Assembly: GCA_963724765.1 (NCBI GenBank)
Contig: CAVRVY010000004.1
Span: 1,248,001-1,312,000 of the forward strand
Reading direction: 5' to 3'
Length of the DNA stretch: 64,000 bases
Source of the DNA: an uncultured delta proteobacterium
GTDB taxonomy: Bacteria > Desulfobacterota > Binatia > Binatales > Binataceae
Both the position numbers and the translations under genes were made by a program. The notes under the pieces are model-generated. The model did not search any database. It had not been told where the DNA came from and saw only the letters and a program-made list of their open reading frames with translations. Positions within the stretch are counted from its first letter, which is position 1. Each line of letters begins with the position of its first letter. Of this stretch, positions 1 through 64,000 are shown one piece after another.

Positions 1-1380
1 GGAAAATCCTATGGGCTAGGATGCTTGGCGCTCGCGCACGTGTCTCTGTACGAGGACGCCCGAGTGATCTGTCTCACGCCCGGATGGTTGATGAATCGCG
101 CTGTCATTTGGTCGGAGATCCACGCGCTACTGGAACACGCCCCGCAGCGGCTGCCAGTGGTCAGTCAGACTCAAACCGAGTTGCGACTCGGCGCCAAAAA
201 CATGATTCTCGGGCTCTCCGCTGCTGATGCCGGCCGGCTTCAGGGACATCACTCCAAAAATTTGCTCGTCGTCGTCGACGAAACAGCCGCGCTTGCTCCT
301 TACTTCTGGCCAGCCATCGAGGGCGTACTCGCATCAGGCGATTCGCGACTCATTATTAGCGGCAACCCGACCGTCACGAGCGGACCATTTTTTGACGCAT
401 TCGGCCGCCATCGTGCGAGCTGGGAGACTATCCAAGTCGGGTACCAAGATACTGAGAACTTCGACGGCATCACGCTAGAGCGCTTGCTCGAGATGAGCGA
501 TGCCGAGCTCGACAACAATCCCCGCCCATACCTGATCACACGCCGATGGGTGAAAGAACGTTACGCAGAGTGGTGGAACGGCAGTGTCGCGAACAGTCCA
601 TTGTGGGCATCCCGCGTCTTGGGGCAATTCCCGTCCGAGGGCGGCAACAGCTTATTCCCACTGCGTGCGCTCGAGGCCGCGCGACGGAAGTCCGTCGACC
701 CAGGCGGTCCTGTCACGATCGGGTGCGATCCGGCAGGCCCCGGGAAAGACCTGACGGCCTGCGTGGCCGTCGCCGGCGGAACAATCCTGGATATCGCAAC
801 GTTTAGCGACGCGGATGCCCGCGGGCGGGTGATCGAATTCATAAAGCGCTGGAAAGATCGAGTCCGACTGGTCAACGTCGATAGTGGCGGCCTCGGCTTC
901 TACTTCACTGAACACGTACGCAGTCAGGGCTTTAGGACTATCGGTCTCAACGCGGCGAGTGCCGCAAGCGATCGCGAGCGATATACGAACCTGAAGGCCG
1001 AGCGCTACTTCCATCTGCGCCAGGCGTTCATCAAGGGTGCCATCAGTGGCCTCGACGACGAGACGCTGGGCGAGCTGGCGTCGATGGCGTACGTGGTCGA
1101 TCCGCATGGCAGAATCGCAATCGAAGATAAGGCGTCGGTGAAGTCCGCGCTGGGCCATAGCCCTGATCGGGGCGAAGCTCTGATGCTGGCCGCCGGCGAG
1201 GACGAGCATCAACCCTGGACGTATACGCCGGTTGTCCCGAGCCGTGCCACCTGGGCGGGCGCGTATGACGCACCGCGCAAGTTGACGCGGCGGCAACAAA
1301 ATCAGATCGACGACGCGAAGCCGAAGGCCGGGCTCGGAATGCTGATCAAAAGCCGGCGATGGGGCAGAGGCGGCTGGTGA
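1..1380 (+). CDS. terL: Phage terminase large subunit (5'-truncated by window edge)
   Basis: Frame is open from base 1 (GKSYGLG = tail of Walker A); Walker B LLVVVDE; coupling motif ISGNPT; RNase H-like nuclease GCDPA...D, VDSGGLG, NLKAE, SPDRGEAL. Confidence 0.88.
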   Translation, partial: GKSYGLGCLALAHVSLYEDARVICLTPGWLMNRAVIWSEIHALLEHAPQRLPVVSQTQTELRLGAKNMILGLSAADAGRLQGHHSKNLLVVVDETAALAPYFWPAIEGVLASGDSRLIISGNPTVTSGPFFDAFGRHRASWETIQVGYQDTENFDGITLERLLEMSDAELDNNPRPYLITRRWVKERYAEWWNGSVANSPLWASRVLGQFPSEGGNSLFPLRALEAARRKSVDPGGPVTIGCDPAGPGKDLTACVAVAGGTILDIATFSDADARGRVIEFIKRWKDRVRLVNVDSGGLGFYFTEHVRSQGFRTIGLNAASAASDRERYTNLKAERYFHLRQAFIKGAISGLDDETLGELASMAYVVDPHGRIAIEDKASVKSALGHSPDRGEALMLAAGEDEHQPWTYTPVVPSRATWAGAYDAPRKLTRRQQNQIDDAKPKAGLGMLIKSRRWGRGGW

Positions 1381-1751
1381 TGACTCCGCTTGAGGTATCC
1401 GCCACTGTCGCGCGTCTCGGAGGCCCCAGCGCGGTCGGTCGTCTGGTCGGGCGCAAACCGCAAACCGTCTGTCGATGGCAGAGACGAGGGCTCGACCCGC
1501 GCCGACCTGGTAATCGCCGGTCGATCGACCGACTGCGCGAGCTCCTCGATAACGCGCCGGAGCCGGTTACCAAGAAGCCGAAGCGGAAAACCTGCGCGAC
1601 CTGCGGCCAACCCGATGAGCAGCTCGTCTGCGAGAAATGCCGGGCGGCTTCGATCGTCTTCGACCGCGAGCGCGGCGTCGGAACGGTGCCTCTCAATTTG
1701 CGGCGCGCCTACAACCTGAACGACAAGGGGCGACCCCAGAGGGCCGCGTGA
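1380..1751 (+). CDS. Cro-like HTH protein with C-terminal Cys4 zinc finger
   Basis: ATG overlaps terL stop (TGATG); LGGPSAVGRLVGRKPQTVCRW is HTH-like; CATC...CEKC. Confidence 0.6.
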   Translation: MTPLEVSATVARLGGPSAVGRLVGRKPQTVCRWQRRGLDPRRPGNRRSIDRLRELLDNAPEPVTKKPKRKTCATCGQPDEQLVCEKCRAASIVFDRERGVGTVPLNLRRAYNLNDKGRPQRAA

Positions 1752-1924
1752 AGACGCAAGCCGGCGATAAGCCTACCCCGCTGACTAGTAGCTGGCGAGA
1801 CTGGTTCTTCATCGGGAAACGCCATGCTCCACGGTCGCCACGCAGGAAGCTGGACCATTGGCGTCCCTATCGACCCGGCGCACGCTCGTCGCGCTTTAGT
1901 CACCAACTCGGACTGGACCGATGA
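1748..1924 (+). CDS. Small hypothetical phage protein
   Basis: GTG start overlaps the previous stop (GTGA); no recognisable motif. Confidence 0.3.
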   Translation: MKTQAGDKPTPLTSSWRDWFFIGKRHAPRSPRRKLDHWRPYRPGARSSRFSHQLGLDR

Positions 1925-2173
1925 TGCGCGGTTGCTACAGACGGCCGCGGCGCCGGCCGGGCCCGAGGCGCGCGATCCCTGAGAGCCGCGACCTCGAGGC
2001 CAAGCGAGAGGCGCTGCGATTGGGCCGCGAGCTGCTGCGCGGAACAAAGTACGAGGAAGAGGCGTGAGATCGGCATTGCTCCGCGCCGTGGCTGACGCCC
2101 TGTGGATTTCGTTGGCGGTCGTTGCTTGCGAGGACCTGGCGCGCGGCTAATGATGATTTCCGAGGGAAGTCGA

Positions 2174-2371
2174 GTGACAAATCGCAAGCAGCTTGAGCGC
2201 CTGGGGCATCAGGTCGTGATGCACGGCGCGGATCGCACGCTCTATCAGTGCCAAAGGTGTCGCTGGCTTTTCAGGATTGGGCGACCCAGCGGGCTCGCGT
2301 TGCCAGAGGGCCATGACGTTTCTCCTGCCGAAATAGAAAGACGGAGTTCAGCCGCGTGTCCCGGTGCATAA
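2174..2371 (+). CDS. Small hypothetical protein with CxxC (Zn-ribbon-like)
   Basis: GAGGGA RBS before GTG at 2174; LYQCQRCRWLF. Confidence 0.4.
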   Translation: MTNRKQLERLGHQVVMHGADRTLYQCQRCRWLFRIGRPSGLALPEGHDVSPAEIERRSSAACPGA

Positions 2372-2502
2372 GGCTCAAGTGGATGAAAGCGCAAAAAAAT
2401 GAAGCGTGGACCGAAGCTGCTCATGGTGAACGCCCGCTCGAGTTTCGGACGGCTGCCAATCCGCTACCCTGGCGCTCTCCGCGCCACGAGTTGAGCTGAA
2501 AG

Positions 2503-5500
2503 TTGGCCCTACCTAACGAACGGCTCCGCGAGATCGTTCACGAGCTTTCCGGTCGGCCTAAACATGAAAAGGTTCGGTCGCTAATCTACAGCCTTTTGGT
2601 TGATGGGCTCGGCGCCCAGAGCACGGAAATTCAATTCGAGCGCAAGTTGCCCGAAGTACACGGCCGCACGGACGCGCTGCTTGGAAGGACCGTACTCGAG
2701 TTTAAGAGCGACCTTCAAAATGAAGCCGGCGACGCTGAAGAGGAACTCTCCCGCTATCTCAGCCAGCGTGAATCCGAGACGGGACATCGCTTCGTTGGCG
2801 TTGCGATCGATGGCGCTGATTTTTTCGCCTACGAGCTGAGGCGCGGAAAGCTCACCCGCCTTCGCACGCATTTCAGCTTGCGCGGCGAGTTGCGCAAAAA
2901 GGGCAGTAACGCGATCGAGATCGGGCATGCGTTGCTCGCTTGGCTAAGCGGGTTTCTAACTTTACGCCCTGAGCTTACGCCTGACCCCGAAGTGATTCGC
3001 CAGGAGCTCGGCCGCGAAAGCGTTGCCTACGAGATCGCCAGTTCAAGGCTTGAGGTGCTCTGGTCGGCGGTCAAGGACCTGTCGGATGTTCGTCTAAAGC
3101 GTCAGTTGTGGTCAGAGCGCCTCGCCCTCGTCTACGGTACCAGCATCGACGATGACGCTCTCTTCTTTCAGCACAGCTACTTGACGATCGTCGCGAAAAC
3201 GATGGCCACGCTGATTCTCGGAGCTGAGCTTCCCACACCCGCCGATTTGCTCTCCGGCAAGGTATTTCAGGATGCCGGCATCGATGGAGTAGTCGAATCC
3301 GACTTCTTCGATTGGGTGCTCGCGGCGTCGGGCGGTGACGACCTCATCCATCGTATAAGCACGCAGGTAGCGCGCTTTCGTCTTGGCGACATTAAGCACG
3401 ATGTTCTCAAGGTTCTCTATGAATCACTGATCGATCCCGAACAGCGGAAGTATTTGGGCGAATACTACACCCCTGACTGGCTCGCGCAGAAAGTATGCGA
3501 TCGCTTATTGGACCGACCCCTTGAGCAGCGCGCCCTCGATCCTTCCTGCGGTTCCGGCACGTTCCTGTTCCATGCGGTGCGCCGGTTTCTCAAGGCAGCC
3601 GATGCTGCCAATATCGGCAATCGCGAGGCGCTCCAGCGTTGCACCGAGCGTGTCTTCGGGATCGACGTACATCCGGTAGCCGTAATCAATGCGCGCATCA
3701 CCTACCTGCTCGCCATGGGCGAGACGCGTCTGCGCGACCACCCAAATCTTAGTATCCCCGTTTACCTCGGCGACTCACTCCAGTGGAATACCGAGGAAGT
3801 CCTGACGGGGCAGACAGTGCGGGTCCGCGTGCCTCCTCAAGGGACCGAAGAAGAAAAGGACCCCGCGAAAGTCCCGAACCTGACATTTCCGATTCGGCTT
3901 GCCACTAACCCCGCTCTCTTTGACGCAGTGCTTAACCAAATGCTGCGGCTGAGCGAAGAGAAAGCTCCGGCGAGCGTCTTAGAGAATTGGACGGAGCAAT
4001 TTCCGAAGGAGGAAATCCCGCCGGAGATGCGCAGCACGCTGATCTCCACGTACAAGAATCTGCGCCGGCTGCGTACCGAGAAACGCAATCATATCTGGGG
4101 CTATGTGGCGCGCAACCTAAGCCGCCCAGTGTGGCTAGCGACGGCCGGGCAGAAGGTGGATGTAATCATCGGTAACCCGCCTTGGCTTGCCTATCGTGAT
4201 ATGTCGTCGGAGATGCAAAAGCGTCTTCGCGCGGAGTGCACCGAGCGCGACCTGTGGGCCGGCGGTAAGGTTGCGACGCACCAAGACATCTCAGCGTACT
4301 TCTTTGCCCGGTGTGTTGAACTCTATCTAAAAAAGAATGGCGTAATCGCCATGGTTCTGCCCTACGCAACGATGACGCGCCAGCAATATCGTGGCTTCCG
4401 CAACGGTATTTTCGCGAGCAAGCCGACGCGCAAGAAAGGGGTACGAATTTACGCCTCAGTGCGCTTTAATGAGGCGTGGACCTTTGACGAGTCCGTGCAG
4501 CCGCTCTTTAACGTGCCCTCGTGCGTGCTCATAGCAACCGGGAAGCGAACCAGGAGCGTTGCCGGCAAGAGTTACCGCCTATTCCGGTCAGCTTCCGCAG
4601 CGCGATTCATCAAATGCAGAGGCTGAGGCACATCTGAGTTCGCAAGAAGTATCCTGGCCGAAAGGCAATGAGTCGAAGGCCAGCGGCTATAGCGGCAAGT
4701 TTAGGCAAGGCGCAACCGTTGTTCCGCGATTCCTATTCCTGGTAAAACGCGCGTCCGCTGGTCGCCTAGGTTTTAATCGCGATACGCCACTGGTCGAGAG
4801 CCGCCGAAGCAATCTCGAGAAGCGACCGTGGAGGGATTTGGAGCCGCTTCGCGGGCCAGTCGAAAAACAGTTTCTGCGGCCACTCTATCTGGGCGAGTCG
4901 ATCGCACCATTCCGTCTACTAGAGCCGCTCGAGTCCGTGATTCCCTGGGATAGAACAAAAGCCCGACTGCTGGATTCCCAATCCGCACAACGCGCCGGTT
5001 ATCGCCACCTTGCCAACTGGTTAAAGCAATCTGAGTTGCTCTGGGCAAACGAAGGCAAAGGACGGATGTCCTTGCTTGCGAGGATCGACAAGTTTCATGG
5101 GCTTTCGGCACAGATGCAGTGTAATTCCACGCGCGTTCTTTACTCGGCTTCGGGTACCATTCCGGCTGCCGCCCTATTGAAAGACTCGGACGCTGTGATC
5201 GAGCACAAGCTCTACTGGTCAGAGATTTCAGGCGAGACTGAAACGAACTATCTCATAGCCACGCTCAACAGTGATGCGATTCGCGGTTACGTTGCTTCCC
5301 GCCAATCGCGAGGGCAATGGGGGCCGCGAGATTTCGACAAGCTTCTAGCCGAGGCAATTGCTGAGTTCAACCCGTCCAATCCGCTGCACCTGGAACTCGC
5401 ACACGAGGGTGCGCGCGCCGAGAAAGTCGCGGCGCGAGTTGAACTCTCGGACGGTATCCATTTCATTCGGGCGCGCGGTATTATCCGCAAGGCGTTGAGA

Positions 5501-5605
5501 GAAGAAGGCGTCGGAGACCGAATCGAAAAACTTGTTCGCCGGCTATTACAGACCGGGTCACCCGCTTCCAAGGTGGGGGGAACTGGAATCGGCCCGGCAA
5601 AGTGA
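2503..5605 (+). pseudogene. Fused type IIG/IIL-like restriction-modification enzyme (nuclease + N6-adenine MTase + TRD), frameshifted near 4535-4560
   Basis: RTDAL...LEFKS nuclease motif, GEYYTP, DPSCGSGTF (motif I), GNPPW (motif IV) in 2503-4626; TRD-like region (FRQGAT, IEHKLYW) continues in the +1 frame to 5605. Confidence 0.8.
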
Positions 5606-5720
5606 ACTGTAGAATCTCAGGCGCAAGATCCGGGCTCGGCTCCATCGTGAATCAGCGGCCGAATCGTGATCGAGCTCATCGACTCGCCGACGGCGCTGTT
5701 GGGCCCAAGGGCCCCCTTCA

Positions 5721-6098
5721 ATGGCCGGTAAAATTTCCTTGATCTCCTGTCGCTACGCCGCGCGGTGCACTGTCTGTTTAAGGCGGGTGCGCGCAACAGC
5801 AATCGCTCGATTTATGGATAACCAAGGCAGGCCACTACGGCAACGAGAGCTGTGCGACCGTCACGCACGTGAGTTGAAGGCGCTCCATCGCGAGGTCCGG
5901 GGTACTTCGATCAAACCATCCGAGCCTCTCCCCACAGCCGGGTCCGCGATGGTGAGTTTGGTGGGTTTGGTGACTTTGTTTCCGGCCCTAGCCGTTTTCG
6001 TTTTCGGCCGAGAACGCCCACCCGCACAAAACCCGCACAATTTGCCAGATTTGGCGGGGCTCCACCTCTCGCGCGCTGATGTCCTAACCTACCAATAA
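5721..6098 (+). CDS. Hypothetical Cys/His-containing small protein
   Basis: C-x5-CxxC...CxxH pattern; C-terminal part runs through att repeats and may be spurious. Confidence 0.3.
   Translation: MAGKISLISCRYAARCTVCLRRVRATAIARFMDNQGRPLRQRELCDRHARELKALHREVRGTSIKPSEPLPTAGSAMVSLVGLVTLFPALAVFVFGRERPPAQNPHNLPDLAGLHLSRADVLTYQ
5951..5977. repeat. Three tandem 9-bp repeats GGTG(A/G)(G/C)TTT
   Basis: GGTGAGTTT GGTGGGTTT GGTGACTTT. Confidence 0.7.
6020..6040. repeat. Putative integrase arm-type sites (ACCCGCACAA x2, 11-bp period)
   Basis: Exact 10-bp direct repeat at 6020-6029 and 6031-6040, about 90 bp from the tRNA 3' end. Confidence 0.6.
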
Positions 6099-6108
6099 GC
6101 CTTTGATT
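6096..6108 (-). promoter_or_regulatory. IHF-binding site at att junction
   Basis: Minus strand AATCAAAGGCTTA matches WATCAANNNNTTR exactly; lies between the tRNA core and the arm repeats. Confidence 0.65.
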
Positions 6109-6126
6109 ACACTAAAGAATATTGAA

Positions 6127-6211
6127 TGCCGGGAGCGGGATTCGAACCCGCACGGAGGTTGCCCTCCAGGGGATTTTAAGTCCCCTGCGTCTGCCATTTC
6201 GCCACCCCGGC
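6127..6211 (-). tRNA. tRNA-Leu (anticodon TAA), CCA not encoded
   Basis: GCCGGGGTGGCGAAATGGCAGACGCAGGGGACTTAAAATCCCC...GGGTTCGAATCCCGCTCCCGGCA; long variable arm, T-loop GTTCGAATC. Confidence 0.96.
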
Positions 6212-6225
6212 GCTTTATGAACGCG

Positions 6226-6470
6226 CTATCCAGGCATCCCTAGACCCAGTCCGAAGCCGACACCGCCAAAAATGACCGCGAACATCGCCGTGTACACGGT
6301 CATCGGTAGGTTGCCGCGAGCAGATACCGAATCGAGAACACAGCGGCGAACAGTCCGAAGCTGCAAAACGGCAGGGCGAACAGATGGAGACCCCCGGTTG
6401 CGAGTTGCGGCTTGGCGCTGGCCGTACGCATCACATCTGGCGCTGTCTGCTCCATTAAAATATCGCCCAT
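6226..6470 (-). pseudogene. Fragment of a membrane protein gene (two TM segments in two frames)
   Basis: GGLHLFALPFCSFGLFAAV in one frame joins MFAVIFGGVGFGLG in another; truncated just upstream of the tRNA. Confidence 0.3.
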
Positions 6471-6710
6471 ATGCTCGGAGCCGCGGCGGAATCGCGATCG
6501 GGGCGCCGATGGGCGATTTTGCATGGCGCGTGAAGGGCGGCGCAAGCCTACGTGGAGAAGCCCCCGGCGTCTGCCACCGTCTTCCCATGCACTTGCCAAT
6601 GTTGACTAAGAGCACAACTTTGCCTAGGGGCGTTATGACGCAGCATGGCGTGCATTTGGGTGAGAATAGTTTAAAATGGAGTCTGGAAAAGGATAGTCCA
6701 GTTTTTGAAA

Positions 6711-9647
6711 ATGAAAGGACTGAGGAAGATCGTCAGGTACGTAACCCTGTTCGGCATCTGCTGCGTTGCCTTGCTGGCACCAGTGGACGACATTCAGGGA
6801 ACTGACGCCGGCACGCCACCGCCCATTGTCATCACGCAAAAAATCAGCGAAAGCGGCCTATTTGCGCTCACCGGCAACACGCGTCCAGAGGCAAACGCCG
6901 TGAACGATCGCGGTCCGGTCGCCGACAGTTTCCCGATGCAGCATTTGATGCTTCAACTAAGGCGGCCTCCCGAACGCCAGGAGGCACTTAACCGATACGT
7001 GGAGGAACTCAGCGACCCCAAGTCGCCAAACTTTCATCATTGGCTCACCGCGCAAGACCTCGGACAAAGGTACGGGCTGGCCCAAGAAGACCTTGCGACG
7101 GTCAGCGATTGGCTTCGGGCTTACGGTTTTGCGGTCAACACGGTCTATTCCAACGGTACGATCATCGATTTCTCGGGCACGGCAGGCCAAATATTCGAAG
7201 CCTTCCACACCAGGATTCACCGTCTTGAGGTGAACGGCGCGCAACATCTTGCCAACATGAGCGACCCGCAGATTCCGGCTGCGTTGGCGCCGGCAATCGT
7301 TGGGATAGTCTCACTGAATGACTTCAGGCCGCACCCGATGTACCGCCGGCGTGTCCAATATACCGTCGGGGACGGGCTTCATCTGGTTGCGCCGGCGGAT
7401 CTGGCAACTATCTACAACCTGAATCCGCTGTTTGCGGCGGGATATTCGGGTCAAGGCCAGAGGATCGTGGCTGTCGAGGATAGCGACGTATACAATACTA
7501 CGGACTGGAGCACCTTCCGCTCAAAATTTGATCTTCAGAGCGCTTTTCCTAGCGGCACGTTCACGCAGATACATCCGGCACCGGGCAGTGGCGGAACATG
7601 CCCAGATCCTGGCGTCAACGAAGACGATGCGGAGGCGATCCTCGATGCGGAATGGGCCAGTGCGGCAGCGCCCAACGCGGCTATCGAGCTGGCCTCGTGC
7701 GCGGACACCGAGACGAACTTCGGAGGGTTCATCGCGCTGCAGAACCTGCTCAGCGACGGCGGTACGCCGCCCGCTATCGTGAGCATCAGCTATGGAGAGT
7801 CCGAGAGCGTGCTAGGCTCGGCTTTCAATGCCTATATCGACGGGTTGTTTCAGCAGGCGGTCTCCGAGGGCGTATCGGTTTTCGTGTCGTCGGGCGACGA
7901 GGGCGCGGCAAGTTCTGACGCGAAGCAAAGCAGCGCAACGCACGGAATTAGCGTCAGCGGATTCACTTCCACGCCATACAACGTGTCTGTAGGTGGCACG
8001 GACTTCGGTGACACCTTCGCGGGTACTACCAGCACATACTGGGGCACGAATGGATCGAACTTCGGTTCGGCCCTGTCCTATGTTCCGGAAATTCCCTGGA
8101 ACGATTCATGCGCCAGCGAGCTGATCGCAAATTATTTTGGCTTCGCAACAACGTACGGCTCGAGCGGCTTCTGCAACAGCAGCGATGGAGTCAATCGTTT
8201 GACTACCGAGTCTGGAAGTGGAGGCCCCAGTGGTTGCGCGACCGGGGCACCCTTCACAGCGGGTGTTGTCAGTGGAACCTGTGCGGGATATGCCAAGCCC
8301 TCCTGGCAATCCGTTTTGGGGAACCCACGCGATGGGGTGCGCGATATACCTGACGTCTCGTTATTCGCCGCAAACGGGATATGGGAGCATTACTACGTGG
8401 TCTGCGACTCCGACGTCGCTCGTGGTGGGGCATCATGCGCCGGTGCTCCCAGCACGTGGTCTGGTTTCGGGGGAACTTCAATCTCGTCGCCAGTGGTCGC
8501 CGGTATTCAGGCACTGATAAATCAAAAGACCGGGAGCCGCCAGGGTAACCCGAACCCGGTCTACTACGCTCTTGCCGCTGCCGAATATGGCGCGAGCGGC
8601 GATCCGGCGTGCAACTCCACTCTCGGTAACGCGACGGCCAGCGACTGCGTCTTTTACGACGTCACACTGGGTGACATGGACGTGAACTGCACGGGCGCGG
8701 ATAACTGCTTCATACCATCGGGTACAAATGGCGTGCTCTCGACGTCCGACGCTTCGTACCAGCCGTCCTACGCGACACAGATCGGATGGGATTTTGCTAC
8801 CGGGATCGGAACGATCAATGCCAATAACCTGGCGATGGCCTTTAGTTCGGGAACTCCGACGCCGACGCCCGGCCCAACATCTACGCCAACCTCCGCGCCC
8901 ACGCCAACTTCCGCGCCCACGCCGACGTCGACACCGAAATCAACTCCGACTCCCATGCTGACACCAGCGCCAACGCCAACTCCGGTTGTCAAAGCGCTGC
9001 GCTTCGGGGCCGACCCCGTAGCCTTACCCAACACCGTATTGGGGGTAACTGGCGCCACCAGCGCATCCGTGCAGGTCCATCTTACGGATCCCGGCACCAG
9101 TCCGGCGTTTCCGATTACACTTGAAGGGATGCAGTTCGTCGGAGCCAATCCCGCTGACTTCGCGGTCCAGTCTTCGACCTGCCCGACGGTGATTACGCCG
9201 GGACTCGAGTGCTTCTTGAATCTCACCTTCACGCCGACCGGACTGGGACTGAGAACCGCCAATCTGAAGATTTTCGACAACGCGAACAACAGGCCTCAGA
9301 TCTTCCATCTCTCTGGGTACGGGGTTAGGGGCCGGCTGCCGCGCTCGCCCGCGGAGCTGCTCTTCAGAACGGTGGCGAAAGGGAGCAGCAAAACACTGCC
9401 GGTAACGCTGACCAATCCGGAGACCGTAGCCCTCGAAATTACTTCGATTGCTGTTAAGGGATTTAATGCCTCTGAGTTCACAGAGACGGACAATTGCATA
9501 GGCACGCTGGGCGCGGGCAACTCGTGCACCATCGAGGTCACCTTCACGCCGTCAGCAATAGACGCTCGGTACGCCAACGTGAAAATATTCGATGACGCCC
9601 GCCAAAGCCCGCAGGTCGTTCCGATGCGAGGCTGGGGAACAGAATAG
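6711..9647 (+). CDS. Secreted S53 (sedolisin/kumamolisin) serine protease with pro-domain, Pro/Thr linker and two C-terminal Ig-like (ASH/choice-of-anchor D-like) domains
   Basis: Signal peptide; pro-kumamolisin region ([12 protein letters not shown]); catalytic EAILD, SSGDEG, GGTS; GWDFATGIG; PT repeats; two ...TFTP...A.L.I.D.A..SPQ...L.G domains. Confidence 0.9.
8853..8985 (+). repeat. Pro/Thr-rich coding linker repeats
   Basis: [25 protein letters not shown]... Confidence 0.8.
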
Positions 9648-9927
9648 GCCAAGCGGGGCGACTCGCGGTCTCACACGATGCTCTCCGTTGGAACGATCTC
9701 GGAGAAGAGGGCGCGCGGCGACGGTGATTTCTGTGAACGGCCCGCCGGTGGCGCACCACCGATGGCGATTTTACATGGTGCGTGAAAGGTGTAGCGCAAG
9801 CCACCTATGGAAGCGCTCTTCCCGGACTCGTCCGGAGCGGCAGCCGCGCACTTTGCAGCCGCGGCATCAACTTTTACCGCCTATCTGCCGCTTGATCGCA
9901 CCATACCCCACGGCATTACAATGACGC

Positions 9928-10674
9928 ATGACGGCTGTCACGCAGATCCGCCGCCCGCAGATACTCCGCGCCCAGATATTCCGCGCCCAGATATTCCGAT
10001 CGACGAAACGCTTCGGGGTCCTGTTGGTGCTGGCGATGGCAGGATGCGGATTCGCCTCGGCGCCGCTCAAAGACACGCCACAGATCGTGGCCACGCCGCA
10101 GCAGGGCCAGCTCAACGTGACCACCCAGCCTGGCACTCCGATCGGTGACGTGCAGCCAGTCTACGTCTCGGTCGCCAATGGCAGCGACGTGCCGCGTTCG
10201 ATCGTGCCGAGCCAGATTTTCGCGCTCAACAACTCCGGCGCGCGAGTCGCGCCACTGCCGCCGGGCGAGGCGGCGCGCGAGGCCGGCGGCTCGGGCGAGC
10301 TCAAGGCTGCACTGACCAGCGGCGCGGTGGGCGGAGTTGCCGAGGGCGCACTGGGCGCAGGCCTCGGAGCGATCGTGGGATCAGTGGTGAACGGATTCGC
10401 GGGCTTCAGCGGCCCCGCGAGCGGCGCGATAGTCGGTGGCGCGTTGGGCGGCGGCGCGGGAATCGTTAACGGGGTGCAGCGCGGCTCCGACAAGGCCGAC
10501 CAGCAAGCCAACGCGCAGCTCCAGGCGCTGGCACTGCAGGGCGGCGAGATCCGGCACGATTTCACAGTCAGCGGCTACGTATTTTTCCCCAAGGGCAGCT
10601 ATCACGAGATGGAGTTTCTGCTGGTCAACCAGGAGACCGGCGACACTGAAGTGATGCGCGAGCCCTGGCGCTAG
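9928..10674 (+). CDS. Putative lipoprotein with glycine-zipper region
   Basis: Lipobox LAMAGC; GxxxG zipper GAVGGVAEGALGAGLGA...; C-terminal GYVFFPKG. Confidence 0.7.
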   Translation: MTAVTQIRRPQILRAQIFRAQIFRSTKRFGVLLVLAMAGCGFASAPLKDTPQIVATPQQGQLNVTTQPGTPIGDVQPVYVSVANGSDVPRSIVPSQIFALNNSGARVAPLPPGEAAREAGGSGELKAALTSGAVGGVAEGALGAGLGAIVGSVVNGFAGFSGPASGAIVGGALGGGAGIVNGVQRGSDKADQQANAQLQALALQGGEIRHDFTVSGYVFFPKGSYHEMEFLLVNQETGDTEVMREPWR

Positions 10675-10707
10675 TCAGTCTGCCGCGGCTCATCCGAGCG
10701 AGACTGA

Positions 10708-10935
10708 CTACTTCTTTTTCTCCGCGCCGGCGGCGAGTTCGTCGAGCGCCTGGTTGACGAAGTATCGCTGCGCGGGGTCGCGATCATCCAGTTCGGACTT
10801 GCGCCGCGCGGTCCATTCGGCAATCGCGATCACCGCGGCTTCCTCGGCGCTCGAGATGCCGAGCGCATCGGCAATTTCCCGCAGTCCCGCCCATAGCTCG
10901 TCGGGCAACTCGACCTTTATCGCCTTGCCAGCCAT
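10708..10935 (-). CDS. Ribbon-helix-helix (CopG/Arc-like) DNA-binding protein
   Basis: IKVELPDELWAGLREIADALGIS pattern; 75 aa. Confidence 0.6.
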   Translation of the reverse strand: MAGKAIKVELPDELWAGLREIADALGISSAEEAAVIAIAEWTARRKSELDDRDPAQRYFVNQALDELAAGAEKKK

Positions 10936-11022
10936 CGCTCGCGTCCTTACTGCGTCCTCATATTTTGGATGCTCTCATACGGCCGCTCTAACTTCGAGCG
11001 TCAAAACCGTCCGCAAGAAAGG

Positions 11023-12762
11023 CTAGAGGCTGGTGGCCGCGAGGCGGCGGGCGCCGCGCCATAGCACCACGACGATCGCGGACATCATTAGCACGACGAT
11101 CGCCACGCCCTGGCGGATTTGCAGAAACGGCTGCAGCACCGCGAGCAGCAGCAGCCCGGCGCAGATCATAATCGCGAGTTGCAGGATTTCCATCATCACG
11201 CTTCGCTCCCAATCCTGCAGCGTGCCGCGGGCGGCGGGCAGGCGATGGTCCGCGAGCCGCGCCGCGAGCTGGCGCGCGCCGAAGAGCATCGCGGCCATTC
11301 CGATCACCGCTACTGCGAGCGCCAGAAGGTCGGCCGCCGTGGCGGCGTGCGCCGACGCAATTCCGTGGACGACTATGATTTTCTCGATCGGACGCCCCGC
11401 TACATCGAGAGCGATCACCACCGCGGCGACGCAAAGCGCTCCCGCAATCATGAAGAAAACCGGCGCCGCGACCCCCGGCAGGCCATCCGTAGCACCGCGC
11501 CCGGCGTTAACCCGCTCGACCCATCCGTCATAGACGCGCTGCAGGCGCGCCAGAGCATGCGGCGCGCGGCGCTCGACCATCCCACCGACCGGTTCGCAGG
11601 CGCGAATCATGAATGGCGTGGTGAAGGTGGTGATCGCGGACACGGCGACGGCCACCGTGTAGAGGAAGCTGTCGGCTGCGCCGGTCGAAACCCCGACGCC
11701 GGCGATAATAAACGAGAACTCGCCAATCTGGGCGAGGCTCAAGCCGGTCTGGATGGCAAGCGCCGCCGACGTCCCGGCCAGCATCGCGCCCAGCGTGACA
11801 CCGACGGTCTTGCCGACAATCAGGACGCCGACCAGGAGCGCGAGCGCATGCCAATGCGCCGCGATAAGCTGCGGGTCGATCAACATCCCGACCGAGACGA
11901 AGAACACTGCCGCGAAGGTATCGCGCAGCGGCCGGATCAGCTCGGCAAGGCGCTCGGCCTCGCCCGACTCCGCCACCAGCGAGCCGGCCAGGAAGGCGCC
12001 GAGCGCAACCGAATAGCCGGCGCGCTCGGCCTCCATCGCGAGCGCAAAGCAGATCCCGAGGCTGGCGACGACCAGCGTCTCATCGCGGCCGATACGCACG
12101 ACGAACCGCACCAGCGGCGGTATCAGCAGAATTCCGCCGCCGACGGTCACGAGCAGATATATCGCCAGGCGCGCGCCGGTCCATTCGAGCGCGCCGGCGT
12201 TGAGCTCCGCACCCGCGCCAAGCGGCGTCAGCACCGCCAGCATGATCACCGCGACCAGGTCCTCGCATAGCAACACGCCCAGGGCGAGTTCACGCAGGCT
12301 GGCGCCGACTTGCTGTTCGGCGAATGCCTTGGCCACGATCGTGGTGGAGGAGATCGAGATCAGCGCGCCGGTAAAAATGCTCTCGAGTTCGCTCCATCCC
12401 AGCGCACGTCCGCAGATGTAGCCGAGCCAAAGCATCAGGCCGACCTGGACGGCCGTGATGAAGGCGGCGCGCGGACCCAGGCGCAACAGGCGACGGATGC
12501 TGAACTCCAGCCCGAGCGCGAACATCAGCAGGATCACACCCAACTCGGAAACCCCATGAAGGCGGCTCGCGTCCACGAGTATTCCGGGCGTGTAGGGCCC
12601 GACGATCATCCCGGCGACCAGGTAGCCGACCACCACCGGCTGGCGCAACCTATGGAAGATGACCGTGGTGACCGCCGCCACGCACAACACCAGCGCCAAA
12701 TCCTCGAGAAAGGAGTTCGCAACCAGGGTCGGGATTGTCACCACGTCGTCTCCAACAACCAC
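11023..12762 (-). CDS. Cation:proton antiporter (CPA2 family)
   Basis: Multi-TM; ELGVILLMFALGLEFS, SISSTTIV, LGAFLAG, AQIGEFSF; start uncertain. Confidence 0.9.
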   Translation of the reverse strand: MVVGDDVVTIPTLVANSFLEDLALVLCVAAVTTVIFHRLRQPVVVGYLVAGMIVGPYTPGILVDASRLHGVSELGVILLMFALGLEFSIRRLLRLGPRAAFITAVQVGLMLWLGYICGRALGWSELESIFTGALISISSTTIVAKAFAEQQVGASLRELALGVLLCEDLVAVIMLAVLTPLGAGAELNAGALEWTGARLAIYLLVTVGGGILLIPPLVRFVVRIGRDETLVVASLGICFALAMEAERAGYSVALGAFLAGSLVAESGEAERLAELIRPLRDTFAAVFFVSVGMLIDPQLIAAHWHALALLVGVLIVGKTVGVTLGAMLAGTSAALAIQTGLSLAQIGEFSFIIAGVGVSTGAADSFLYTVAVAVSAITTFTTPFMIRACEPVGGMVERRAPHALARLQRVYDGWVERVNAGRGATDGLPGVAAPVFFMIAGALCVAAVVIALDVAGRPIEKIIVVHGIASAHAATAADLLALAVAVIGMAAMLFGARQLAARLADHRLPAARGTLQDWERSVMMEILQLAIMICAGLLLLAVLQPFLQIRQGVAIVVLMMSAIVVVLWRGARRLAATSL

Positions 12763-12848
12763 CTCTTCCGATCCTTGCGCCAGGCAAAGCCGCGCGCCGG
12801 CTTTGCATATGGTCTTCGCTCGCGGTGGCCGTCACAATAGGGAGACCC

Positions 12849-14822
12849 GTGAATTCAGCAGTAAAATACACAGGCTCGCTGGTCGAGTATCTTGACCACG
12901 GCGGCCTCCATGCAGGCTTCGTGGTGCGCGAACAAGGCGACAAACTCGTGATCCGCGACCACACCGGGCATGAACGCACTATCGCGCGTGAGCTTATCAT
13001 GATGCGCCATGGCGCCCGCACCGAGGGCGAGGGCGACCCCGGCGCGCAAATCGCGGCGCTGGAGGAAGAGAAGGCCACGCTGCGCGCCGAGCTCGACCTC
13101 ACGCTGCTGTGGGAAGTTGTGCAAGAGCAGGGCCGCGCGTTCAGCGCCGAGGACCTGGCAGAGTTGTTCTTCGGCCGCCGCTCGAGCGCAGGCGCCGCAG
13201 TGATGTTGGAGGCGCTGATCGCCGACCGCATCTACTTTGTCCGCCGCAACCGCGAATTCATGGTGCGCAGTCCCGAGCAGGTCGAGCGGCTGCGCATCCA
13301 GGAGAGCCGGGTGCGGATGCGCAGCGAGGAGGGGCGCCGCACGCGCGATCTCTTGAATGCGATCATCGCGAACGACACTCGCATCAACGGCATCCTTTCG
13401 TCACCTGACGAAGCCGCGCCGCTGATTGCCGAATTGCAACGTTATCTCAAAAATCCCTCCACCCGCAGCCAGGAACTGACCTTGATGCTCGGGCAGGCCG
13501 CGCCCGACGTTGATCCGGTCGAAGCGGCTTTTGAAGTTCTCGAGCGCCTGGGCTCAGCACCAGCGGCTCCACGGTTCGCCGCTGTCGGCGCCCTTGCGAC
13601 CGAGTTCAGCGAGGCGGCGCAGGTAGAAGCGGCCACGGTCGTGCCGATGGAACGCGCGGCAATTGACGTGCCAGTCGCGTTCACCATCGACGACGAGGAG
13701 ACGCTCGAAGTCGACGACGCACTCAGTTGCGAAGTGACTGCCGACGGCCAGTTGCGGGTCGGGATTCATATCGCGCTGGTCGCGGATTTCGTCGCGCGCG
13801 GCGGTGCGATGGATCGCGAGGCGGCCGCGCGCGCCACCACCGTGTATTTGCCGGAAACGACGGTAAGGATGCTCCCCGATGAAATTTGTTGTCGGCGGGC
13901 GAGCCTGACCGCCGGCGAGCAGCGCCCGGTGCTGAGCACGTCGGTACTGCTGGGTCCGCACGGCGAATTGCTCAGTAGCCTTATCAGTCCGCGCAATCTC
14001 AGGATCGGCAAGCGGCTCAGCTACGCGCAGGCGGACCGCATCCTTGGCGGCACCGAGGCGGCCGAGGACGAGGTGGCGACGGCTTTGCGGCGGCTGTACG
14101 AGGCGGCGCTCGAGCTTCGCGAGCAGCGCAAGCGGGCGGGGGCGATCCTGGTACAGCGGCGCGAGCCGAAGGTGCGGGTGCGTGGGGACGAGATCGAAAT
14201 CGAAATAATCGACAGCAACAACTCGCCCAGCCGTCTGCTGGTCGCGGAGTTCATGGTGTTGAACAATTTCGTAGCGGCGAGCTACGCCGCCGAACATCGT
14301 ATCCCGATCATTTACCGAGTGCAGCCGGCAGCGGTCGATACGGGCGCGGTGCGAGCGCGTTTGTCAGTATATCCCGAGTACCATGCCGGAACGGGGCTGC
14401 GATGTTACGCGCAACTCAGCTCGCCCATCCGGCGCTATGCGGACCTGGTATTGCAGCGTCAACTGGTGAGTGCGCTGGCGGACTCGTCGGTTCCGCCCTA
14501 CGACGCCGACGGGATACTCGCCGTGCTCGCGAATACAGAGAATGCTGAGGCGGAGGCCAAGGAACTGGAGCGTCGTGCGCGGCGCTACTGGACTTTACGC
14601 TACTTGCAGCGCCATGCGGTTGGCCGCGAGCTCGGGGCCACTGTCACTCGCGACGGCGTGAGCGCCGAGCTCGACGACTATGCCGTGCGTGGCGCTCTGC
14701 GCGGCGCACCTAACGTCTCGAGTCAGACTCAGATACGGGTCCGTATTGCACGGGTTGACCCGCTACGCGGCTGGCTCTCGTTCGACTATCTCGCAACGGT
14801 GCCGAAACCCGTCGCTTCCTAG
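12849..14822 (+). CDS. RNB-domain exoribonuclease (RNase II/R family)
   Basis: FTIDDEETLEVDDALS catalytic motif, LVAEFMV, SSPIRRYADL; GGAGA RBS before GTG 12849. Confidence 0.9.
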   Translation: MNSAVKYTGSLVEYLDHGGLHAGFVVREQGDKLVIRDHTGHERTIARELIMMRHGARTEGEGDPGAQIAALEEEKATLRAELDLTLLWEVVQEQGRAFSAEDLAELFFGRRSSAGAAVMLEALIADRIYFVRRNREFMVRSPEQVERLRIQESRVRMRSEEGRRTRDLLNAIIANDTRINGILSSPDEAAPLIAELQRYLKNPSTRSQELTLMLGQAAPDVDPVEAAFEVLERLGSAPAAPRFAAVGALATEFSEAAQVEAATVVPMERAAIDVPVAFTIDDEETLEVDDALSCEVTADGQLRVGIHIALVADFVARGGAMDREAAARATTVYLPETTVRMLPDEICCRRASLTAGEQRPVLSTSVLLGPHGELLSSLISPRNLRIGKRLSYAQADRILGGTEAAEDEVATALRRLYEAALELREQRKRAGAILVQRREPKVRVRGDEIEIEIIDSNNSPSRLLVAEFMVLNNFVAASYAAEHRIPIIYRVQPAAVDTGAVRARLSVYPEYHAGTGLRCYAQLSSPIRRYADLVLQRQLVSALADSSVPPYDADGILAVLANTENAEAEAKELERRARRYWTLRYLQRHAVGRELGATVTRDGVSAELDDYAVRGALRGAPNVSSQTQIRVRIARVDPLRGWLSFDYLATVPKPVAS

Positions 14823-14889
14823 CTTTCCCTAGCCTTGCTCCAGCTTACCTTCCTGGAGCATTCTTGCGACCTTAGACCCTCTCGGCGCT

Positions 14890-14996
14890 GGAAACCCTGG
14901 CCTTGGAAAACTCTGGTCTCGGAAAACTCCGGCCTTGGAAACGCCCGCCCTGGAAACACGCGCCCCGGAAACGCTGGTCCCAGAAACTTGCCTAAG
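14890..14996. repeat. Seven degenerate 15-16 bp tandem repeats (GGAAA...)
   Basis: Unit starts at 14890, 14905, 14921, 14937, 14952, 14967, 14982. Confidence 0.75.
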
Positions 14997-15123
14997 GATT
15001 CGTCGGACCGCGACTAGCCTCCGGCACTTCGCGCATCGCAGCTCCGCGCCGGCTCCGAGTCGGTTTGGAAAAAAGGGCCGCGCCGGCGCGGCCCCAGCCT
15101 GAAAAGCGCTCCGTCGCTCGAAC

Positions 15124-15318
15124 TCAGCCCTTGAAGTTGTCCTGCTGCAAGCGCCAGCGATCGATCGACTCGATGTTGAAGCGCCAATCGCTACCTACCT
15201 TGAAGGCCGGCAGCCCTCCACGCTTGAGCTGACGATAAACGGTCGACGGATGTACTTTAAGGTAGTCCGACAGTTCTTTAACTGTCATTACTCTGCTGCT
15301 TTCCAGTTTCATTGCCAT
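15124..15318 (-). CDS. Excisionase-like (HTH_17/MerR-like) DNA-binding protein
   Basis: VMTVKELSDYLKVHPSTVYRQL..GGLPAFKVGSDWRF....IDRW; GGAGAGG RBS. Confidence 0.88.
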   Translation of the reverse strand: MAMKLESSRVMTVKELSDYLKVHPSTVYRQLKRGGLPAFKVGSDWRFNIESIDRWRLQQDNFKG

Positions 15319-15393
15319 GGTAACCTCTCCCCTGTCTCTCGCTAATACGTCTTATCCTTGCCCGGCCGCTACGCCCCGGCCACCACGGCATAA

Positions 15394-15409
15394 AGCAAGG
15401 CGTGTGCCG
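15394..15409 (-). promoter_or_regulatory. Putative sigma54 (-24/-12) promoter
   Basis: Minus strand CGGCACACGCCTTGCT = GG-N10-GC with GGCAC and TTGC; AT-rich upstream region. Confidence 0.65.
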
Positions 15410-15666
15410 TAAGCCATAGAAAAGGGAATCGAGCCTAATAAGATGAAAATGAGGGTAAACTTAATGAATAAAGCGTCAACAATTTGCCGACCGGTATGAA
15501 AGTGCCGGTCAAGCTTTCGCCGCACCGATGCAAGATTGACCACGGCTTGTTTCATTCATGCAATACCCACCGGGCTTATAGTTTACCCTTTAGGTGGGAC
15601 GTGAGCCACTCTTTCGGCCGGAAACGAACCACGTTATAAATTTAGCCCCGCCAGCCCAGCCGTCCG

Positions 15667-16509
15667 CTAAACCTTGCCGATCAGTTCGCGCGCGCACTCG
15701 CCTACAAAACGTATCACGCCCGCGGCGTCGTTTTGGCGATGCAACAGGATCAGGCGATGCACGCCGGCCTCGGCAAAGCGGCGCGCTTCGTCGCGATCGA
15801 TCCGGCGGCTTGGCGTCACGCTTATCTCTATCTCCTCGAAGCGTCGTCCGGTTTCCTTGCACGCGGCCTTGAGTCCTTCGACGTGCCGTTTAGTGGTCTC
15901 AAGATCGAGCGCGAAGCCGTACCATCCGCTGGCCAGGCGCGCGGCGCGCGAAAATGCCTCTTTGGTGTGGCCGCCGAACACGATCTCCGGATGGGGTTTC
16001 TGCACCGGACGCGGCATCGCGTTGACGCCACCGAAGGAGACGAAGCGGCCGCGGAATTCCGGCTTGTCCATCGTCCATAGCGCGATCATCGCCCGCAGGA
16101 ATTCCTCGCTGCGCGCGCCCTTATGGTCGAAGGGAGCGCCGATCGCCTCGAACTCGGGTTTGAGATAGCCGACGCCGATGCCGAAGATCAGGCGCCCACC
16201 GGCGAGCACGTCGGTCGAGGCGAGTTCCTTGGCCAGCACGACCGGATTGCGCTGCGGCAGAATGATGATCCCGGTACCGAGCCGGATGGTCCTGGTGTGC
16301 GCGGCGACGAAGGCCAGCGCGACGAGCGAGTCGATGAATGGAGTCTCAGGCGGCGCTGGCGAGGGCGGCGCCTGCGGATCGGGCAGCACGATATGCTCGC
16401 CGGTCCAGAGACTCTCGAACCCGGCCGCTTCGGCGGCGCGCGCGACTTCGCTCGCCGCCTGCGGATCGGCGCACGGGCCATAGTTGATTCCGAACAGCGC
16501 TATCTTCAT
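15667..16509 (-). CDS. LLM-class F420-dependent oxidoreductase
   Basis: AEAAGFESLWTGEH, IRLGTGIIILPQRNPVVLAKE, PRPVQKPHP. Confidence 0.88.
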   Translation of the reverse strand: MKIALFGINYGPCADPQAASEVARAAEAAGFESLWTGEHIVLPDPQAPPSPAPPETPFIDSLVALAFVAAHTRTIRLGTGIIILPQRNPVVLAKELASTDVLAGGRLIFGIGVGYLKPEFEAIGAPFDHKGARSEEFLRAMIALWTMDKPEFRGRFVSFGGVNAMPRPVQKPHPEIVFGGHTKEAFSRAARLASGWYGFALDLETTKRHVEGLKAACKETGRRFEEIEISVTPSRRIDRDEARRFAEAGVHRLILLHRQNDAAGVIRFVGECARELIGKV

Positions 16510-16613
16510 GGTAGGCAGAACTAGCACGAAGCGATGCACACGGAAATCCGGCGGCGGCCGACGATCGAACGGCGCGAGCGGTGCGGGATCGCCGGTGCAA
16601 CAGGAAACACAAG

Positions 16614-17153
16614 ATGAGATGTCCGCAATGTGGATCCGACTCGGCCCCCAACGCGCAATTCTGCGCGCGATGCGGCACGCGCCTTTACGAGCCTAAGCCG
16701 GCGGACAAGCGCGAGTATGCACTGATGCGGGTGCATCCGGCCTGGTGGCACTTCATCGGCGCGATTCTTTTTTCCTGCGTCCTTATAGTGGTGGGGTTTG
16801 CCGTGCGCTTCATTTACGTGAACGGATGGAGCGTCAGTCTGCTGCTGTTCGCGATCGGAGTGGCGGAGCTATTCTCGATCGTATTGCGCCGGCACTTCAT
16901 CTCGTGGAGCGTCACCTCGGAGCGGGTGATCGAGAACAAAGGCATCCTCGCCAGGCATCGGCGCGAAATGGAACTCGCTGACGTTCGCTCGGTGGATGTC
17001 GAGCGACGGTTCATGCAGCGCGCGATGGGTCTTGGGAACATCATTATCGCATCGGCGGCAAGCGCCGACTACGCGATCAAGCTTTACGATGTCCCCGACC
17101 CCGAAGGCGTGGCCGAAACGCTGCGCCGCGCGCGGCTGAAGCGCCTGGCGTAA
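16614..17153 (+). CDS. Zinc-ribbon + membrane bPH_2 domain protein
   Basis: MRCPQCG...FCARCG, two TMs, VTSERVI...GIL...GLGNIII. Confidence 0.8.
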   Translation: MRCPQCGSDSAPNAQFCARCGTRLYEPKPADKREYALMRVHPAWWHFIGAILFSCVLIVVGFAVRFIYVNGWSVSLLLFAIGVAELFSIVLRRHFISWSVTSERVIENKGILARHRREMELADVRSVDVERRFMQRAMGLGNIIIASAASADYAIKLYDVPDPEGVAETLRRARLKRLA

Positions 17154-17156
17154 AGT

Positions 17157-17185
17157 TTGACCTCTATCGAGCGCGCGCCGATAAT
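17157..17185 (+). promoter_or_regulatory. Putative sigma70 promoter of rnhB
   Basis: TTGACC-N17-GATAAT. Confidence 0.55.
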
Positions 17186-17222
17186 CGGCGCATCAACCCG
17201 CACGAGGCGCGCGGGGAGGGGA

Positions 17223-17879
17223 ATGGGCGGCGCGATGACAAAGCATCCGGATCTCCGCTACGAGCGCAAGCTCTGGCGCAGCGGCGTGGAAGTGGTGGCG
17301 GGCGTCGACGAGGCCGGGGTTGGCCCGATGGCGGGGCCGGTGGTCGCCGCCGCGGTCATCTTCGCTCCCGAAACTTTCATCAAAGGCGTTCACGACTCCA
17401 AGCAGCTGGTGTCCGAGCGGCGCGCAGAGCTTTACGATCAGATAATTGCGCGCGCGCTCGCCTGGGCGGTCGGCGTGGCCGATCCGCTCGAGATCGATCG
17501 GCTGAACATCTACTGGGCGACGCGCGAGGCCAGCCTGCGCGCGCTGGCCGGCCTGGGACGCACGCCGGGCCACGTGCTGGTCGACGGACGCGGGATCGCG
17601 GATCTCGAGCATCCGCAGACCCCGATCGTCGGCGGCGACCGCAAGAGCTTCTGTATCGCGGCCGCCTCGATTCTGGCCAAGGTGACGCGCGACCGCATGA
17701 TGTGCGAGTACGACGCGCGTTTTCCCGGCTACGGTTTCGCGCAACACAAGGGATATTGCACGCCCGAGCATTTCACGGCGCTCCGCGCGCTCGGACCTTC
17801 GCCGATCCATCGCCGCTCGTTCGCGCCCGTCTTCGAGTCCGCGCAGCTTGCCCTGGCTATCTGCGATTTACGATCCTGA
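17223..17879 (+). CDS. rnhB: Ribonuclease HII
   Basis: GVDEAG.GP.AGPVVAAA, DSK, LVDG, IAAASILAKVTRD, HKGY. Confidence 0.95.
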   Translation: MGGAMTKHPDLRYERKLWRSGVEVVAGVDEAGVGPMAGPVVAAAVIFAPETFIKGVHDSKQLVSERRAELYDQIIARALAWAVGVADPLEIDRLNIYWATREASLRALAGLGRTPGHVLVDGRGIADLEHPQTPIVGGDRKSFCIAAASILAKVTRDRMMCEYDARFPGYGFAQHKGYCTPEHFTALRALGPSPIHRRSFAPVFESAQLALAICDLRS

Positions 17880-17965
17880 GCGCCTTGCGTTAGAGTCTTT
17901 GATCGAATGATCCCGGCGCTGAGCGTCGTCGTCGACGGCGCGAGCGCCGGCCACTTGCCCATTAC

Positions 17966-19405
17966 ATGGCTTCATCCGGGGGTTTAACGAGCTTGGCAAA
18001 TTCACGATACGACCTGGCGGTAATCGGTTCCGGCCCGGGCGGCTACGTAGCGGCGATCCGCGCGAGCCAGCTCAAGATGCGGGTCGCGGTGGTCGAGCGC
18101 GAGGAAGTGGGCGGCGTGTGCCTGAACTGGGGATGCATCCCGTCCAAGGCGCTGCTCAACTCGGCCGAGACGATCGAGTCGATTCGCGGCGCCGCCAAGG
18201 AGCACGGCATCGAGGTCGGCGAGGTGAAGGTCGATTTCGCCCACGTCATCAAGCGCAGCCGCGAGGCGGCCGACAAGCTCTCCAAGGGCGTGCGCTTCTT
18301 GTTTCGCAAGAACAAGGTCGACCTGTTCGAGGCCAACGCGAGTATCGCGGGGCCCAATAGCGTGGCGCTCGCGCCGGCCGCCGGCAAACCGCCACCGTCC
18401 ACCCCAACGATCGAGGCCGAGCGCATCCTGGTCGCCAGCGGCTCGGGCGAGCGGCTGTTCGGCGGGATGAAGGTCGGGGACGGCGTGATGACCAGCCGCG
18501 AGGCGCTGCTGAACGACCATCTACCGGAAAGCGTCGTCGTGATCGGAGCGGGCGCGGTGGGACTGGAGTTCGCCTATTTCTACCAGGCCTTCGGCGCCAA
18601 GGTGACGGTGGTCGAACTGGAGAAGCAGATGCTGCCCGGATTCGACGCCGAGGTCGCCGAGGAACTGCGCCGCTCCTTCGTCAAGCGCGGGGTCACCGTG
18701 ATGCTCGGGCACGGGTACAAATCGATGGAGCGCAAGGGCGGGCGCTGGACGGTCACGCTGGAGGCCGGCGGGGCTGCGAAAATCGTCGAGGCCGAGGCCG
18801 TGCTGGTCGCGGTCGGGCGCAATCCGCTGAGCCCGAACCTGGGACTGGAAAAGGTCGGTGTCGAAACGGAACGCGGCGGCTTCATCAAGGTTGACGACTC
18901 CTTCCGCACCGCATGCCCGAGCGTTTACGCGATCGGCGACGTAATCCGCCCACCCCTGCTCGCCCACAAGGCGTCGGCCGAGGGTACCGCCGCGGTCGAA
19001 ATCATGGCGGGGGTGCGCGAGCCCGGCTTCGACCTGTTGTCGATCGCCGGATGCATCTATTGCGAGCCCGAGGTCGCCACGGTCGGACTGACCGAGGCGC
19101 AGGCGCGCGAGCGCGGTATCGAGGTCAAGGTCGGCAAGATCCCGTTTCGCGCGATCGGCAAGGCGGTCGCGGTCAATCAGACCGAGGGCTTCGTCAAAAT
19201 AGTCGCGAGCAAAGAATATAGCGAAGTGCTCGGCGCGCAGATCATCGGCCATCGTGCGACCGACCTGATCTCGGAAATCGTGCTGGGACGAACGCTGGAG
19301 ACCACCACGGCCGAGATCGGCAAGACGCCGCATCCGCATCCCACGCTGTCCGAGGCGATCATGGAGGCAGCGCTGGCGGCCGAGGGCGAGGCGATCAACT
19401 TTTAA
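17966..19405 (+). CDS. lpdA: Dihydrolipoyl dehydrogenase
   Basis: GSGPGGY, GGVCLNWGCIPSK, GAGAVGLE, HPHPTLSE. Confidence 0.95.
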   Translation: MASSGGLTSLANSRYDLAVIGSGPGGYVAAIRASQLKMRVAVVEREEVGGVCLNWGCIPSKALLNSAETIESIRGAAKEHGIEVGEVKVDFAHVIKRSREAADKLSKGVRFLFRKNKVDLFEANASIAGPNSVALAPAAGKPPPSTPTIEAERILVASGSGERLFGGMKVGDGVMTSREALLNDHLPESVVVIGAGAVGLEFAYFYQAFGAKVTVVELEKQMLPGFDAEVAEELRRSFVKRGVTVMLGHGYKSMERKGGRWTVTLEAGGAAKIVEAEAVLVAVGRNPLSPNLGLEKVGVETERGGFIKVDDSFRTACPSVYAIGDVIRPPLLAHKASAEGTAAVEIMAGVREPGFDLLSIAGCIYCEPEVATVGLTEAQARERGIEVKVGKIPFRAIGKAVAVNQTEGFVKIVASKEYSEVLGAQIIGHRATDLISEIVLGRTLETTTAEIGKTPHPHPTLSEAIMEAALAAEGEAINF

Positions 19406-19553
19406 GGCATGAACTTCGGCCAACTCCTCAACCCACTCATCCTGGGGAGTAATCAGCGGGTCTGATTGCGCCTTCGACGACCTCGCTCGCAATCGCTAAA
19501 CAAAGGGTCCCAGTTGCGTTAGGGTCAGTCGGCGGAATGGGCGGGGGCTATAG

Positions 19554-22186
19554 ATGAACACGCTTATAGAGAGGTTGCGATCAGAAGTCGCGGACTGGCG
19601 TTCGGCAAACTTCCCGCATGGCGAATATCCCGCTATTTCTGAGGTATTCGAATGGGCGGCGGAGCCGGAAGGAGCTGGTTTTCACCTGAGGATTCCACAG
19701 CTTCGCGCCCTCGAAGTCTACTGGCTTCTCCGCCTGATCAAGGGCACTCCGAAGATTGCCGATCTATACAAGAGTTATTTCCCAATCCGTGAAGATCCCG
19801 ATGGATTCCTGAAGGCGCTCAACATCTCCGACGCGGCATTCAGGGCATCGAAGTACGACTTCGACGTACTCTGGGAAAACATCGCCATCAACGATGATTT
19901 CGTCCGTGAGCATAGCCTACAGGCCCTCCGCGAGACGCTCGGCCTAGGATATCCAAGTTACATCCTGGCGCTGGCGATGGGTGCAGGCAAAACAGCGCTC
20001 ATAGGTGCCATCATCGCAACCGAGTTCGCGATGGCCCTCGAATACCCTGATAGTCCGTTCGTGCAAAACGCCCTCGTTTTCGCGCCCGGAACCACAATTC
20101 TTGGTGCGCTCCGCGACCTTGCCGCCGTTCCGTATGAGCGTATTCTCCCGCCGCGGCTATTCAAGCAGTTCGCCGCGACGGTGAAACTCATCTTCACACG
20201 CGACGGCGAGCGCGACATCCCCATCATTAAGGGCAGTTGCTTCAACGTCGTGGTCACAAACACTGAGAAAATCCGCATCCAAAAGGACACAATCCGCAAG
20301 AGTGATATCGGCAGGCTGTTGAATCCGAGGAAGGAAGATGAAGCTCGCGCGGAAGTCGCCAACCTCCGCCTGCAATCAATAGCCAGTCTCCCGCATCTCG
20401 GCGTCTTTTCCGACGAAGCGCACCACACGTACGGACAAGCGCTCGACACAGAGCTCAAAAAGGTGCGCAAAACCGTGGACTACCTCCACTCGCATAGTCC
20501 GAATCTCGTTTGCGTCGTCAACACCACCGGCACGCCGTACTTCAAGCGACAGCCGCTCCGCGATGTGGTCGTCTGGTATGGGCTCTCGCAAGGCATTGCT
20601 GACAACATCCTGAAGACGGTCGGCAATAATATTTACGCCTACAACTTCGATGGCGACGCGAGACAACTGTTGGGGCAAATCGTCGAAGATTTTTTTGAGA
20701 GGTACCACAACGTTACTCTCCAGGACGGTTCTCAGGCGAAGCTCGCCATTTATTTTCCACAAACCAACGACCTCCGTGAGCTTCGCCCGGCAGCCCGGCA
20801 GTCGAGGCGAAGCTTATCGAACTAGGTCTGTCCACCGAGCTCGTCATGGAGCGCCACAGCACTTCTGGAATCGCCGAAAGAAACGCTTTCGAACGTATCA
20901 ACGATCCCGTCTCACCCCATCGCATCATTCTGCTCGTAAACATGGGAACTGAGGGCTGGAACGTGCCAAGCCTCTTTGCCTGCGCGCTCGCCCGAAAGTT
21001 GAAGACGTCCAACAACTTCGTCTTACAGGCCGCCTCGCGCTGTCTAAGGCAGGTTGCGGGGAACGTCGTGCCCGCATCAATCTACCTATCTACAGATAAC
21101 CAGCGCACGCTGGACAAAGAACTCCACGAGACCTACGGCGAGTCGCTCGAAGACCTACGCCGTAAGCAAAGCAACAGTCGGGCCGCCACAATCACTGTAC
21201 GCAAGCTCAAGATTCCTCCGCTCGTAGTCCGCCAGCTCGTCCGCACCGTTGTCCGAAAGGAAACGACCAGCGCGACCGCTTTCGCATTTACGAAGCCGGA
21301 AACGGAAGCTGGGCCGAAGCTTGAACGCCTCACTTTCGCTATCGCTCAGCAATCCGCCACTCGTGCCCTGCTCAAGCAGACCGGAGACACACTCACGATA
21401 GAGGCCGAGCCGGATACCGTCGACCTGTACACAGCCGCTACTGAAATGTCCGCCATCTACCGGCTGGAACCATGGATTGTGCTGGAGGAGCTCCGCCGTG
21501 TTTGTGGCAGAGCGGATGAACTGCCACTTGTGCAACTTGCGGGTTTGAGCGCGCAAATAGAAGCGCAGTTCTCCGAATACGAGGTTAAAGAGGAGCTTGT
21601 CGAGCGTGCCCTCGCGCTCATAAAGCCGAACGGCTTCACCCTGTCGCTCGACGCGACCGGCGCGGAGACCTACACAGCTGAAATCCGCTATCCGGTAGAC
21701 CGCGAAAAGCTAATCGCCCACTTCACCGAATGGCGATGTCGCAATGAAGGACGATCCGCTGCGTTCGGCTTCCACTACAGTCCCTACAACTTTGACTCGA
21801 ATCCTGAACTAAGCTTTTTCGAGACGCTGTTCGACCATCTCAGCCTTCAGCCGCACCATGTGGAGGATATCTACTTTACTGGAGCCATCACGGACCCGCG
21901 CAAATCGGATTTCTTTGTCGAGTATCTCGGTGAAGATGACCGCTGGCACCGGTATACACCCGATTTCGTCATCCGCCGCAAAGATGGTCGCTGTCTCATC
22001 GTCGAAATCAAGGGGGACAATATGCGCTCACATCCAGTTAACGGCGTGAATGGCAGGAAGGCGGTCGCCGTTCGTCAATGGGAGAAGTTGAACCCGGACA
22101 AACTCCGTTACCAGATGATTTTCGTGAAGGATGACGTACTCACCCGCGAAGACAGTGCTGACGCCCGCAAATTCGCAGGGGACTGA
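19554..22186 (+). pseudogene. Type III-like restriction (Res) DEAD-box helicase/endonuclease, frameshifted by 8-bp duplication at 20785-20800
   Basis: LAMGAGKT, SDEAHH, EGWNVP, LQAASRCLR, C-terminal YTPDF..LIVEIKG; removing one GCCCGGCA restores ELRPAVEAKLIELGLSTELVMERH. Confidence 0.88.
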
Positions 22187-23887
22187 AGAATGTCCACCTA
22201 CGATAAAACCAGGGCTAAGGATTCCTCGGCAACTCGGCCGAAAGTCGCGAAGTCCGCAATTACGCCCGGCAAAGTGGATAAGAGCAAGAGAGTCGTCCGT
22301 AAAGCTGCAGAAGCGGAGCCCACTACTGTCGAAACCAAGCAGGTGAACATCGCGAGAGCTAAAGGCCGCCCAATGCTCTCCTGGGTGGGCAAACGCCCCC
22401 TCCGAGCCGTTACCACTTTTCCGGCCCAGCTCGTCGAGACCTTTACCCCGCAGGGGGCGGACAAGTCGAACACGGCAGACGTGACAATCTGGAAAGATTG
22501 GCCGGAAGCGTACCCGCGTGGAGGTTTACTCTTCCACGGCGACAATAAAGAGGTGCTTGCGCATCTACTCGCCAGTGGGCTTCGCGGCAAGGTGAGTCTA
22601 ATCTATATTGATCCACCTTTCGACAGCGGCGCTGATTACGTGCGCAAAGTGCAACTCAGAGGCCCAAGAGGAAACGCAAAGCTTGAAGGGGAGACGTACT
22701 CACTCGGCGAGCAACTCCAATACAGCGACATTTGGGCCAATGACAACTATCTTCAGTTTATGTATGAGCGACTGCTGATGATGAAGGAGCTGCTGGCCGC
22801 TAACGGCAGCATCTACCTACACTGCGACAATCGAAAGGGTCATCACCTCCGATGCCTTCTCGATGAGGTTTTCGGGTCGGAAGCAATCGTCAACGAGATC
22901 ATCTGGAGAAGCACGACCTTTACAGGAAGCAGCAAAGCCATCGCGAACCGCTATCCGACCGACCACAACACCATTTATTGGTACCACAAGGGCGACGCAT
23001 ACGTCTTCAATAAGGTTCGAGAAGCCTACAAGGAGGAATACCTAGCGAGATTTACGAACCCAGACCAGGATCTGCGAGGTCCTTGGCAAAGCGTATCGCT
23101 GAAGACGTTCTCGACAGAGACCTTTGAACGTCTCAAGGCAGAGAAACGTCTGATTTCGCCTCAGCGCTATGGAGCCGGATGGAGATTCAAATTCTACCTG
23201 AGTGAGGCCAAAGGCAAAGCTGTAGAAACTTTGTGGCTGAACTTGGAAAGTACGCCCACCGCCGTCGAAGCACGAGGCTATGTACCCGATGCTGGAGCTT
23301 TGATCCCTTCGATTTGGTTGGACATTAACATGGCGAACTCCATGGCGGACGAACGGACGGGTTATCCGACCGAGAAGCCCGAGGAACTGCTGTCCCGCGT
23401 TATCGAAGCGTCCTCAAACCCGGGCGACTTAGTGCTCGACTGCTTTCTTGGCTCGGGCACGACGGCTGCCGTAGCACAAAGGCTGGGCCGTCGTTGGATT
23501 GGTTGCGACATCAACAAAGGTGCAATACAGACCACGACTGAGCGCTTGCAACTGACTATCGCTGAACAGCTCGCTTCCACTCGGTCCGCAACTCAGCAAC
23601 AAAACTTGCTTCCGGACGATACGCCTAACCCCGCGCGGCCCGCGCAATTCGGCTTCGCGGTGTACCGTGTCAACGACTATGACCTTGCCATTCAGCTCAG
23701 CGAAGCCGTAAACCTAGCGTGTGAGCACATCGGTGTCACACGCACGCTTAGTGATGCATTCTTCGATGGCACGCTCGGGGGCAAGCTCGTAAAAATTGTT
23801 CCTTTTGGCCATCCACTTTCAGCTGCCGATTTGGAGGACATGAAGCGGGAACTCGACGCCCGCGCCAACGAATCACGTGATGTACTA

Positions 23888-25037
23888 GTATTGTGTCCCA
23901 CAAATAACTTTACAGGAGTGAGGCCCATCTGCTATGGTCCGGTGGAGGTTGAATGGGATGGGCAGGCCGAATGCAGCCTTGATGATTACTCAGTCGGAGC
24001 GGTCGCAACTGCGCTCGATCGTGCGTTCGCGCAGCCTGCCGCATTCGTTGGTGCGGCGCGCACAGATCGTGCTGCTGTCGGCCGCTGGCGCCGCCAACAG
24101 AGAGGTCGCCAGGCGCTGCGGGGTTAGTGCTCCGGTGGTCAGTCTGTGGCGCCAGCGTTATCAGCAACGCGGCATCGCCGGGCTGCACGCGGAACTTCGT
24201 CCGGGCCGACCGCGCAGCCATAGCGACGAACAGGTAGCGGGCTTGCTGCGCAAGGTACTGCACAGCAAGCCCGCCGTCGCCACCCACTGGAGCGTGCGCA
24301 GCGTGGCGGCGCATACTGGCATCTCCAAGAGCACGGTCGCGCGCTACTTCGCGCTGTTCGGCCTGCAACCACATCGGAGCAAGAGCTTTAAGCTGTCCAC
24401 CGACCCGTTCTTCGTCGAAAAGGTCCGCGACATCGTTGGGCTTTATCTTAATCCGCCGGACAACGCGCTGGTATTGTGCGTGGATGAGAAGAGCCAGGTG
24501 CAGGCCTTGGAGCGCACCCAACCAGTGCTGCCAATGGGGCTCGGTTATGTCGAGGGAGTGACTCACGATTACTATCGTCACGGCACTACCACGCTCTTCG
24601 CGGCACTGGACATCGTCGACGGCGGGGTCATCTCCCAGTGCAAGCCGCGCCATCGCCACCAGGAATTCCTGAGCTTTTTGAAACATCTCGATGCTAATAT
24701 GCCGGCCGATCTTGAACTGCACCTGATCGCCGACAACTACGCGACTCACAAGCATCCCAAAGTCAGAGCGTGGCTCGCCAGCCATCCGCGCTTTCACCTT
24801 CACTTCACGCCCACCTACTCAAGCTGGCTCAACCAGATCGAGCGCTGGTTCGCGCTTATCACCCAGCAAGCGATTCGCCGCGGCTCGTTCCGCAACGTCC
24901 GGGAACTGGTGGGGAAGATCGACGCCTACGTGGCTCATTACAATGCCCACAAGCGGCCCTTCGTCTGGACTGCCACCGCCGACTCGATATTCAACAAACT
25001 CCAGCGCATCTGTAAACTTATTAATGGGACACAACAC
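23888..25037 (+). mobile_element. IS630-family insertion sequence (~1.15 kb) in CTAG target, TA duplicated
   Basis: Ends GTATTGTGTCCCACAAATAA / reverse complement GTGTTGTGTCCCATTAATAA; TA at 23886-87 and 25038-39. Confidence 0.93.
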
Positions 25038-25040
25038 TAG
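23958..25040 (+). CDS. IS630 transposase
   Basis: HTH N-terminus; CVDEKSQVQALER, DNYATHK, SWLNQIERWF (DDE); stop uses the duplicated TA. Confidence 0.95.
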   Translation: MGRPNAALMITQSERSQLRSIVRSRSLPHSLVRRAQIVLLSAAGAANREVARRCGVSAPVVSLWRQRYQQRGIAGLHAELRPGRPRSHSDEQVAGLLRKVLHSKPAVATHWSVRSVAAHTGISKSTVARYFALFGLQPHRSKSFKLSTDPFFVEKVRDIVGLYLNPPDNALVLCVDEKSQVQALERTQPVLPMGLGYVEGVTHDYYRHGTTTLFAALDIVDGGVISQCKPRHRHQEFLSFLKHLDANMPADLELHLIADNYATHKHPKVRAWLASHPRFHLHFTPTYSSWLNQIERWFALITQQAIRRGSFRNVRELVGKIDAYVAHYNAHKRPFVWTATADSIFNKLQRICKLINGTQH

Positions 25041-25719
25041 CAGTGTGCGTCGGCAAGGAACTGGGCGTAGACGGTTGGCTAGCCGATTGGAATCGGTTGC
25101 GCAAACAAGGCGACACGCCTAATAAAATCGAAGTCATCGAACTCCGCACCGACCCGAGATATGGCAAGTTCATCGCACACCAGCCCGCCCAAGCCCGCCT
25201 CGCCATTCGTCGACTCAAAGCGAAGGACGGCGACAAAATCGTGGTCGAAATACAGGATTTCATTTCACCCACCGTTGTGGAACGACTACAGGCGCAGAGC
25301 GGTGTGCTCGCACCAAAAATCTCAGATTGGCGAGCGATGGTGGACAGCGTGATGATTGACCCAAGCCACAACGGCCAAGTTTTCAATATCGGTTTCTCCG
25401 ACATTCCCCAGCACAAGCAGGACTATGTGCAAGGCCGCTACGAACTGCCTGCGCCTGTCGGTGAGAAGACCACGGTCGCCGTTAAACTGACCGACACGCT
25501 CGGCGAGGAAGTCATCGTCACAAACGAGGTCTGAAGCTGGAAAGCAAAGGGGCCGCTACTGGTGCCATGCTGGAACCATAGAGGGACGCACAGCACTGTA
25601 TTCTGATGATCTCGCAGTTAAAGCGACGAGCGATTTTCGCCAAAATTCCTAGGGTCGGTGTCTTGTGGGTCGTCCGATTAAGACTGGAGCTTGATTCGTA
25701 ATCTCTGGGTGACGCGCGG

Positions 25720-26088
25720 GCGCGCTCTGGGGTCGAGGCGTCGTATTGCTCGATTCATTTGTTGAGCTTGCTGAGCCAGTGCTCTGGCTGTGTCCTTCGG
25801 TGACTTCAACGGTTCGTTGGACTCCAACGAGGCGATGCTAGAATGCATCCCATGAAGAGGGCCGTACGCGAGTCGCGTTATCGATCTTGTGAGGTTGGAC
25901 GGCTTTTGCAGGAAGGCCAGAAAATCGGAATCACCAAACGCGGACGCGTCATCGCGGGGCTGTTGCCGGCCAGCCCTGCCATGTCCCGGCGTCGCCGATT
26001 TTCTCGCGGGTCTGCGATCGATCTTCGGCGCCAAAACGCTCAAGGTGAGAGCGCAAAATTACTGACCAAGGAGCGCGATCGCTATTAA
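25720..26088 (+). pseudogene. Remnants of PIN-like toxin and Phd/YefM-like antitoxin
   Basis: LLDSFVELAEPV...NEAMLEC resembles PIN-family toxins; EGQKIGITKRGRVIAGLLP resembles the Phd/YefM core; no intact starts. Confidence 0.4.
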
Positions 26089-26094
26089 GCGCAT

Positions 26095-26862
26095 ATGGAG
26101 ACGAGCGGCACACTTGAGATTGCGCGGCTGGGAACGGTCGATTATGAATCCGCGCTCGCGCTGCAGGACACGCTGGTGGCGGCGCGCCGCGACGATTTGA
26201 TCGGCGATACGCTGCTTATGCTCGAGCATCCGCACGTCTTCACCCTGGGCCGCGGCGCCGACGCTCGCTACCTGCTCGAAGCGCGGCCGGGAGTCGCGGT
26301 GTTTCGGGTCTCGCGCGGCGGCCAGGTCACCTATCATGGCCCGGGACAACTGGTCGGCTATCCGATCCTGAAACTTCAAGGGCACGACCGCGACATCCAT
26401 CTCTATTTGCGCAGGATCGAACAGACGATGATCGACGCGCTGGCTAAACTGGGGATCGCAGCGGGACGGCGTGCCGGCCTTACCGGCGTATGGGTGGGTG
26501 AGCGCAAAATCGGCTCGATCGGCGTCGGCCTGCGGCGCTGGATAACGCTCCACGGCTTCGCGCTCAACGTGTGCACCGACCTCGAGTATTTCGGCGCGAT
26601 CGTGCCGTGTGGAATCGCGGAAGTCGAGATGACCTCGATCAAACTTGAACTTGACCGCGAACTCGGGCGTGAAATTGGGCCCGAAACCAGCGACTGCGAG
26701 ATCGCTGCGCAACCGGACCTCGGCGCAGAGGCGGCCGCCGCAGTCGAGCAATGCTTCGCCGCGGTTCTCGGCTACGAGCGTACCGCCATCGCCGATGTTG
26801 CAGCGCTGTGGGCGCGCGTTGACCCGGTCGCCGCCGACTGCGAAGCTCAGATTCGTATATGA
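26095..26862 (+). CDS. lipB: Lipoyl(octanoyl) transferase
   Basis: LEHPHVFTLG, RGGQVTYHGPGQLVGYP, KIGSIG, HGFALN, IVPCG. Confidence 0.95.
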   Translation: METSGTLEIARLGTVDYESALALQDTLVAARRDDLIGDTLLMLEHPHVFTLGRGADARYLLEARPGVAVFRVSRGGQVTYHGPGQLVGYPILKLQGHDRDIHLYLRRIEQTMIDALAKLGIAAGRRAGLTGVWVGERKIGSIGVGLRRWITLHGFALNVCTDLEYFGAIVPCGIAEVEMTSIKLELDRELGREIGPETSDCEIAAQPDLGAEAAAAVEQCFAAVLGYERTAIADVAALWARVDPVAADCEAQIRI

Positions 26863-27722
26863 CCGAGCGCAGACATCCAGACTGGATCAAGGTGCGAGCG
26901 CCGACCTCGCCCGAGTACTTCCGCACCAAAGCCTTGCTGGCGGAGTTGCGGCTCCATACGGTCTGCCAGGAGGCGTGCTGCCCGAATATCGGCGAGTGCT
27001 TCTCGCATCGCACGGCGACCTTCATGCTGATGGGCGACGTGTGCACGCGTAATTGCCCCTATTGCGCGGTGGCTCATGGCAAGGTGCGTCCGCTCGATCC
27101 CGACGAGCCGCGGCGTATCGCCGAGGCGGTCGCGCGCCTGGGCCTGGACCACGTGGTCGTCACGTCGGTCGATCGCGACGATCTGCCCGACGGCGGCGCG
27201 TCTCATTTCGCCGAGACCGCCGGCGCGATCAAGCAGCTTCGACCGGCCACTCGAGTCGAAGTGCTGGTGCCCGACTTCAAGGGATCGTGTTCGGCGGTCG
27301 AAACCGTGGTCGGAGCGCCGGTCGCAATCTTCAATCACAATATCGAGACTGTACCGAGCCTATACCGCAAGGCCCGGCCCGGGGGAAACTATCGCCGCTC
27401 GCTTGACGTGCTGGCGCACGCCAGGGATTTCGGCAACGCCGGTAGCCGCGAGCTCCTGACCAAGGCGGGCATCATGCTCGGCCTGGGCGAAGAAACGGCC
27501 GAAGTTGAAAGCGTGCTGCGTGACCTGCGCGCAACAGGATGTGACATCCTGACCCTCGGCCAATATCTGCGCCCCTCCCGCGACCATCTGCCGGTCGAGC
27601 GCTACGTGACCCCGGCCGAATTCGCCGAGCTTAAGTCCGTGGCGATGGCGATGGGCTTTCGCCACGTCGAGTCCGGACCGCTGGTCCGTAGCTCCTACCA
27701 CGCCTGGGAGCATGTGAATTAG
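26859..27722 (+). CDS. lipA: Lipoyl synthase
   Basis: CQEACCPNIGEC, CTRNCPYC, RSSYHA. Confidence 0.97.
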   Translation: MTERRHPDWIKVRAPTSPEYFRTKALLAELRLHTVCQEACCPNIGECFSHRTATFMLMGDVCTRNCPYCAVAHGKVRPLDPDEPRRIAEAVARLGLDHVVVTSVDRDDLPDGGASHFAETAGAIKQLRPATRVEVLVPDFKGSCSAVETVVGAPVAIFNHNIETVPSLYRKARPGGNYRRSLDVLAHARDFGNAGSRELLTKAGIMLGLGEETAEVESVLRDLRATGCDILTLGQYLRPSRDHLPVERYVTPAEFAELKSVAMAMGFRHVESGPLVRSSYHAWEHVN

Positions 27723-28014
27723 ACTGCTGTCCGACTTTCCTTTGCCGTCCCTGCTCTCCAGACTCTGATTTCACAGCGATGCTGCTGGGCCGCATCCCCT
27801 CGTTGCGCCACCGCAACATCGAGCGGCTTCATAGCGATCTTGTCGGTGCCGGCGTCTGATAATTAGGGAAAGCATTAGCACCCCTTACCATCATTTGTTC
27901 CTTTTTCTTCTCAGAGTGATTAGATATTTTTAATGAGCATATCAGATGTTATACATCATTTATTACTCTTAATTAGGCGCTAGACTAGAACGGGCCTTAG
28001 ATGATTCGTCTAGA

Positions 28015-28030
28015 CGGAACGTGTTTTGCG
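28015..28030 (+). promoter_or_regulatory. Putative sigma54 promoter
   Basis: CGGAACGTGTTTTGCG = GG-N10-GC, near consensus TGGCACG-N4-TTGC; preceded by ~150 bp AT-rich DNA. Confidence 0.55.
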
Positions 28031-28069
28031 TAACAGCAGAAGCACCCCGCGGGGGAATGCCGGAGGACC

Positions 28070-28801
28070 ATGAATCTAAAACTCGAAGAGCTAAGGAAGC
28101 GTCTGCTCGATCCGACGGCAACGGCCACGCCACCGCCTCCGACTGAGACGATTTACAAGCGCAGCGCTGACACGATTAGCCCGCCGGAGTCTCCGGTGGT
28201 CATCAACGGCATGGACGCCGCCGAGCGAAGGAGCACGCCCTTGCGGGAGACACAGCAAACCACGGCACAGCCGGACTCACTGGCCAGCACGGTTCTCCAG
28301 TACGTCGGCGAAACCGCCGATTCGGGCACATCGCGCTACCAGTTGGCGCAGGCGGTAACCAAGGTCTTTGACTCGACAAGGCAATATCAGGAACGGCTGG
28401 CCGATCTGGCCAAGTCCTTCGACACCATCGAGCAGACCGCGCAGTCGGCCGCGCGCGCCTTCGAGCCGATCCGTGCCTTCCGCGAGCAGATGGAGAAACT
28501 GTCGAGCACCTTCGAGCCGATGCGCTCGTTCCAGGAACAACTTGGCACGCTCGCCGAATCGTTCGAGCCGATGAAGGCTCTGCACGAGCAAATAGCGATG
28601 CTGGCCGAGGCTTTTCAGATTAACCTTGCGCAGTTCGCGCGCTCGATGGAGCCTGCGAAGGTTTTCCAGATGCAGCTTGCCAAGCTGGCTAAGACCTTCG
28701 AAGCGGTGGAAGAATTGCAGGGCCAATTTCTCGAACTGTCAGAAACTTTTCGCGTTGCGTCGCATAGCAACGGCAGCAACGGCGCGATCGCTCGTAACTG
28801 A
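28070..28801 (+). CDS. Hypothetical protein with 17-residue amphipathic helical repeats
   Basis: GGAGG RBS; repeats FEPxxxFxEQLxxLxxx; normal codon usage. Confidence 0.8.
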   Translation: MNLKLEELRKRLLDPTATATPPPPTETIYKRSADTISPPESPVVINGMDAAERRSTPLRETQQTTAQPDSLASTVLQYVGETADSGTSRYQLAQAVTKVFDSTRQYQERLADLAKSFDTIEQTAQSAARAFEPIRAFREQMEKLSSTFEPMRSFQEQLGTLAESFEPMKALHEQIAMLAEAFQINLAQFARSMEPAKVFQMQLAKLAKTFEAVEELQGQFLELSETFRVASHSNGSNGAIARN

Positions 28802-28812
28802 GCATTTAAATC

Positions 28813-29128
28813 CGGCATCGCCGCCTGACGGGTGATGCCGCACTGGTCCGAAGAAAGGGGGGTTAACCCAGAGCCGCGCGGGCCGCGAGGCCCAACCGGC
28901 TTCTGGGGAAACCAAAGTGGGGGGACGCGAGGGCCGCGCTGGCCGCTCAAAAGAGCGGCTGGCGCGGCCCTCGCACGTCCGCGCTGCGCCTGTGACGGCG
29001 CATCGCAGGCTCGCAGCGCCGCGAAAGCGTAACGGGCGGGCCGCCTTCGGGCGGCCCGCCCGTTACGCTTTCGCGGCGGTTATGAGGGGGCGAGCGGATG
29101 CGGGCTCAAGCCCGCATCCGCTCGCCCC
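28813..29128 (+). ncRNA. Candidate structured RNA / 3' UTR: six consecutive hairpins
   Basis: Stems at 28813-840, 28861-913, 28927-974, 28981-29019, 29018-077 (28 bp perfect, cUUCGg loop), 29087-128 (19 bp perfect); G-U pairs favour the + strand. Confidence 0.45.
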
Positions 29129-29134
29129 GAAGCG

Positions 29135-29953
29135 TTACTGCGCCAGGCGCTTGAGCTCGGCAGTCCGCGTCTGCATGTAGGCATCCTGCACCGCGCCGTA
29201 CAGGTCGACCGCGTAGCGATCAGCCTCCTCGAACTGGTTGGGATGCAGCGAGCGGTAGTTCACCGCGTTGATCGCCTCCGACCCGACATCGGCCGGTATC
29301 GTCACGTACCACGGCAGCAGCCAGCTCATCGGGTTCATGCAACCATCGACCACCAGCCCGACCGTGTCGCGGACCGTCGAGGGTCCGATGAACGGCAGCA
29401 TCACGTACGGTCCCGAGTAGATTCCGTAATGGCCCAGGGTCAGGCCGAAATCGTCGTTATGCTGCTTCATCCCGAACCAGCTATCGGCGACATCGAAGAG
29501 TCCTGCGACACCGAGCGTGCTGTTGATCCCGAAGCGCGCGAGTTCGTTGGCCGCATAATAAACATGCAGCTGGAGTAGATTGTTGGCGAAGCGCGGGATG
29601 ACGTCGACGTTCCTGAAAAAGTTATTTACGCTCTGACGCGCGGGCTCGGGCAATACGTACGAGTAGCCCTTGGCGACTGGCGTAACCACATACTGGTCAA
29701 GGTTAATGTTGAAATTGAACATCGCCGAATTGAAGGGCTCCAGCGGGTCCGGGTATGGACCTCCCGACTCACCCGGCAGCGCCCGCTCGCCGGGCAGCTT
29801 GGGTGGAGCCGCCTGGTCCGCGCCCATCGCGGACTGGGCGAACGCGGTCGAAACCACCATCATAGTTGCCAGCGTCGCCGCCATGAGTAGACTGGCTAGC
29901 CTTTTGGCGCACTGTTTGGTCCGTATTCGTATAATTGGTTCGCTCACGGCCAC
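29135..29953 (-). CDS. mlaA: MlaA/VacJ family protein
   Basis: DPLEPFN..MFNFN, RFGINSTLGVAGLFD, DFGLTLG, GPYVMLPFIGPSTVRD. Confidence 0.92.
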   Translation of the reverse strand: MAVSEPIIRIRTKQCAKRLASLLMAATLATMMVVSTAFAQSAMGADQAAPPKLPGERALPGESGGPYPDPLEPFNSAMFNFNINLDQYVVTPVAKGYSYVLPEPARQSVNNFFRNVDVIPRFANNLLQLHVYYAANELARFGINSTLGVAGLFDVADSWFGMKQHNDDFGLTLGHYGIYSGPYVMLPFIGPSTVRDTVGLVVDGCMNPMSWLLPWYVTIPADVGSEAINAVNYRSLHPNQFEEADRYAVDLYGAVQDAYMQTRTAELKRLAQ

Positions 29954-30011
29954 GTTAACCTCCGCGCCGATCCGTCTGGGCCGGCGCTGCTCTCCCCCTG
30001 GATTACGGAGT

Positions 30012-30698
30012 CTACGACCCCATCGAGGCCTGCAATTGCTGCTGCTTGGCCCGCATATTGGCCATCAGCTTATCGAATCCTTGATCATTAATCACGCGGT
30101 TAAACTGATTTCGATAGTTCGCGACGATGCTGATGGCGTCAACCGTCACATCGTAGATTCTCCAGTCGCCATCAAGCTCACGCAATAGGTAATCTACCTT
30201 GATGGGCTGTTTGCCGGGCTGAATTATCTGGCTGCTCACCCGGGCAAAGCCCTCTCCCTCGGGATTTTGGCCCAGCACGGCCACATCCTGCCCAGAATAA
30301 TCCTGAATTTTGCTCAGGTAAGCGTTCTCCATAAATGCCGTGAACAGTTGGGTGAACTGGGAGCGCTGACTCGCGTTGAGTTCGCGCCAATGGTAACCCA
30401 GAGCGATCCGCGCCATGTCCGCGAAATCGAAGTGCCGCTCGAGCAGGTCACGCAATTGACGGCGACGCTGAGGAAGCGGTGTGTGCTTGTCGCGGAGCAC
30501 CGGCAAAGACGTGTTGATGACCTGGTTGACCGTGTCCAGTGCCGTGGACAAAGCCCACGCCGGCGCCGGCGCTGCGGCCTGCAGCACCATCAGGGCAAGC
30601 ATCGCACTCGCAAACACGCTCAAAGCCATCGTCGAAGACGACATCTGCGCCGCCCCAACGGCTCGAGCTTCGCGCGCTGAATAATTATTCCCAGGCAT
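30012..30698 (-). CDS. mlaC: MlaC phospholipid-binding protein
   Basis: FDFADMARIALG..W, WRIYDVTVDAISIVANYRNQF. Confidence 0.9.
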   Translation of the reverse strand: MPGNNYSAREARAVGAAQMSSSTMALSVFASAMLALMVLQAAAPAPAWALSTALDTVNQVINTSLPVLRDKHTPLPQRRRQLRDLLERHFDFADMARIALGYHWRELNASQRSQFTQLFTAFMENAYLSKIQDYSGQDVAVLGQNPEGEGFARVSSQIIQPGKQPIKVDYLLRELDGDWRIYDVTVDAISIVANYRNQFNRVINDQGFDKLMANMRAKQQQLQASMGS

Positions 30699-30714
30699 AC
30701 CGCTTTCTTCCTGT

Positions 30715-31233
30715 TTACTTCGGACCCTTGCCGTGATTATCGGGCGATGCGCCGCTGCCCGACCCGTTGCCGGCGCCGCCCGAGCTGGGGCCGTTACTGC
30801 TGTTGATCAATTGACCGATTGCGTCCTCCAGCACGAAGGCCGATTGAGTCCGCCGAATTGCGCCACCATCTGCGAGATCATGATCACCGGCGCCCAGCGA
30901 AACCGAGACATACTTGTCGCCAATTATACCGCTGGTCTTAATTGAGGCTATGGCGTCCGTATCCACCTTTACCCCTTGATTGACCCTCAGCGCCACGTGG
31001 GCGCGATAATCCTTGAGCGAGATAGCAACTACCTTGCCAACTTGCACGCCTGCGATCTCAACCTGATCGCCGGTCTTCAGGCCGGAGATATTGTCGAAGT
31101 TCGCATAGATGACGTAGCCGCTATTGTTGAACAGTTCTATTTTCCCTAGGCGCAGCGACAGAATAACGAGCGCCGCGATCCCAGCCAGCGCGAAAAGCCC
31201 CACGATAAGCTTGGTTGTCCAACTGGCGTACAT
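30715..31233 (-). CDS. mlaD: MlaD (MCE domain)
   Basis: FDNISGLK.GD.VEIAGVQVGKV, TSGIIGDKY. Confidence 0.92.
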   Translation of the reverse strand: MYASWTTKLIVGLFALAGIAALVILSLRLGKIELFNNSGYVIYANFDNISGLKTGDQVEIAGVQVGKVVAISLKDYRAHVALRVNQGVKVDTDAIASIKTSGIIGDKYVSVSLGAGDHDLADGGAIRRTQSAFVLEDAIGQLINSSNGPSSGGAGNGSGSGASPDNHGKGPK

Positions 31234-31258
31234 TATTTGCTCTCAGAGCGTCTGTTAC

Positions 31259-32059
31259 TCAGAGCGCGGCCGCGTCGCGCTCGTCTCCCGCGGTCCTGCC
31301 CGCCAGGAAGCGGTTAAAGACCTCGTCATTGGCCGCCGTCACTTCCGCAGGCGTCCCGGTAAGCTTCATCCTGCCCTCGTGCATAAACGCAACGCGGTCG
31401 GAAATCTCGAACACCGCCGGCACGTCATGGCTGACCATCACCACCGTCAGACCAAAGCGCTGCTGGGTATGGCGCACCAGCGCGTGAATCGATCCGGTGC
31501 GGGTCGGGTCCAGTCCGGTGGTCGGCTCGTCGAGCATGAGAATCTTGGGATTGCGGATAAGCGCGCGCGCGAGCGCCGCCCGCTTCTGCATCCCACCGCT
31601 AAGTTCGGAGGGAAATTTGTTCTCCATCCCCTCGAGCCCGACGTTGGCCAGCATCTCGCGCACTTTGCCCGCGATTTCCTCGCGCCCCATGCGCGTGTTC
31701 TCGACCAACGGAAACGCGACATTGTCGAACACGGACATCGAGTCGAACAGCGCGCCCGCCTGGAACAGCATCCCGAATTCCTTGCGCACCTCGTCCAGTC
31801 CGCTATTGCCCAAACGGGTAACGTCAACGCCGTCGATCACGATTGTGCCCGAGTCGGCTCGCAGCAGCAGGTTGAGATGCTTCAGCAGCACGGTCTTGCC
31901 GCATCCGCTGGGGCCCACGATGGTCGTGACGTGGCCGCGCAGGAAGTCGAGATTGACGCCGTTGAGAACCTGCTGGGCGCCGAAGCGATGGCGCAGATCG
32001 CGCACCTCGATCGCAACTGGCGAAACCGTCCCCTTTCCGTTCTGTTCAGCAGCCGCCAT
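31259..32059 (-). CDS. mlaF: MlaF ABC ATPase
   Basis: GPSGCGKT, FQAGALFDSM, LSGGMQKR, DEPTTGLDP. Confidence 0.92.
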   Translation of the reverse strand: MAAAEQNGKGTVSPVAIEVRDLRHRFGAQQVLNGVNLDFLRGHVTTIVGPSGCGKTVLLKHLNLLLRADSGTIVIDGVDVTRLGNSGLDEVRKEFGMLFQAGALFDSMSVFDNVAFPLVENTRMGREEIAGKVREMLANVGLEGMENKFPSELSGGMQKRAALARALIRNPKILMLDEPTTGLDPTRTGSIHALVRHTQQRFGLTVVMVSHDVPAVFEISDRVAFMHEGRMKLTGTPAEVTAANDEVFNRFLAGRTAGDERDAAAL

Positions 32060-32105
32060 CTTCGCCTGACAAGGTTTTCTCCAAATTCTCTTGAATCGCG
32101 GCATT

Positions 32106-32885
32106 CTATAGGAGAATCGACGTGAGGAAATAGTCCCAGGCCAGGATCAACACGCTCGAGAGCACCACCGCCTCGGTGGTGGCGCGGCTCACCCCGGTCG
32201 CCATGCGCTGCGCGTGGTAGCCCTTGTAGCAGCAGACCCACATCACTACCAGTCCAAAGACCAGCGCCTTGTACAGGCCGCTCATGATGTCGTGGCCGCT
32301 CATGTTTTGCGCGATACCATTTAAGTAGCTGCCGCCCGGCGCGCCCATCAGGCCCACCCCGATAAGGTAGCCGCCCCAGATTCCGATTACGTCGAAGATG
32401 CTGGTCAGCAAGGGGAAGCTGATTATCCCCGCGATCACACGCGGCGAGACCAGGTATTGGATCGGATTTATCGCCATCACGGACAGCGCGTCGATCTGTT
32501 CGGTCGCCTGCATCGATCCCAGCTCGGCCGCCATCGCCGACCCGGCCCGCGCCGTGACCATCAGCGCTGCCAGTACCGGGCCCAGCTCGCGCACCAGCAC
32601 CAGCGCGACCACGGTGCCGAGCGCGCCCTCCGAGCCGAAGCGGCGCAGCGTGTTGTAGCCCTGCAAGCCGAGCACCATCCCGGTGAACGCGCCTATCAGC
32701 GCCACCAGCACGATCGACTCGGCCCCGATAGTGCGCATCTGCCGAATCGCCAGCCGCGGTTTGTAGGGCGGGGTTATCGCGCACCAGAGCGCCGTCGCGA
32801 GGAACAGCACGAAGTTGCCCAGCGCGGTGACATTATCGATCACCAGCGCCCCAAGGCGCTCGATCATCTCCACGATTCTCGACAT
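32106..32885 (-). CDS. mlaE: MlaE permease
   Basis: RELGPVLAALMVTARAGSAMAAELGSM..TEQIDAL, GVSRATT. Confidence 0.93.
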   Translation of the reverse strand: MSRIVEMIERLGALVIDNVTALGNFVLFLATALWCAITPPYKPRLAIRQMRTIGAESIVLVALIGAFTGMVLGLQGYNTLRRFGSEGALGTVVALVLVRELGPVLAALMVTARAGSAMAAELGSMQATEQIDALSVMAINPIQYLVSPRVIAGIISFPLLTSIFDVIGIWGGYLIGVGLMGAPGGSYLNGIAQNMSGHDIMSGLYKALVFGLVVMWVCCYKGYHAQRMATGVSRATTEAVVLSSVLILAWDYFLTSILL

Positions 32886-32897
32886 TCAAATAGCCGT

Positions 32898-33545
32898 CTA
32901 GCCGTGAGTGATCCCGAGCCGGGCAAGCTGATTGTAGGTATGAGTCATGCTGGGCGCGCGGACAAACTCGTTCAGATCGTCGATCACGTCAAGGTCGAGC
33001 GCCGGGCCGCGCCGCCGCACTACCCGGCTTGGCAGACCGAGCCGATAACATTCCTCGAGATGGCGCGCGAGACTCCGGCCGCCAAAGCGCGTCGGAATCG
33101 CGCCGGCCGGCGCGCGGGCAATTATATTGGTGCCGCTTAAGTCGCGCGAGGGCACCAGCACCACGCCGCGCTCTTCTTCGGCCAGTTCGCTGAAGACCGC
33201 GTCGATGTCCTCGCCGGTCACCAGCGGAATGTCCGACAGCACCGTGCACAACGTGCCGACGCCCTGCGCGGCGAGCGCCGCCGTCGCCAGGCCTACCGCC
33301 GCGTTGAGCCCGCGCGGAAACTCCTCGTCGATCACCAACGCGCCCGCGGTGCGTGCGAGGTTGAGCAACGCCGGGTCCGAACTGATAACCGCCACGTGGT
33401 CCGCCGCGCGCGCGCTTAGCGCCGCGGCCAGCACGTCGCGAAACATCGCCTCGGCCAGCGCCATACGATCGGTGTCGCCCACGGCGCGGCCCAGACGCGT
33501 CTTGGCGAAAGCGAGATGCTTGGCGGCGATGAGGATTGCACGCAC
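32898..33545 (-). CDS. cofC: 2-phospho-L-lactate/PEP guanylyltransferase (F420 biosynthesis)
   Basis: AKTRL, MFRDVL, GLNAAV, SDIP, GTN, FG..S..RH, LDLDVIDDL. Confidence 0.88.
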   Translation of the reverse strand: MRAILIAAKHLAFAKTRLGRAVGDTDRMALAEAMFRDVLAAALSARAADHVAVISSDPALLNLARTAGALVIDEEFPRGLNAAVGLATAALAAQGVGTLCTVLSDIPLVTGEDIDAVFSELAEEERGVVLVPSRDLSGTNIIARAPAGAIPTRFGGRSLARHLEECYRLGLPSRVVRRRGPALDLDVIDDLNEFVRAPSMTHTYNQLARLGITHG

Positions 33546-33605
33546 GGCGTACCTTTATAACTCACGCGGCCAGTCGAGCCAACCGTAAAGAGCGAATCAT
33601 CCGCC

Positions 33606-33635
33606 TTGACAGTCTTTGCATCGGTGCTCCAACAT
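33606..33635 (+). promoter_or_regulatory. Putative sigma70 promoter
   Basis: TTGACA-N18-CAACAT upstream of the TPR gene. Confidence 0.4.
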
Positions 33636-33755
33636 TGGAGCAACGCTCCGCCATCAGTTGCCGGCGCCGGCCCTGGACCGCTCGCCCGAGAGCTGACGCG
33701 ATTGTCGCGGCGGACGCGCCATATCCGTTCGAGTCCAGTGAGGCAGGTGGAGGCA

Positions 33756-34682
33756 ATGGAGCGGAAGCTACGGACTTTGTCAAAATTCAGGTGCGGCCGC
33801 GCGCTCGCGCTTGGGGCGGCGGCGGCCTTTAGCGTCGGCTTGATCGCCGGGTGCCATGGCAAATCGGTCAATGACTACCTGAGCGACGGTAACGCGGCGA
33901 TGCAGAAGACGGAACTGCCGCAGGCCGAGCAGAGCTACCAGGCCGCGGCCAAGGCCGCGCCCAATGACCCGCGGGTCCACGTCGCGCTTGGCAACCTGTA
34001 CGTCTTCGAGCAGAAACCGACGCTGGCGCAAGCGGAATTCATGCGGGTGCTCGAGCTCGAACCAGCCAACGCCGCGGCCCATTCGGCGCTGGGCGGAATC
34101 TACGAATCGCAATCGCAGATGGGCGGAGCGCAAGAACAATACCTCGCCGCGGTCGCGCTCAAGCCGGCCGACCCCGCCTATCGCCTCCAACTCGGCTCGC
34201 TGCTCGCGAAGATCAACCGCACGGTATGGGCCGAGATCGAGCTGCGCACCGCGATCGGGCTCCAACCCAAGGACGCGCAAGCTCATCTGGCGCTCGCCAA
34301 CCTGCTGAACGCGACCCCCGGCAGCAAGGTGGAGGCCGACGACGAGTATGCCGAAGTGCGCGCGCTCGATCCGCATCTGCTGGCCGCTCCACCGCCGACC
34401 GAGGTCGCGCCGGCCGCGCCCGGTGCGGCGCCGAGCGCCGAAGCCGCCGTGGCGCCCCCTGCCGCCCCCGGCGTTGCGCAGCATAAGCTCAAGGCGCTTA
34501 ACCGCAAGTTCAGGCTGACCAGGGACTCCGCGGTCTACCAGCGGGCCGACAGCTCCACCAGCGTGGTCGGCCAGGTACATCACGGGCACTACGTACATGT
34601 CACGGGAATCGAGGGCAACTGGCTGCAGGTGACGTTGCGCAACGGCACCGTGGGATTTATCCCGGTGACGGCGGCCGAGTAG
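33756..34682 (+). CDS. TPR-repeat lipoprotein with C-terminal SH3b domain
   Basis: Lipobox LIAGC; TPRs; V.V.G..GNWLQV....GTVGFI. Confidence 0.8.
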   Translation: MERKLRTLSKFRCGRALALGAAAAFSVGLIAGCHGKSVNDYLSDGNAAMQKTELPQAEQSYQAAAKAAPNDPRVHVALGNLYVFEQKPTLAQAEFMRVLELEPANAAAHSALGGIYESQSQMGGAQEQYLAAVALKPADPAYRLQLGSLLAKINRTVWAEIELRTAIGLQPKDAQAHLALANLLNATPGSKVEADDEYAEVRALDPHLLAAPPPTEVAPAAPGAAPSAEAAVAPPAAPGVAQHKLKALNRKFRLTRDSAVYQRADSSTSVVGQVHHGHYVHVTGIEGNWLQVTLRNGTVGFIPVTAAE

Positions 34683-34760
34683 CCGCGTGCGAAACCTCCT
34701 GCGAGAGCTCCTGAAAGTTTTCGATCAACATAGAAGTTTTCATCAGCGAGGATTCAACCC

Positions 34761-35465
34761 ATGGCCAATCAACTCGTTGCACAGGAAGTAACGTTCGCGA
34801 GCAAAGCCTGCCAGCTCAAAGCATACGTGACGCATCAGGGCGGCGGCGCACCGCGCCCGGCGGTTATCGTGGTCCAGGAATGGTGGGGGCTCGACGATCA
34901 TATCCGCGACGTCGCGCGGCGTTTCGCCCAGGAGGGCTTTTTCGCGGTCGCGCCCGATCTCTACTCGCGCCTGGGCCACCAGGTGACCAAAGACCCCAAT
35001 GTCGCGGGGGATCTGATGTCAAAGCTCCCGCTGGCCGACGGCATCGAGGATCTGCTGAGCACCATCGCGTGGATCAAAAGCCAAAAGGAAGCCAATGGCG
35101 CGCGTATCGGAGTGATCGGCTTCTGTATGGGCGGGAGCTACGCGATGGCGCTGCCGTGCGTGAGCAAGGACATCAAGGCCGCGGCGCCGTTCTATGGCGA
35201 GGTTCCCGACGATCGGCAACTGCAGAATCTCAACTGTCCGATCTTCTACGCATACGGCGAGAACGACGGATGGATCACGCGGGCGGACGTCGACCGGCTC
35301 GCCGCCGATCTGAAGAAATTCAACAAGCGCGGCGAAGTGAAGATCTACCCAGGATGCTCGCACGGCTTCTTTAACGACAGCCGCAAGGACGTCTACGCGG
35401 CGACCGAAGCGCGGGACGCGTGGGGCAAGGCGACCGCGCTGTTCAAGGAGAATCTTGGCGCCTAG
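34761..35465 (+). CDS. Dienelactone hydrolase family protein
   Basis: QEWWGL, APDLY, GFCMGG nucleophile, GEND, HGF. Confidence 0.92.
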   Translation: MANQLVAQEVTFASKACQLKAYVTHQGGGAPRPAVIVVQEWWGLDDHIRDVARRFAQEGFFAVAPDLYSRLGHQVTKDPNVAGDLMSKLPLADGIEDLLSTIAWIKSQKEANGARIGVIGFCMGGSYAMALPCVSKDIKAAAPFYGEVPDDRQLQNLNCPIFYAYGENDGWITRADVDRLAADLKKFNKRGEVKIYPGCSHGFFNDSRKDVYAATEARDAWGKATALFKENLGA

Positions 35466-36843
35466 CGCCAGACCGCCCGGACCGCGGGGGCACCTGCTGC
35501 TCGGCAGCCTGCGCGAGGTGCAGCGCGAGCCTCTCAATCTTCTGCGCGACGGCTTTCGCCAGCACGGCGACATCGTGCGCTACCGCTTTGGCAGCACGAG
35601 CGCCTTTCTCCTCGCCCATCCCGACCACATCCGCCACGTCCTACACGACAACCATCGCAACTACGACAAGCATACCATCGACTACGCGATGCTGGGCCGC
35701 CTGCTTGGTAACGGCCTGCTGACCAGCGACGGCGCCTTTTGGCATCGCCAGCGGCGGCTGATAGCGCCGATGTTCCATCGCCAGCGCGTGGCCGGGTTCT
35801 GCAAGCTGATGGTCGACAGCACGCTCGAGATGCTCGACCGATGGGACGTTCTGGCGCATAGCGGCGAGCCCTTCGACGTCGTCGCCGAGATGACCCGGCT
35901 TACGCTCGTGATCGTGGCCAAGGCACTGTTCAGTGCCGACGTGAGCGACGATGCCGAGGCGATTGGCCCGGCCCTGACCGAGGTCAACCGCCAACTCGGC
36001 GAGTTCAGCCTGCTCGACCTGATCCCGGTGATTCCGACGCCGCGCAAGCGGCGCTTTCGCGCGGCCGTGCGCGCGCTCGACGAGGTGGTAAGCAAGATCG
36101 TCGACGAGCGCCGCCGCGCGACGTATCGCAACGAGGACTTGCTCTCGATGTTGCTCGACGCGGTCGACGAAGAGACCAGCAAGGTAATGACTGAGCGCCA
36201 GGTGCACGACGAGGTGCTGACCCTGCTGCTGGCCGGTCACGAAACCACCGCCAATGCGTTGGCGTGGACCTGGTACTTACTTGCGCAAAACCCCGAAGCC
36301 GCCGACAAGCTCCATCACGAGATCGCCGGCGTGCTCGGCGAGCGCGCACCCGGCGGCCTCGACCTGCCGCAACTCCCTTACACCCGGATGGTGATCGAAG
36401 AATCGATGCGGCTTTATCCGCCAGCCTGGGCAATTTCACGCAACGCCATCAGCGAGGACGAGATCGGCGGCTACCGCGTCCGGCCCGGGACCAACATCAT
36501 CATTTGCAGCTTCGTCACCCATCGCCATCCCGCCTTCTGGGCGGAGCCCGAACGCTTCGACCCCGAGCGCTTTTCGCCCGCGCGTTCCGAGGGACGCCCT
36601 AACTTCGCCTACCTGCCGTTCGGCGGCGGCCCGCGAGTTTGTATCGGCAACGTTTTCGCGATGAGCGAGGCACAACTGGTCGTGGCGACGGTGGCCCAGC
36701 GCTATCGGCTGCAGCTTGCGCCCGGGCATCCGGTGGAACTCCATCCGCTGGTCACCCTGCGTCCCCGCCACGGGATACGGATGACGCTGCATCCGGCCGA
36801 CGACGACGCCGCCGCCGAGACTCCCGATCGCGCCGCCCGCTGA
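35455..36843 (+). CDS. Cytochrome P450
   Basis: AGHETT, EESMRLYPP, FDPERF, FGGGPRVCIG. Confidence 0.95.
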   Translation: MAPSARPPGPRGHLLLGSLREVQREPLNLLRDGFRQHGDIVRYRFGSTSAFLLAHPDHIRHVLHDNHRNYDKHTIDYAMLGRLLGNGLLTSDGAFWHRQRRLIAPMFHRQRVAGFCKLMVDSTLEMLDRWDVLAHSGEPFDVVAEMTRLTLVIVAKALFSADVSDDAEAIGPALTEVNRQLGEFSLLDLIPVIPTPRKRRFRAAVRALDEVVSKIVDERRRATYRNEDLLSMLLDAVDEETSKVMTERQVHDEVLTLLLAGHETTANALAWTWYLLAQNPEAADKLHHEIAGVLGERAPGGLDLPQLPYTRMVIEESMRLYPPAWAISRNAISEDEIGGYRVRPGTNIIICSFVTHRHPAFWAEPERFDPERFSPARSEGRPNFAYLPFGGGPRVCIGNVFAMSEAQLVVATVAQRYRLQLAPGHPVELHPLVTLRPRHGIRMTLHPADDDAAAETPDRAAR

Positions 36844-36957
36844 CAGTCACTCGCTGGCTTCAGTTTTTGCGTGGCTGTCACTCCCTCCCCAACTGATGGG
36901 GAGGGAGTTAAGATCCGACCTTCATCCCTCATCAACTATTAGGTGAACGCTCCGCGG

Positions 36958-37602
36958 CTATGCCTTGACCGCATCGGGCTGACGTTCGGGATGCGCGGCG
37001 GCGAAGGCGTCGAGCTTAAGGCACTCCTCGTTGATCCGGCGAATCGTCGGATAAGGCGCCAGGTCGAGCTTGACCCGGCCGGCATTTAAGATCTGCGGCA
37101 CCAGGAAAATGTCGGCCATGGTCGGCGTATCGCCGTAGCAAAATCGCCCGGTCGCGCGCGACTCATTCAGCATCCGCTCGATCGCGGCGAAGTTGAGCGC
37201 GATCCAGTGACGGCACCATTCGTTCAGCTCGTTTTCGCCGGCGTTGAAATGTTCCCCGAGGAACACTTGCGTGCGCCGACTTGCCAGCGGATGAATTTCG
37301 CAGGCAATGTTCAGCGTGATCGCGCGCACGCGGGCCCGCCCCGCCGGATCGCGTGGCAAAATCGCCGGGATGGGAAAGCGTTCCTCGAGGTACTCGCAGA
37401 TCGCCATCGATTGCGGGACTATTACGCCGTCGTCCTCCAGCGCCGGCACGATCCCCTGCGGATTGATCCGGCGATATTCCTCGCTCCAGGCCTCGTCCTT
37501 CAACAGGTTGACCGGAGCGTACTGGTACTTGAGCCCTTTCAGATTGAGCGCGATCCGCGCTCGGTACGCGGCCGACGATCGAAAATATCCGTAGAGCTTC
37601 AT
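36958..37602 (-). CDS. maiA: Maleylacetoacetate isomerase (GST zeta)
   Basis: YFRSSAAYRARIALNLK, QSMAICEYL, HPERQPD. Confidence 0.92.
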   Translation of the reverse strand: MKLYGYFRSSAAYRARIALNLKGLKYQYAPVNLLKDEAWSEEYRRINPQGIVPALEDDGVIVPQSMAICEYLEERFPIPAILPRDPAGRARVRAITLNIACEIHPLASRRTQVFLGEHFNAGENELNEWCRHWIALNFAAIERMLNESRATGRFCYGDTPTMADIFLVPQILNAGRVKLDLAPYPTIRRINEECLKLDAFAAAHPERQPDAVKA

Positions 37603-37699
37603 GGCGGCACTCCTGTGGTCATGCGCGAAGGTCTGCGGCGACGATCGCCAAAGGGACGGACTAGCCGCAGGGATTTAGCGCAAGGACTAAGCGGAACGG

Positions 37700-38164
37700 C
37701 TACCGATAGATCATATGGATCGAAAGCGCGAGAACGCCCTTGCCCGCGTATTGAACCTTGCACTGATCGAATGACGGCGCCCTGAGCGTCGGATTTACGT
37801 TATTGGTGAATCCATAGCCCTCGAGCGGGTAGCCGAACCTGCGGTCGAATTTGCCGTTGCCGTTTTCGTCGTGAAACACGGTCGCGGCGTAGGCCCCAGC
37901 CGCCAGCCCCTTGAATTCGCACACGCCTTTATCGCCTTCGATAGGCACCGAAACTTCGTGCGACTCCGTGCCAGTTTTTGTAAATTCAGCGGAGTTCGCG
38001 CCCGACCATAGCGAGCAAATCACGGAGCCTTTCTGATTGCGCACGCCGTCCACGACGATGCGGATTTCGTTCGGCTGCGCCACCGGTTGCGAATGTGCGA
38101 TACACGGCGCGAGCACAAATCCAATTGCCATCGCGCACGCCAATGTGAAGAGTTTGGGCTTCAT
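37700..38164 (-). CDS. DUF2141-like exported protein
   Basis: Signal peptide; GAYAATVFHDENGNGKFD...PLEGYGFTNN....PSF. Confidence 0.8.
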   Translation of the reverse strand: MKPKLFTLACAMAIGFVLAPCIAHSQPVAQPNEIRIVVDGVRNQKGSVICSLWSGANSAEFTKTGTESHEVSVPIEGDKGVCEFKGLAAGAYAATVFHDENGNGKFDRRFGYPLEGYGFTNNVNPTLRAPSFDQCKVQYAGKGVLALSIHMIYR

Positions 38165-38243
38165 TCCTAATTTTTCCTCATGCCGCACGATCGATTTCTC
38201 CCAGGGATGCTCGCGAGATGTTTGTGGTCAAGCGCTCGCCCGA

Positions 38244-38960
38244 TCAGTGCTTGCCGTAGTCGAGCGGTACGCCCTTGCGCTGCGCGTAGATGTAGGCTTC
38301 GAGCGCGCGCAGCTTCGGATCGTTGGGGTCGAGCGCCTTGCCCTTGATCGGATTCTCGATGCACCAATCGATCATGTCGCGCAGCAGCGCGACCCGCTGA
38401 AGCTGGACCTGGTACTTGGGATAAGTCTCGGGATGCGTATTGGCGGCGTCGGGATGGCACATGTCGCAGCTTATTCCGATCGTGCTGCCGAGCGCCTTGG
38501 AGTCGTGAAAGATGCGCTTGCCGTCGGCGACGAACTTGTCGGTCTCGGCTTTCCAGACCTTGTAGTCGCGCGGCTGAAAGCTCGCGTACGTGTCGCCCTG
38601 CTGGACGGCCAGCGAAGGCGCCGCCGCGGGGGCTTGCGTACCTGACATTGTCGCTGTCGAGGCCTTTGGGCTCGCCGGTGAGGCTTGGGCAACTTCCCAG
38701 CGCTCGCCGGGATGCGCGCGTCGCCATTGGTCCATCAGTTCGTCGCTTACCGCCTGCGCCTGCGCGCGCGACATCGTCTGTCCGGGCTCTAAGTTCTTGA
38801 CCTCGATACTGGTCTTGCCGTCGCAGAGCATCACGACCGTGCCGCCGCTGTGGGCCGCGGGAACGTCGTGGGTAGCTGCCTGCTGCGCATACGAGCGCGC
38901 CAGGCCAGCGGCCGCGATCGTGGTTCCAAACATCAGGAGGACTATTCGTTTGGAGATCAT
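38244..38960 (-). CDS. Periplasmic monoheme c-type cytochrome, TsdA/SoxA-like domain
   Basis: Signal peptide; single CDMCH; YPKY...LRDMIDWCIENP.KG...ALEAYI parallels the TsdA heme-1 domain. Confidence 0.75.
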   Translation of the reverse strand: MISKRIVLLMFGTTIAAAGLARSYAQQAATHDVPAAHSGGTVVMLCDGKTSIEVKNLEPGQTMSRAQAQAVSDELMDQWRRAHPGERWEVAQASPASPKASTATMSGTQAPAAAPSLAVQQGDTYASFQPRDYKVWKAETDKFVADGKRIFHDSKALGSTIGISCDMCHPDAANTHPETYPKYQVQLQRVALLRDMIDWCIENPIKGKALDPNDPKLRALEAYIYAQRKGVPLDYGKH

Positions 38961-39002
38961 TGTCGCCTCGTCGAATGAGAACCGTCGAGTATCGGTTGGC
39001 GA

Positions 39003-40151
39003 TCAATAGCTCGCGAACTGCGGCGCGGGCGGGCGATAGACCTTGCCATGCGATCGCAGGTATTGCGCGCGCACCGTGACCGGATTGCGGTCCCACAGGT
39101 TGTACATCATATCCGCCAGCCCTTCCTTGCTGACATTGACCTGGCCGTCACCGAGCCCGTCGAGCTGGTCGTACGGATCGGCGCGATTCATCTGCACTGT
39201 GAGCGGCGGCAATCCCTGCGGCGCGTAAGGCCATGGCCAGGCAGTCGAGAGCATTCCGTAGAAGCTGATGTTGGCGATCTGGTTGAAGAGCATCTGATGC
39301 GTGTGGCCATGGATTACGGTGACGTGGGGGTAGGGCCTGAGCAGCGCCTGCACCTGATCGGCGTCTTCGGTCCAGAAATTCCAGTTGCGGTAGTACTTAT
39401 AGAGCGGCGAGTGTGAGAACACGAGCAGCGGCGTGGTGGCCGGCACTTTGGCGAGGTCGCCTTTGAGCCATTCGCGCTCCTGGTCGCCGACTTCGAAGCG
39501 CGACTGAATCGGATTGTCCAACCCCGCGACGATTTGCATCCGCTCGGCCGGGGTCAGCTTGCGCGCGGTCCAGAAATCCTTCTCATGCACGCTCATCAGG
39601 ACGATTACGTGCACGCCTTTCCAGTCGAACGAATAGTTGGGCGGGCCGAACAGCTCCTGCCATTTCTCGCCCAAATCGTAAAACCAGTCATGCTCCCCGA
39701 CCATCATTTTGACCGGCGCCTTGAGCATCGAGAGAATTTCCTTGCCCTGCTGCAGTTCCTCGGGCCGCCCCAACTGCGCCAGGTCGCCGCCGAACAGCAC
39801 AAAATCGGGCTGTGGATCGAGCGCGTTGACGTCCTCGACCGCTTTGACCGCGCCTTTGACGAAACGCTGATTGAGCGTCCGCACGTACATGTGCGTGTCG
39901 GAGATATAGGCAAAAGTAAACGGCGGCGTTCCCGACAGGCCGGTCGCGCTCGCGCTCTTGTCCACGGCCGCCTCGGCTACGTTGACGAGCTGAAAGGTAT
40001 GCGGCGGCATTAGACCCTTGGCCATCACGGCGCCGGCGCTCGCAGCCAGGACTTTCAGGAAAGTGCGGCGATCGAGCCGGCGCATCCCGCGCAGCACCGC
40101 CTCGCGATCTTCCATGTATTTGGTTTCGACGCTCTTGTGCCGTACCGCCAT
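39003..40151 (-). CDS. Tat-exported metallophosphoesterase-fold protein
   Basis: DRRTFLK Tat motif; SDTH, GGDL, GEHD, SHSP, HGHTH. Confidence 0.85.
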   Translation of the reverse strand: MAVRHKSVETKYMEDREAVLRGMRRLDRRTFLKVLAASAGAVMAKGLMPPHTFQLVNVAEAAVDKSASATGLSGTPPFTFAYISDTHMYVRTLNQRFVKGAVKAVEDVNALDPQPDFVLFGGDLAQLGRPEELQQGKEILSMLKAPVKMMVGEHDWFYDLGEKWQELFGPPNYSFDWKGVHVIVLMSVHEKDFWTARKLTPAERMQIVAGLDNPIQSRFEVGDQEREWLKGDLAKVPATTPLLVFSHSPLYKYYRNWNFWTEDADQVQALLRPYPHVTVIHGHTHQMLFNQIANISFYGMLSTAWPWPYAPQGLPPLTVQMNRADPYDQLDGLGDGQVNVSKEGLADMMYNLWDRNPVTVRAQYLRSHGKVYRPPAPQFASY

Positions 40152-40179
40152 GACTTTGCTTCCTCGTGGATAAGGATCG

Positions 40180-41478
40180 TCAGTCGCCGCCGAGTAGCGC
40201 GGGATTCTCTTCGCTCTGTGCCGGCGTCATATCACCGAACGGTCCCTTGAAGCCGGGACCGAGGCCGGACTTGCCCATCGCGGCCGCCTCGTCGCGCTGA
40301 GGACGCTCGGTCTTGGCACGTGCGCGCTGCTTTTCGAGCTCCTCGTTCGCCGCGCTCGCGTATTCGGGACTGGTCAGAGTCGCGAGGAAAGCGACGAGGT
40401 CATCTTCTTCGGATTCGCTGAGTCCGAGCGGCAGCAGGCCGCCATCGAGGTAAGGGTTCGGTACGCCGCCTTTATTGTAGTGATCCAGAACGTCCCACAG
40501 CGTCGGCTGCGAACCGTCGTGGAAGTAGGGCTGCGTCACCAGCAAGTTGCGCAAGCCCATCGTTCGGAAGCCGCCGATATCATGGGCCTGTTTGGTTACG
40601 AGGAAACGCCCGAGCCCGCTCATGTCGGTTTGGATTGCGAGTCGGTCGAGCTGCTGCAAACCGCCGCCGCCCTGCGCGATCAATAACAGCGCTTTGCGCG
40701 CCAGCGGAACGAAGTCCGACTTATGCGCAGATACGCCAATATTATGAAAACGATTGTCAGTGAACAGCGGCTGCGTCGGATTCCATCCGTGGCAAGTCAT
40801 GCAGCGGCCCTTGCCGTTGAACAATGACCATCCGCGTTTGGCGCTGGCATTGATGGCGTTCTGATCGCCCGCCATAAAATGGTCGAAGGGCGTATCGAAG
40901 GCAACCTGCGTGCGTTCGTAAGCCGCGATCGCCTTCTCGATATTGTCCATCGTGATTGCGCCGTTGAATACGGCCTGAAACGACTGCTGATAGTCGGAAA
41001 TCGCCTTCACCTTGCCGACTACATCGTCGAAGCTCTTGTTGCCCATTTCGACCGGGTTGAGGATCGGGCCTTCGATTTGTTTCTCCAGCGTTGGCGCGCG
41101 GCCGTCCCAAAACTGGAGCGTGTTGAACAGCGCGTTCAAAACGGTCGGAGCGTTGCGCTGTCCGAAAGCGTGATGAATACCCATCGAGGTCGGGAGCTGA
41201 TCGGTGAAACCCTTGGCGGGCGAATGGCACTGGTCGCACGATACGGTGCCATCGGCAGAGAGCCGATCGTCGAAGAAGAGCTTACGGCCGAGCTCTACCT
41301 TTGCCGGCGTCTGTGGATTATCCGCCGGTATTACCCACGAATAGAGCTCGGCGGGGAAGCCGGTCTGATTGTTCGGCTTGGGTGCGGCGAGCGGAACCGA
41401 CTCGTCGGCGCCCACAGTTGTCATCAAGGCAATCGCTACGGCGCAGAGAATCACCGGTGTGAACAGCCTGGCTCTCAT
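40180..41478 (-). CDS. Diheme bCcP/MauG superfamily protein
   Basis: LGRKLFFD.RLS, CDQCH, RNAPTVLN, QFWDGRA, CMTCH, LRN...TQPYFHDGS, DHYNKGG; AGGAGG RBS. Confidence 0.93.
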   Translation of the reverse strand: MRARLFTPVILCAVAIALMTTVGADESVPLAAPKPNNQTGFPAELYSWVIPADNPQTPAKVELGRKLFFDDRLSADGTVSCDQCHSPAKGFTDQLPTSMGIHHAFGQRNAPTVLNALFNTLQFWDGRAPTLEKQIEGPILNPVEMGNKSFDDVVGKVKAISDYQQSFQAVFNGAITMDNIEKAIAAYERTQVAFDTPFDHFMAGDQNAINASAKRGWSLFNGKGRCMTCHGWNPTQPLFTDNRFHNIGVSAHKSDFVPLARKALLLIAQGGGGLQQLDRLAIQTDMSGLGRFLVTKQAHDIGGFRTMGLRNLLVTQPYFHDGSQPTLWDVLDHYNKGGVPNPYLDGGLLPLGLSESEEDDLVAFLATLTSPEYASAANEELEKQRARAKTERPQRDEAAAMGKSGLGPGFKGPFGDMTPAQSEENPALLGGD

Positions 41479-41642
41479 TGCCTCCTCCTGACAGCCGGTC
41501 GAAACCTCGAAGTCTACAAGACATCCTGACACGAAGCCTCAGGCCGTTGGCAACACGCTCATCGGCACCTGACCCAACCAGGTTAGAAAAGCTTCTCGCG
41601 AATCGAGACGGAATTTCCGTCTCTGAGTTCCACCCTCGTCGG

Positions 41643-41683
41643 CGTATAGCAAACCCCACCCGCCTTCGCAAAGTTTACGCAAA
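41643..41683 (-). promoter_or_regulatory. Putative sigma70 promoter with 11-bp-period direct repeat at -35
   Basis: Minus strand TTGCGA-N17-TATACG; TTTGCG twice at 11-bp spacing. Confidence 0.35.
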
Positions 41684-41701
41684 CTTCAAAGGATGGCAGT
41701 T

Positions 41702-43645
41702 CTACGATCTCGCCATTGGGAACTGTGACGTTTCGGCGCGGCCGGCAGCGGTGGCGGGCGGCCGTAGCGCGGCGGGATCGAGATTCGGTCCGCGCAGATG
41801 AATCAGCCGGCCGTCGGCGCCGTCGCGCTCCGAGAGCCATCGTGCGACGATCGCCATCGCGTCCAGTTCATCGCGTATCACCGGCCGCGCGCGATAGCCC
41901 TCGTAATTCGCGGCCACGAATTCCGCAACCGCCTGCGCATCACCGGCTTCCGCGACCGCACGGCTCAGCGCGAGCCGCCCGCTCAGCACCACATGCGCGA
42001 GCGTCGAGGCGCCAGCGCCTGCCACGATCACGAGATTGTTCTCGGTGACGACGCGGCTTAGCCGCTCGGCGCGCGCGGCGAGGGTGGTGAGCGAGGTCAG
42101 CTCGCGCTTAAACCGCGCGGCCTCCTCGAAACGCATCGCGCGGGCCGCCTCGTCGCGCGCGCGAGCCAGTTCGCCGAGCAGAGGGCCGCTGCGTCCGCGC
42201 AGGAATTCGACCGCGCGCCGCACTCGCGCGCCGTAAGCGTCTTCGTCGGCGCTCAGGTTGCACGGCATCGCGCAGTGCCCCATCTGGCCGTACATGCACG
42301 GCGAAAAATCCGCGTATGGCGCGAGCTTGCCGACGCAGGTGCGCAATCCCAGGATACGCTCGAGTGCGCGCATCGCGCGGTCTACCCCGCCCCGGCCCGC
42401 GAACGGCCCAAGCTGCATCATGCCGCGGCGCGCCGAAAGCCTGGTCGAGAGCGTCAGCCGCGGAAAGGCGTCCATCAGGTCGAGCCGCAAGAAGTACGCC
42501 TGCGCCATCCCCTTGAGCATCCGGTTGTACGGCGGTTTGAGTTCGCGGATGAGCCGCGCCTCGAGCAGCGCGGCGTCTAGCGCCGACAGCGTCACCCGCG
42601 CATCGATCATATAAACGTGGCTTACAAGATCGGCGGTCTTGGCGTCGATCGTCATGCCGCCGTTGAAATACGAGGCAACCCGCTCGCGCAGACGCCGCGC
42701 CTTGCCGACGTAGAGCAGATCGCCACGCTCGTTGCGCATCAGGTAAACTCCGGGCGCCATCGGCAGAGCCGCGATCGCTTCGGGTGCGACGTGACGCTCG
42801 ATCCTGCGGCCGGCGGCGCCGCGGCTGTGCAGATCGATCAGCCGGTCGACGCGGGTAATACCGCTTTGCGCGGCGATGTCGAGAAAGATCGACAGCAGCT
42901 CGGCCGCCATTCGCGCGTCACCGAGCCCGCGATGGCGGCCCTGGGTCGAAAGCCCGAAATGTTCGGCCAGCGCGTCGAGCCGGCGCCGGCGCAGCGAGGG
43001 CGCGAAGCGGCGCGAGAGCCTGAGCGTGCACAACACCGGGTTCTTGAGCCCCATCCCGAACACCCGGCGGAACTCGAAGTCGAGGAACGCGAAATCGAAC
43101 TGCGCGTTGTGCGCGACCATCACCGCGTCGCCCAGAAAATCGCGAAACGCCGGCAGCACGCGCTCGATTGGCGGCGCGCCGGCCACCATCTCATTGGTGA
43201 TCGACGTAAGCCGCGTGACGAAGGGCGAGATCGGACCGCGCGGGCGCACCAGAGTCGCGAACGATTCCGTCATCCGCGGACCTTCCATCCGGTACGCGCC
43301 GATTTCGGTAATCGCGCCGGGGCCGGGGCGCCCGCCGGTGGTTTCGAGATCGACCACCACGTAGCGGCCCCGTTCCAGCGGCACCTTCAGCGCCTCGCTC
43401 GCGCGCAAGGCCCACATCCCGCTCGCGCCGTCGAACACGAAATTCGGATCGCCGGCGAGCAGGCGGTGAACGATACGCGGGCCGAGTTCGGGGTCGGAAC
43501 CTGCGCCCTGAAAGAGCAGGCCAACCAATTCGTCGGTGTGCGCGCCGGCTATCTGGCGCTCGAGATAAGCGTAAAGCTTCTCGCGCGCGGTTGCGCCTGA
43601 ATAACGATGCTCGAGGTCGAAAGCTGCCACAGCCCCATCCACCAC
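41702..43645 (-). CDS. DEDDh exonuclease (DnaQ-like) fused to GIY-YIG/UvrC N-terminal (Cho-like) nuclease
   Basis: VVVDLETTG, AHNAQFD, HRGLGDA; PGVYLM..LYVGKA..LRERVASYF, LEARLI..KPPYN, Cys cluster, UVR helix FEEAA. Confidence 0.85.
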   Translation of the reverse strand: MVDGAVAAFDLEHRYSGATAREKLYAYLERQIAGAHTDELVGLLFQGAGSDPELGPRIVHRLLAGDPNFVFDGASGMWALRASEALKVPLERGRYVVVDLETTGGRPGPGAITEIGAYRMEGPRMTESFATLVRPRGPISPFVTRLTSITNEMVAGAPPIERVLPAFRDFLGDAVMVAHNAQFDFAFLDFEFRRVFGMGLKNPVLCTLRLSRRFAPSLRRRRLDALAEHFGLSTQGRHRGLGDARMAAELLSIFLDIAAQSGITRVDRLIDLHSRGAAGRRIERHVAPEAIAALPMAPGVYLMRNERGDLLYVGKARRLRERVASYFNGGMTIDAKTADLVSHVYMIDARVTLSALDAALLEARLIRELKPPYNRMLKGMAQAYFLRLDLMDAFPRLTLSTRLSARRGMMQLGPFAGRGGVDRAMRALERILGLRTCVGKLAPYADFSPCMYGQMGHCAMPCNLSADEDAYGARVRRAVEFLRGRSGPLLGELARARDEAARAMRFEEAARFKRELTSLTTLAARAERLSRVVTENNLVIVAGAGASTLAHVVLSGRLALSRAVAEAGDAQAVAEFVAANYEGYRARPVIRDELDAMAIVARWLSERDGADGRLIHLRGPNLDPAALRPPATAAGRAETSQFPMARS

Positions 43646-43766
43646 ACTTCGCGTTATGTTCGCTTTAGCAGACCGCGCGGCGAATGCCTATCCCTGATGC
43701 AGACCCGCTTTGCCGGGCCGCGTCGGGAACGGATACGTTTAACGGACGGCGGGTGAGAAAATTTCG

Positions 43767-44777
43767 ATGCTGACTCGACGCAAGATGTGGAAGGTGACGT
43801 GGATGGTGGTGGCGGGCGCCGCGATAGCATTGATGGCGCTCGTGGCGAGCCGGTTGATTTCGGAGGCGGGTCCGTACCAGGACGCCCCGCCGCCCAGCGG
43901 CCAACTGCATCCGGAGCTGTGGCCAGGCCGCACACTTACCATCGCGGACCTCGGCCATTCGACGCTGCTGATGAACTGGTACGGCCTGCGCGTGCTGAGC
44001 GACCCGACGTTGTTCAATCGCGTCGGACTTTCGTTAGGCTCGCTGCTGACTATCGGACCGCGCCGGCATAGCGCGCCGCCGCTTGCGCCGGCGCAGTTGC
44101 AAAACCTCGACGTCATTCTGATAACCCACGCACACATGGACCATCTCGACCTTCCCTCGCTGCGCGCCCTGCCCAAGAGCGCGGTGGTGATCGCGTGCGG
44201 CGGATGCGCCCGGCTGATTCGTCCGTTGGGCTTCACCGACGTGCGCGAGCTTCGATGGGGCGAGCACACGGAAGTAAAAGGACTCAGCGTGACGGCGATG
44301 GGCGCGAAGCATTGGGGCGTGCGATGGCCGCCGATGGGCCGCGCGTATGGCTACAACAGCTACCTGCTGGAGCGCGGCGGTACGCGGATGCTGCTCGCGT
44401 GCGACAGCGCCTATACGCCGCTGTTCGGGACGCTCGCGTCCGACCCGCCCGACGTCGCGGCCTTCTCTATCGCGGCCTACGATCCATGGATTCGCAATCA
44501 TGCCGATCCCGAACAGGTCTGGGCGATGTTTCAGCAAAGCGGTGCACGCTACCTGGTGCCGATTCACTGGGGGACCTTCCGGCTGTCCAGGGAGCCAATG
44601 GACGAACCGATGCGCCGGCTGCTGGCGGCGGCCGGCCCCGAGGCCGATCGCATCGCGATACGGCAGATCGGAGTTGCCTGGAGCTTGCCGGCGACGGCGC
44701 GGCGAAATGGCGGTCAGGCCGCCAGTCGAGGCCACGCACGAGATGACGTCGGCGTTCGGCTAAAGGCGTCAAAATGA
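43767..44777 (+). CDS. MBL-fold metallo-hydrolase (NAPE-PLD/RomA-like), N-terminal TM/signal
   Basis: LGHSTLL, THAHMDHLD, PIHWGTF. Confidence 0.85.
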   Translation: MLTRRKMWKVTWMVVAGAAIALMALVASRLISEAGPYQDAPPPSGQLHPELWPGRTLTIADLGHSTLLMNWYGLRVLSDPTLFNRVGLSLGSLLTIGPRRHSAPPLAPAQLQNLDVILITHAHMDHLDLPSLRALPKSAVVIACGGCARLIRPLGFTDVRELRWGEHTEVKGLSVTAMGAKHWGVRWPPMGRAYGYNSYLLERGGTRMLLACDSAYTPLFGTLASDPPDVAAFSIAAYDPWIRNHADPEQVWAMFQQSGARYLVPIHWGTFRLSREPMDEPMRRLLAAAGPEADRIAIRQIGVAWSLPATARRNGGQAASRGHARDDVGVRLKASK

Positions 44778-44849
44778 GCTACAATGCTTCAGGAGATGGA
44801 AAGGGCGGCATTACGCTGTCCTCCGCGTATTCCATTGGTGGGGGAAATC

Positions 44850-45752
44850 ATGGCCACGCTGCAAGCGCGAGACAAGCTGCACGGCAGGCGCACGATCAGG
44901 CGTGAGGCGTCATTTTTCAACCAGACTTTTGCGCGGCTTGCGATAGCCGCACTGGTGCTTGGATGCGCGGCACTGGGCGCACGGCCGACGCTCGCACGGG
45001 ACGACGACTGGTCGGTTGTATCGCCCCAGGACCAGTCGCAGCAGGAGCAGTCGAATCAAGTCCAGTCGAATCAGGTCCACGAGAGCCATCGATCCACGAC
45101 CAAGCCCGCCGAAGCTGACCCCAACGCAGCCCAAGCACTGCCGCCGGAGCTGCAGCCTGGAGCCGATGGTGCGCAAATGATCTGCGGTGAGATGGCGCGG
45201 CCGGCAACGGAGCCGTACAAGAGCATCGTCGCCAACATCGATCGCGCTTGGGGGGCCAGCGCCACGGTCTACGAATCGGTGCGCGCCGGCTCGCCGCACG
45301 TGTCGCGCGGCGGATGCATCTTCTACAACCCAACCTTCATGGACGTTTTCCTGCGCGGCGAGGCCGACGAGCACGGCGAGCCCGACAAGACGTCGATGAT
45401 TTACGCGATCCTGGCGCATGAGCTCGGCCATATCGAGCATCACGACTACGAGCGCACCGATGTCTCCAGCGTCGACAAGGAACTCCAGGCCGATCGCTTC
45501 TCCGGCTACACGCTCGAGCGGCTGAGCATCCCGCGCGACAACATCACCGCCTTCTACAGCATGGGCGGCGACGAGTTCAGCGGCGTCCATGACCACGGCT
45601 TTTCCAACCAGCGTATCGCGGCCTTCAACCAGGGCTGGCAACGCGCCGAGTGGAACGAGCCCGAGGACGGCGGCAAGGCGGCCAGCAACGCCGCGAATAG
45701 CGCAGCCATTGACGACGAGGCCGACGATGCGGGCACCGCGGCGCTGCCGTAG
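44850..45752 (+). CDS. Exported zinc metallopeptidase-like protein (M48-like)
   Basis: Signal-like segment; ILAHELGH...ELQADRFSG. Confidence 0.65.
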   Translation: MATLQARDKLHGRRTIRREASFFNQTFARLAIAALVLGCAALGARPTLARDDDWSVVSPQDQSQQEQSNQVQSNQVHESHRSTTKPAEADPNAAQALPPELQPGADGAQMICGEMARPATEPYKSIVANIDRAWGASATVYESVRAGSPHVSRGGCIFYNPTFMDVFLRGEADEHGEPDKTSMIYAILAHELGHIEHHDYERTDVSSVDKELQADRFSGYTLERLSIPRDNITAFYSMGGDEFSGVHDHGFSNQRIAAFNQGWQRAEWNEPEDGGKAASNAANSAAIDDEADDAGTAALP

Positions 45753-45906
45753 CAATGCTGAGGTGAAAGAAAAACTCGAGCGCCTGGATCGCAGCCGACT
45801 CGGGACTGTGGGAAGCTCGACCCAAAGCTAGAACGGGCGATGGCCGAGACGGACCCAACATCTGCGGCGCACCCAAGGGTCACGCGGCACGATTCGCGAT
45901 CGCTCG

Positions 45907-47505
45907 TCACACTTTCTTGCGGCGCTTGGAGAGATAATCGACCAGCATGTATTCGCCGAGATGGTCGGGGCGGGTGTAGAGCGCGCGTCCGCGGTTGATC
46001 AGGGTCATCTTCTCGACGAACGCGCGCAGGCTTGGCGAATCATCCAGCATGAAAGTGTTGATCGTGATGCCCTTGCGGGTGACGCGCTCGACTTCCTTGA
46101 GCGTCTCCTGGGCCGCGCGCATGCTGATGCCGCCGAACGACAAAGGCCACTCGCAATACAGGCGCTTGTTGAGAAAGTAGGCGGTAGGCTGGCCGTCGGT
46201 TATCACGATGATGTGCTGGTTGCGCGAGGGATGCCGCGCGAGCAGATCCGAAGCGAGACGCAGCCCGTCCTGCAGATTGGTGAACGGGTCGCCCATGTTC
46301 CACGAGGCCTCGGGCAGGTCCTTGAGCTTGAGCTCGACCGCGCGGGTGAAGAACCCGACGATCGAAAAAAAATCGCGCGGAAACTTCGAGCGGATCAGCG
46401 TCTCCATCGCCATCGCGACTTTTTTGGCCGCCGCGAACCGCCCCTCCCAGCTCATCGACCACGACATGTCCAGGCACAACACGGTCGACGACGAACTGGC
46501 GTAGTCGCTTTCGTAGACCTCGAAGTCGCCAGGCTCCAACTTAAGCGGCACGCCGGGGTGCCGCGTCAGTGCGTGCTTGAGCGTGGCGACCAGGTTAAGG
46601 TTGAGCGGATCGCCGAAGCTATAGCTCTTGGTCTCGTCGGGGCGGATCTCGGTTATGCCGCGATGGTCGGTCGCGTGCGACCCGCCGCGGTCCTTGAGCA
46701 GGCCCTGGTAGATGTCGCGCAGCGCGAGCTGGCCGATACGCCGCACGCCCTTGGGCGAGAGCGCCATGTGCTCGCCCTTTTGCACCATGTAGCCGCCCTC
46801 TTCCAGCAGCAGCATCACCTGGCGCAGGTTCTGGAAATCCTGCTCGGCCTGCTGGCCCAGCATCTCGCGCAGATCATCCATCGAGATTTTGTCGAAGTTG
46901 CCCGACATCAGATCCTGCTCGAGCTGCTTCATGCGATCCATCTCGCGCATCAGCTCGAGCGCCTGCTGGTAGTCCAGGCTCTTGGGCCCGTGGAACAGGT
47001 GCTGGTTGCGCTCGCGGAAGTTTTCGAGGTCGCGGATGTTCTCGTACTCCTTGAGCAGCGCCTCGAAATCGGCGCGCGCCTGGGCGTCCTCGAACTCGTG
47101 GCTCTCGAGTTTGCGAATCGCTTCCGAGAGCCGCCGCGGCATCCGCTTAAGCTCGCGCAGCTTCTCGTCGAGTTTGGCGCTCGGATGCTCGGCGCTTAAC
47201 CGCTCCAACGTGCCGCGCTCGCGATCGACGATGTCCTGGAGCCGCTGCTCCATCTCGCCGAGCGCGTCCTTGAGATTGAACTCGCGGTAGCGCTGGCGCA
47301 TCTCCTGGCGCAATTGCTCGAGAAACTCCTCCAGGCCCGCCACCCGCGAGCCGTCGAAGTCCATCCCCTGGCGCGTCATCCAGTCCATCGCCTGGCGTAC
47401 GTCGTCGGTATAGGAGAGGAACTCGGCCAGCTTCTCGAACACCTTGTCGGCGTCGAGCTTGAGCTTCTGACTGCCGTCCCACGCGGTGTAGCGGATTTCG
47501 ATCAT
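45907..47505 (-). CDS. VWA domain-containing protein
   Basis: MIDAS DMSWSM, TNLQDGL, ITDGQPT. Confidence 0.88.
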   Translation of the reverse strand: MIEIRYTAWDGSQKLKLDADKVFEKLAEFLSYTDDVRQAMDWMTRQGMDFDGSRVAGLEEFLEQLRQEMRQRYREFNLKDALGEMEQRLQDIVDRERGTLERLSAEHPSAKLDEKLRELKRMPRRLSEAIRKLESHEFEDAQARADFEALLKEYENIRDLENFRERNQHLFHGPKSLDYQQALELMREMDRMKQLEQDLMSGNFDKISMDDLREMLGQQAEQDFQNLRQVMLLLEEGGYMVQKGEHMALSPKGVRRIGQLALRDIYQGLLKDRGGSHATDHRGITEIRPDETKSYSFGDPLNLNLVATLKHALTRHPGVPLKLEPGDFEVYESDYASSSSTVLCLDMSWSMSWEGRFAAAKKVAMAMETLIRSKFPRDFFSIVGFFTRAVELKLKDLPEASWNMGDPFTNLQDGLRLASDLLARHPSRNQHIIVITDGQPTAYFLNKRLYCEWPLSFGGISMRAAQETLKEVERVTRKGITINTFMLDDSPSLRAFVEKMTLINRGRALYTRPDHLGEYMLVDYLSKRRKKV

Positions 47506-47532
47506 CGGCGTCGCCCGCGCTTGGCCCCGACC

Positions 47533-48942
47533 TCAGGCGTGATAGGCGAAGCGCCCACCCTGGCGCTCCTTGTTGAGCTTCTGATGAAGGTGCAGGCCCT
47601 CGAACACCAGCTCGCTCGCCGCCGCCATCAGGCCCGGGGTCTCGAACGAGCCGAGCTGTTCGACCGCCTCGCGCAGGCCCGGCACCTCGCGCAGCGCGTC
47701 GAGGTATTCGGAGGCGGGCGCGTCGTCGGAGACCTCGACTCCCCATCCGCCCTCGAAGTAGGCGGACACGCGGCGCAGGTCCTCAATTTTGAAATAGCGA
47801 TCGAAGACCTTGAGCACGGCGCGGTTGATGAGGCGTTCGATGAGGTCCTCCTCCTTCTTGTCCTCGCCCACGTACTCAAGCTCGATTTTGCCGGCGGTCG
47901 AGGCGTAGAGCGAAGGCAGATCGGAAAGGCGCGGCACGATCTCATTGTCGCCCAGGCGCACGGCGCGCTTCTCGGCGTTGGAGACCACGGATTCAAAGTT
48001 ATTAATCGAGACCCGCACCGAGACCCCCGAACTCTGGTTGATCTCGTTGGAGGCGCGCGCCTCGAAGGTTAGCTGCGCGACCACCTCCTTGATGAAGGGC
48101 GGGACCCGCAGCGCCATCCCGGCGCTCGGCGGGTAGGCGGACTCCTGGTCCATGATCGCGATTTCGTCTTCGATCGTACGCGGATAGTGCGTGCGAATCT
48201 GAATGTCGAAGCGGTCCTTGAGCGGCGTGATGATTCGGCCGCGCGAGGTGTAGTCCTCGGGATTGGCGCTGGCCACAAACACCAGGTCAAGCGGCAGGCG
48301 CACCCGGTAACCCTTTATCTGGACGTCCTTCTCCTCCATCAGGTTGAACAGGCCCACCTGGACCTTCTCGGTCAGGTCGGGCAGCTCGTTGATGGCGAAG
48401 ATGCCGCGGTTGGTGCGCGGAATGAGGCCGTAGTGGATGGTCTCTTCGTCGGCGAGGTAGCGCCCCTCGGCGACTTTGATCGGATCGATCTCGCCGATCA
48501 GATCGGCCACCGAGACATCGGGGGTCGCCAGCTTCTCGGCGTAACGCCGCTCGCGTCCGATCCATTCGATCTCCAGCTCTTCGCCGAACTCGGCCGCCCG
48601 CCGCCGGCAGGCGCCGCACAGTGGCCGATAAGGATCGTCGTTGATCTCGCAGCCCTTGACCGCCGCCACGCGCTCGTCGAGCAAGTCGGCGAGCAATCGA
48701 ATGAGCCGCGACTTGGCCTGCCCGCGCTCGCCAAGAAAGATCATGTGATGACCCGCGAGCACGCCGTTTTCGATCTCGGGCAGCACGCTCTGGTCGTAGC
48801 CGATGATGCCGGGCAGGATGCGCTCGCGCGCGCGCAGACGTTCGAGCAGATTGCGGCGCATCTCGAGCCTGACCGGTAATACTTCGACGCCCGCCGCGCG
48901 CAATTCGCCCAGCGTGCGAATCTTGAGCAAGTCTTGCTTCAT
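47533..48942 (-). CDS. AAA+ ATPase (magnesium-chelatase-like, VWA partner)
   Basis: GERGQAKS, FAINELPDL, ASANPEDYTSRGRIITPLKDRF. Confidence 0.85.
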   Translation of the reverse strand: MKQDLLKIRTLGELRAAGVEVLPVRLEMRRNLLERLRARERILPGIIGYDQSVLPEIENGVLAGHHMIFLGERGQAKSRLIRLLADLLDERVAAVKGCEINDDPYRPLCGACRRRAAEFGEELEIEWIGRERRYAEKLATPDVSVADLIGEIDPIKVAEGRYLADEETIHYGLIPRTNRGIFAINELPDLTEKVQVGLFNLMEEKDVQIKGYRVRLPLDLVFVASANPEDYTSRGRIITPLKDRFDIQIRTHYPRTIEDEIAIMDQESAYPPSAGMALRVPPFIKEVVAQLTFEARASNEINQSSGVSVRVSINNFESVVSNAEKRAVRLGDNEIVPRLSDLPSLYASTAGKIELEYVGEDKKEEDLIERLINRAVLKVFDRYFKIEDLRRVSAYFEGGWGVEVSDDAPASEYLDALREVPGLREAVEQLGSFETPGLMAAASELVFEGLHLHQKLNKERQGGRFAYHA

Positions 48943-48975
48943 TTGGAGATCCAGTTGGGAAGTCCCATCCCAAGT

Positions 48976-49551
48976 TTAGGATATGGCAGCGCCGACCGTT
49001 TTGAAAAGCGGCTCGAGCAGGTCGAAGGTCTCCTCGAGATGTTGCGAGATCACACGGGTGGCCGCCAGCACCGGCATGAAGTTGACGTCACCCTCCCAGC
49101 GCGGCACCACGTGCCAGTGCATGTGATCGGCGAAGCCCGCGCCGGCGCTGCGCCCCAGATTGGCGCCCAGGTTAAACCCGTCGCAGTGGTAGGCACGGCG
49201 CAACAGCGCCACCGCCGCGGCCTGCAGCTCGGCGAGCGCGGCGCGCTCGGTGCGCTCGAGCAATTCAGGCGACGCGAGATGGCGCCGCGGCGCGATCATC
49301 AGGTGACCGTTGTTGTACGGGTAGCGGTTGAGCATCACCAGCGCTAGCGGCCCCGCGTAGAGCACCAGGCGGCGGCGGCGCTCACGGGCGTTGGGCTCGC
49401 CAAAGCAGAAGATGCATCCGCGCCCCGGCGTGGCGGCGGCGTGCAGGTAGGACGCGCGCCAGGGCGCCCACAGCCGCGGCGGCGCGCCGCTTAGGGCCTC
49501 AGGCCGAGCGGGCTTACGCCGAGCGCGCCTGGGCGTCCTGCTCCGCGCCAT
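48976..49551 (-). CDS. HIT-family protein (Ap4A phosphorylase-like)
   Basis: LWAPWR, CIFC, LNRYPYNNGH, HMHWHVVPRW. Confidence 0.9.
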   Translation of the reverse strand: MARSRTPRRARRKPARPEALSGAPPRLWAPWRASYLHAAATPGRGCIFCFGEPNARERRRRLVLYAGPLALVMLNRYPYNNGHLMIAPRRHLASPELLERTERAALAELQAAAVALLRRAYHCDGFNLGANLGRSAGAGFADHMHWHVVPRWEGDVNFMPVLAATRVISQHLEETFDLLEPLFKTVGAAIS

Positions 49552-49822
49552 TGAGGCCCGCGCGCAGCTCCTTGCCGGTCCGAAAGAAAGGTACCCGCTT
49601 GGCTTCCACGTCGACCATATCGCCGGTGCGCGGGTTGCGTCCCTGGCGCGCACGGCGCTGCTTGACCCCGAAGCTGCCGAAGCCGCGAATCTCAATACGC
49701 CCGCCATGGGCCAGCACGCTGGCCATCTCTTCGAACATCGCGTTGACGATGGTCTCGGACTGGCGATGCGAGAATTTCTGATGCCTTGCCAGCAATTCCT
49801 CGATGATGCCGCGTTTGGTCAC
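49514..49822 (-). CDS. ihfB: Integration host factor beta
   Basis: RIEIRGFGSF, GRNPRTG, PFFRTGKELR; follows rpsA. Confidence 0.9.
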   Translation of the reverse strand: MTKRGIIEELLARHQKFSHRQSETIVNAMFEEMASVLAHGGRIEIRGFGSFGVKQRRARQGRNPRTGDMVDVEAKRVPFFRTGKELRAGLNGAEQDAQARSA

Positions 49823-49915
49823 TGGACCACCTGTACCCCTGCCGCGCCCGTGCCGCTCGCTTTTGCCGCGCCTGGCGGAAGTGTCGGGCGCGCTGCGCGC
49901 TAACGGTCGCGTCGT

Positions 49916-51661
49916 TTACCGGTCACGTCGCTGGCCGCGCGGAGCGGTGCGCCCGCTCTCGTCGCGATCGAGCCGGAGTTCCTCGTTGAGGATGTCTTCC
50001 ATCGAAAAGCGCGCCGCTTCATGCTCGCGCTTGAGATAGGCCTGCATCTCCTCGCGCTCCTCGTGCTGCTTGACGGCCTTGACCGAGAGTCCGATCCGGC
50101 GCTCGCGGCTGTCGACCTGCACCACGATCGCTTCGATCTCGTCGTCGACCTTATACAGCGAGGAAGGCTTGTCGACCCGCTCGTTGCTGAGCTGCGAGAT
50201 GTGGATCAAGCCCTCGATTCCCTCCTCCAGCTCGACGAACACTCCGAAATCAGCCACCGAGCTCACCTTGCCGCGCACCCGCGTGTTGAGCGGATAGCGC
50301 TGCGCCACGCTCGACCACGGGTCGGGCGTAAGCTGCTTGACGCCGAGGCTCACGCGCTCGTTCTCGACGTCGATGCCGAGCACGGTGGCCTCGACCTCGT
50401 CGCCCTTCTTATAAACTTCCGAGGGATGGCGCACCTTCTTGGTCCACGAGAGGTCCGAGATATGCACCAGGCCGTCGATCCCCGGTTCGATCTCGATAAA
50501 CACGCCGAAGTCGGTAATCGACTTGACCTTGCCTTTGACCATGCTGCCGACCGGATGCTTCTGCGCCAGCTCTTCCCACGGATTGGGTTCGGTCTGCTTG
50601 AGCCCGAGCGAGATGCGCCGGTTGGCCTCGTCGACGCCCAGCACCTGGACCTCGACCATGTCGCCCTGATTGACGACCTTGGACGGATGCACCGCGCGCT
50701 TGCTCCAGCTCATCTCGGAGACGTGGATCAGCCCCTCGACGCCTTTCTCCAGTTCGACGAAAGCGCCGTAGTCGGTGACGCTGACGACTTTGCCCTTGAA
50801 GCGCGCGCCGACCGGATAATTGTCGGCCGAGCGCGCCCATGGGTCGGGCATGATCTGTTTCATGCCGAGCGACACACGCTCGCGCGAGGGATCGTACTTG
50901 AGCACTACCACCTTGACCTTGTCGCCGACCTTGACCGCCTCGGAAGGATGCTGCAGCCGGCCCCACGACATGTCGGTGATGTGCAGCAGGCCGTCGAGCC
51001 CGCCGAGATCGACGAAGGCGCCGTAGTCGGTGATGTTCTTGACCACGCCTTCGAGGATCACGCCCTCTTCGAGCACCTTGAGCGTCTGCTCCTTGAGCTC
51101 GGTGCGCTCGCGTTCGATCACGGCGCGGCGCGACACCACCACGTTGCCGCGTGCGCGGTTGAACTTGAGCAATTGGAAGCGCCCGCGCTGGCCGACGTAG
51201 CGGTCCAGGTTGCGGGCCGGGCGGATGTCCACGTGCGAGCCGGGCAGGAAAGCCGGCACGCCGATATCGACCTGCAGGCCGCCCTTGACCTTGCCGAGGA
51301 TCACGCCCTCGACCGGCATCTCGTTCTGGAACGCGCGCTCGAGCTCGCGCCAGACCTTGAACTTCTCCGCCTTGGCGTGCGAGAGGGTGACCGTGCCGTT
51401 CTCGGTCTCGGTGCCCTCGAAATAGACGTCAACCTCGTCGCCTTCCCTGACCACAGGGTTGCCCTCGTGGTCGAGGAACTCGGCGAGAGGCACCTGCCCT
51501 TCGCACTTGTAGTTGATGTCGATGATGACGCTGTCGCGCGTGATCAGAAGAACCGTTCCGGAGAGTACATCGCCGGGGCGGGGAGCCCTGAGGCTCTGTT
51601 CCATCAGCGACTCGAAGTCATTATCTCCTCCATGCACCTTGTCAGACAACTCTTTCTCCAT
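49916..51661 (-). CDS. rpsA: 30S ribosomal protein S1
   Basis: Six S1 repeats (DYGAFVDLGGLDGLLHITDMSW etc.). Confidence 0.97.
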   Translation of the reverse strand: MEKELSDKVHGGDNDFESLMEQSLRAPRPGDVLSGTVLLITRDSVIIDINYKCEGQVPLAEFLDHEGNPVVREGDEVDVYFEGTETENGTVTLSHAKAEKFKVWRELERAFQNEMPVEGVILGKVKGGLQVDIGVPAFLPGSHVDIRPARNLDRYVGQRGRFQLLKFNRARGNVVVSRRAVIERERTELKEQTLKVLEEGVILEGVVKNITDYGAFVDLGGLDGLLHITDMSWGRLQHPSEAVKVGDKVKVVVLKYDPSRERVSLGMKQIMPDPWARSADNYPVGARFKGKVVSVTDYGAFVELEKGVEGLIHVSEMSWSKRAVHPSKVVNQGDMVEVQVLGVDEANRRISLGLKQTEPNPWEELAQKHPVGSMVKGKVKSITDFGVFIEIEPGIDGLVHISDLSWTKKVRHPSEVYKKGDEVEATVLGIDVENERVSLGVKQLTPDPWSSVAQRYPLNTRVRGKVSSVADFGVFVELEEGIEGLIHISQLSNERVDKPSSLYKVDDEIEAIVVQVDSRERRIGLSVKAVKQHEEREEMQAYLKREHEAARFSMEDILNEELRLDRDESGRTAPRGQRRDR

Positions 51662-51730
51662 TTAGTGGGACCTTCCCCGGAATTCGAGGCTACAGCAATG
51701 CATACCGCCCAGCCCTCTGCGTTTCAAGCC

Positions 51731-52411
51731 CTAAGCCGCGCCGACGCGCGTGCTGACGCGTTGTGCCATCAGCGTTACTACCTCTTCGACACTCATCCGG
51801 CTCGCGTCGACGACTATTGCGTCGGCCGCGGGCCTTAGCGGCGCCAGCTCGCGGCCGCGGTCGCGCCGGTCGCGTTCGTGCAATTGCGCGAGTACTTCCG
51901 CGCACGCGATCTTAACCCCGCGCGCGTCCAGTTCGCGCCAGCGCCGCTCGGCGCGCACCTCGGCGCTGGCGTCGAGAAAAAATTTGAACTCGGCGTCGGG
52001 AAAGACCGCGGTGCCGATGTCGCGGCCTTCCATCACCACCCCGCCGCGTTCGCCGGCGGCGCGCTGCAGGTCGCGCATCCGCACCCGCACCGCCCCGAGC
52101 GTCGAAAGGCGTGACGCGTTCTCGCTCATCGCGGGCGATCCAATCTCGGCGCTTACGTCGCGGCCGTCGAGCATGATGCGCCCGCCGGAAAAATCAATCC
52201 GCGCCGCCTTGAGCAGCGCGTCGAGCTTGCCCTCGGCCTCGGGATCATCGTCGCCGATGCCGGCGGCGCGCGCCGCGACCGCGACCGCGCGGTACATCGC
52301 ACCCGTGTTGACGTACTCGAAGCCAAGCACCTCGGCCAGGCGCCGGGCGACAGTAGATTTGCCCGCGCTGACCGGCCCATCGATTGCGATTACCGGACGT
52401 GAGCGCGTCAC
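51731..52411 (-). CDS. cmk: Cytidylate kinase
   Basis: IAIDGPVSAGKST, TGAMYR, EGRDIGT.VFPDA. Confidence 0.95.
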   Translation of the reverse strand: MTRSRPVIAIDGPVSAGKSTVARRLAEVLGFEYVNTGAMYRAVAVAARAAGIGDDDPEAEGKLDALLKAARIDFSGGRIMLDGRDVSAEIGSPAMSENASRLSTLGAVRVRMRDLQRAAGERGGVVMEGRDIGTAVFPDAEFKFFLDASAEVRAERRWRELDARGVKIACAEVLAQLHERDRRDRGRELAPLRPAADAIVVDASRMSVEEVVTLMAQRVSTRVGAA

Positions 52412-53271
52412 TTGAGCCCCTCGCGCATCGCACGCCCGCGGTTGAAAATTTCCTCGAAGCGCGCGACGTCGCCGCTAGCAATCGCGCGCTCGAATTCATC
52501 CAGCGCGGCGCGAAAAAGTCCGAGCGACGCCAGGATCGCGTCGCGATTGGTCAACACGATGTCGCGCCACATCTCGGCCGACGACGCCGCGATCCGCGTG
52601 GTGTCGCGAAGACCTCCCGCGCCGTAGGCCGCCGCTTCGTGCTCGCCCACCCGCTCACCGCAAAGCGCCGCGGCGAGCGCGCTTGCGACCAGCTGCGGCA
52701 GATGGCTTGCGCGCGCGAGTATCTCGTCATGTTCATCGGGCGCCATCCGCTCTACCCGCGAGCCGGTCGCCCGCCACAACCGTTCGACCCGGCCGATCGC
52801 GTCCGGCGTGCTGCGCGCCGACGGCGTGATTATCGTGCGGCGTCCGATGAACAGGCTCTTGTCCGCGGCGCCCGCGCCGGTGCTTTCCTTGCCGGCCACC
52901 GGATGCACCGCGACCAGCGCCATCTTTGGGCCAAGCAGCGGCTCGAGTGCGCGCACCACCCATCCCTTGACGCTGCCGACGTCGGTTATCACCGCCGCGG
53001 GCGGAAGATACGGGATCATCGCAGCCAGCGTCTCGGGCATCGTGCGCACCGGCACCGCCAGCATCACCAGGTCGGCGCCGCGCGCGGCGGCCGCAGGATC
53101 GCGCGTCGCGTCGTCAATGATCCCACGCTCCAGCGCCACGTCGAGGTTCTTTTGCGTGCGGCCCAGACCGACCACGCGCTCGACCAAACCCTCGCGCTTG
53201 GCGATTAACGCGAGCGAGCCGCCGATAAGGCCGACCCCGCACACGGTCATCTGCTTGAACAGCGTGGTCAT
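52408..53271 (-). CDS. tyrA: Prephenate/arogenate dehydrogenase
   Basis: GVGLIGGS, DVGSVK, HPVAG.E, HD...A..SHLP, RDTTRIA. Confidence 0.92.
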   Translation of the reverse strand: MTTLFKQMTVCGVGLIGGSLALIAKREGLVERVVGLGRTQKNLDVALERGIIDDATRDPAAAARGADLVMLAVPVRTMPETLAAMIPYLPPAAVITDVGSVKGWVVRALEPLLGPKMALVAVHPVAGKESTGAGAADKSLFIGRRTIITPSARSTPDAIGRVERLWRATGSRVERMAPDEHDEILARASHLPQLVASALAAALCGERVGEHEAAAYGAGGLRDTTRIAASSAEMWRDIVLTNRDAILASLGLFRAALDEFERAIASGDVARFEEIFNRGRAMREGLK

Positions 53272-53500
53272 GGGGGTCAGTTCCAAACGTCCGTCGAAAC
53301 GCTGTGCGAAATGCCGGCCGAGACTCCAGCCAAGACTTCGGCCAGACCGGATCGAGACTTCAGGGATTGGAGCGTTGGGTAAGTCAAAGCGTGAGGTCAG
53401 ACAACCGCGGCCGCGCCGGGCGAGGTCCAAGACTAGCACATCGGGCAATGCCGCGCTCGTTTCAACGCGTCGAAAATTGTTAATTTTCCGAGAATCGCGA

Positions 53501-54613
53501 TTAGCGAGAAGGTTGACTCTGCAGCACGCGCTCGAGCGCAGCCACCATCCGATGATTCTCTTCCAACAGCCCAATACTGACACGGACGTGGCGCGGCAGC
53601 CCGTACCCGTTCATCGGACGGACAATTACCCCCTGCAGCAGAAGCTTTTCGTAAACCGTACGCCCCTCGCCGACCTCGACCAGGATAAAATTGGCCTGGC
53701 TCGGTAAAAACGGCAGGCCGAGGCGGCGGAACTCGCCCACCAGGTAGGTCATCCCGCTCGCGTTGACCTCCAGCGTGCGCCGCACGTGCTCATGGTCGTC
53801 CATCCCGGCCTCCACCGCGACCAGGCCGAGCGAGGTGATATTGAATGGCTGGCGCACGCTGTTGAGCAGGCGCGTGATGTCTTCGCGCGCCACCGAATAG
53901 CCCACGCGGAGGCCCGCGAGGCCGAAAATCTTCGAGAAAGTGCGCAGCGTCACCAGCATCCGGCGTCCGTCGTGATCCTCCATCGAGTCGGGATACTCGG
54001 GGTCGCGCACGAATTCGAAGTAGGCCTCGTCGGCGACGATCACCACGCGCTCGGGCACGCGCTCCAGGAAGCGCCGCCACTGGGCCTTGCGGTAGATGGT
54101 GCCGGTCGGATTGTTCGGATTGCCGAGGAACACCAGGCGCGTGTTGTCGTCGATCGCGGAGGCCATCGCGTCGAGGTCGAAGACGTAATCCTCGCGTAAC
54201 GGAACGACTTTGGCCGCGCCGCCCGAGGCCGCGATCGCAAGCTGGTAGATGACGAACGAGTGCTCCGCGATCACCGCGTTCAGGCCGGGACGCAAAAAAA
54301 GATAGACCAGCAGGTTCAGAATTTCGCACGAGCCAGAGCCCATGAAAATCCGATCCGGGCTAACCCGATGCTTGGCCGCAATCTTGTGGCGCAGCGTCCA
54401 GCTCGAGCCGTCGGGGTAGCGATGGAGGTCGCCAAGCGCAGCGCTAATCGCAGCCAACGCCTTGGGCGACGGACCGACCGGATTTTCATTGGAGGCGAGC
54501 TTGGCCGGCTCGCCGATACCCAGTTCGCGCTGGACCTCTTCGATAGGCTTGCCGGGCTCGTAGGGATGGAGCGCGGCAACCGCTGGCAAAACCAGATCGT
54601 CGGCTTTTATCAA
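53501..54613 (-). CDS. hisC: Histidinol-phosphate aminotransferase
   Basis: YEPGKP, KLASNENP, NPNNPTG, DEAY, RTFSKIFGLAGLRVG. Confidence 0.95.
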   Translation of the reverse strand: MIKADDLVLPAVAALHPYEPGKPIEEVQRELGIGEPAKLASNENPVGPSPKALAAISAALGDLHRYPDGSSWTLRHKIAAKHRVSPDRIFMGSGSCEILNLLVYLFLRPGLNAVIAEHSFVIYQLAIAASGGAAKVVPLREDYVFDLDAMASAIDDNTRLVFLGNPNNPTGTIYRKAQWRRFLERVPERVVIVADEAYFEFVRDPEYPDSMEDHDGRRMLVTLRTFSKIFGLAGLRVGYSVAREDITRLLNSVRQPFNITSLGLVAVEAGMDDHEHVRRTLEVNASGMTYLVGEFRRLGLPFLPSQANFILVEVGEGRTVYEKLLLQGVIVRPMNGYGLPRHVRVSIGLLEENHRMVAALERVLQSQPSR

Positions 54614-54633
54614 GGCGCTTGCGGGCGGCCGCG

Positions 54634-55806
54634 CTAGGCGGCGGGCTGCCTTCCCTCAGGATACGATCCCAGTACTTTCAAAAAAAGGGCTTTGCGCTCG
54701 AGCGCGGCGAGCGCCCGCTTGAGGCCGGGGTCCTCGCGATTGCCCTGCAGATCGACGAAAAACAGGTACTCCCACGGGCGCGATCGCAGCGGGCGCGATT
54801 CGATTTTCGAAATGTTGATCCGGTTGCGCGCGAAGATGTTGAGCGCCTGGTTGAGCGCGCCGACCTGGTCGCGCACCGCGAACAGCGCGGTGGTCTTGTC
54901 CGATCCGCTGCGGCCGGCTGCAGTCCGCCCGATCACCAGGAAGCGCGTGGTGTTCTGCGCCGAGTCCTGGATGTTGCGCGCGACGACGCGCAATCCGTAG
55001 GGCGCCGCCGCCGCCTCCGACGCGATCGCCGCCGCATCGGGCTCGGCCGCCGCACGCTGCGCTGCCGCCGCGTTGGAGGCCGCCGCCTCGAGCCGGCAGC
55101 GCGGAAAGTTGGCGGCCAGATAGTTGCGGCACTGGCCTAGCGATTGCTGATGGGAATAAATGACGGCAATCGCCGCGGTGTCGCCCTCGCGCGACATCAG
55201 GGCGTGGCGAATCGGCAGCAGCACCTCGCCGATGATCACCAGCGGCGTGTCGATCAGCAAATCGAGCGTCAGCGTCACCGAGCCCTCGCTGGAGTTTTCC
55301 ACCGGCACCACGCCGAAGTCGGCGCGCGCGGTGTCGAGCGCCGCGAACACCGCAGCGATCGAGGGCTCGGCGGCAAACTCGGCGCTCGAACCGAAGCGCA
55401 GCCGCGCCGCCTCGTGCGAATAGGTATGCTCGGGGCCCAGATAGGCGACGCGCAGCGGATGCTCGAGCGCGGTGCAGGCCGAAATTATCTCGACAAAGAT
55501 GCGCCGCAGATGCTCGCTCGTAAGTGGCCCCGCATTGAGCGCCGTCACCCGGTCGAGAACCGCGCGCTCGCGCGCAGGCTGGTAGATCGCGGCGCCGCCG
55601 GCCTGCTTGAGATGGCCGATCGCCTGCGCGATTTTCGCGCGCTGGTTGAGCAGGCGCACCAGTTTGACGTTGATCGCGTCGATTTGCGTGCGCAGGCGGT
55701 CGAGCCCGGCGAGATCCATTGAATCTACCGAGCGTGCCGGCTTTGCGCCGGCGGGGTCTTTGGGTTTTCGCGATGCGCTTGCGGGGGACGCCATACTCGA
55801 TGCCAT
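54634..55806 (-). CDS. pheA: Chorismate mutase/prephenate dehydratase (P-protein)
   Basis: LRTQIDAIN..L..LLNQR, VPVENSSEG, NTTRF, IESRP; start uncertain. Confidence 0.93.
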   Translation of the reverse strand: MASSMASPASASRKPKDPAGAKPARSVDSMDLAGLDRLRTQIDAINVKLVRLLNQRAKIAQAIGHLKQAGGAAIYQPARERAVLDRVTALNAGPLTSEHLRRIFVEIISACTALEHPLRVAYLGPEHTYSHEAARLRFGSSAEFAAEPSIAAVFAALDTARADFGVVPVENSSEGSVTLTLDLLIDTPLVIIGEVLLPIRHALMSREGDTAAIAVIYSHQQSLGQCRNYLAANFPRCRLEAAASNAAAAQRAAAEPDAAAIASEAAAAPYGLRVVARNIQDSAQNTTRFLVIGRTAAGRSGSDKTTALFAVRDQVGALNQALNIFARNRINISKIESRPLRSRPWEYLFFVDLQGNREDPGLKRALAALERKALFLKVLGSYPEGRQPAA

Positions 55807-55862
55807 CTCGGGCGACGTTATATCGGAATATCGCAAAAGATGGCTAACCCAACAGGAGATGG

Positions 55863-56849
55863 CTAACCCAACGGGGGCTGATTTTCAACGCGCCGTCCCG
55901 AAATGAACGCCGTGCCCATCGCGGCGAATTTCTTCTCGCGCTCGCGGCGTAGTCGAATCGGGGAGAGTCGCGCGAGGCGCACGAGATGACGCTCGATCGC
56001 GTGGCCCAGGTCGCGCGCGGCGCGATTCGGGTCCTGATGCGCTCCGCCTGCCGGCTCCGGCACGACCTCATCGGCGACTCCGAGACGCAGCAGGTCAGGC
56101 GCCGAGAGCTTGAGCGCCGCAGCCGCGTCGGCCACCCGCTCCGGACCGCCCTCGCGCCACAGAATCGCCGCGCATCCCTCGGGCGTGATCACCGAATAGC
56201 AGGCGTTCTCCTGCATCAGGACGACGTTGGCGACTCCGAGCGCGAGCGCGCCACCCGAGCCGCCCTCGCCGATGACGCACGCGATGACCGGGACCTCCAG
56301 GCGCATCATCAGCTCCAGGTTGGCGGCGATCGCCTCGGCCTGGCCGCGCTCTTCCGCGCCCAACCCCGGCTCCGCACCCTGCGTATCTATAAATGTGATG
56401 AGCGGGAGCCCCATGCGGCTTGCGAGGTCGTACATCCGCGCCGCCTTGCGGTAGCCCTCGGGATGGGGCTTGCCGAAGTTGCGCCGGATCCGCTCCTGGG
56501 TCGAGCGGCCGCGCTGATGGCCGACGATCGCGACCGCACGGCGCCCGAAGTAACCCAGTCCCGCCACGATCGCGCAGTCGTCGGCGAAGCGGCGATCGCC
56601 GTGAATCTCGAAAAAGTCGCGCACCAGATGCTCGACGTAATCCAGGGTCTGCGGACGCGAGGGATTGCGCGCCAGGCGCACGCGTTCGATCGCGCTCGGA
56701 GCGGCCGTGACCGCCGCCGCGGCGGTCGATTCATTTGCAGCCGCGTCCTTAGAAGCCGCGTGCCGGGCATGGGCGGCGGAATTGCCCGCAACCGGATTGC
56801 CGATGCGCGCATTCGTCGCGCGCGGCCGGGGATGTGTCGATGTCGCCAT
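55863..56849 (-). CDS. accA: Acetyl-CoA carboxylase carboxyltransferase alpha
   Basis: HGDRRFADD, RNFG.PHPEGYRKA, GEGGSGGALA, YSVITPEGCA. Confidence 0.95.
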   Translation of the reverse strand: MATSTHPRPRATNARIGNPVAGNSAAHARHAASKDAAANESTAAAAVTAAPSAIERVRLARNPSRPQTLDYVEHLVRDFFEIHGDRRFADDCAIVAGLGYFGRRAVAIVGHQRGRSTQERIRRNFGKPHPEGYRKAARMYDLASRMGLPLITFIDTQGAEPGLGAEERGQAEAIAANLELMMRLEVPVIACVIGEGGSGGALALGVANVVLMQENACYSVITPEGCAAILWREGGPERVADAAAALKLSAPDLLRLGVADEVVPEPAGGAHQDPNRAARDLGHAIERHLVRLARLSPIRLRREREKKFAAMGTAFISGRRVENQPPLG

Positions 56850-56871
56850 AATAATTAAAGATGTAGCGCCC

Positions 56872-57891
56872 TCAGTGGCTCCGTGCTTGCGCGCGCGCGA
56901 AAAATGCGCCGAGCAAGTCGAAAGCTTCCTGTAGCCCGCGCTCCGCGTCAACCCATACGATCTCGGGCTCGGCGCGAAACCAGGTGAGCTGGCGCTTGGC
57001 GAGCCGGCGCGTGTCGCGCTTGGCGAGTTCGATCGCCTCGCCGAGCGTCATCTCGCCGCGCACGGCGGCGGCGATTTGCCGATAGCCGACGGTCCCAAGC
57101 GGCGCCTTGCCGGGATCGCATCCGGCCTCAAGCAGCGCGCGCACCTCGCCCACGAGGCCGCTCGCGACCATCGCGTCGAAGCGCCGGTTAATCGAGTCGT
57201 AGAGGCGCTTGCGCTCCATCGCGAGACCGACCGTCAGCGTCTCGTACTCGCGCGCGGCGAAACGATGGCTTTGCTGGTGGGCGCTTATCGGCTGACCCGT
57301 CAATCGGAAAACTTCGAGCGCGCGCACGATACGGTAGAGGTCGTGATGGCCGATGCGCTCGGCAGACGGCGTGTCGACTTCGGCCAGGCGCGCGTGCAGA
57401 TATTCCACGCCATGCTCGGCGGCGAGCGCCTCCAGTTCGCGGCGCACTTCGGGGGCGGCGGCAGGCCCGGCGAAGATTCCGCCGCGCAGCACGCGCAGAT
57501 AGAAACCGCTGCCGCCGACCACCATCACGTTGCGGCCGCGCAGCGCTATCTCCGCAATCGCCGCGCGCGCGAGCTTCAGGAATTCCGCCACGTCGAGCGG
57601 TTGGTCGATCGCGCGGATGTCCAAAAGATGATGCGGCACGCAGCGGCGATCCTCGGCGTCCGGCTTGGCCGTGCCGATATCCATTCCGCGATAGACCTGG
57701 CGCGAGTCCGCATTGACGATTTCCGCGTTAAGGCGCTCGGCAAGCGCCATCGCGGCGGCCGACTTGCCCACGCCGGTCGGCCCCACGATAAAGCCGATGC
57801 GAATTGCGCACGGCGCATCGGCGGCCTTCGCCGGCGAGGCCGCGTCGTCGTCGATTGAAGCTGCGGTAGTCACTGTCTCCGCCTGGTTCAT
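56872..57891 (-). CDS. miaA: tRNA dimethylallyltransferase
   Basis: GPTGVGKS, DSRQVYRGMDIGTAKP, AKRQLTWF. Confidence 0.96.
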   Translation of the reverse strand: MNQAETVTTAASIDDDAASPAKAADAPCAIRIGFIVGPTGVGKSAAAMALAERLNAEIVNADSRQVYRGMDIGTAKPDAEDRRCVPHHLLDIRAIDQPLDVAEFLKLARAAIAEIALRGRNVMVVGGSGFYLRVLRGGIFAGPAAAPEVRRELEALAAEHGVEYLHARLAEVDTPSAERIGHHDLYRIVRALEVFRLTGQPISAHQQSHRFAAREYETLTVGLAMERKRLYDSINRRFDAMVASGLVGEVRALLEAGCDPGKAPLGTVGYRQIAAAVRGEMTLGEAIELAKRDTRRLAKRQLTWFRAEPEIVWVDAERGLQEAFDLLGAFFARAQARSH

Positions 57892-57894
57892 CGT

Positions 57895-59829
57895 TTACCG
57901 GCGGAACATCCGTTCGATAAGTCCGCGGCCCCATTGGATATGGACCGGGCGGCCGTGCGGGCAGTTGGTCTTGAACTCGGTGCGGTCAAGTTCTTCGAGC
58001 AGCGCCGAAATCTCGGGCTCGCGGAGCACGCGGCCCACCCGCACCGAGCCGTGGCAGGCAAGCTGTTTGAGCAGTTCCTCGAACGCCGTCGCACCGCTTA
58101 AGCGGAAGCCGTCCTCACCCATCGCGTCGATCATCTCGGTCAGCAGCCGCGCGCCGCCGTCGGCGCCGAAGACCGCGGGCGCGCCCTTGAGCAGCAACGT
58201 CGCCGGGCCGAACGGCTCAAGCTCGAAGCCCATCGCGCGAAACTCGCTCAGCGCCTGATGGACCTGCGGAGCGCGCGCGGGATTAAGCTCGATCGGCGCG
58301 GGCGTCAGCATCGCCTGCACCCGGATGCCGCCCGCGCGCAGTTCGGCGCGCAGCTTCTCGAAGGTCACACGCTCGTGCGCTGCGTGCTGGTCGACCAGGA
58401 TGAGGCCGTCGTCGCCCTCCAGCGCGATATAGCCGGCAAAGAGCTGGCCCACGACGCGCAGCCGCGAGTACATCGGAATCTGTCTTTCTGGGATCTGTTT
58501 CTCGCCGGGAGAGCCAGGCGGGACAACTTGTGGAACAACTTGCGGGACGACTTGCGAGACGATTTGCGCGCCGCCGTTTATTGCCGGGGCTGGCGTTATC
58601 GCAAGCGCCGCGGCGGAGTTATCGCTTGCGGGCGCGTCATAGAATGCGGCGGCTTCGGCGGCCCTGCTCGAAGTCCATTTGAGACCCGGCGCGCCGAGAC
58701 CCAGCACGCGCTGCTCGGCGCGGGCGAGAGCCGGCGCGTCGGGCACCAGCCGCAGCGCCGGCGCCGCCGATGAAGGCGCCCCTGAAAGTACGATCGGCGC
58801 GCCTGCCGCCGCACCGGCTTCCGTCTGATCGGCGGTCTGATCAGCAAGTCTTGCGCGCAGCGCATGATGAACCGCCTCGAAAACCGCGCCCGAGTTGCGA
58901 AAGCGCACCTCGGTCTTCATCGGATGCACGTTCACGTCGACGTCCTCGGGGCGCATCTCGATGAACACGGCCGTGGCGGGATAGCGGCCGCGCGGAATCA
59001 GCGTGTCGTAGGCCTGAACCACCGCGCGCTGGAGCACGCGGTCGCGCACCGCGCGCCGGTTGACGAAAGTGAAGACCATCCGCGGCGTCGGGTAGGAGTC
59101 CTGGCTGATAGTGGCAAGGCCGAAGACGCGCGCGCCGGCGCGTTGCGAGTCGAAGTGCAGCATCCGGGAGGCGACCTTCGCCCCATAAAGCTGGCGCATC
59201 CGCTCCAGCAGCGAGGCCGCGCGCGAAAGGTCGTAAACGACGCGGCCCTCGGCGGCGAGTTTAAATGCGACGCGCCAGTGGCCGATTGCGAGGCGCGCAA
59301 TCACCTCGGCCGCCGCCCCCTGTTCGGTCGCCAGCGTTTTGAGGAACTTGAGCCGCGCCGGGGTGTTGAAAAAAAGCTCGCGCACTTCGATTCGGGTGCC
59401 GGGCGCGGCCGCGCACTCGCGCGTCGTCGAGACCTCGCCACCGGCGGCAGCGATTTCGACTGCGGCCAGATCGGCAGGCCGCCGCGTGACCATCCTCAGG
59501 TGCGCGACGCTCGCGATCGAGGCCAGGGCCTCGCCGCGAAAACCCATCGTGCGGATCGCCGTGAGGTCGGCGGCATCGCGAATCTTTGAGGTCGCATGGC
59601 GGCGCAATGAGAGAATCGCGTCCTGCGGGCCCATCCCGCCGCCGTCGTCGCCGACCGCGATCAGGCCGGCGCCGCCGCGCTCGATCTCGATGCTTATCGA
59701 GCGGGCGCCGGCGTCGAGCGAATTCTCCACCAGCTCCTTGAGCGCCGAGGCCGGCCGCTCCACGACCTCGCCCGCGGCGATCTGGCTGGCGACCTGCTCG
59801 GGGAGAATATGAATCAGCCGCTCCGCCAT
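57895..59829 (-). CDS. mutL: DNA mismatch repair endonuclease MutL
   Basis: IAAGEVVERP, GFRGEAL, DQHAAHERV, CPHGRP. Confidence 0.97.
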   Translation of the reverse strand: MAERLIHILPEQVASQIAAGEVVERPASALKELVENSLDAGARSISIEIERGGAGLIAVGDDGGGMGPQDAILSLRRHATSKIRDAADLTAIRTMGFRGEALASIASVAHLRMVTRRPADLAAVEIAAAGGEVSTTRECAAAPGTRIEVRELFFNTPARLKFLKTLATEQGAAAEVIARLAIGHWRVAFKLAAEGRVVYDLSRAASLLERMRQLYGAKVASRMLHFDSQRAGARVFGLATISQDSYPTPRMVFTFVNRRAVRDRVLQRAVVQAYDTLIPRGRYPATAVFIEMRPEDVDVNVHPMKTEVRFRNSGAVFEAVHHALRARLADQTADQTEAGAAAGAPIVLSGAPSSAAPALRLVPDAPALARAEQRVLGLGAPGLKWTSSRAAEAAAFYDAPASDNSAAALAITPAPAINGGAQIVSQVVPQVVPQVVPPGSPGEKQIPERQIPMYSRLRVVGQLFAGYIALEGDDGLILVDQHAAHERVTFEKLRAELRAGGIRVQAMLTPAPIELNPARAPQVHQALSEFRAMGFELEPFGPATLLLKGAPAVFGADGGARLLTEMIDAMGEDGFRLSGATAFEELLKQLACHGSVRVGRVLREPEISALLEELDRTEFKTNCPHGRPVHIQWGRGLIERMFRR

Positions 59830-59926
59830 CTCAGCCCCCACCCTAAGGGAAGATTACAAACCGAGGGCAAAAGCATGGCAAAAGGATGGAACGTTTGCGC
59901 GGGCGACTCAAGCGCGGGGCCACCGT

Positions 59927-60688
59927 TCATTTCGCCATGTATCCACCGTCGACCGGCATCGCATGGCCGGTAACGTAGGAAGCCGCATCGGAGCACAGCC
60001 ATGCAACCGCCTCGCCGATCTCGGCCGGCTCGCCCAGGCGCTTGAGCGGTTCGGCCGAGGCGAAGCGCTGTTCCATATCAGGGCGGCCGGTCAACAGGCG
60101 GCCGAGCATCGGGGTGCGGATCGGCCCCGGGCATACGCAGTTGACCCGGACTTTTTCGCGCCCGTATTCGAGCGCCGCCGCGCGCGTCAGTCCGACCACG
60201 CCGTGCTTGCTCGCGACGTAGGCCGGAAGCCCCGGCGAGCCGGTGAGTCCGGCGACCGAGGCGGTGTTGACGATCGCGCCGCCGCCCTGGCGCAGCATGT
60301 GCGGGATTTCGGCCTTCATGCAGAAGAACACGCCGGTCAGGTTGACCGCGAGAGTGCGATTCCAGGTTTCCTCGGTGCAGTCGGCCACTTTCGCCATTCT
60401 GCCGTCGATCCCGGCGTTGTTGAATGCGCAATCGATCCGGCCCCAGGTCGAGAGGACCTTGGCGACAAGCGCCTCGACCTCGGCCATCCTGGAGACATCG
60501 GCGCGCGCGAAAATTGCCTCGGCGCCCGCCTGCTTGACCATCCGGAGCGTTTCCTCGCCACCCTCGGCCGCAATATCCGAGAGCATCAGCTTTGCGCCCT
60601 CGCGCGCAAAAATAAGCGCGGTCGCGCGTCCGATACCCGAGCCCGCGCCGGTAATCAGCGCCACCTTGCCATCCAACAGTATTGCCAT
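59927..60688 (-). CDS. SDR family oxidoreductase
   Basis: TGAGSGIG, NNAG, YVASKHG. Confidence 0.92.
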   Translation of the reverse strand: MAILLDGKVALITGAGSGIGRATALIFAREGAKLMLSDIAAEGGEETLRMVKQAGAEAIFARADVSRMAEVEALVAKVLSTWGRIDCAFNNAGIDGRMAKVADCTEETWNRTLAVNLTGVFFCMKAEIPHMLRQGGGAIVNTASVAGLTGSPGLPAYVASKHGVVGLTRAAALEYGREKVRVNCVCPGPIRTPMLGRLLTGRPDMEQRFASAEPLKRLGEPAEIGEAVAWLCSDAASYVTGHAMPVDGGYMAK

Positions 60689-60945
60689 CGTGCGATGCCC
60701 TCCTTGGGAGCTTTTCGGTTTTTTCGGGGAGTTTTGGGATTTTCCCGGGTTTTTCGATGGATCTTCCTGGTGATTTACTGGGATCCTCCGCTCGGGGCCG
60801 TCTGCCCATATCGGAGGCGCGGGCCTCCTTTATCCCTCTTTGATTCTGCCGCCCAAGCGGATATCGTGAGCCCTCGACCCAGATTCAATCAGCAATCAAA
60901 TAGAGCGCGAATCAAGCGCCATCAAGCGGACCAACGGAATATCAG

Positions 60946-61185
60946 ATGCGAACTTGTGAGATTTGCGGAAAACGTCCCTCCGTCGGCAACAACGTCAGCC
61001 ACGCCAACAACAAGACCAAGCGCCGATGGCAGCCCAATCTGCAGGAAGTGCGCACGGCGGCTGGCGGCGGGGTCAAACGAATCCTGGTTTGCACGCGATG
61101 CATCCGTAGCGGCCGGGTCACCAAGGTTGCGCCCGGCGCCCAGGCGCGGCACGCGGCGGCGGCCGCCGCCGCCAAACCGTCCTGA
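60946..61185 (+). CDS. rpmB: 50S ribosomal protein L28 (Zn-ribbon type, Ala-rich tail)
   Basis: CEICGK...[20 protein letters not shown]...CTRC. Confidence 0.95.
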
Positions 61186-61213
61186 CGGAACCTGCGCGGT
61201 CTGACGCACTAAT

Positions 61214-61352
61214 CCGAACGTCCCAGCGGACTGACCCGCATGTCCGATCCGAACGCTTGCTCGAACGTCCTATTCGAACATCTATTCGAACGCGCTGCCC
61301 GAACGTCTTACGCGGACATCTTGGCGGCCTGACCCGAACGTCCTAGCGGACT
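61214..61352. repeat. Degenerate CGAAC-core repeats (12-13 bp period) with 19-bp outer direct repeat
   Basis: CGAAC at 61215, 61250, 61262, 61275, 61287, 61300, 61335; CCGAACGTCCYAGCGGACT at 61214 and 61334. Confidence 0.7.
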
Positions 61353-61714
61353 TGACGGACTTCGCCAAGCAGCGCAAGCATCCGCTCGGGCGGGCGTCCA
61401 ATCACCGCCTTGTCACCCTTGACGACTATCGGACGCTGCATCAGCTCCGGATGCTTTAACAACAGCGCGACTACGGCGTCGGCCGTGACGTAGACCGCAG
61501 GCTTGAGGCCCAGCTCCTCGAAGCGGCGATCCTTGCGCACCAGTTCAGCGGGCGGCGTATCGAGCATCGCCACGATGCGCTCGAGCGTGGTCCGGTGGAG
61601 CGGAGTTTTAAGATACTCGACGATGTCGAACTCGACACCTTGCGCGCGCAACAACTCCAGTGCGCCGCGTGAATTCCCGCAAGCGGGATTATGATAGAGA
61701 GTCACCTTCTTCAT
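61343..61714 (-). CDS. arsC: ArsC/Spx-family (glutaredoxin-type arsenate reductase-like) protein
   Basis: YHNPACGNSR, EYLKTP, LMQRPIV, IGRPPE. Confidence 0.82.
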   Translation of the reverse strand: MKKVTLYHNPACGNSRGALELLRAQGVEFDIVEYLKTPLHRTTLERIVAMLDTPPAELVRKDRRFEELGLKPAVYVTADAVVALLLKHPELMQRPIVVKGDKAVIGRPPERMLALLGEVRQVR

Positions 61715-61859
61715 CGTGCTGATATCCCCCCGATGTGCTTTTCCTGCGTCATGCTTTGATTCAACATAGGTCCTAGACCTATGTTTCATTAGATGGCAAG
61801 CGGACTTTACGTAAGCTCTCGGCAAAGGTTTCAGGACGACGACGTTTCAGGACACAACC

Positions 61860-62669
61860 ATGATGGATTCGATGGATGCGATGAATTCGATGGATTCGAC
61901 GATGCTCTGGCCAGGGACGATGCGCCGGCTCAAAATAATCGCGGCGAAGCTGGCGGCGGCAGGGTTGGAGAAAATCGGAACGTTCGCGTTCGTCACGATA
62001 GCGCTGGCGGTCGCGTTCGCGGTCGGCGCCGGGAGGGCGAATGCGGCGGCGCATACCGGCGAGCCGGCCGACATCGCGCATCGCCACGTGGCGGCGATGG
62101 CCTCGCCGGGGGCCGCCACCCTGCAAATGTCCACCGTGGTGACGGGAGTGCTGGCCGCGCCCCAGGCGGGAGGACCGCTCGCCGGCCATGAGCTGCATTT
62201 CCAGGAGCGCATCAGCGGGAATATCTATACGTTAAGGACGGAACCCAACGGCGCATTTTTGACCATGCTTCCCCAGGGCTGTTACGACCTGCGCGGCATG
62301 AATGGCGCCGTGATCGCAAGCGCAGTGACTGTCGGGCAAAGTCCGGTCAACCTCGGCCAGGTGAATTCGCCCGGGCCATACGACGTATGGCGTCTGCTCG
62401 AGTGGCAGGAAATAGGTGAGGCGATCGTGAAAAGTCCGGCGCCTGCGACCGCCTACATTCCGAATGCCGGAGAAGGGTCCCAGCCGATCTCCGTCACCCC
62501 GGTGGCCAGCCCCCGGGTGATGGGCGCCGACGGACGGCCATCCATGCCGGCGGAGGTCATCCCATCGCAGATACAGGAACAGACCGAGATTCCCTCGGGT
62601 GACCAGGTTCCTGCCCCCGGCATGCCCCCCGCCCAGGATATGGCGCCCGCGCCCGCCGGCGGCTACTGA
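61860..62669 (+). CDS. Hypothetical exported protein (carboxypeptidase-regulatory-like beta domain, Pro-rich tail)
   Basis: Signal-like segment; T...G.F...LPQG.Y.L pattern; start uncertain. Confidence 0.6.
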   Translation: MMDSMDAMNSMDSTMLWPGTMRRLKIIAAKLAAAGLEKIGTFAFVTIALAVAFAVGAGRANAAAHTGEPADIAHRHVAAMASPGAATLQMSTVVTGVLAAPQAGGPLAGHELHFQERISGNIYTLRTEPNGAFLTMLPQGCYDLRGMNGAVIASAVTVGQSPVNLGQVNSPGPYDVWRLLEWQEIGEAIVKSPAPATAYIPNAGEGSQPISVTPVASPRVMGADGRPSMPAEVIPSQIQEQTEIPSGDQVPAPGMPPAQDMAPAPAGGY

Positions 62670-62855
62670 GGCATCTGACTGCCGGATTGAGCGAGCGCTG
62701 GCTCCGGACGCGCCACTTCGGAGAAGGGGGCCCCGGCGCGCGGCGGCAAGTCTGCAAAATCAGGTTGCTTGCCTCCGCGGCACCGGGTGGGGGAGAGAGT
62801 TTTTTCAGCCAGCCTCGACGCCGCTCGTGGATCACGTCGATACTCCCGCTCCGGA

Positions 62856-64000
62856 TTACGCCTTCACCAGTCTTAGCGCGGCGGGGCGGAGCGCGAAGCC
62901 GCCGTTGTCCTCCTCGCGGCCGAAGCCCTCGAGCCCATAGCGCATGAGCATCCGGTAGAGCGTGGTGCGCGAAACGCCCAGAATCCGCGCCGCGCGTTGC
63001 CGATTGCCGCGCGCGTGACTGAGCGCGCTCACCAGCGCCTCGCGCGTGAGTTCGCGCAATGAAGAGGGGGCGGATCGGACCGGCTCAGAGGCAGGAGCCG
63101 GTCCGACCCCGACGGATTGCGGGGAGGAGGACGCAACCGTCGCGGCGACACCCGGTTTGGAGGACAGCCGGGTAACCAGAACGTCGCCGGGGAGACTCCC
63201 AAGATCGATACGGTCGGAATCGCTGAGCAGCAGCGCGCAGCGGATCGCATGCTCCAGCTCGCGCACGTTGCCCGGCCATTCATAGGCGAGCAGATGCTCC
63301 ATCGCGCGGCGCGAGATGAATCTGACGTTGGTGCCGAACTCGCGATTGCAGCGCTCGACGAAAAGGCTCACCAGCGCGTCGATCCCCTCGAGCCGCTCGC
63401 GCAGCGGCGGCACCATCACCGAGGCGACGTTGAGCCGGTAGAACAGGTCGCCGCGAAAGCGCCCCTCTGCTACCGCCTTGCGCAGGTCGCGGTTGGTCGC
63501 CGCCACTATCTGAACGCCGACCTTGTGTGTGCGCGTCGAGCCGACCGGCTGCACTTCATGGTATTCGACCGCGCGCAGCAGCTTGGCCTGCAAGCCCATC
63601 GGCATCTCGCCGATTTCGTCGAGGAACAGCACTCCGCCCTCGGCCGCCCTGAAGTAGCCTTGCGAATCCTCGCGGGCGTCGGTGAAGGCGCCCTTGACAT
63701 GGCCGAAGAGCTGGGATTCGGCCAGCGTCTCAACCAGGTTGGAACAATTGAAGGTGACGAAGGGCCCGCGCGGCTCCGGACGCAGGTTCCACACTGCGCG
63801 CGCCACCAGTTCCTTGCCGGTACCCGATTCGCCATGGATCAAAACGGTTGTGCGATGGGCGCTCAAGCGGGCGAGCAGGCGCATCATGTCTGCCATCACG
63901 GGCGACTTCACGACCATCTCGCCGACCTGCGCCGCGCGGCCCATCAGGCCGAGATCGAACCAGTTGCCGTCGGTCCCGTAGGCCCCGGCAGTTGCAATCA
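62856..64000 (-). CDS. Sigma54-dependent transcriptional activator (bEBP), 5' end beyond window
   Basis: GESGTGKE, ESQLFGHVKGAFTDA, LFLDEIGE, WPGNVRELEH, Fis HTH; frame open to the edge. Confidence 0.92.
   Translation of the reverse strand, partial: IATAGAYGTDGNWFDLGLMGRAAQVGEMVVKSPVMADMMRLLARLSAHRTTVLIHGESGTGKELVARAVWNLRPEPRGPFVTFNCSNLVETLAESQLFGHVKGAFTDAREDSQGYFRAAEGGVLFLDEIGEMPMGLQAKLLRAVEYHEVQPVGSTRTHKVGVQIVAATNRDLRKAVAEGRFRGDLFYRLNVASVMVPPLRERLEGIDALVSLFVERCNREFGTNVRFISRRAMEHLLAYEWPGNVRELEHAIRCALLLSDSDRIDLGSLPGDVLVTRLSSKPGVAATVASSSPQSVGVGPAPASEPVRSAPSSLRELTREALVSALSHARGNRQRAARILGVSRTTLYRMLMRYGLEGFGREEDNGGFALRPAALRLVKA

Follow-up and report, generated by a model that had tools for sequence, protein, structure and literature searches.

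A diheme enzyme of the CcP/MauG family, a protein of metallophosphoesterase (MPE) fold and a small c-type cytochrome are encoded side by side in an uncultured delta proteobacterium, and the locus raises the question whether they act together and, if so, on what. The window, i.e. the whole stretch of 64,000 nt that was analysed, carries at positions 37700-41478 of the minus strand four co-oriented genes for exported proteins according to the ORF listing.

Gene content and layout of the locus

The packed arrangement described in the first-pass annotation agrees with the ORFs and with the Pfam families detected. The following features were assigned:

41479..41593, minus strand: operon leader and probable promoter region, read from the sequence, with the Shine-Dalgarno motif AGGAGG at 41484-41489
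40180..41478 from M19 (ORF 40180-41532), minus strand: diheme CcP/MauG enzyme, 432 aa, Pfam CCP_MauG (8.3e-59)
39003..40151, minus strand: Tat-exported MPE, 382 aa, Pfam Metallophos (2e-15)
38244..38960, minus strand: monoheme SoxA/TsdA-type c cytochrome, 238 aa, Pfam SoxA-TsdA_cyt-c (1.9e-09)
37700..38188, minus strand: DUF2141 protein with signal peptide, 162 aa, Pfam DUF2141 (3.3e-25)

The ATG of M19 at 41478 is the likelier start codon of the diheme gene, because AGGAGG is located 5 nt upstream of it. A terminator-like hairpin (41608-41594) ends the gene upstream of the operon, and a consensus scan revealed no sigma-70-like site on the minus strand. The intergenic gaps, previously given as about 28, 42 and 80 bp, were measured as 28 nt (diheme-MPE), 42 nt (MPE-cytochrome) and 79 nt (cytochrome-DUF2141), the last counted from an internal ATG; from the GTG start it is 55 nt. 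The DUF2141 gene may be co-transcribed with the other three. It had been counted as part of the operon, but is lineage-specific and lies outside the conserved module, since it occurs at only one of 80 related loci (L001; best 80 of 479 relatives).

Predicted heme ligands of the diheme enzyme

The diheme protein has a Sec-type signal and the heme motifs C81/C84/H85 and C226/C229/H230 (numbered from M19). Both CxxCH motifs and the segments QFWDGRA, which holds the bridging Trp, PYFHDGS and VLDHYNKGG were read in the translation as reported at first pass. The C-terminal heme is predicted to have Tyr334 in HYNKGG as its sixth ligand. This Tyr falls on MauG chain position 294 in a gap-free alignment, is present in all of 46 rows and is found in 98% of 81 aligned sequences, among which no C-domain Met is conserved above 40%. 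The distal His typical of canonical bacterial cytochrome c peroxidases (bCcPs) is not conserved (H102 26%, H103 5%). The earlier assignment as MauG-type, with Tyr and not Met, thus holds, and the alignments support a non-canonical enzyme, i.e. one other than a His/Met peroxidase.

The best overall matches are canonical bCcPs (MacA 4aal, CcpA, YhjA), with 3.8e-54 by sequence and a target-normalised TM of 0.72-0.75. Their peroxide-side motifs are conserved, whereas the ligand loop shows a gap and Tyr in place of Met and the peroxidatic heme has no conserved distal His. The two domains differ in their nearest relatives, which are MacA and other bCcPs for the N-domain and MbnH (PDB 6e1c; 3.2e-11) for the C-domain, where PYMHDGS...DIYSEGG of MbnH aligns with PYFHDGS...DHYNKGG. 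MbnH/MbnP also resembles the locus in pairing a diheme enzyme with a Trp-bearing partner, but the NCBIfam MbnH model scores 221.5 bits (cut-off 362.85), no MbnP-like gene is present and the third protein is a cytochrome. MauG (PDB 3l4m), which acts in TTQ biosynthesis in Paracoccus denitrificans, shares the diheme CcP/MauG fold, a Tyr at the place of Tyr294 (the sixth ligand to its second heme), the bridging Trp and a gene adjoining that of the partner protein. Unlike MauG, the enzyme reaches 209.1 bits against an equivalog cut-off of 443.85, has an N-domain closer to canonical peroxidases and is accompanied by an MPE-fold protein and a His/Cys cytochrome instead of preMADH; the window contains no mau operon. 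BthA (Burkholderia; PDB 6nx0) is likewise a His/Tyr diheme enzyme, to which the available part of the source assigns no physiological role (PMC6405878). In the alignment proposed at first pass to all three, the Tyr matched MauG and the MbnH segment but not BthA, the similarity to which is weak (1e-16) and whose Tyr463 lies in a separate C-terminal segment, where the aligned residue of the present protein, Y373, is conserved at only 36%.

The MPE-fold protein and the cytochrome

The MPE carries the twin-arginine signal DRRTFLKV, with R28 and R29 invariant in 62 rows, and keeps all of the metal ligands D85, H87, D123, H247, H281 and H283. At the place where GpdQ and Rv0805 have GNHD it reads GEHD, so that the canonical Asn is replaced by Glu153, which is found in at least 90% of the 62 rows. 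The same exchange occurs in 19 of 21 diverse MPE relatives, the remaining two having Ala. The AF2 model (pLDDT 85) is closest to GpdQ, Rv0805 and purple acid phosphatases (Foldseek, 1e-14 to 1e-10, at a query-normalised TM of only about 0.5), with which four of five metal-binding motifs are shared; the protein differs from them in its GEHD motif, its Tat export and its position among electron-transfer proteins. Source annotations call it Icc/CpdA-like, and all NCBIfam phosphodiesterase models score far under their cut-offs (best 34.6 bits vs 225). The protein retains His154 and Asp155, which are catalytic in hydrolytic MPEs; this is compatible with a hydrolase role and a counterpoint to a redox function. 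It contains no Cys. Its description as Trp-rich corresponds to 10 Trp in 382 aa (2.6%); nine of the ten, including W257, W305 and W307, are conserved at 100% across 81 aligned sequences.

In the cytochrome the Sec signal is followed by a small N-domain, in which Cys46 is nearly invariant, and then, after a linker rich in Pro and Ala, by the heme domain with the motif C165-x-x-C168-H169 (CDMCH) and a later WC. C165, C168, H169 and C200 are shared by all of 44 rows. Cys200 is the predicted axial heme ligand, as it aligns with TsdA chain position 96, the heme-ligating Cys, at a weak E-value of 0.097. The protein shares the Pfam domain, the CxxCH and this Cys with the His/Cys cytochromes TsdA and SoxA (4wq7, 1h31), but is monoheme, possesses the additional N-domain and reaches 36.3 bits where the SoxA equivalog model requires 110. 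The substrate-binding Arg109 and Arg119 of TsdA (chain positions 82 and 92; consulted part of PMC9562282) are not kept, Gln186 and Met196 being aligned there.

Conservation, fusions and predicted complex

Synteny was evaluated in the best 80 of at least 479 confirmed relatives, all with at least 59% identity. The diheme and MPE genes adjoin in this order at 80 of these 80 loci and the cytochrome gene follows at 78, the two exceptions being contig ends. The loci span at least six phyla, with Binatia, Myxococcota, Alpha- and Gammaproteobacteria, Planctomycetota and Acidobacteriota among the groups named. This recurrence of gene order across several phyla is beyond chance, and exceeds what the first-pass annotation had expected of the trio. 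Median gaps are 18 nt (diheme-MPE) and 15.5 nt (MPE-cytochrome), with 4-bp overlaps at five and two of these junctions, respectively. The pairwise-identity matrices of the three proteins correlate with r = 0.81-0.86, and no further conserved neighbour was found among the 80 loci. The trio is probably an uncharacterised redox enzyme complex whose gene set is shared by many soil bacteria; a literature search for the three-gene combination returned no paper. A gene for a ferritin-like protein without signal peptide lies immediately upstream in eight Binatus-type loci, and ECF sigma and zf-HC2 anti-sigma genes were seen in five myxobacterial-type loci and beside an MPE-cupredoxin fusion in Gemmatirosa.

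Two rare clusters from two contigs, P0438 (744 aa) and P0439 (745 aa), are natural diheme-MPE fusions in which a HYNNGG diheme domain precedes an MGEHD MPE domain, as in the gene order. For the co-fold, diheme residues 38-396, MPE residues 78-382 and three hemes were used as input and cytochrome residues 38-238 were scored as partner. The ipSAE was 0.69, compared to 0.03 for the best of three controls. Of 157 solved complexes 116 attain the mark applied to such co-folds, as do 2 of 215 mismatched pairs; this calibration holds only roughly here, with own alignments and hemes included. The score covers the cytochrome against diheme plus MPE, not the diheme-MPE contact. Contact agreement among the three runs is at least 0%, i.e. 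possibly no contacts are shared, and the pLDDT of the partner is 68 or more. The best run has the CxxCH region and C200 of the cytochrome in contact with MPE residues Y89, N256/W257, W305-P308 and the C-terminus as well as with residues 227-233 of the diheme enzyme, next to its second CxxCH. In this run C200 and residues 185-189 of the cytochrome point towards the MPE, and the Trp cluster is contacted by the cytochrome and not by the diheme enzyme. Since the control with the MPE kept and the diheme enzyme swapped fell to 0.03, the MPE-cytochrome interface alone is not confidently placed. The model supports binding of the cytochrome to diheme/MPE. Because the two fusions exist and the co-fold passes its controls, a physical complex is supported, in line with the previously suggested interaction of the partners.

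Some of the more distant relatives of the MPE carry a fused Rieske (P0326), plastocyanin-like (P0353, a 13-member cluster) or CuA-like (P0357) domain, and in Ralstonia the MPE gene is followed by one for a COX2-like cupredoxin. Cupredoxin- and Rieske-fused relatives retain the metal site and lack W305 and W307. MPE-cytochrome pairs (41-45% identity) occur in S. meliloti, Phyllobacterium and R. gallicum, with no diheme gene within 8 kb; the S. meliloti MPE, the only rhizobial one read, retains SWPWPY. In two of the three rhizobia, Phyllobacterium and R. gallicum, genes for a cbb3-type oxidase come after the pair, a terminal oxidase thus taking the place of the diheme enzyme, and in S. meliloti the pair adjoins genes for an FCSD flavoprotein, a cytochrome c, SoxZ and SoxY. 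In two of eight plasmid relatives examined, B. cenocepacia and Streptomyces, no recognisable electron-transfer partner was found.

Proposed function and alternatives

Based on the families, ligand residues, synteny, fusions, the association of MPE-clade proteins with one-electron carriers and the co-fold, we tentatively propose a self-contained, horizontally mobile periplasmic redox module, whose three proteins act as one complex and oxidise a small substrate. The MPE would provide a complete two-metal site, with Glu for the usual Asn giving four His and three carboxylates, and the small His/Cys-heme cytochrome would be its obligate partner. Together they would form the working redox unit, while the third member, the MauG-type enzyme with its His/Tyr heme, would be the H2O2-reactive (or O2-reactive) end. 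Peroxide would take the diheme enzyme to a high-valent state, from which the oxidising equivalents would reach the two-metal site by way of the His/Cys heme and the cluster of invariant Trp residues W257, W305 and W307, and a small substrate would be oxidised at that site; equivalently, electrons would flow from the MPE to peroxide. We infer which way the electrons flow and that the two-metal site is redox-active; for the substrate, likewise inferred, compounds forming a tetrahedral oxyanion (sulfite/thiosulfate, phosphite or arsenite) are guesses. Two points speak for other readings: as far as the available parts of the sources go, the MauG-type enzymes of known function, MauG and MbnH, all modify partner proteins and not small substrates (PMC11951088, PMC11892367), and the known His/Cys hemes of the SoxA/TsdA fold are catalytic sulfur sites (PMC9562282).

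The first-pass annotation had seen in the diheme enzyme a maturase that may form a cofactor from Trp residues of the MPE. Its non-canonical heme, the synteny and the complex stand, but maturation itself is less favoured and rather unlikely. Modelled on MauG acting on methylamine dehydrogenase and MbnH on MbnP, the enzyme would use H2O2 to oxidise Trp/Tyr of the MPE (or cytochrome) once, generating a protein-derived cofactor or metal ligand, with the cytochrome as redox partner of the mature enzyme. The His/Tyr signature, the strict diheme-MPE adjacency in the best 80 of 479 loci and the nine invariant Trp, three of them (W257, W305, W307) at the predicted interface, fit this idea, as does the adjoining partner protein on which function-assigned His/Tyr diheme enzymes act (PMC11951088, in part). 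However, the S. meliloti MPE keeps SWPWPY with no diheme gene nearby, fused relatives lose W305 and W307 but not the metal site, the co-fold places the cytochrome on the Trp cluster, and a lasting fusion to its own substrate (P0438, P0439) would be uneconomical for a maturase. An electron-transfer role fits better than one-off maturation because of the diheme-free rhizobial pairs, the cbb3-type oxidase in two of three of them and the fused cupredoxin, CuA-like and Rieske domains.

Two further readings are each improbable. SoxB belongs to the MPE superfamily and is Tat-exported, which would suit a compact Sox-like sulfur oxidation: the His/Cys heme would join sulfite/thiosulfate to Cys200 (or Cys46 of the N-domain), a SoxB-like MPE would hydrolyse the S-sulfonate to sulfate and the diheme enzyme would accept two electrons. 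The SoxA/TsdA fold with its aligned Cys, the orientation of C200 and residues 185-189 in the best co-fold run and the S. meliloti neighbourhood agree with this, and TsdA forms a cysteinyl sulfonate with sulfite (PMC9562282, in part). Against it, the TsdA arginines are replaced, the MPE has no Pfam match to the SoxB C-terminal domain and is nearest to GpdQ and Rv0805, a pure hydrolase needs no fused cupredoxin or Rieske domain, the Sox neighbourhood is limited to one species and the window has no sox genes. Flavodiiron sites resemble the four-His/three-carboxylate set, and the two-metal site could instead reduce oxygen- or nitrogen-derived oxidants in the manner of flavodiiron or rubrerythrin di-iron, with the diheme enzyme clearing H2O2 and the cytochrome feeding both with respiratory electrons. 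Such a defence agrees with the fused electron-transfer domains, the peroxidase-like N-domain, and the ferritin-like and ECF sigma/anti-sigma genes at some loci; the ferritin-like protein, though, has no signal peptide, it would be odd for respiratory electrons to enter at a low-potential His/Cys heme, the module includes no donor gene and, in the part of PMC11892367 consulted, scavenging bCcPs use a ligand set other than His/Tyr.

It is very improbable that the locus merely joins ordinary parts, a peroxide scavenger and its donor cytochrome beside a periplasmic phosphodiesterase with, at most, redox regulation of its metal site, and no joint chemistry. Purple acid phosphatases are redox-switched, and both the Icc/CpdA-like source annotations and the nearest solved folds point to phosphodiesterases. 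This is opposed by the NCBIfam scores, by synteny at all of the best 80 of 479 loci across phyla, by the stop/start overlaps and natural fusions, and by the exchange of Asn for Glu at the substrate-binding metal.

Organization of the operon

The ORF listing contains four consecutive ORFs on the minus strand from 37700 to 41532, which were assigned by Pfam, in order, to CCP_MauG, Metallophos, SoxA-TsdA_cyt-c and DUF2141. Together with the gene directly upstream, the features are as follows:

41702-43645, minus strand, fusion of an RNase_T-type exonuclease and a GIY-YIG nuclease, directly upstream of the operon
40180..41478, minus strand, diheme protein of the CcP/MauG family
39003..40151, minus strand, metallophosphoesterase-fold protein (MPE)
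38244..38960, minus strand, cytochrome
37700..38188, minus strand, DUF2141 protein

The likeliest start codon of the diheme gene is the ATG at 41478, with an AGGAGG located 5 nt upstream. The tight packing noted in the first-pass annotation, with gaps of about 28, 42 and 80 bp, was reproduced by computation: the intergenic gaps are 28, 42 and 55 nt, the last being 79 nt if counted from an internal ATG. The exonuclease/GIY-YIG gene preceding the operon ends with a terminator-like hairpin, and no site was found on the operon strand by a promoter scan. The G + C content of the window is 58-68% and the remaining genes are housekeeping genes; sox or mau genes are absent from the 64 kb. Among the matches listed, the nearest relatives of the window belong to Candidatus Binataceae. 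None of the diheme enzyme, the MPE and the cytochrome (in the following the trio) reached the curated cut-off of a named NCBIfam family.

The diheme enzyme

The diheme protein scores 198.9 bits against the CCP_MauG model of Pfam (cut-off 25.6) and carries two c-type heme motifs. In the 81 orthologues C226/C229/H230 (numbered from M19) are conserved at 100% and C81/C84/H85 at 96%. Y334, the Tyr of the HYNKGG motif, aligns without gaps with chain position 294 of MauG and is conserved at 98% of the orthologues; the chain of the Y294H variant aligns less far. No Met of the C-terminal domain is conserved above 40% in this set, and the Met-bearing loop of MacA/CcpA aligns to a gap or to a longer stretch lacking Met. 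The alignment to Tyr294 of MauG proposed in the first-pass annotation thus places a Tyr and not a Met at the predicted sixth-ligand position of the second (E) heme. Due to the Met-less loop and the lack of a conserved Met, a canonical bacterial cytochrome c peroxidase with a His/Met electron-transfer heme was ruled out at the level of sequence comparison.

His/Met is given as the mark of the canonical enzymes and His/Tyr as that of the MauG type in PMC11892367. On the alignment of Y334, the enzyme is accordingly classified as MauG-type with predicted His/Tyr ligation, yet it falls outside the MauG and MbnH families proper: it scores 209.1 bits against TIGR03791 (MauG, cut-off 443.85) and 221.5 bits against TIGR04039 (MbnH, cut-off 362.85).

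The N-terminal peroxide-side domain is closest to canonical peroxidases (MacA, 3.8e-54), which are also the best structural matches of the AF2 model (pLDDT 75), and the C-terminal heme domain is closest to MbnH (3.2e-11). Two His found at the canonical distal-His position are conserved at 26% and 5% of the 81 orthologues. A second Tyr (SPEYA), which aligns with Tyr463 of BthA, was rejected as a heme ligand due to its conservation of just 36%.

The metallophosphoesterase-fold protein

The MPE (382 aa) scores 58.2 bits against the Metallophos model of Pfam (cut-off 21.5) and agrees with this superfamily in fold. Of the residues in the PF00149 motifs DxH, GD, GNH[DE], H and GHxH, the metal ligands D85, H87, D123, H247, H281 and H283 are retained, but one defining ligand is changed: the Asn of GNH[DE] is replaced by Glu153, and Glu occupies this position in at least 90% of the 62 aligned rows. 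The closest relatives of solved structure, GpdQ and Rv0805, have GNHD with Asn here, whereas the MPE of the window has GEHD. The resulting ligand set of four His and three carboxylates resembles that of flavodiiron sites.

The MPE does not group with the class III phosphodiesterases CpdA/Icc and GpdQ by the NCBIfam models, its best score being 34.6 bits, compared to a cut-off of 225. SoxB consists of an MPE domain and a 5′-nucleotidase C-terminal domain; no SoxB match was obtained with the NCBIfam models, and Metallophos domains alone were found in the MPE by Pfam. An atlas search with the mature protein returned generic Metallophos clusters only. The MPE is the best conserved of the three proteins with a mean pairwise identity of 68%. 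It has ten Trp, all but one of them invariant, and contains no Cys.

R28 and R29 are invariant in the 62 rows and form the motif DRRxFLK in front of a hydrophobic stretch. By this twin-arginine signature the MPE is a predicted Tat substrate. In the literature searched only one Tat-exported MPE was found, YkuE (PMC5449189); it belongs to a different family, the YaeI model giving E = 0.0021 on the MPE. The n-region of the signal (residues 1-30; KSVETKY...R) is kept unusually well across phyla, which may mark chaperone binding; no gene for such a chaperone is present in the module.

The cytochrome

The cytochrome (238 aa) scores 37.8 bits against the SoxA-TsdA_cyt-c model of Pfam (cut-off 27), and its score of 36.3 bits lies below the cut-off of the SoxA equivalog (110). 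It has one CxxCH motif and a later Cys200, both invariant in 44 rows, and Cys200 aligns with chain position 96 of TsdA, the Cys ligand of that enzyme. By these features the protein is of the His/Cys type of SoxA/TsdA, with Cys200 as the predicted axial ligand. SoxA and TsdA have a second heme or a heme partner (SoxX), whereas the cytochrome of the window has a single CxxCH. The substrate-pocket Arg of TsdA, named Arg109 and Arg119 in a figure legend of PMC9562282, correspond to chain positions 82 and 92; both are lost in the window cytochrome, with Gln186 and Met196 at the aligned positions.

A Pro/Ala-rich linker connects the heme domain to a small N-terminal domain (residues 38-90), in which W79 and W88 are invariant and the only Cys, Cys46 (LCDG), is nearly so. 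This domain could be a carrier or docking piece.

Conservation and mobility of the trio

A scan with the MPE alignment using one genome per species confirmed at least 479 relatives, of which the best 80 (59-94% identity) were examined. The synteny of the three genes, which the first-pass annotation proposed to check, is strongly conserved in these loci: the diheme gene is located directly upstream of the MPE gene in 80 of 80, four of which have it as two split ORFs, and the cytochrome gene directly downstream in 78. The remaining two loci run out of sequence no more than about 420 nt past the MPE stop codon. Median intergenic distances are 18 and 15.5 nt, and several junctions overlap by 4 bp. 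A DUF2141 gene is present at only one of the 80 loci.

Within the best 80, carriers are found in Binatia, Myxococcota (Cystobacter, Myxococcus, Corallococcus, Chondromyces, Minicystis), Planctomycetota and Acidobacteriota, as well as in Beijerinckiaceae (Methylocella, Methylocapsa), Steroidobacteraceae and a USC-gamma bin. Phyla are intermixed on a quick tree, which was used solely for this purpose, with 16 label changes compared to a minimum of five. On a Methylocystis plasmid the trio is flanked by transposase genes. Clustering of all ORFs of the 80 loci revealed no shared neighbor beyond the trio: most clusters consist of antisense ORFs of the trio genes, and a class IV aminotransferase found at 16 loci, like further genes at no more than nine, appears to be housekeeping. 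Because the gene order is kept, the phyla are intermixed, a plasmid copy is flanked by transposases and no other neighbor is shared, the module is regarded as autonomous and mobile.

One MAG carries two whole-cassette copies on two contigs (loci L017 and L020). At one Binatus-type locus (L003, 5979-6509) and at seven others, the trio is closely preceded on its own strand by a ferritin/Dps-like gene, which was dropped as a module partner due to the lack of a signal peptide.

Relatives of the MPE outside the trio

The clade with the changed motif extends well past the trio, as Glu is found in 19 of 21 diverse MPE relatives and Ala in the other two. At 28-33% identity, C-terminal fusions to a Rieske domain (protein P0326), a plastocyanin-like domain (P0353; a cluster of 13 members) and a CuA-like domain (P0357) occur.

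An MPE homologue was found in 195 plasmid records, eight of which were examined. The full trio is present in one (Methylocystis). Three (S. meliloti, Phyllobacterium and R. gallicum) have the MPE with a SoxA/TsdA-type cytochrome and no diheme gene within 8 kb. The MPE is accompanied by a separate COX2-like cupredoxin in Ralstonia, and in Gemmatirosa an MPE-cupredoxin fusion lies beside an ECF sigma/anti-sigma pair. For the homologues of B. cenocepacia and Streptomyces no partner could be recognized. Genes for a cbb3-type oxidase and a P-type ATPase lie downstream of the MPE-cytochrome pair in Phyllobacterium and R. gallicum, with SCO1/SenC upstream. In S. meliloti, where the MPE retains the SWPWPY motif, the pair is followed by convergent genes for an FCSD flavoprotein, a cytochrome c, SoxZ and SoxY.

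The MPE gene of the rhizobial relatives is preceded by a gene for a 238-aa exported protein (L083 7113-7829, L084 7102-7818, L082 7428-7808) with a type-1-copper-like C-x2-H-x2-M motif and a CarboxypepD_reg domain. The S. meliloti copy is truncated by an IS66 insertion.

Prediction of a complex

Two independent fusions of diheme enzyme and MPE in gene order were found (P0438 and P0439); these have a Sec-type signal, unlike the twin-arginine signal of the window MPE. P0440 (739 aa) was discounted as a third fusion, being a frame-garbled read-through, and P0441 (MPE with a PQQ-type propeller) was set aside as it matches only 31% of the query.

The three mature proteins were co-folded with three hemes and the cytochrome was scored as the partner. 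The complex prediction called for in the first-pass annotation favors an association: the predicted binding scored 0.69 (runs 0.69, 0.51 and 0.70), compared to 0.03 for the best control. In a control with the MPE retained and the diheme enzyme replaced by an unrelated protein, the cytochrome scored 0.03. Of 157 solved complexes 116 reach the mark attained by the trio, as do two of 215 mismatched pairs; these counts are only approximate because author-made alignments were used and small molecules were included. Agreement between the runs is at least 0% of contacts, so that they may share none, and the pLDDT of the partner is 68 or higher. The best run places the heme-binding segment and Cys200 of the cytochrome on Y89, N256/W257, W305-P308 and the C-terminus of the MPE, and these parts are also predicted to contact the diheme enzyme beside its second CxxCH.

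The C-termini of the MPE (...SY, with Y382 at 89%; window 39003-39008) and of the cytochrome (...YGKH; 38247-38258) are conserved. Both lie within the predicted interface.

Possible functions of the module

The constant element of these loci is the MPE, altered in its metal site, together with a one-electron carrier, and the variable element is the oxidant end, i.e., a MauG-type diheme enzyme in the trio and a cbb3-type oxidase in rhizobia. For this reason a catalytic electron-transfer complex is favored for the trio, if tentatively. It is also possible, with greater doubt, that the GEHD clade is a new class of periplasmic two-metal oxidoreductases and not hydrolases, which would recruit varied one-electron partners (His/Cys cytochrome, cupredoxin, CuA or Rieske); in the trio, a bis-Fe(IV) enzyme of the MauG type would drive the site. 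The first-pass annotation had instead proposed a maturase, with the diheme enzyme modifying the MPE to form a protein-derived cofactor. This has precedent. To our knowledge only three MauG-type (His/Tyr) diheme enzymes are characterized, two of which make cofactors in proteins. The maturase reading is weakened by the relatives without a diheme gene and by the natural diheme-MPE fusions, and it is considered unlikely.

A Sox-like scheme, in which the MPE would hydrolyze a cysteinyl sulfonate on the cytochrome, agrees with the fold of the cytochrome and with the gene neighborhood in S. meliloti. Neither the lost Arg pocket nor the cupredoxin and Rieske fusions fit this scheme, and it seems rather improbable. 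Little weight is likewise given to a reductase for oxidant defense, and least to unrelated ordinary parts, which is a very improbable explanation of the module.

A full-text literature search yielded no paper dealing with this trio or with redox-linked MPEs. The parts derive from known superfamilies, none of them falls into a characterized family by curated cut-offs, and the combination is uncharacterized. The trio would represent a fourth MauG-type lineage with an entirely different set of partners, and it occurs in at least several hundred soil-bacterial species, including methanotroph relatives, myxobacteria and Binatia. The location of an MPE clade with a changed ligand beside electron carriers suggests the re-use of a hydrolase fold for redox chemistry, for which the metallo-beta-lactamase fold in flavodiiron proteins is a precedent. 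If the GEHD proteins are indeed oxidoreductases, this would be the first catalytic use of MauG-like high-valent chemistry on a small substrate. The reaction might be one in which sulfite, phosphite or arsenite is oxidized to the tetrahedral oxyanion without molybdenum. With Cystobacter fuscus, Methylocapsa polymorpha and Minicystis rosea as cultured carriers, these proposals are directly testable.

Other features of the window

A region of lower G + C content (0.545-0.589) at 19554-25040 is probably a mobile or defense islet. This region and a further methylase gene comprise the following features:

2503-4626, another Eco57I/N6-methylase-like gene
19554-22186, two large ORFs without a Pfam match
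22190-24127, DNA methylase
23934-25040, DDE_3 transposase

In addition, genes for a CofC-like guanylyltransferase (32898-33545) and a luciferase-like monooxygenase (15667-16539) were identified, which suggest that the organism may have F420-linked metabolism.
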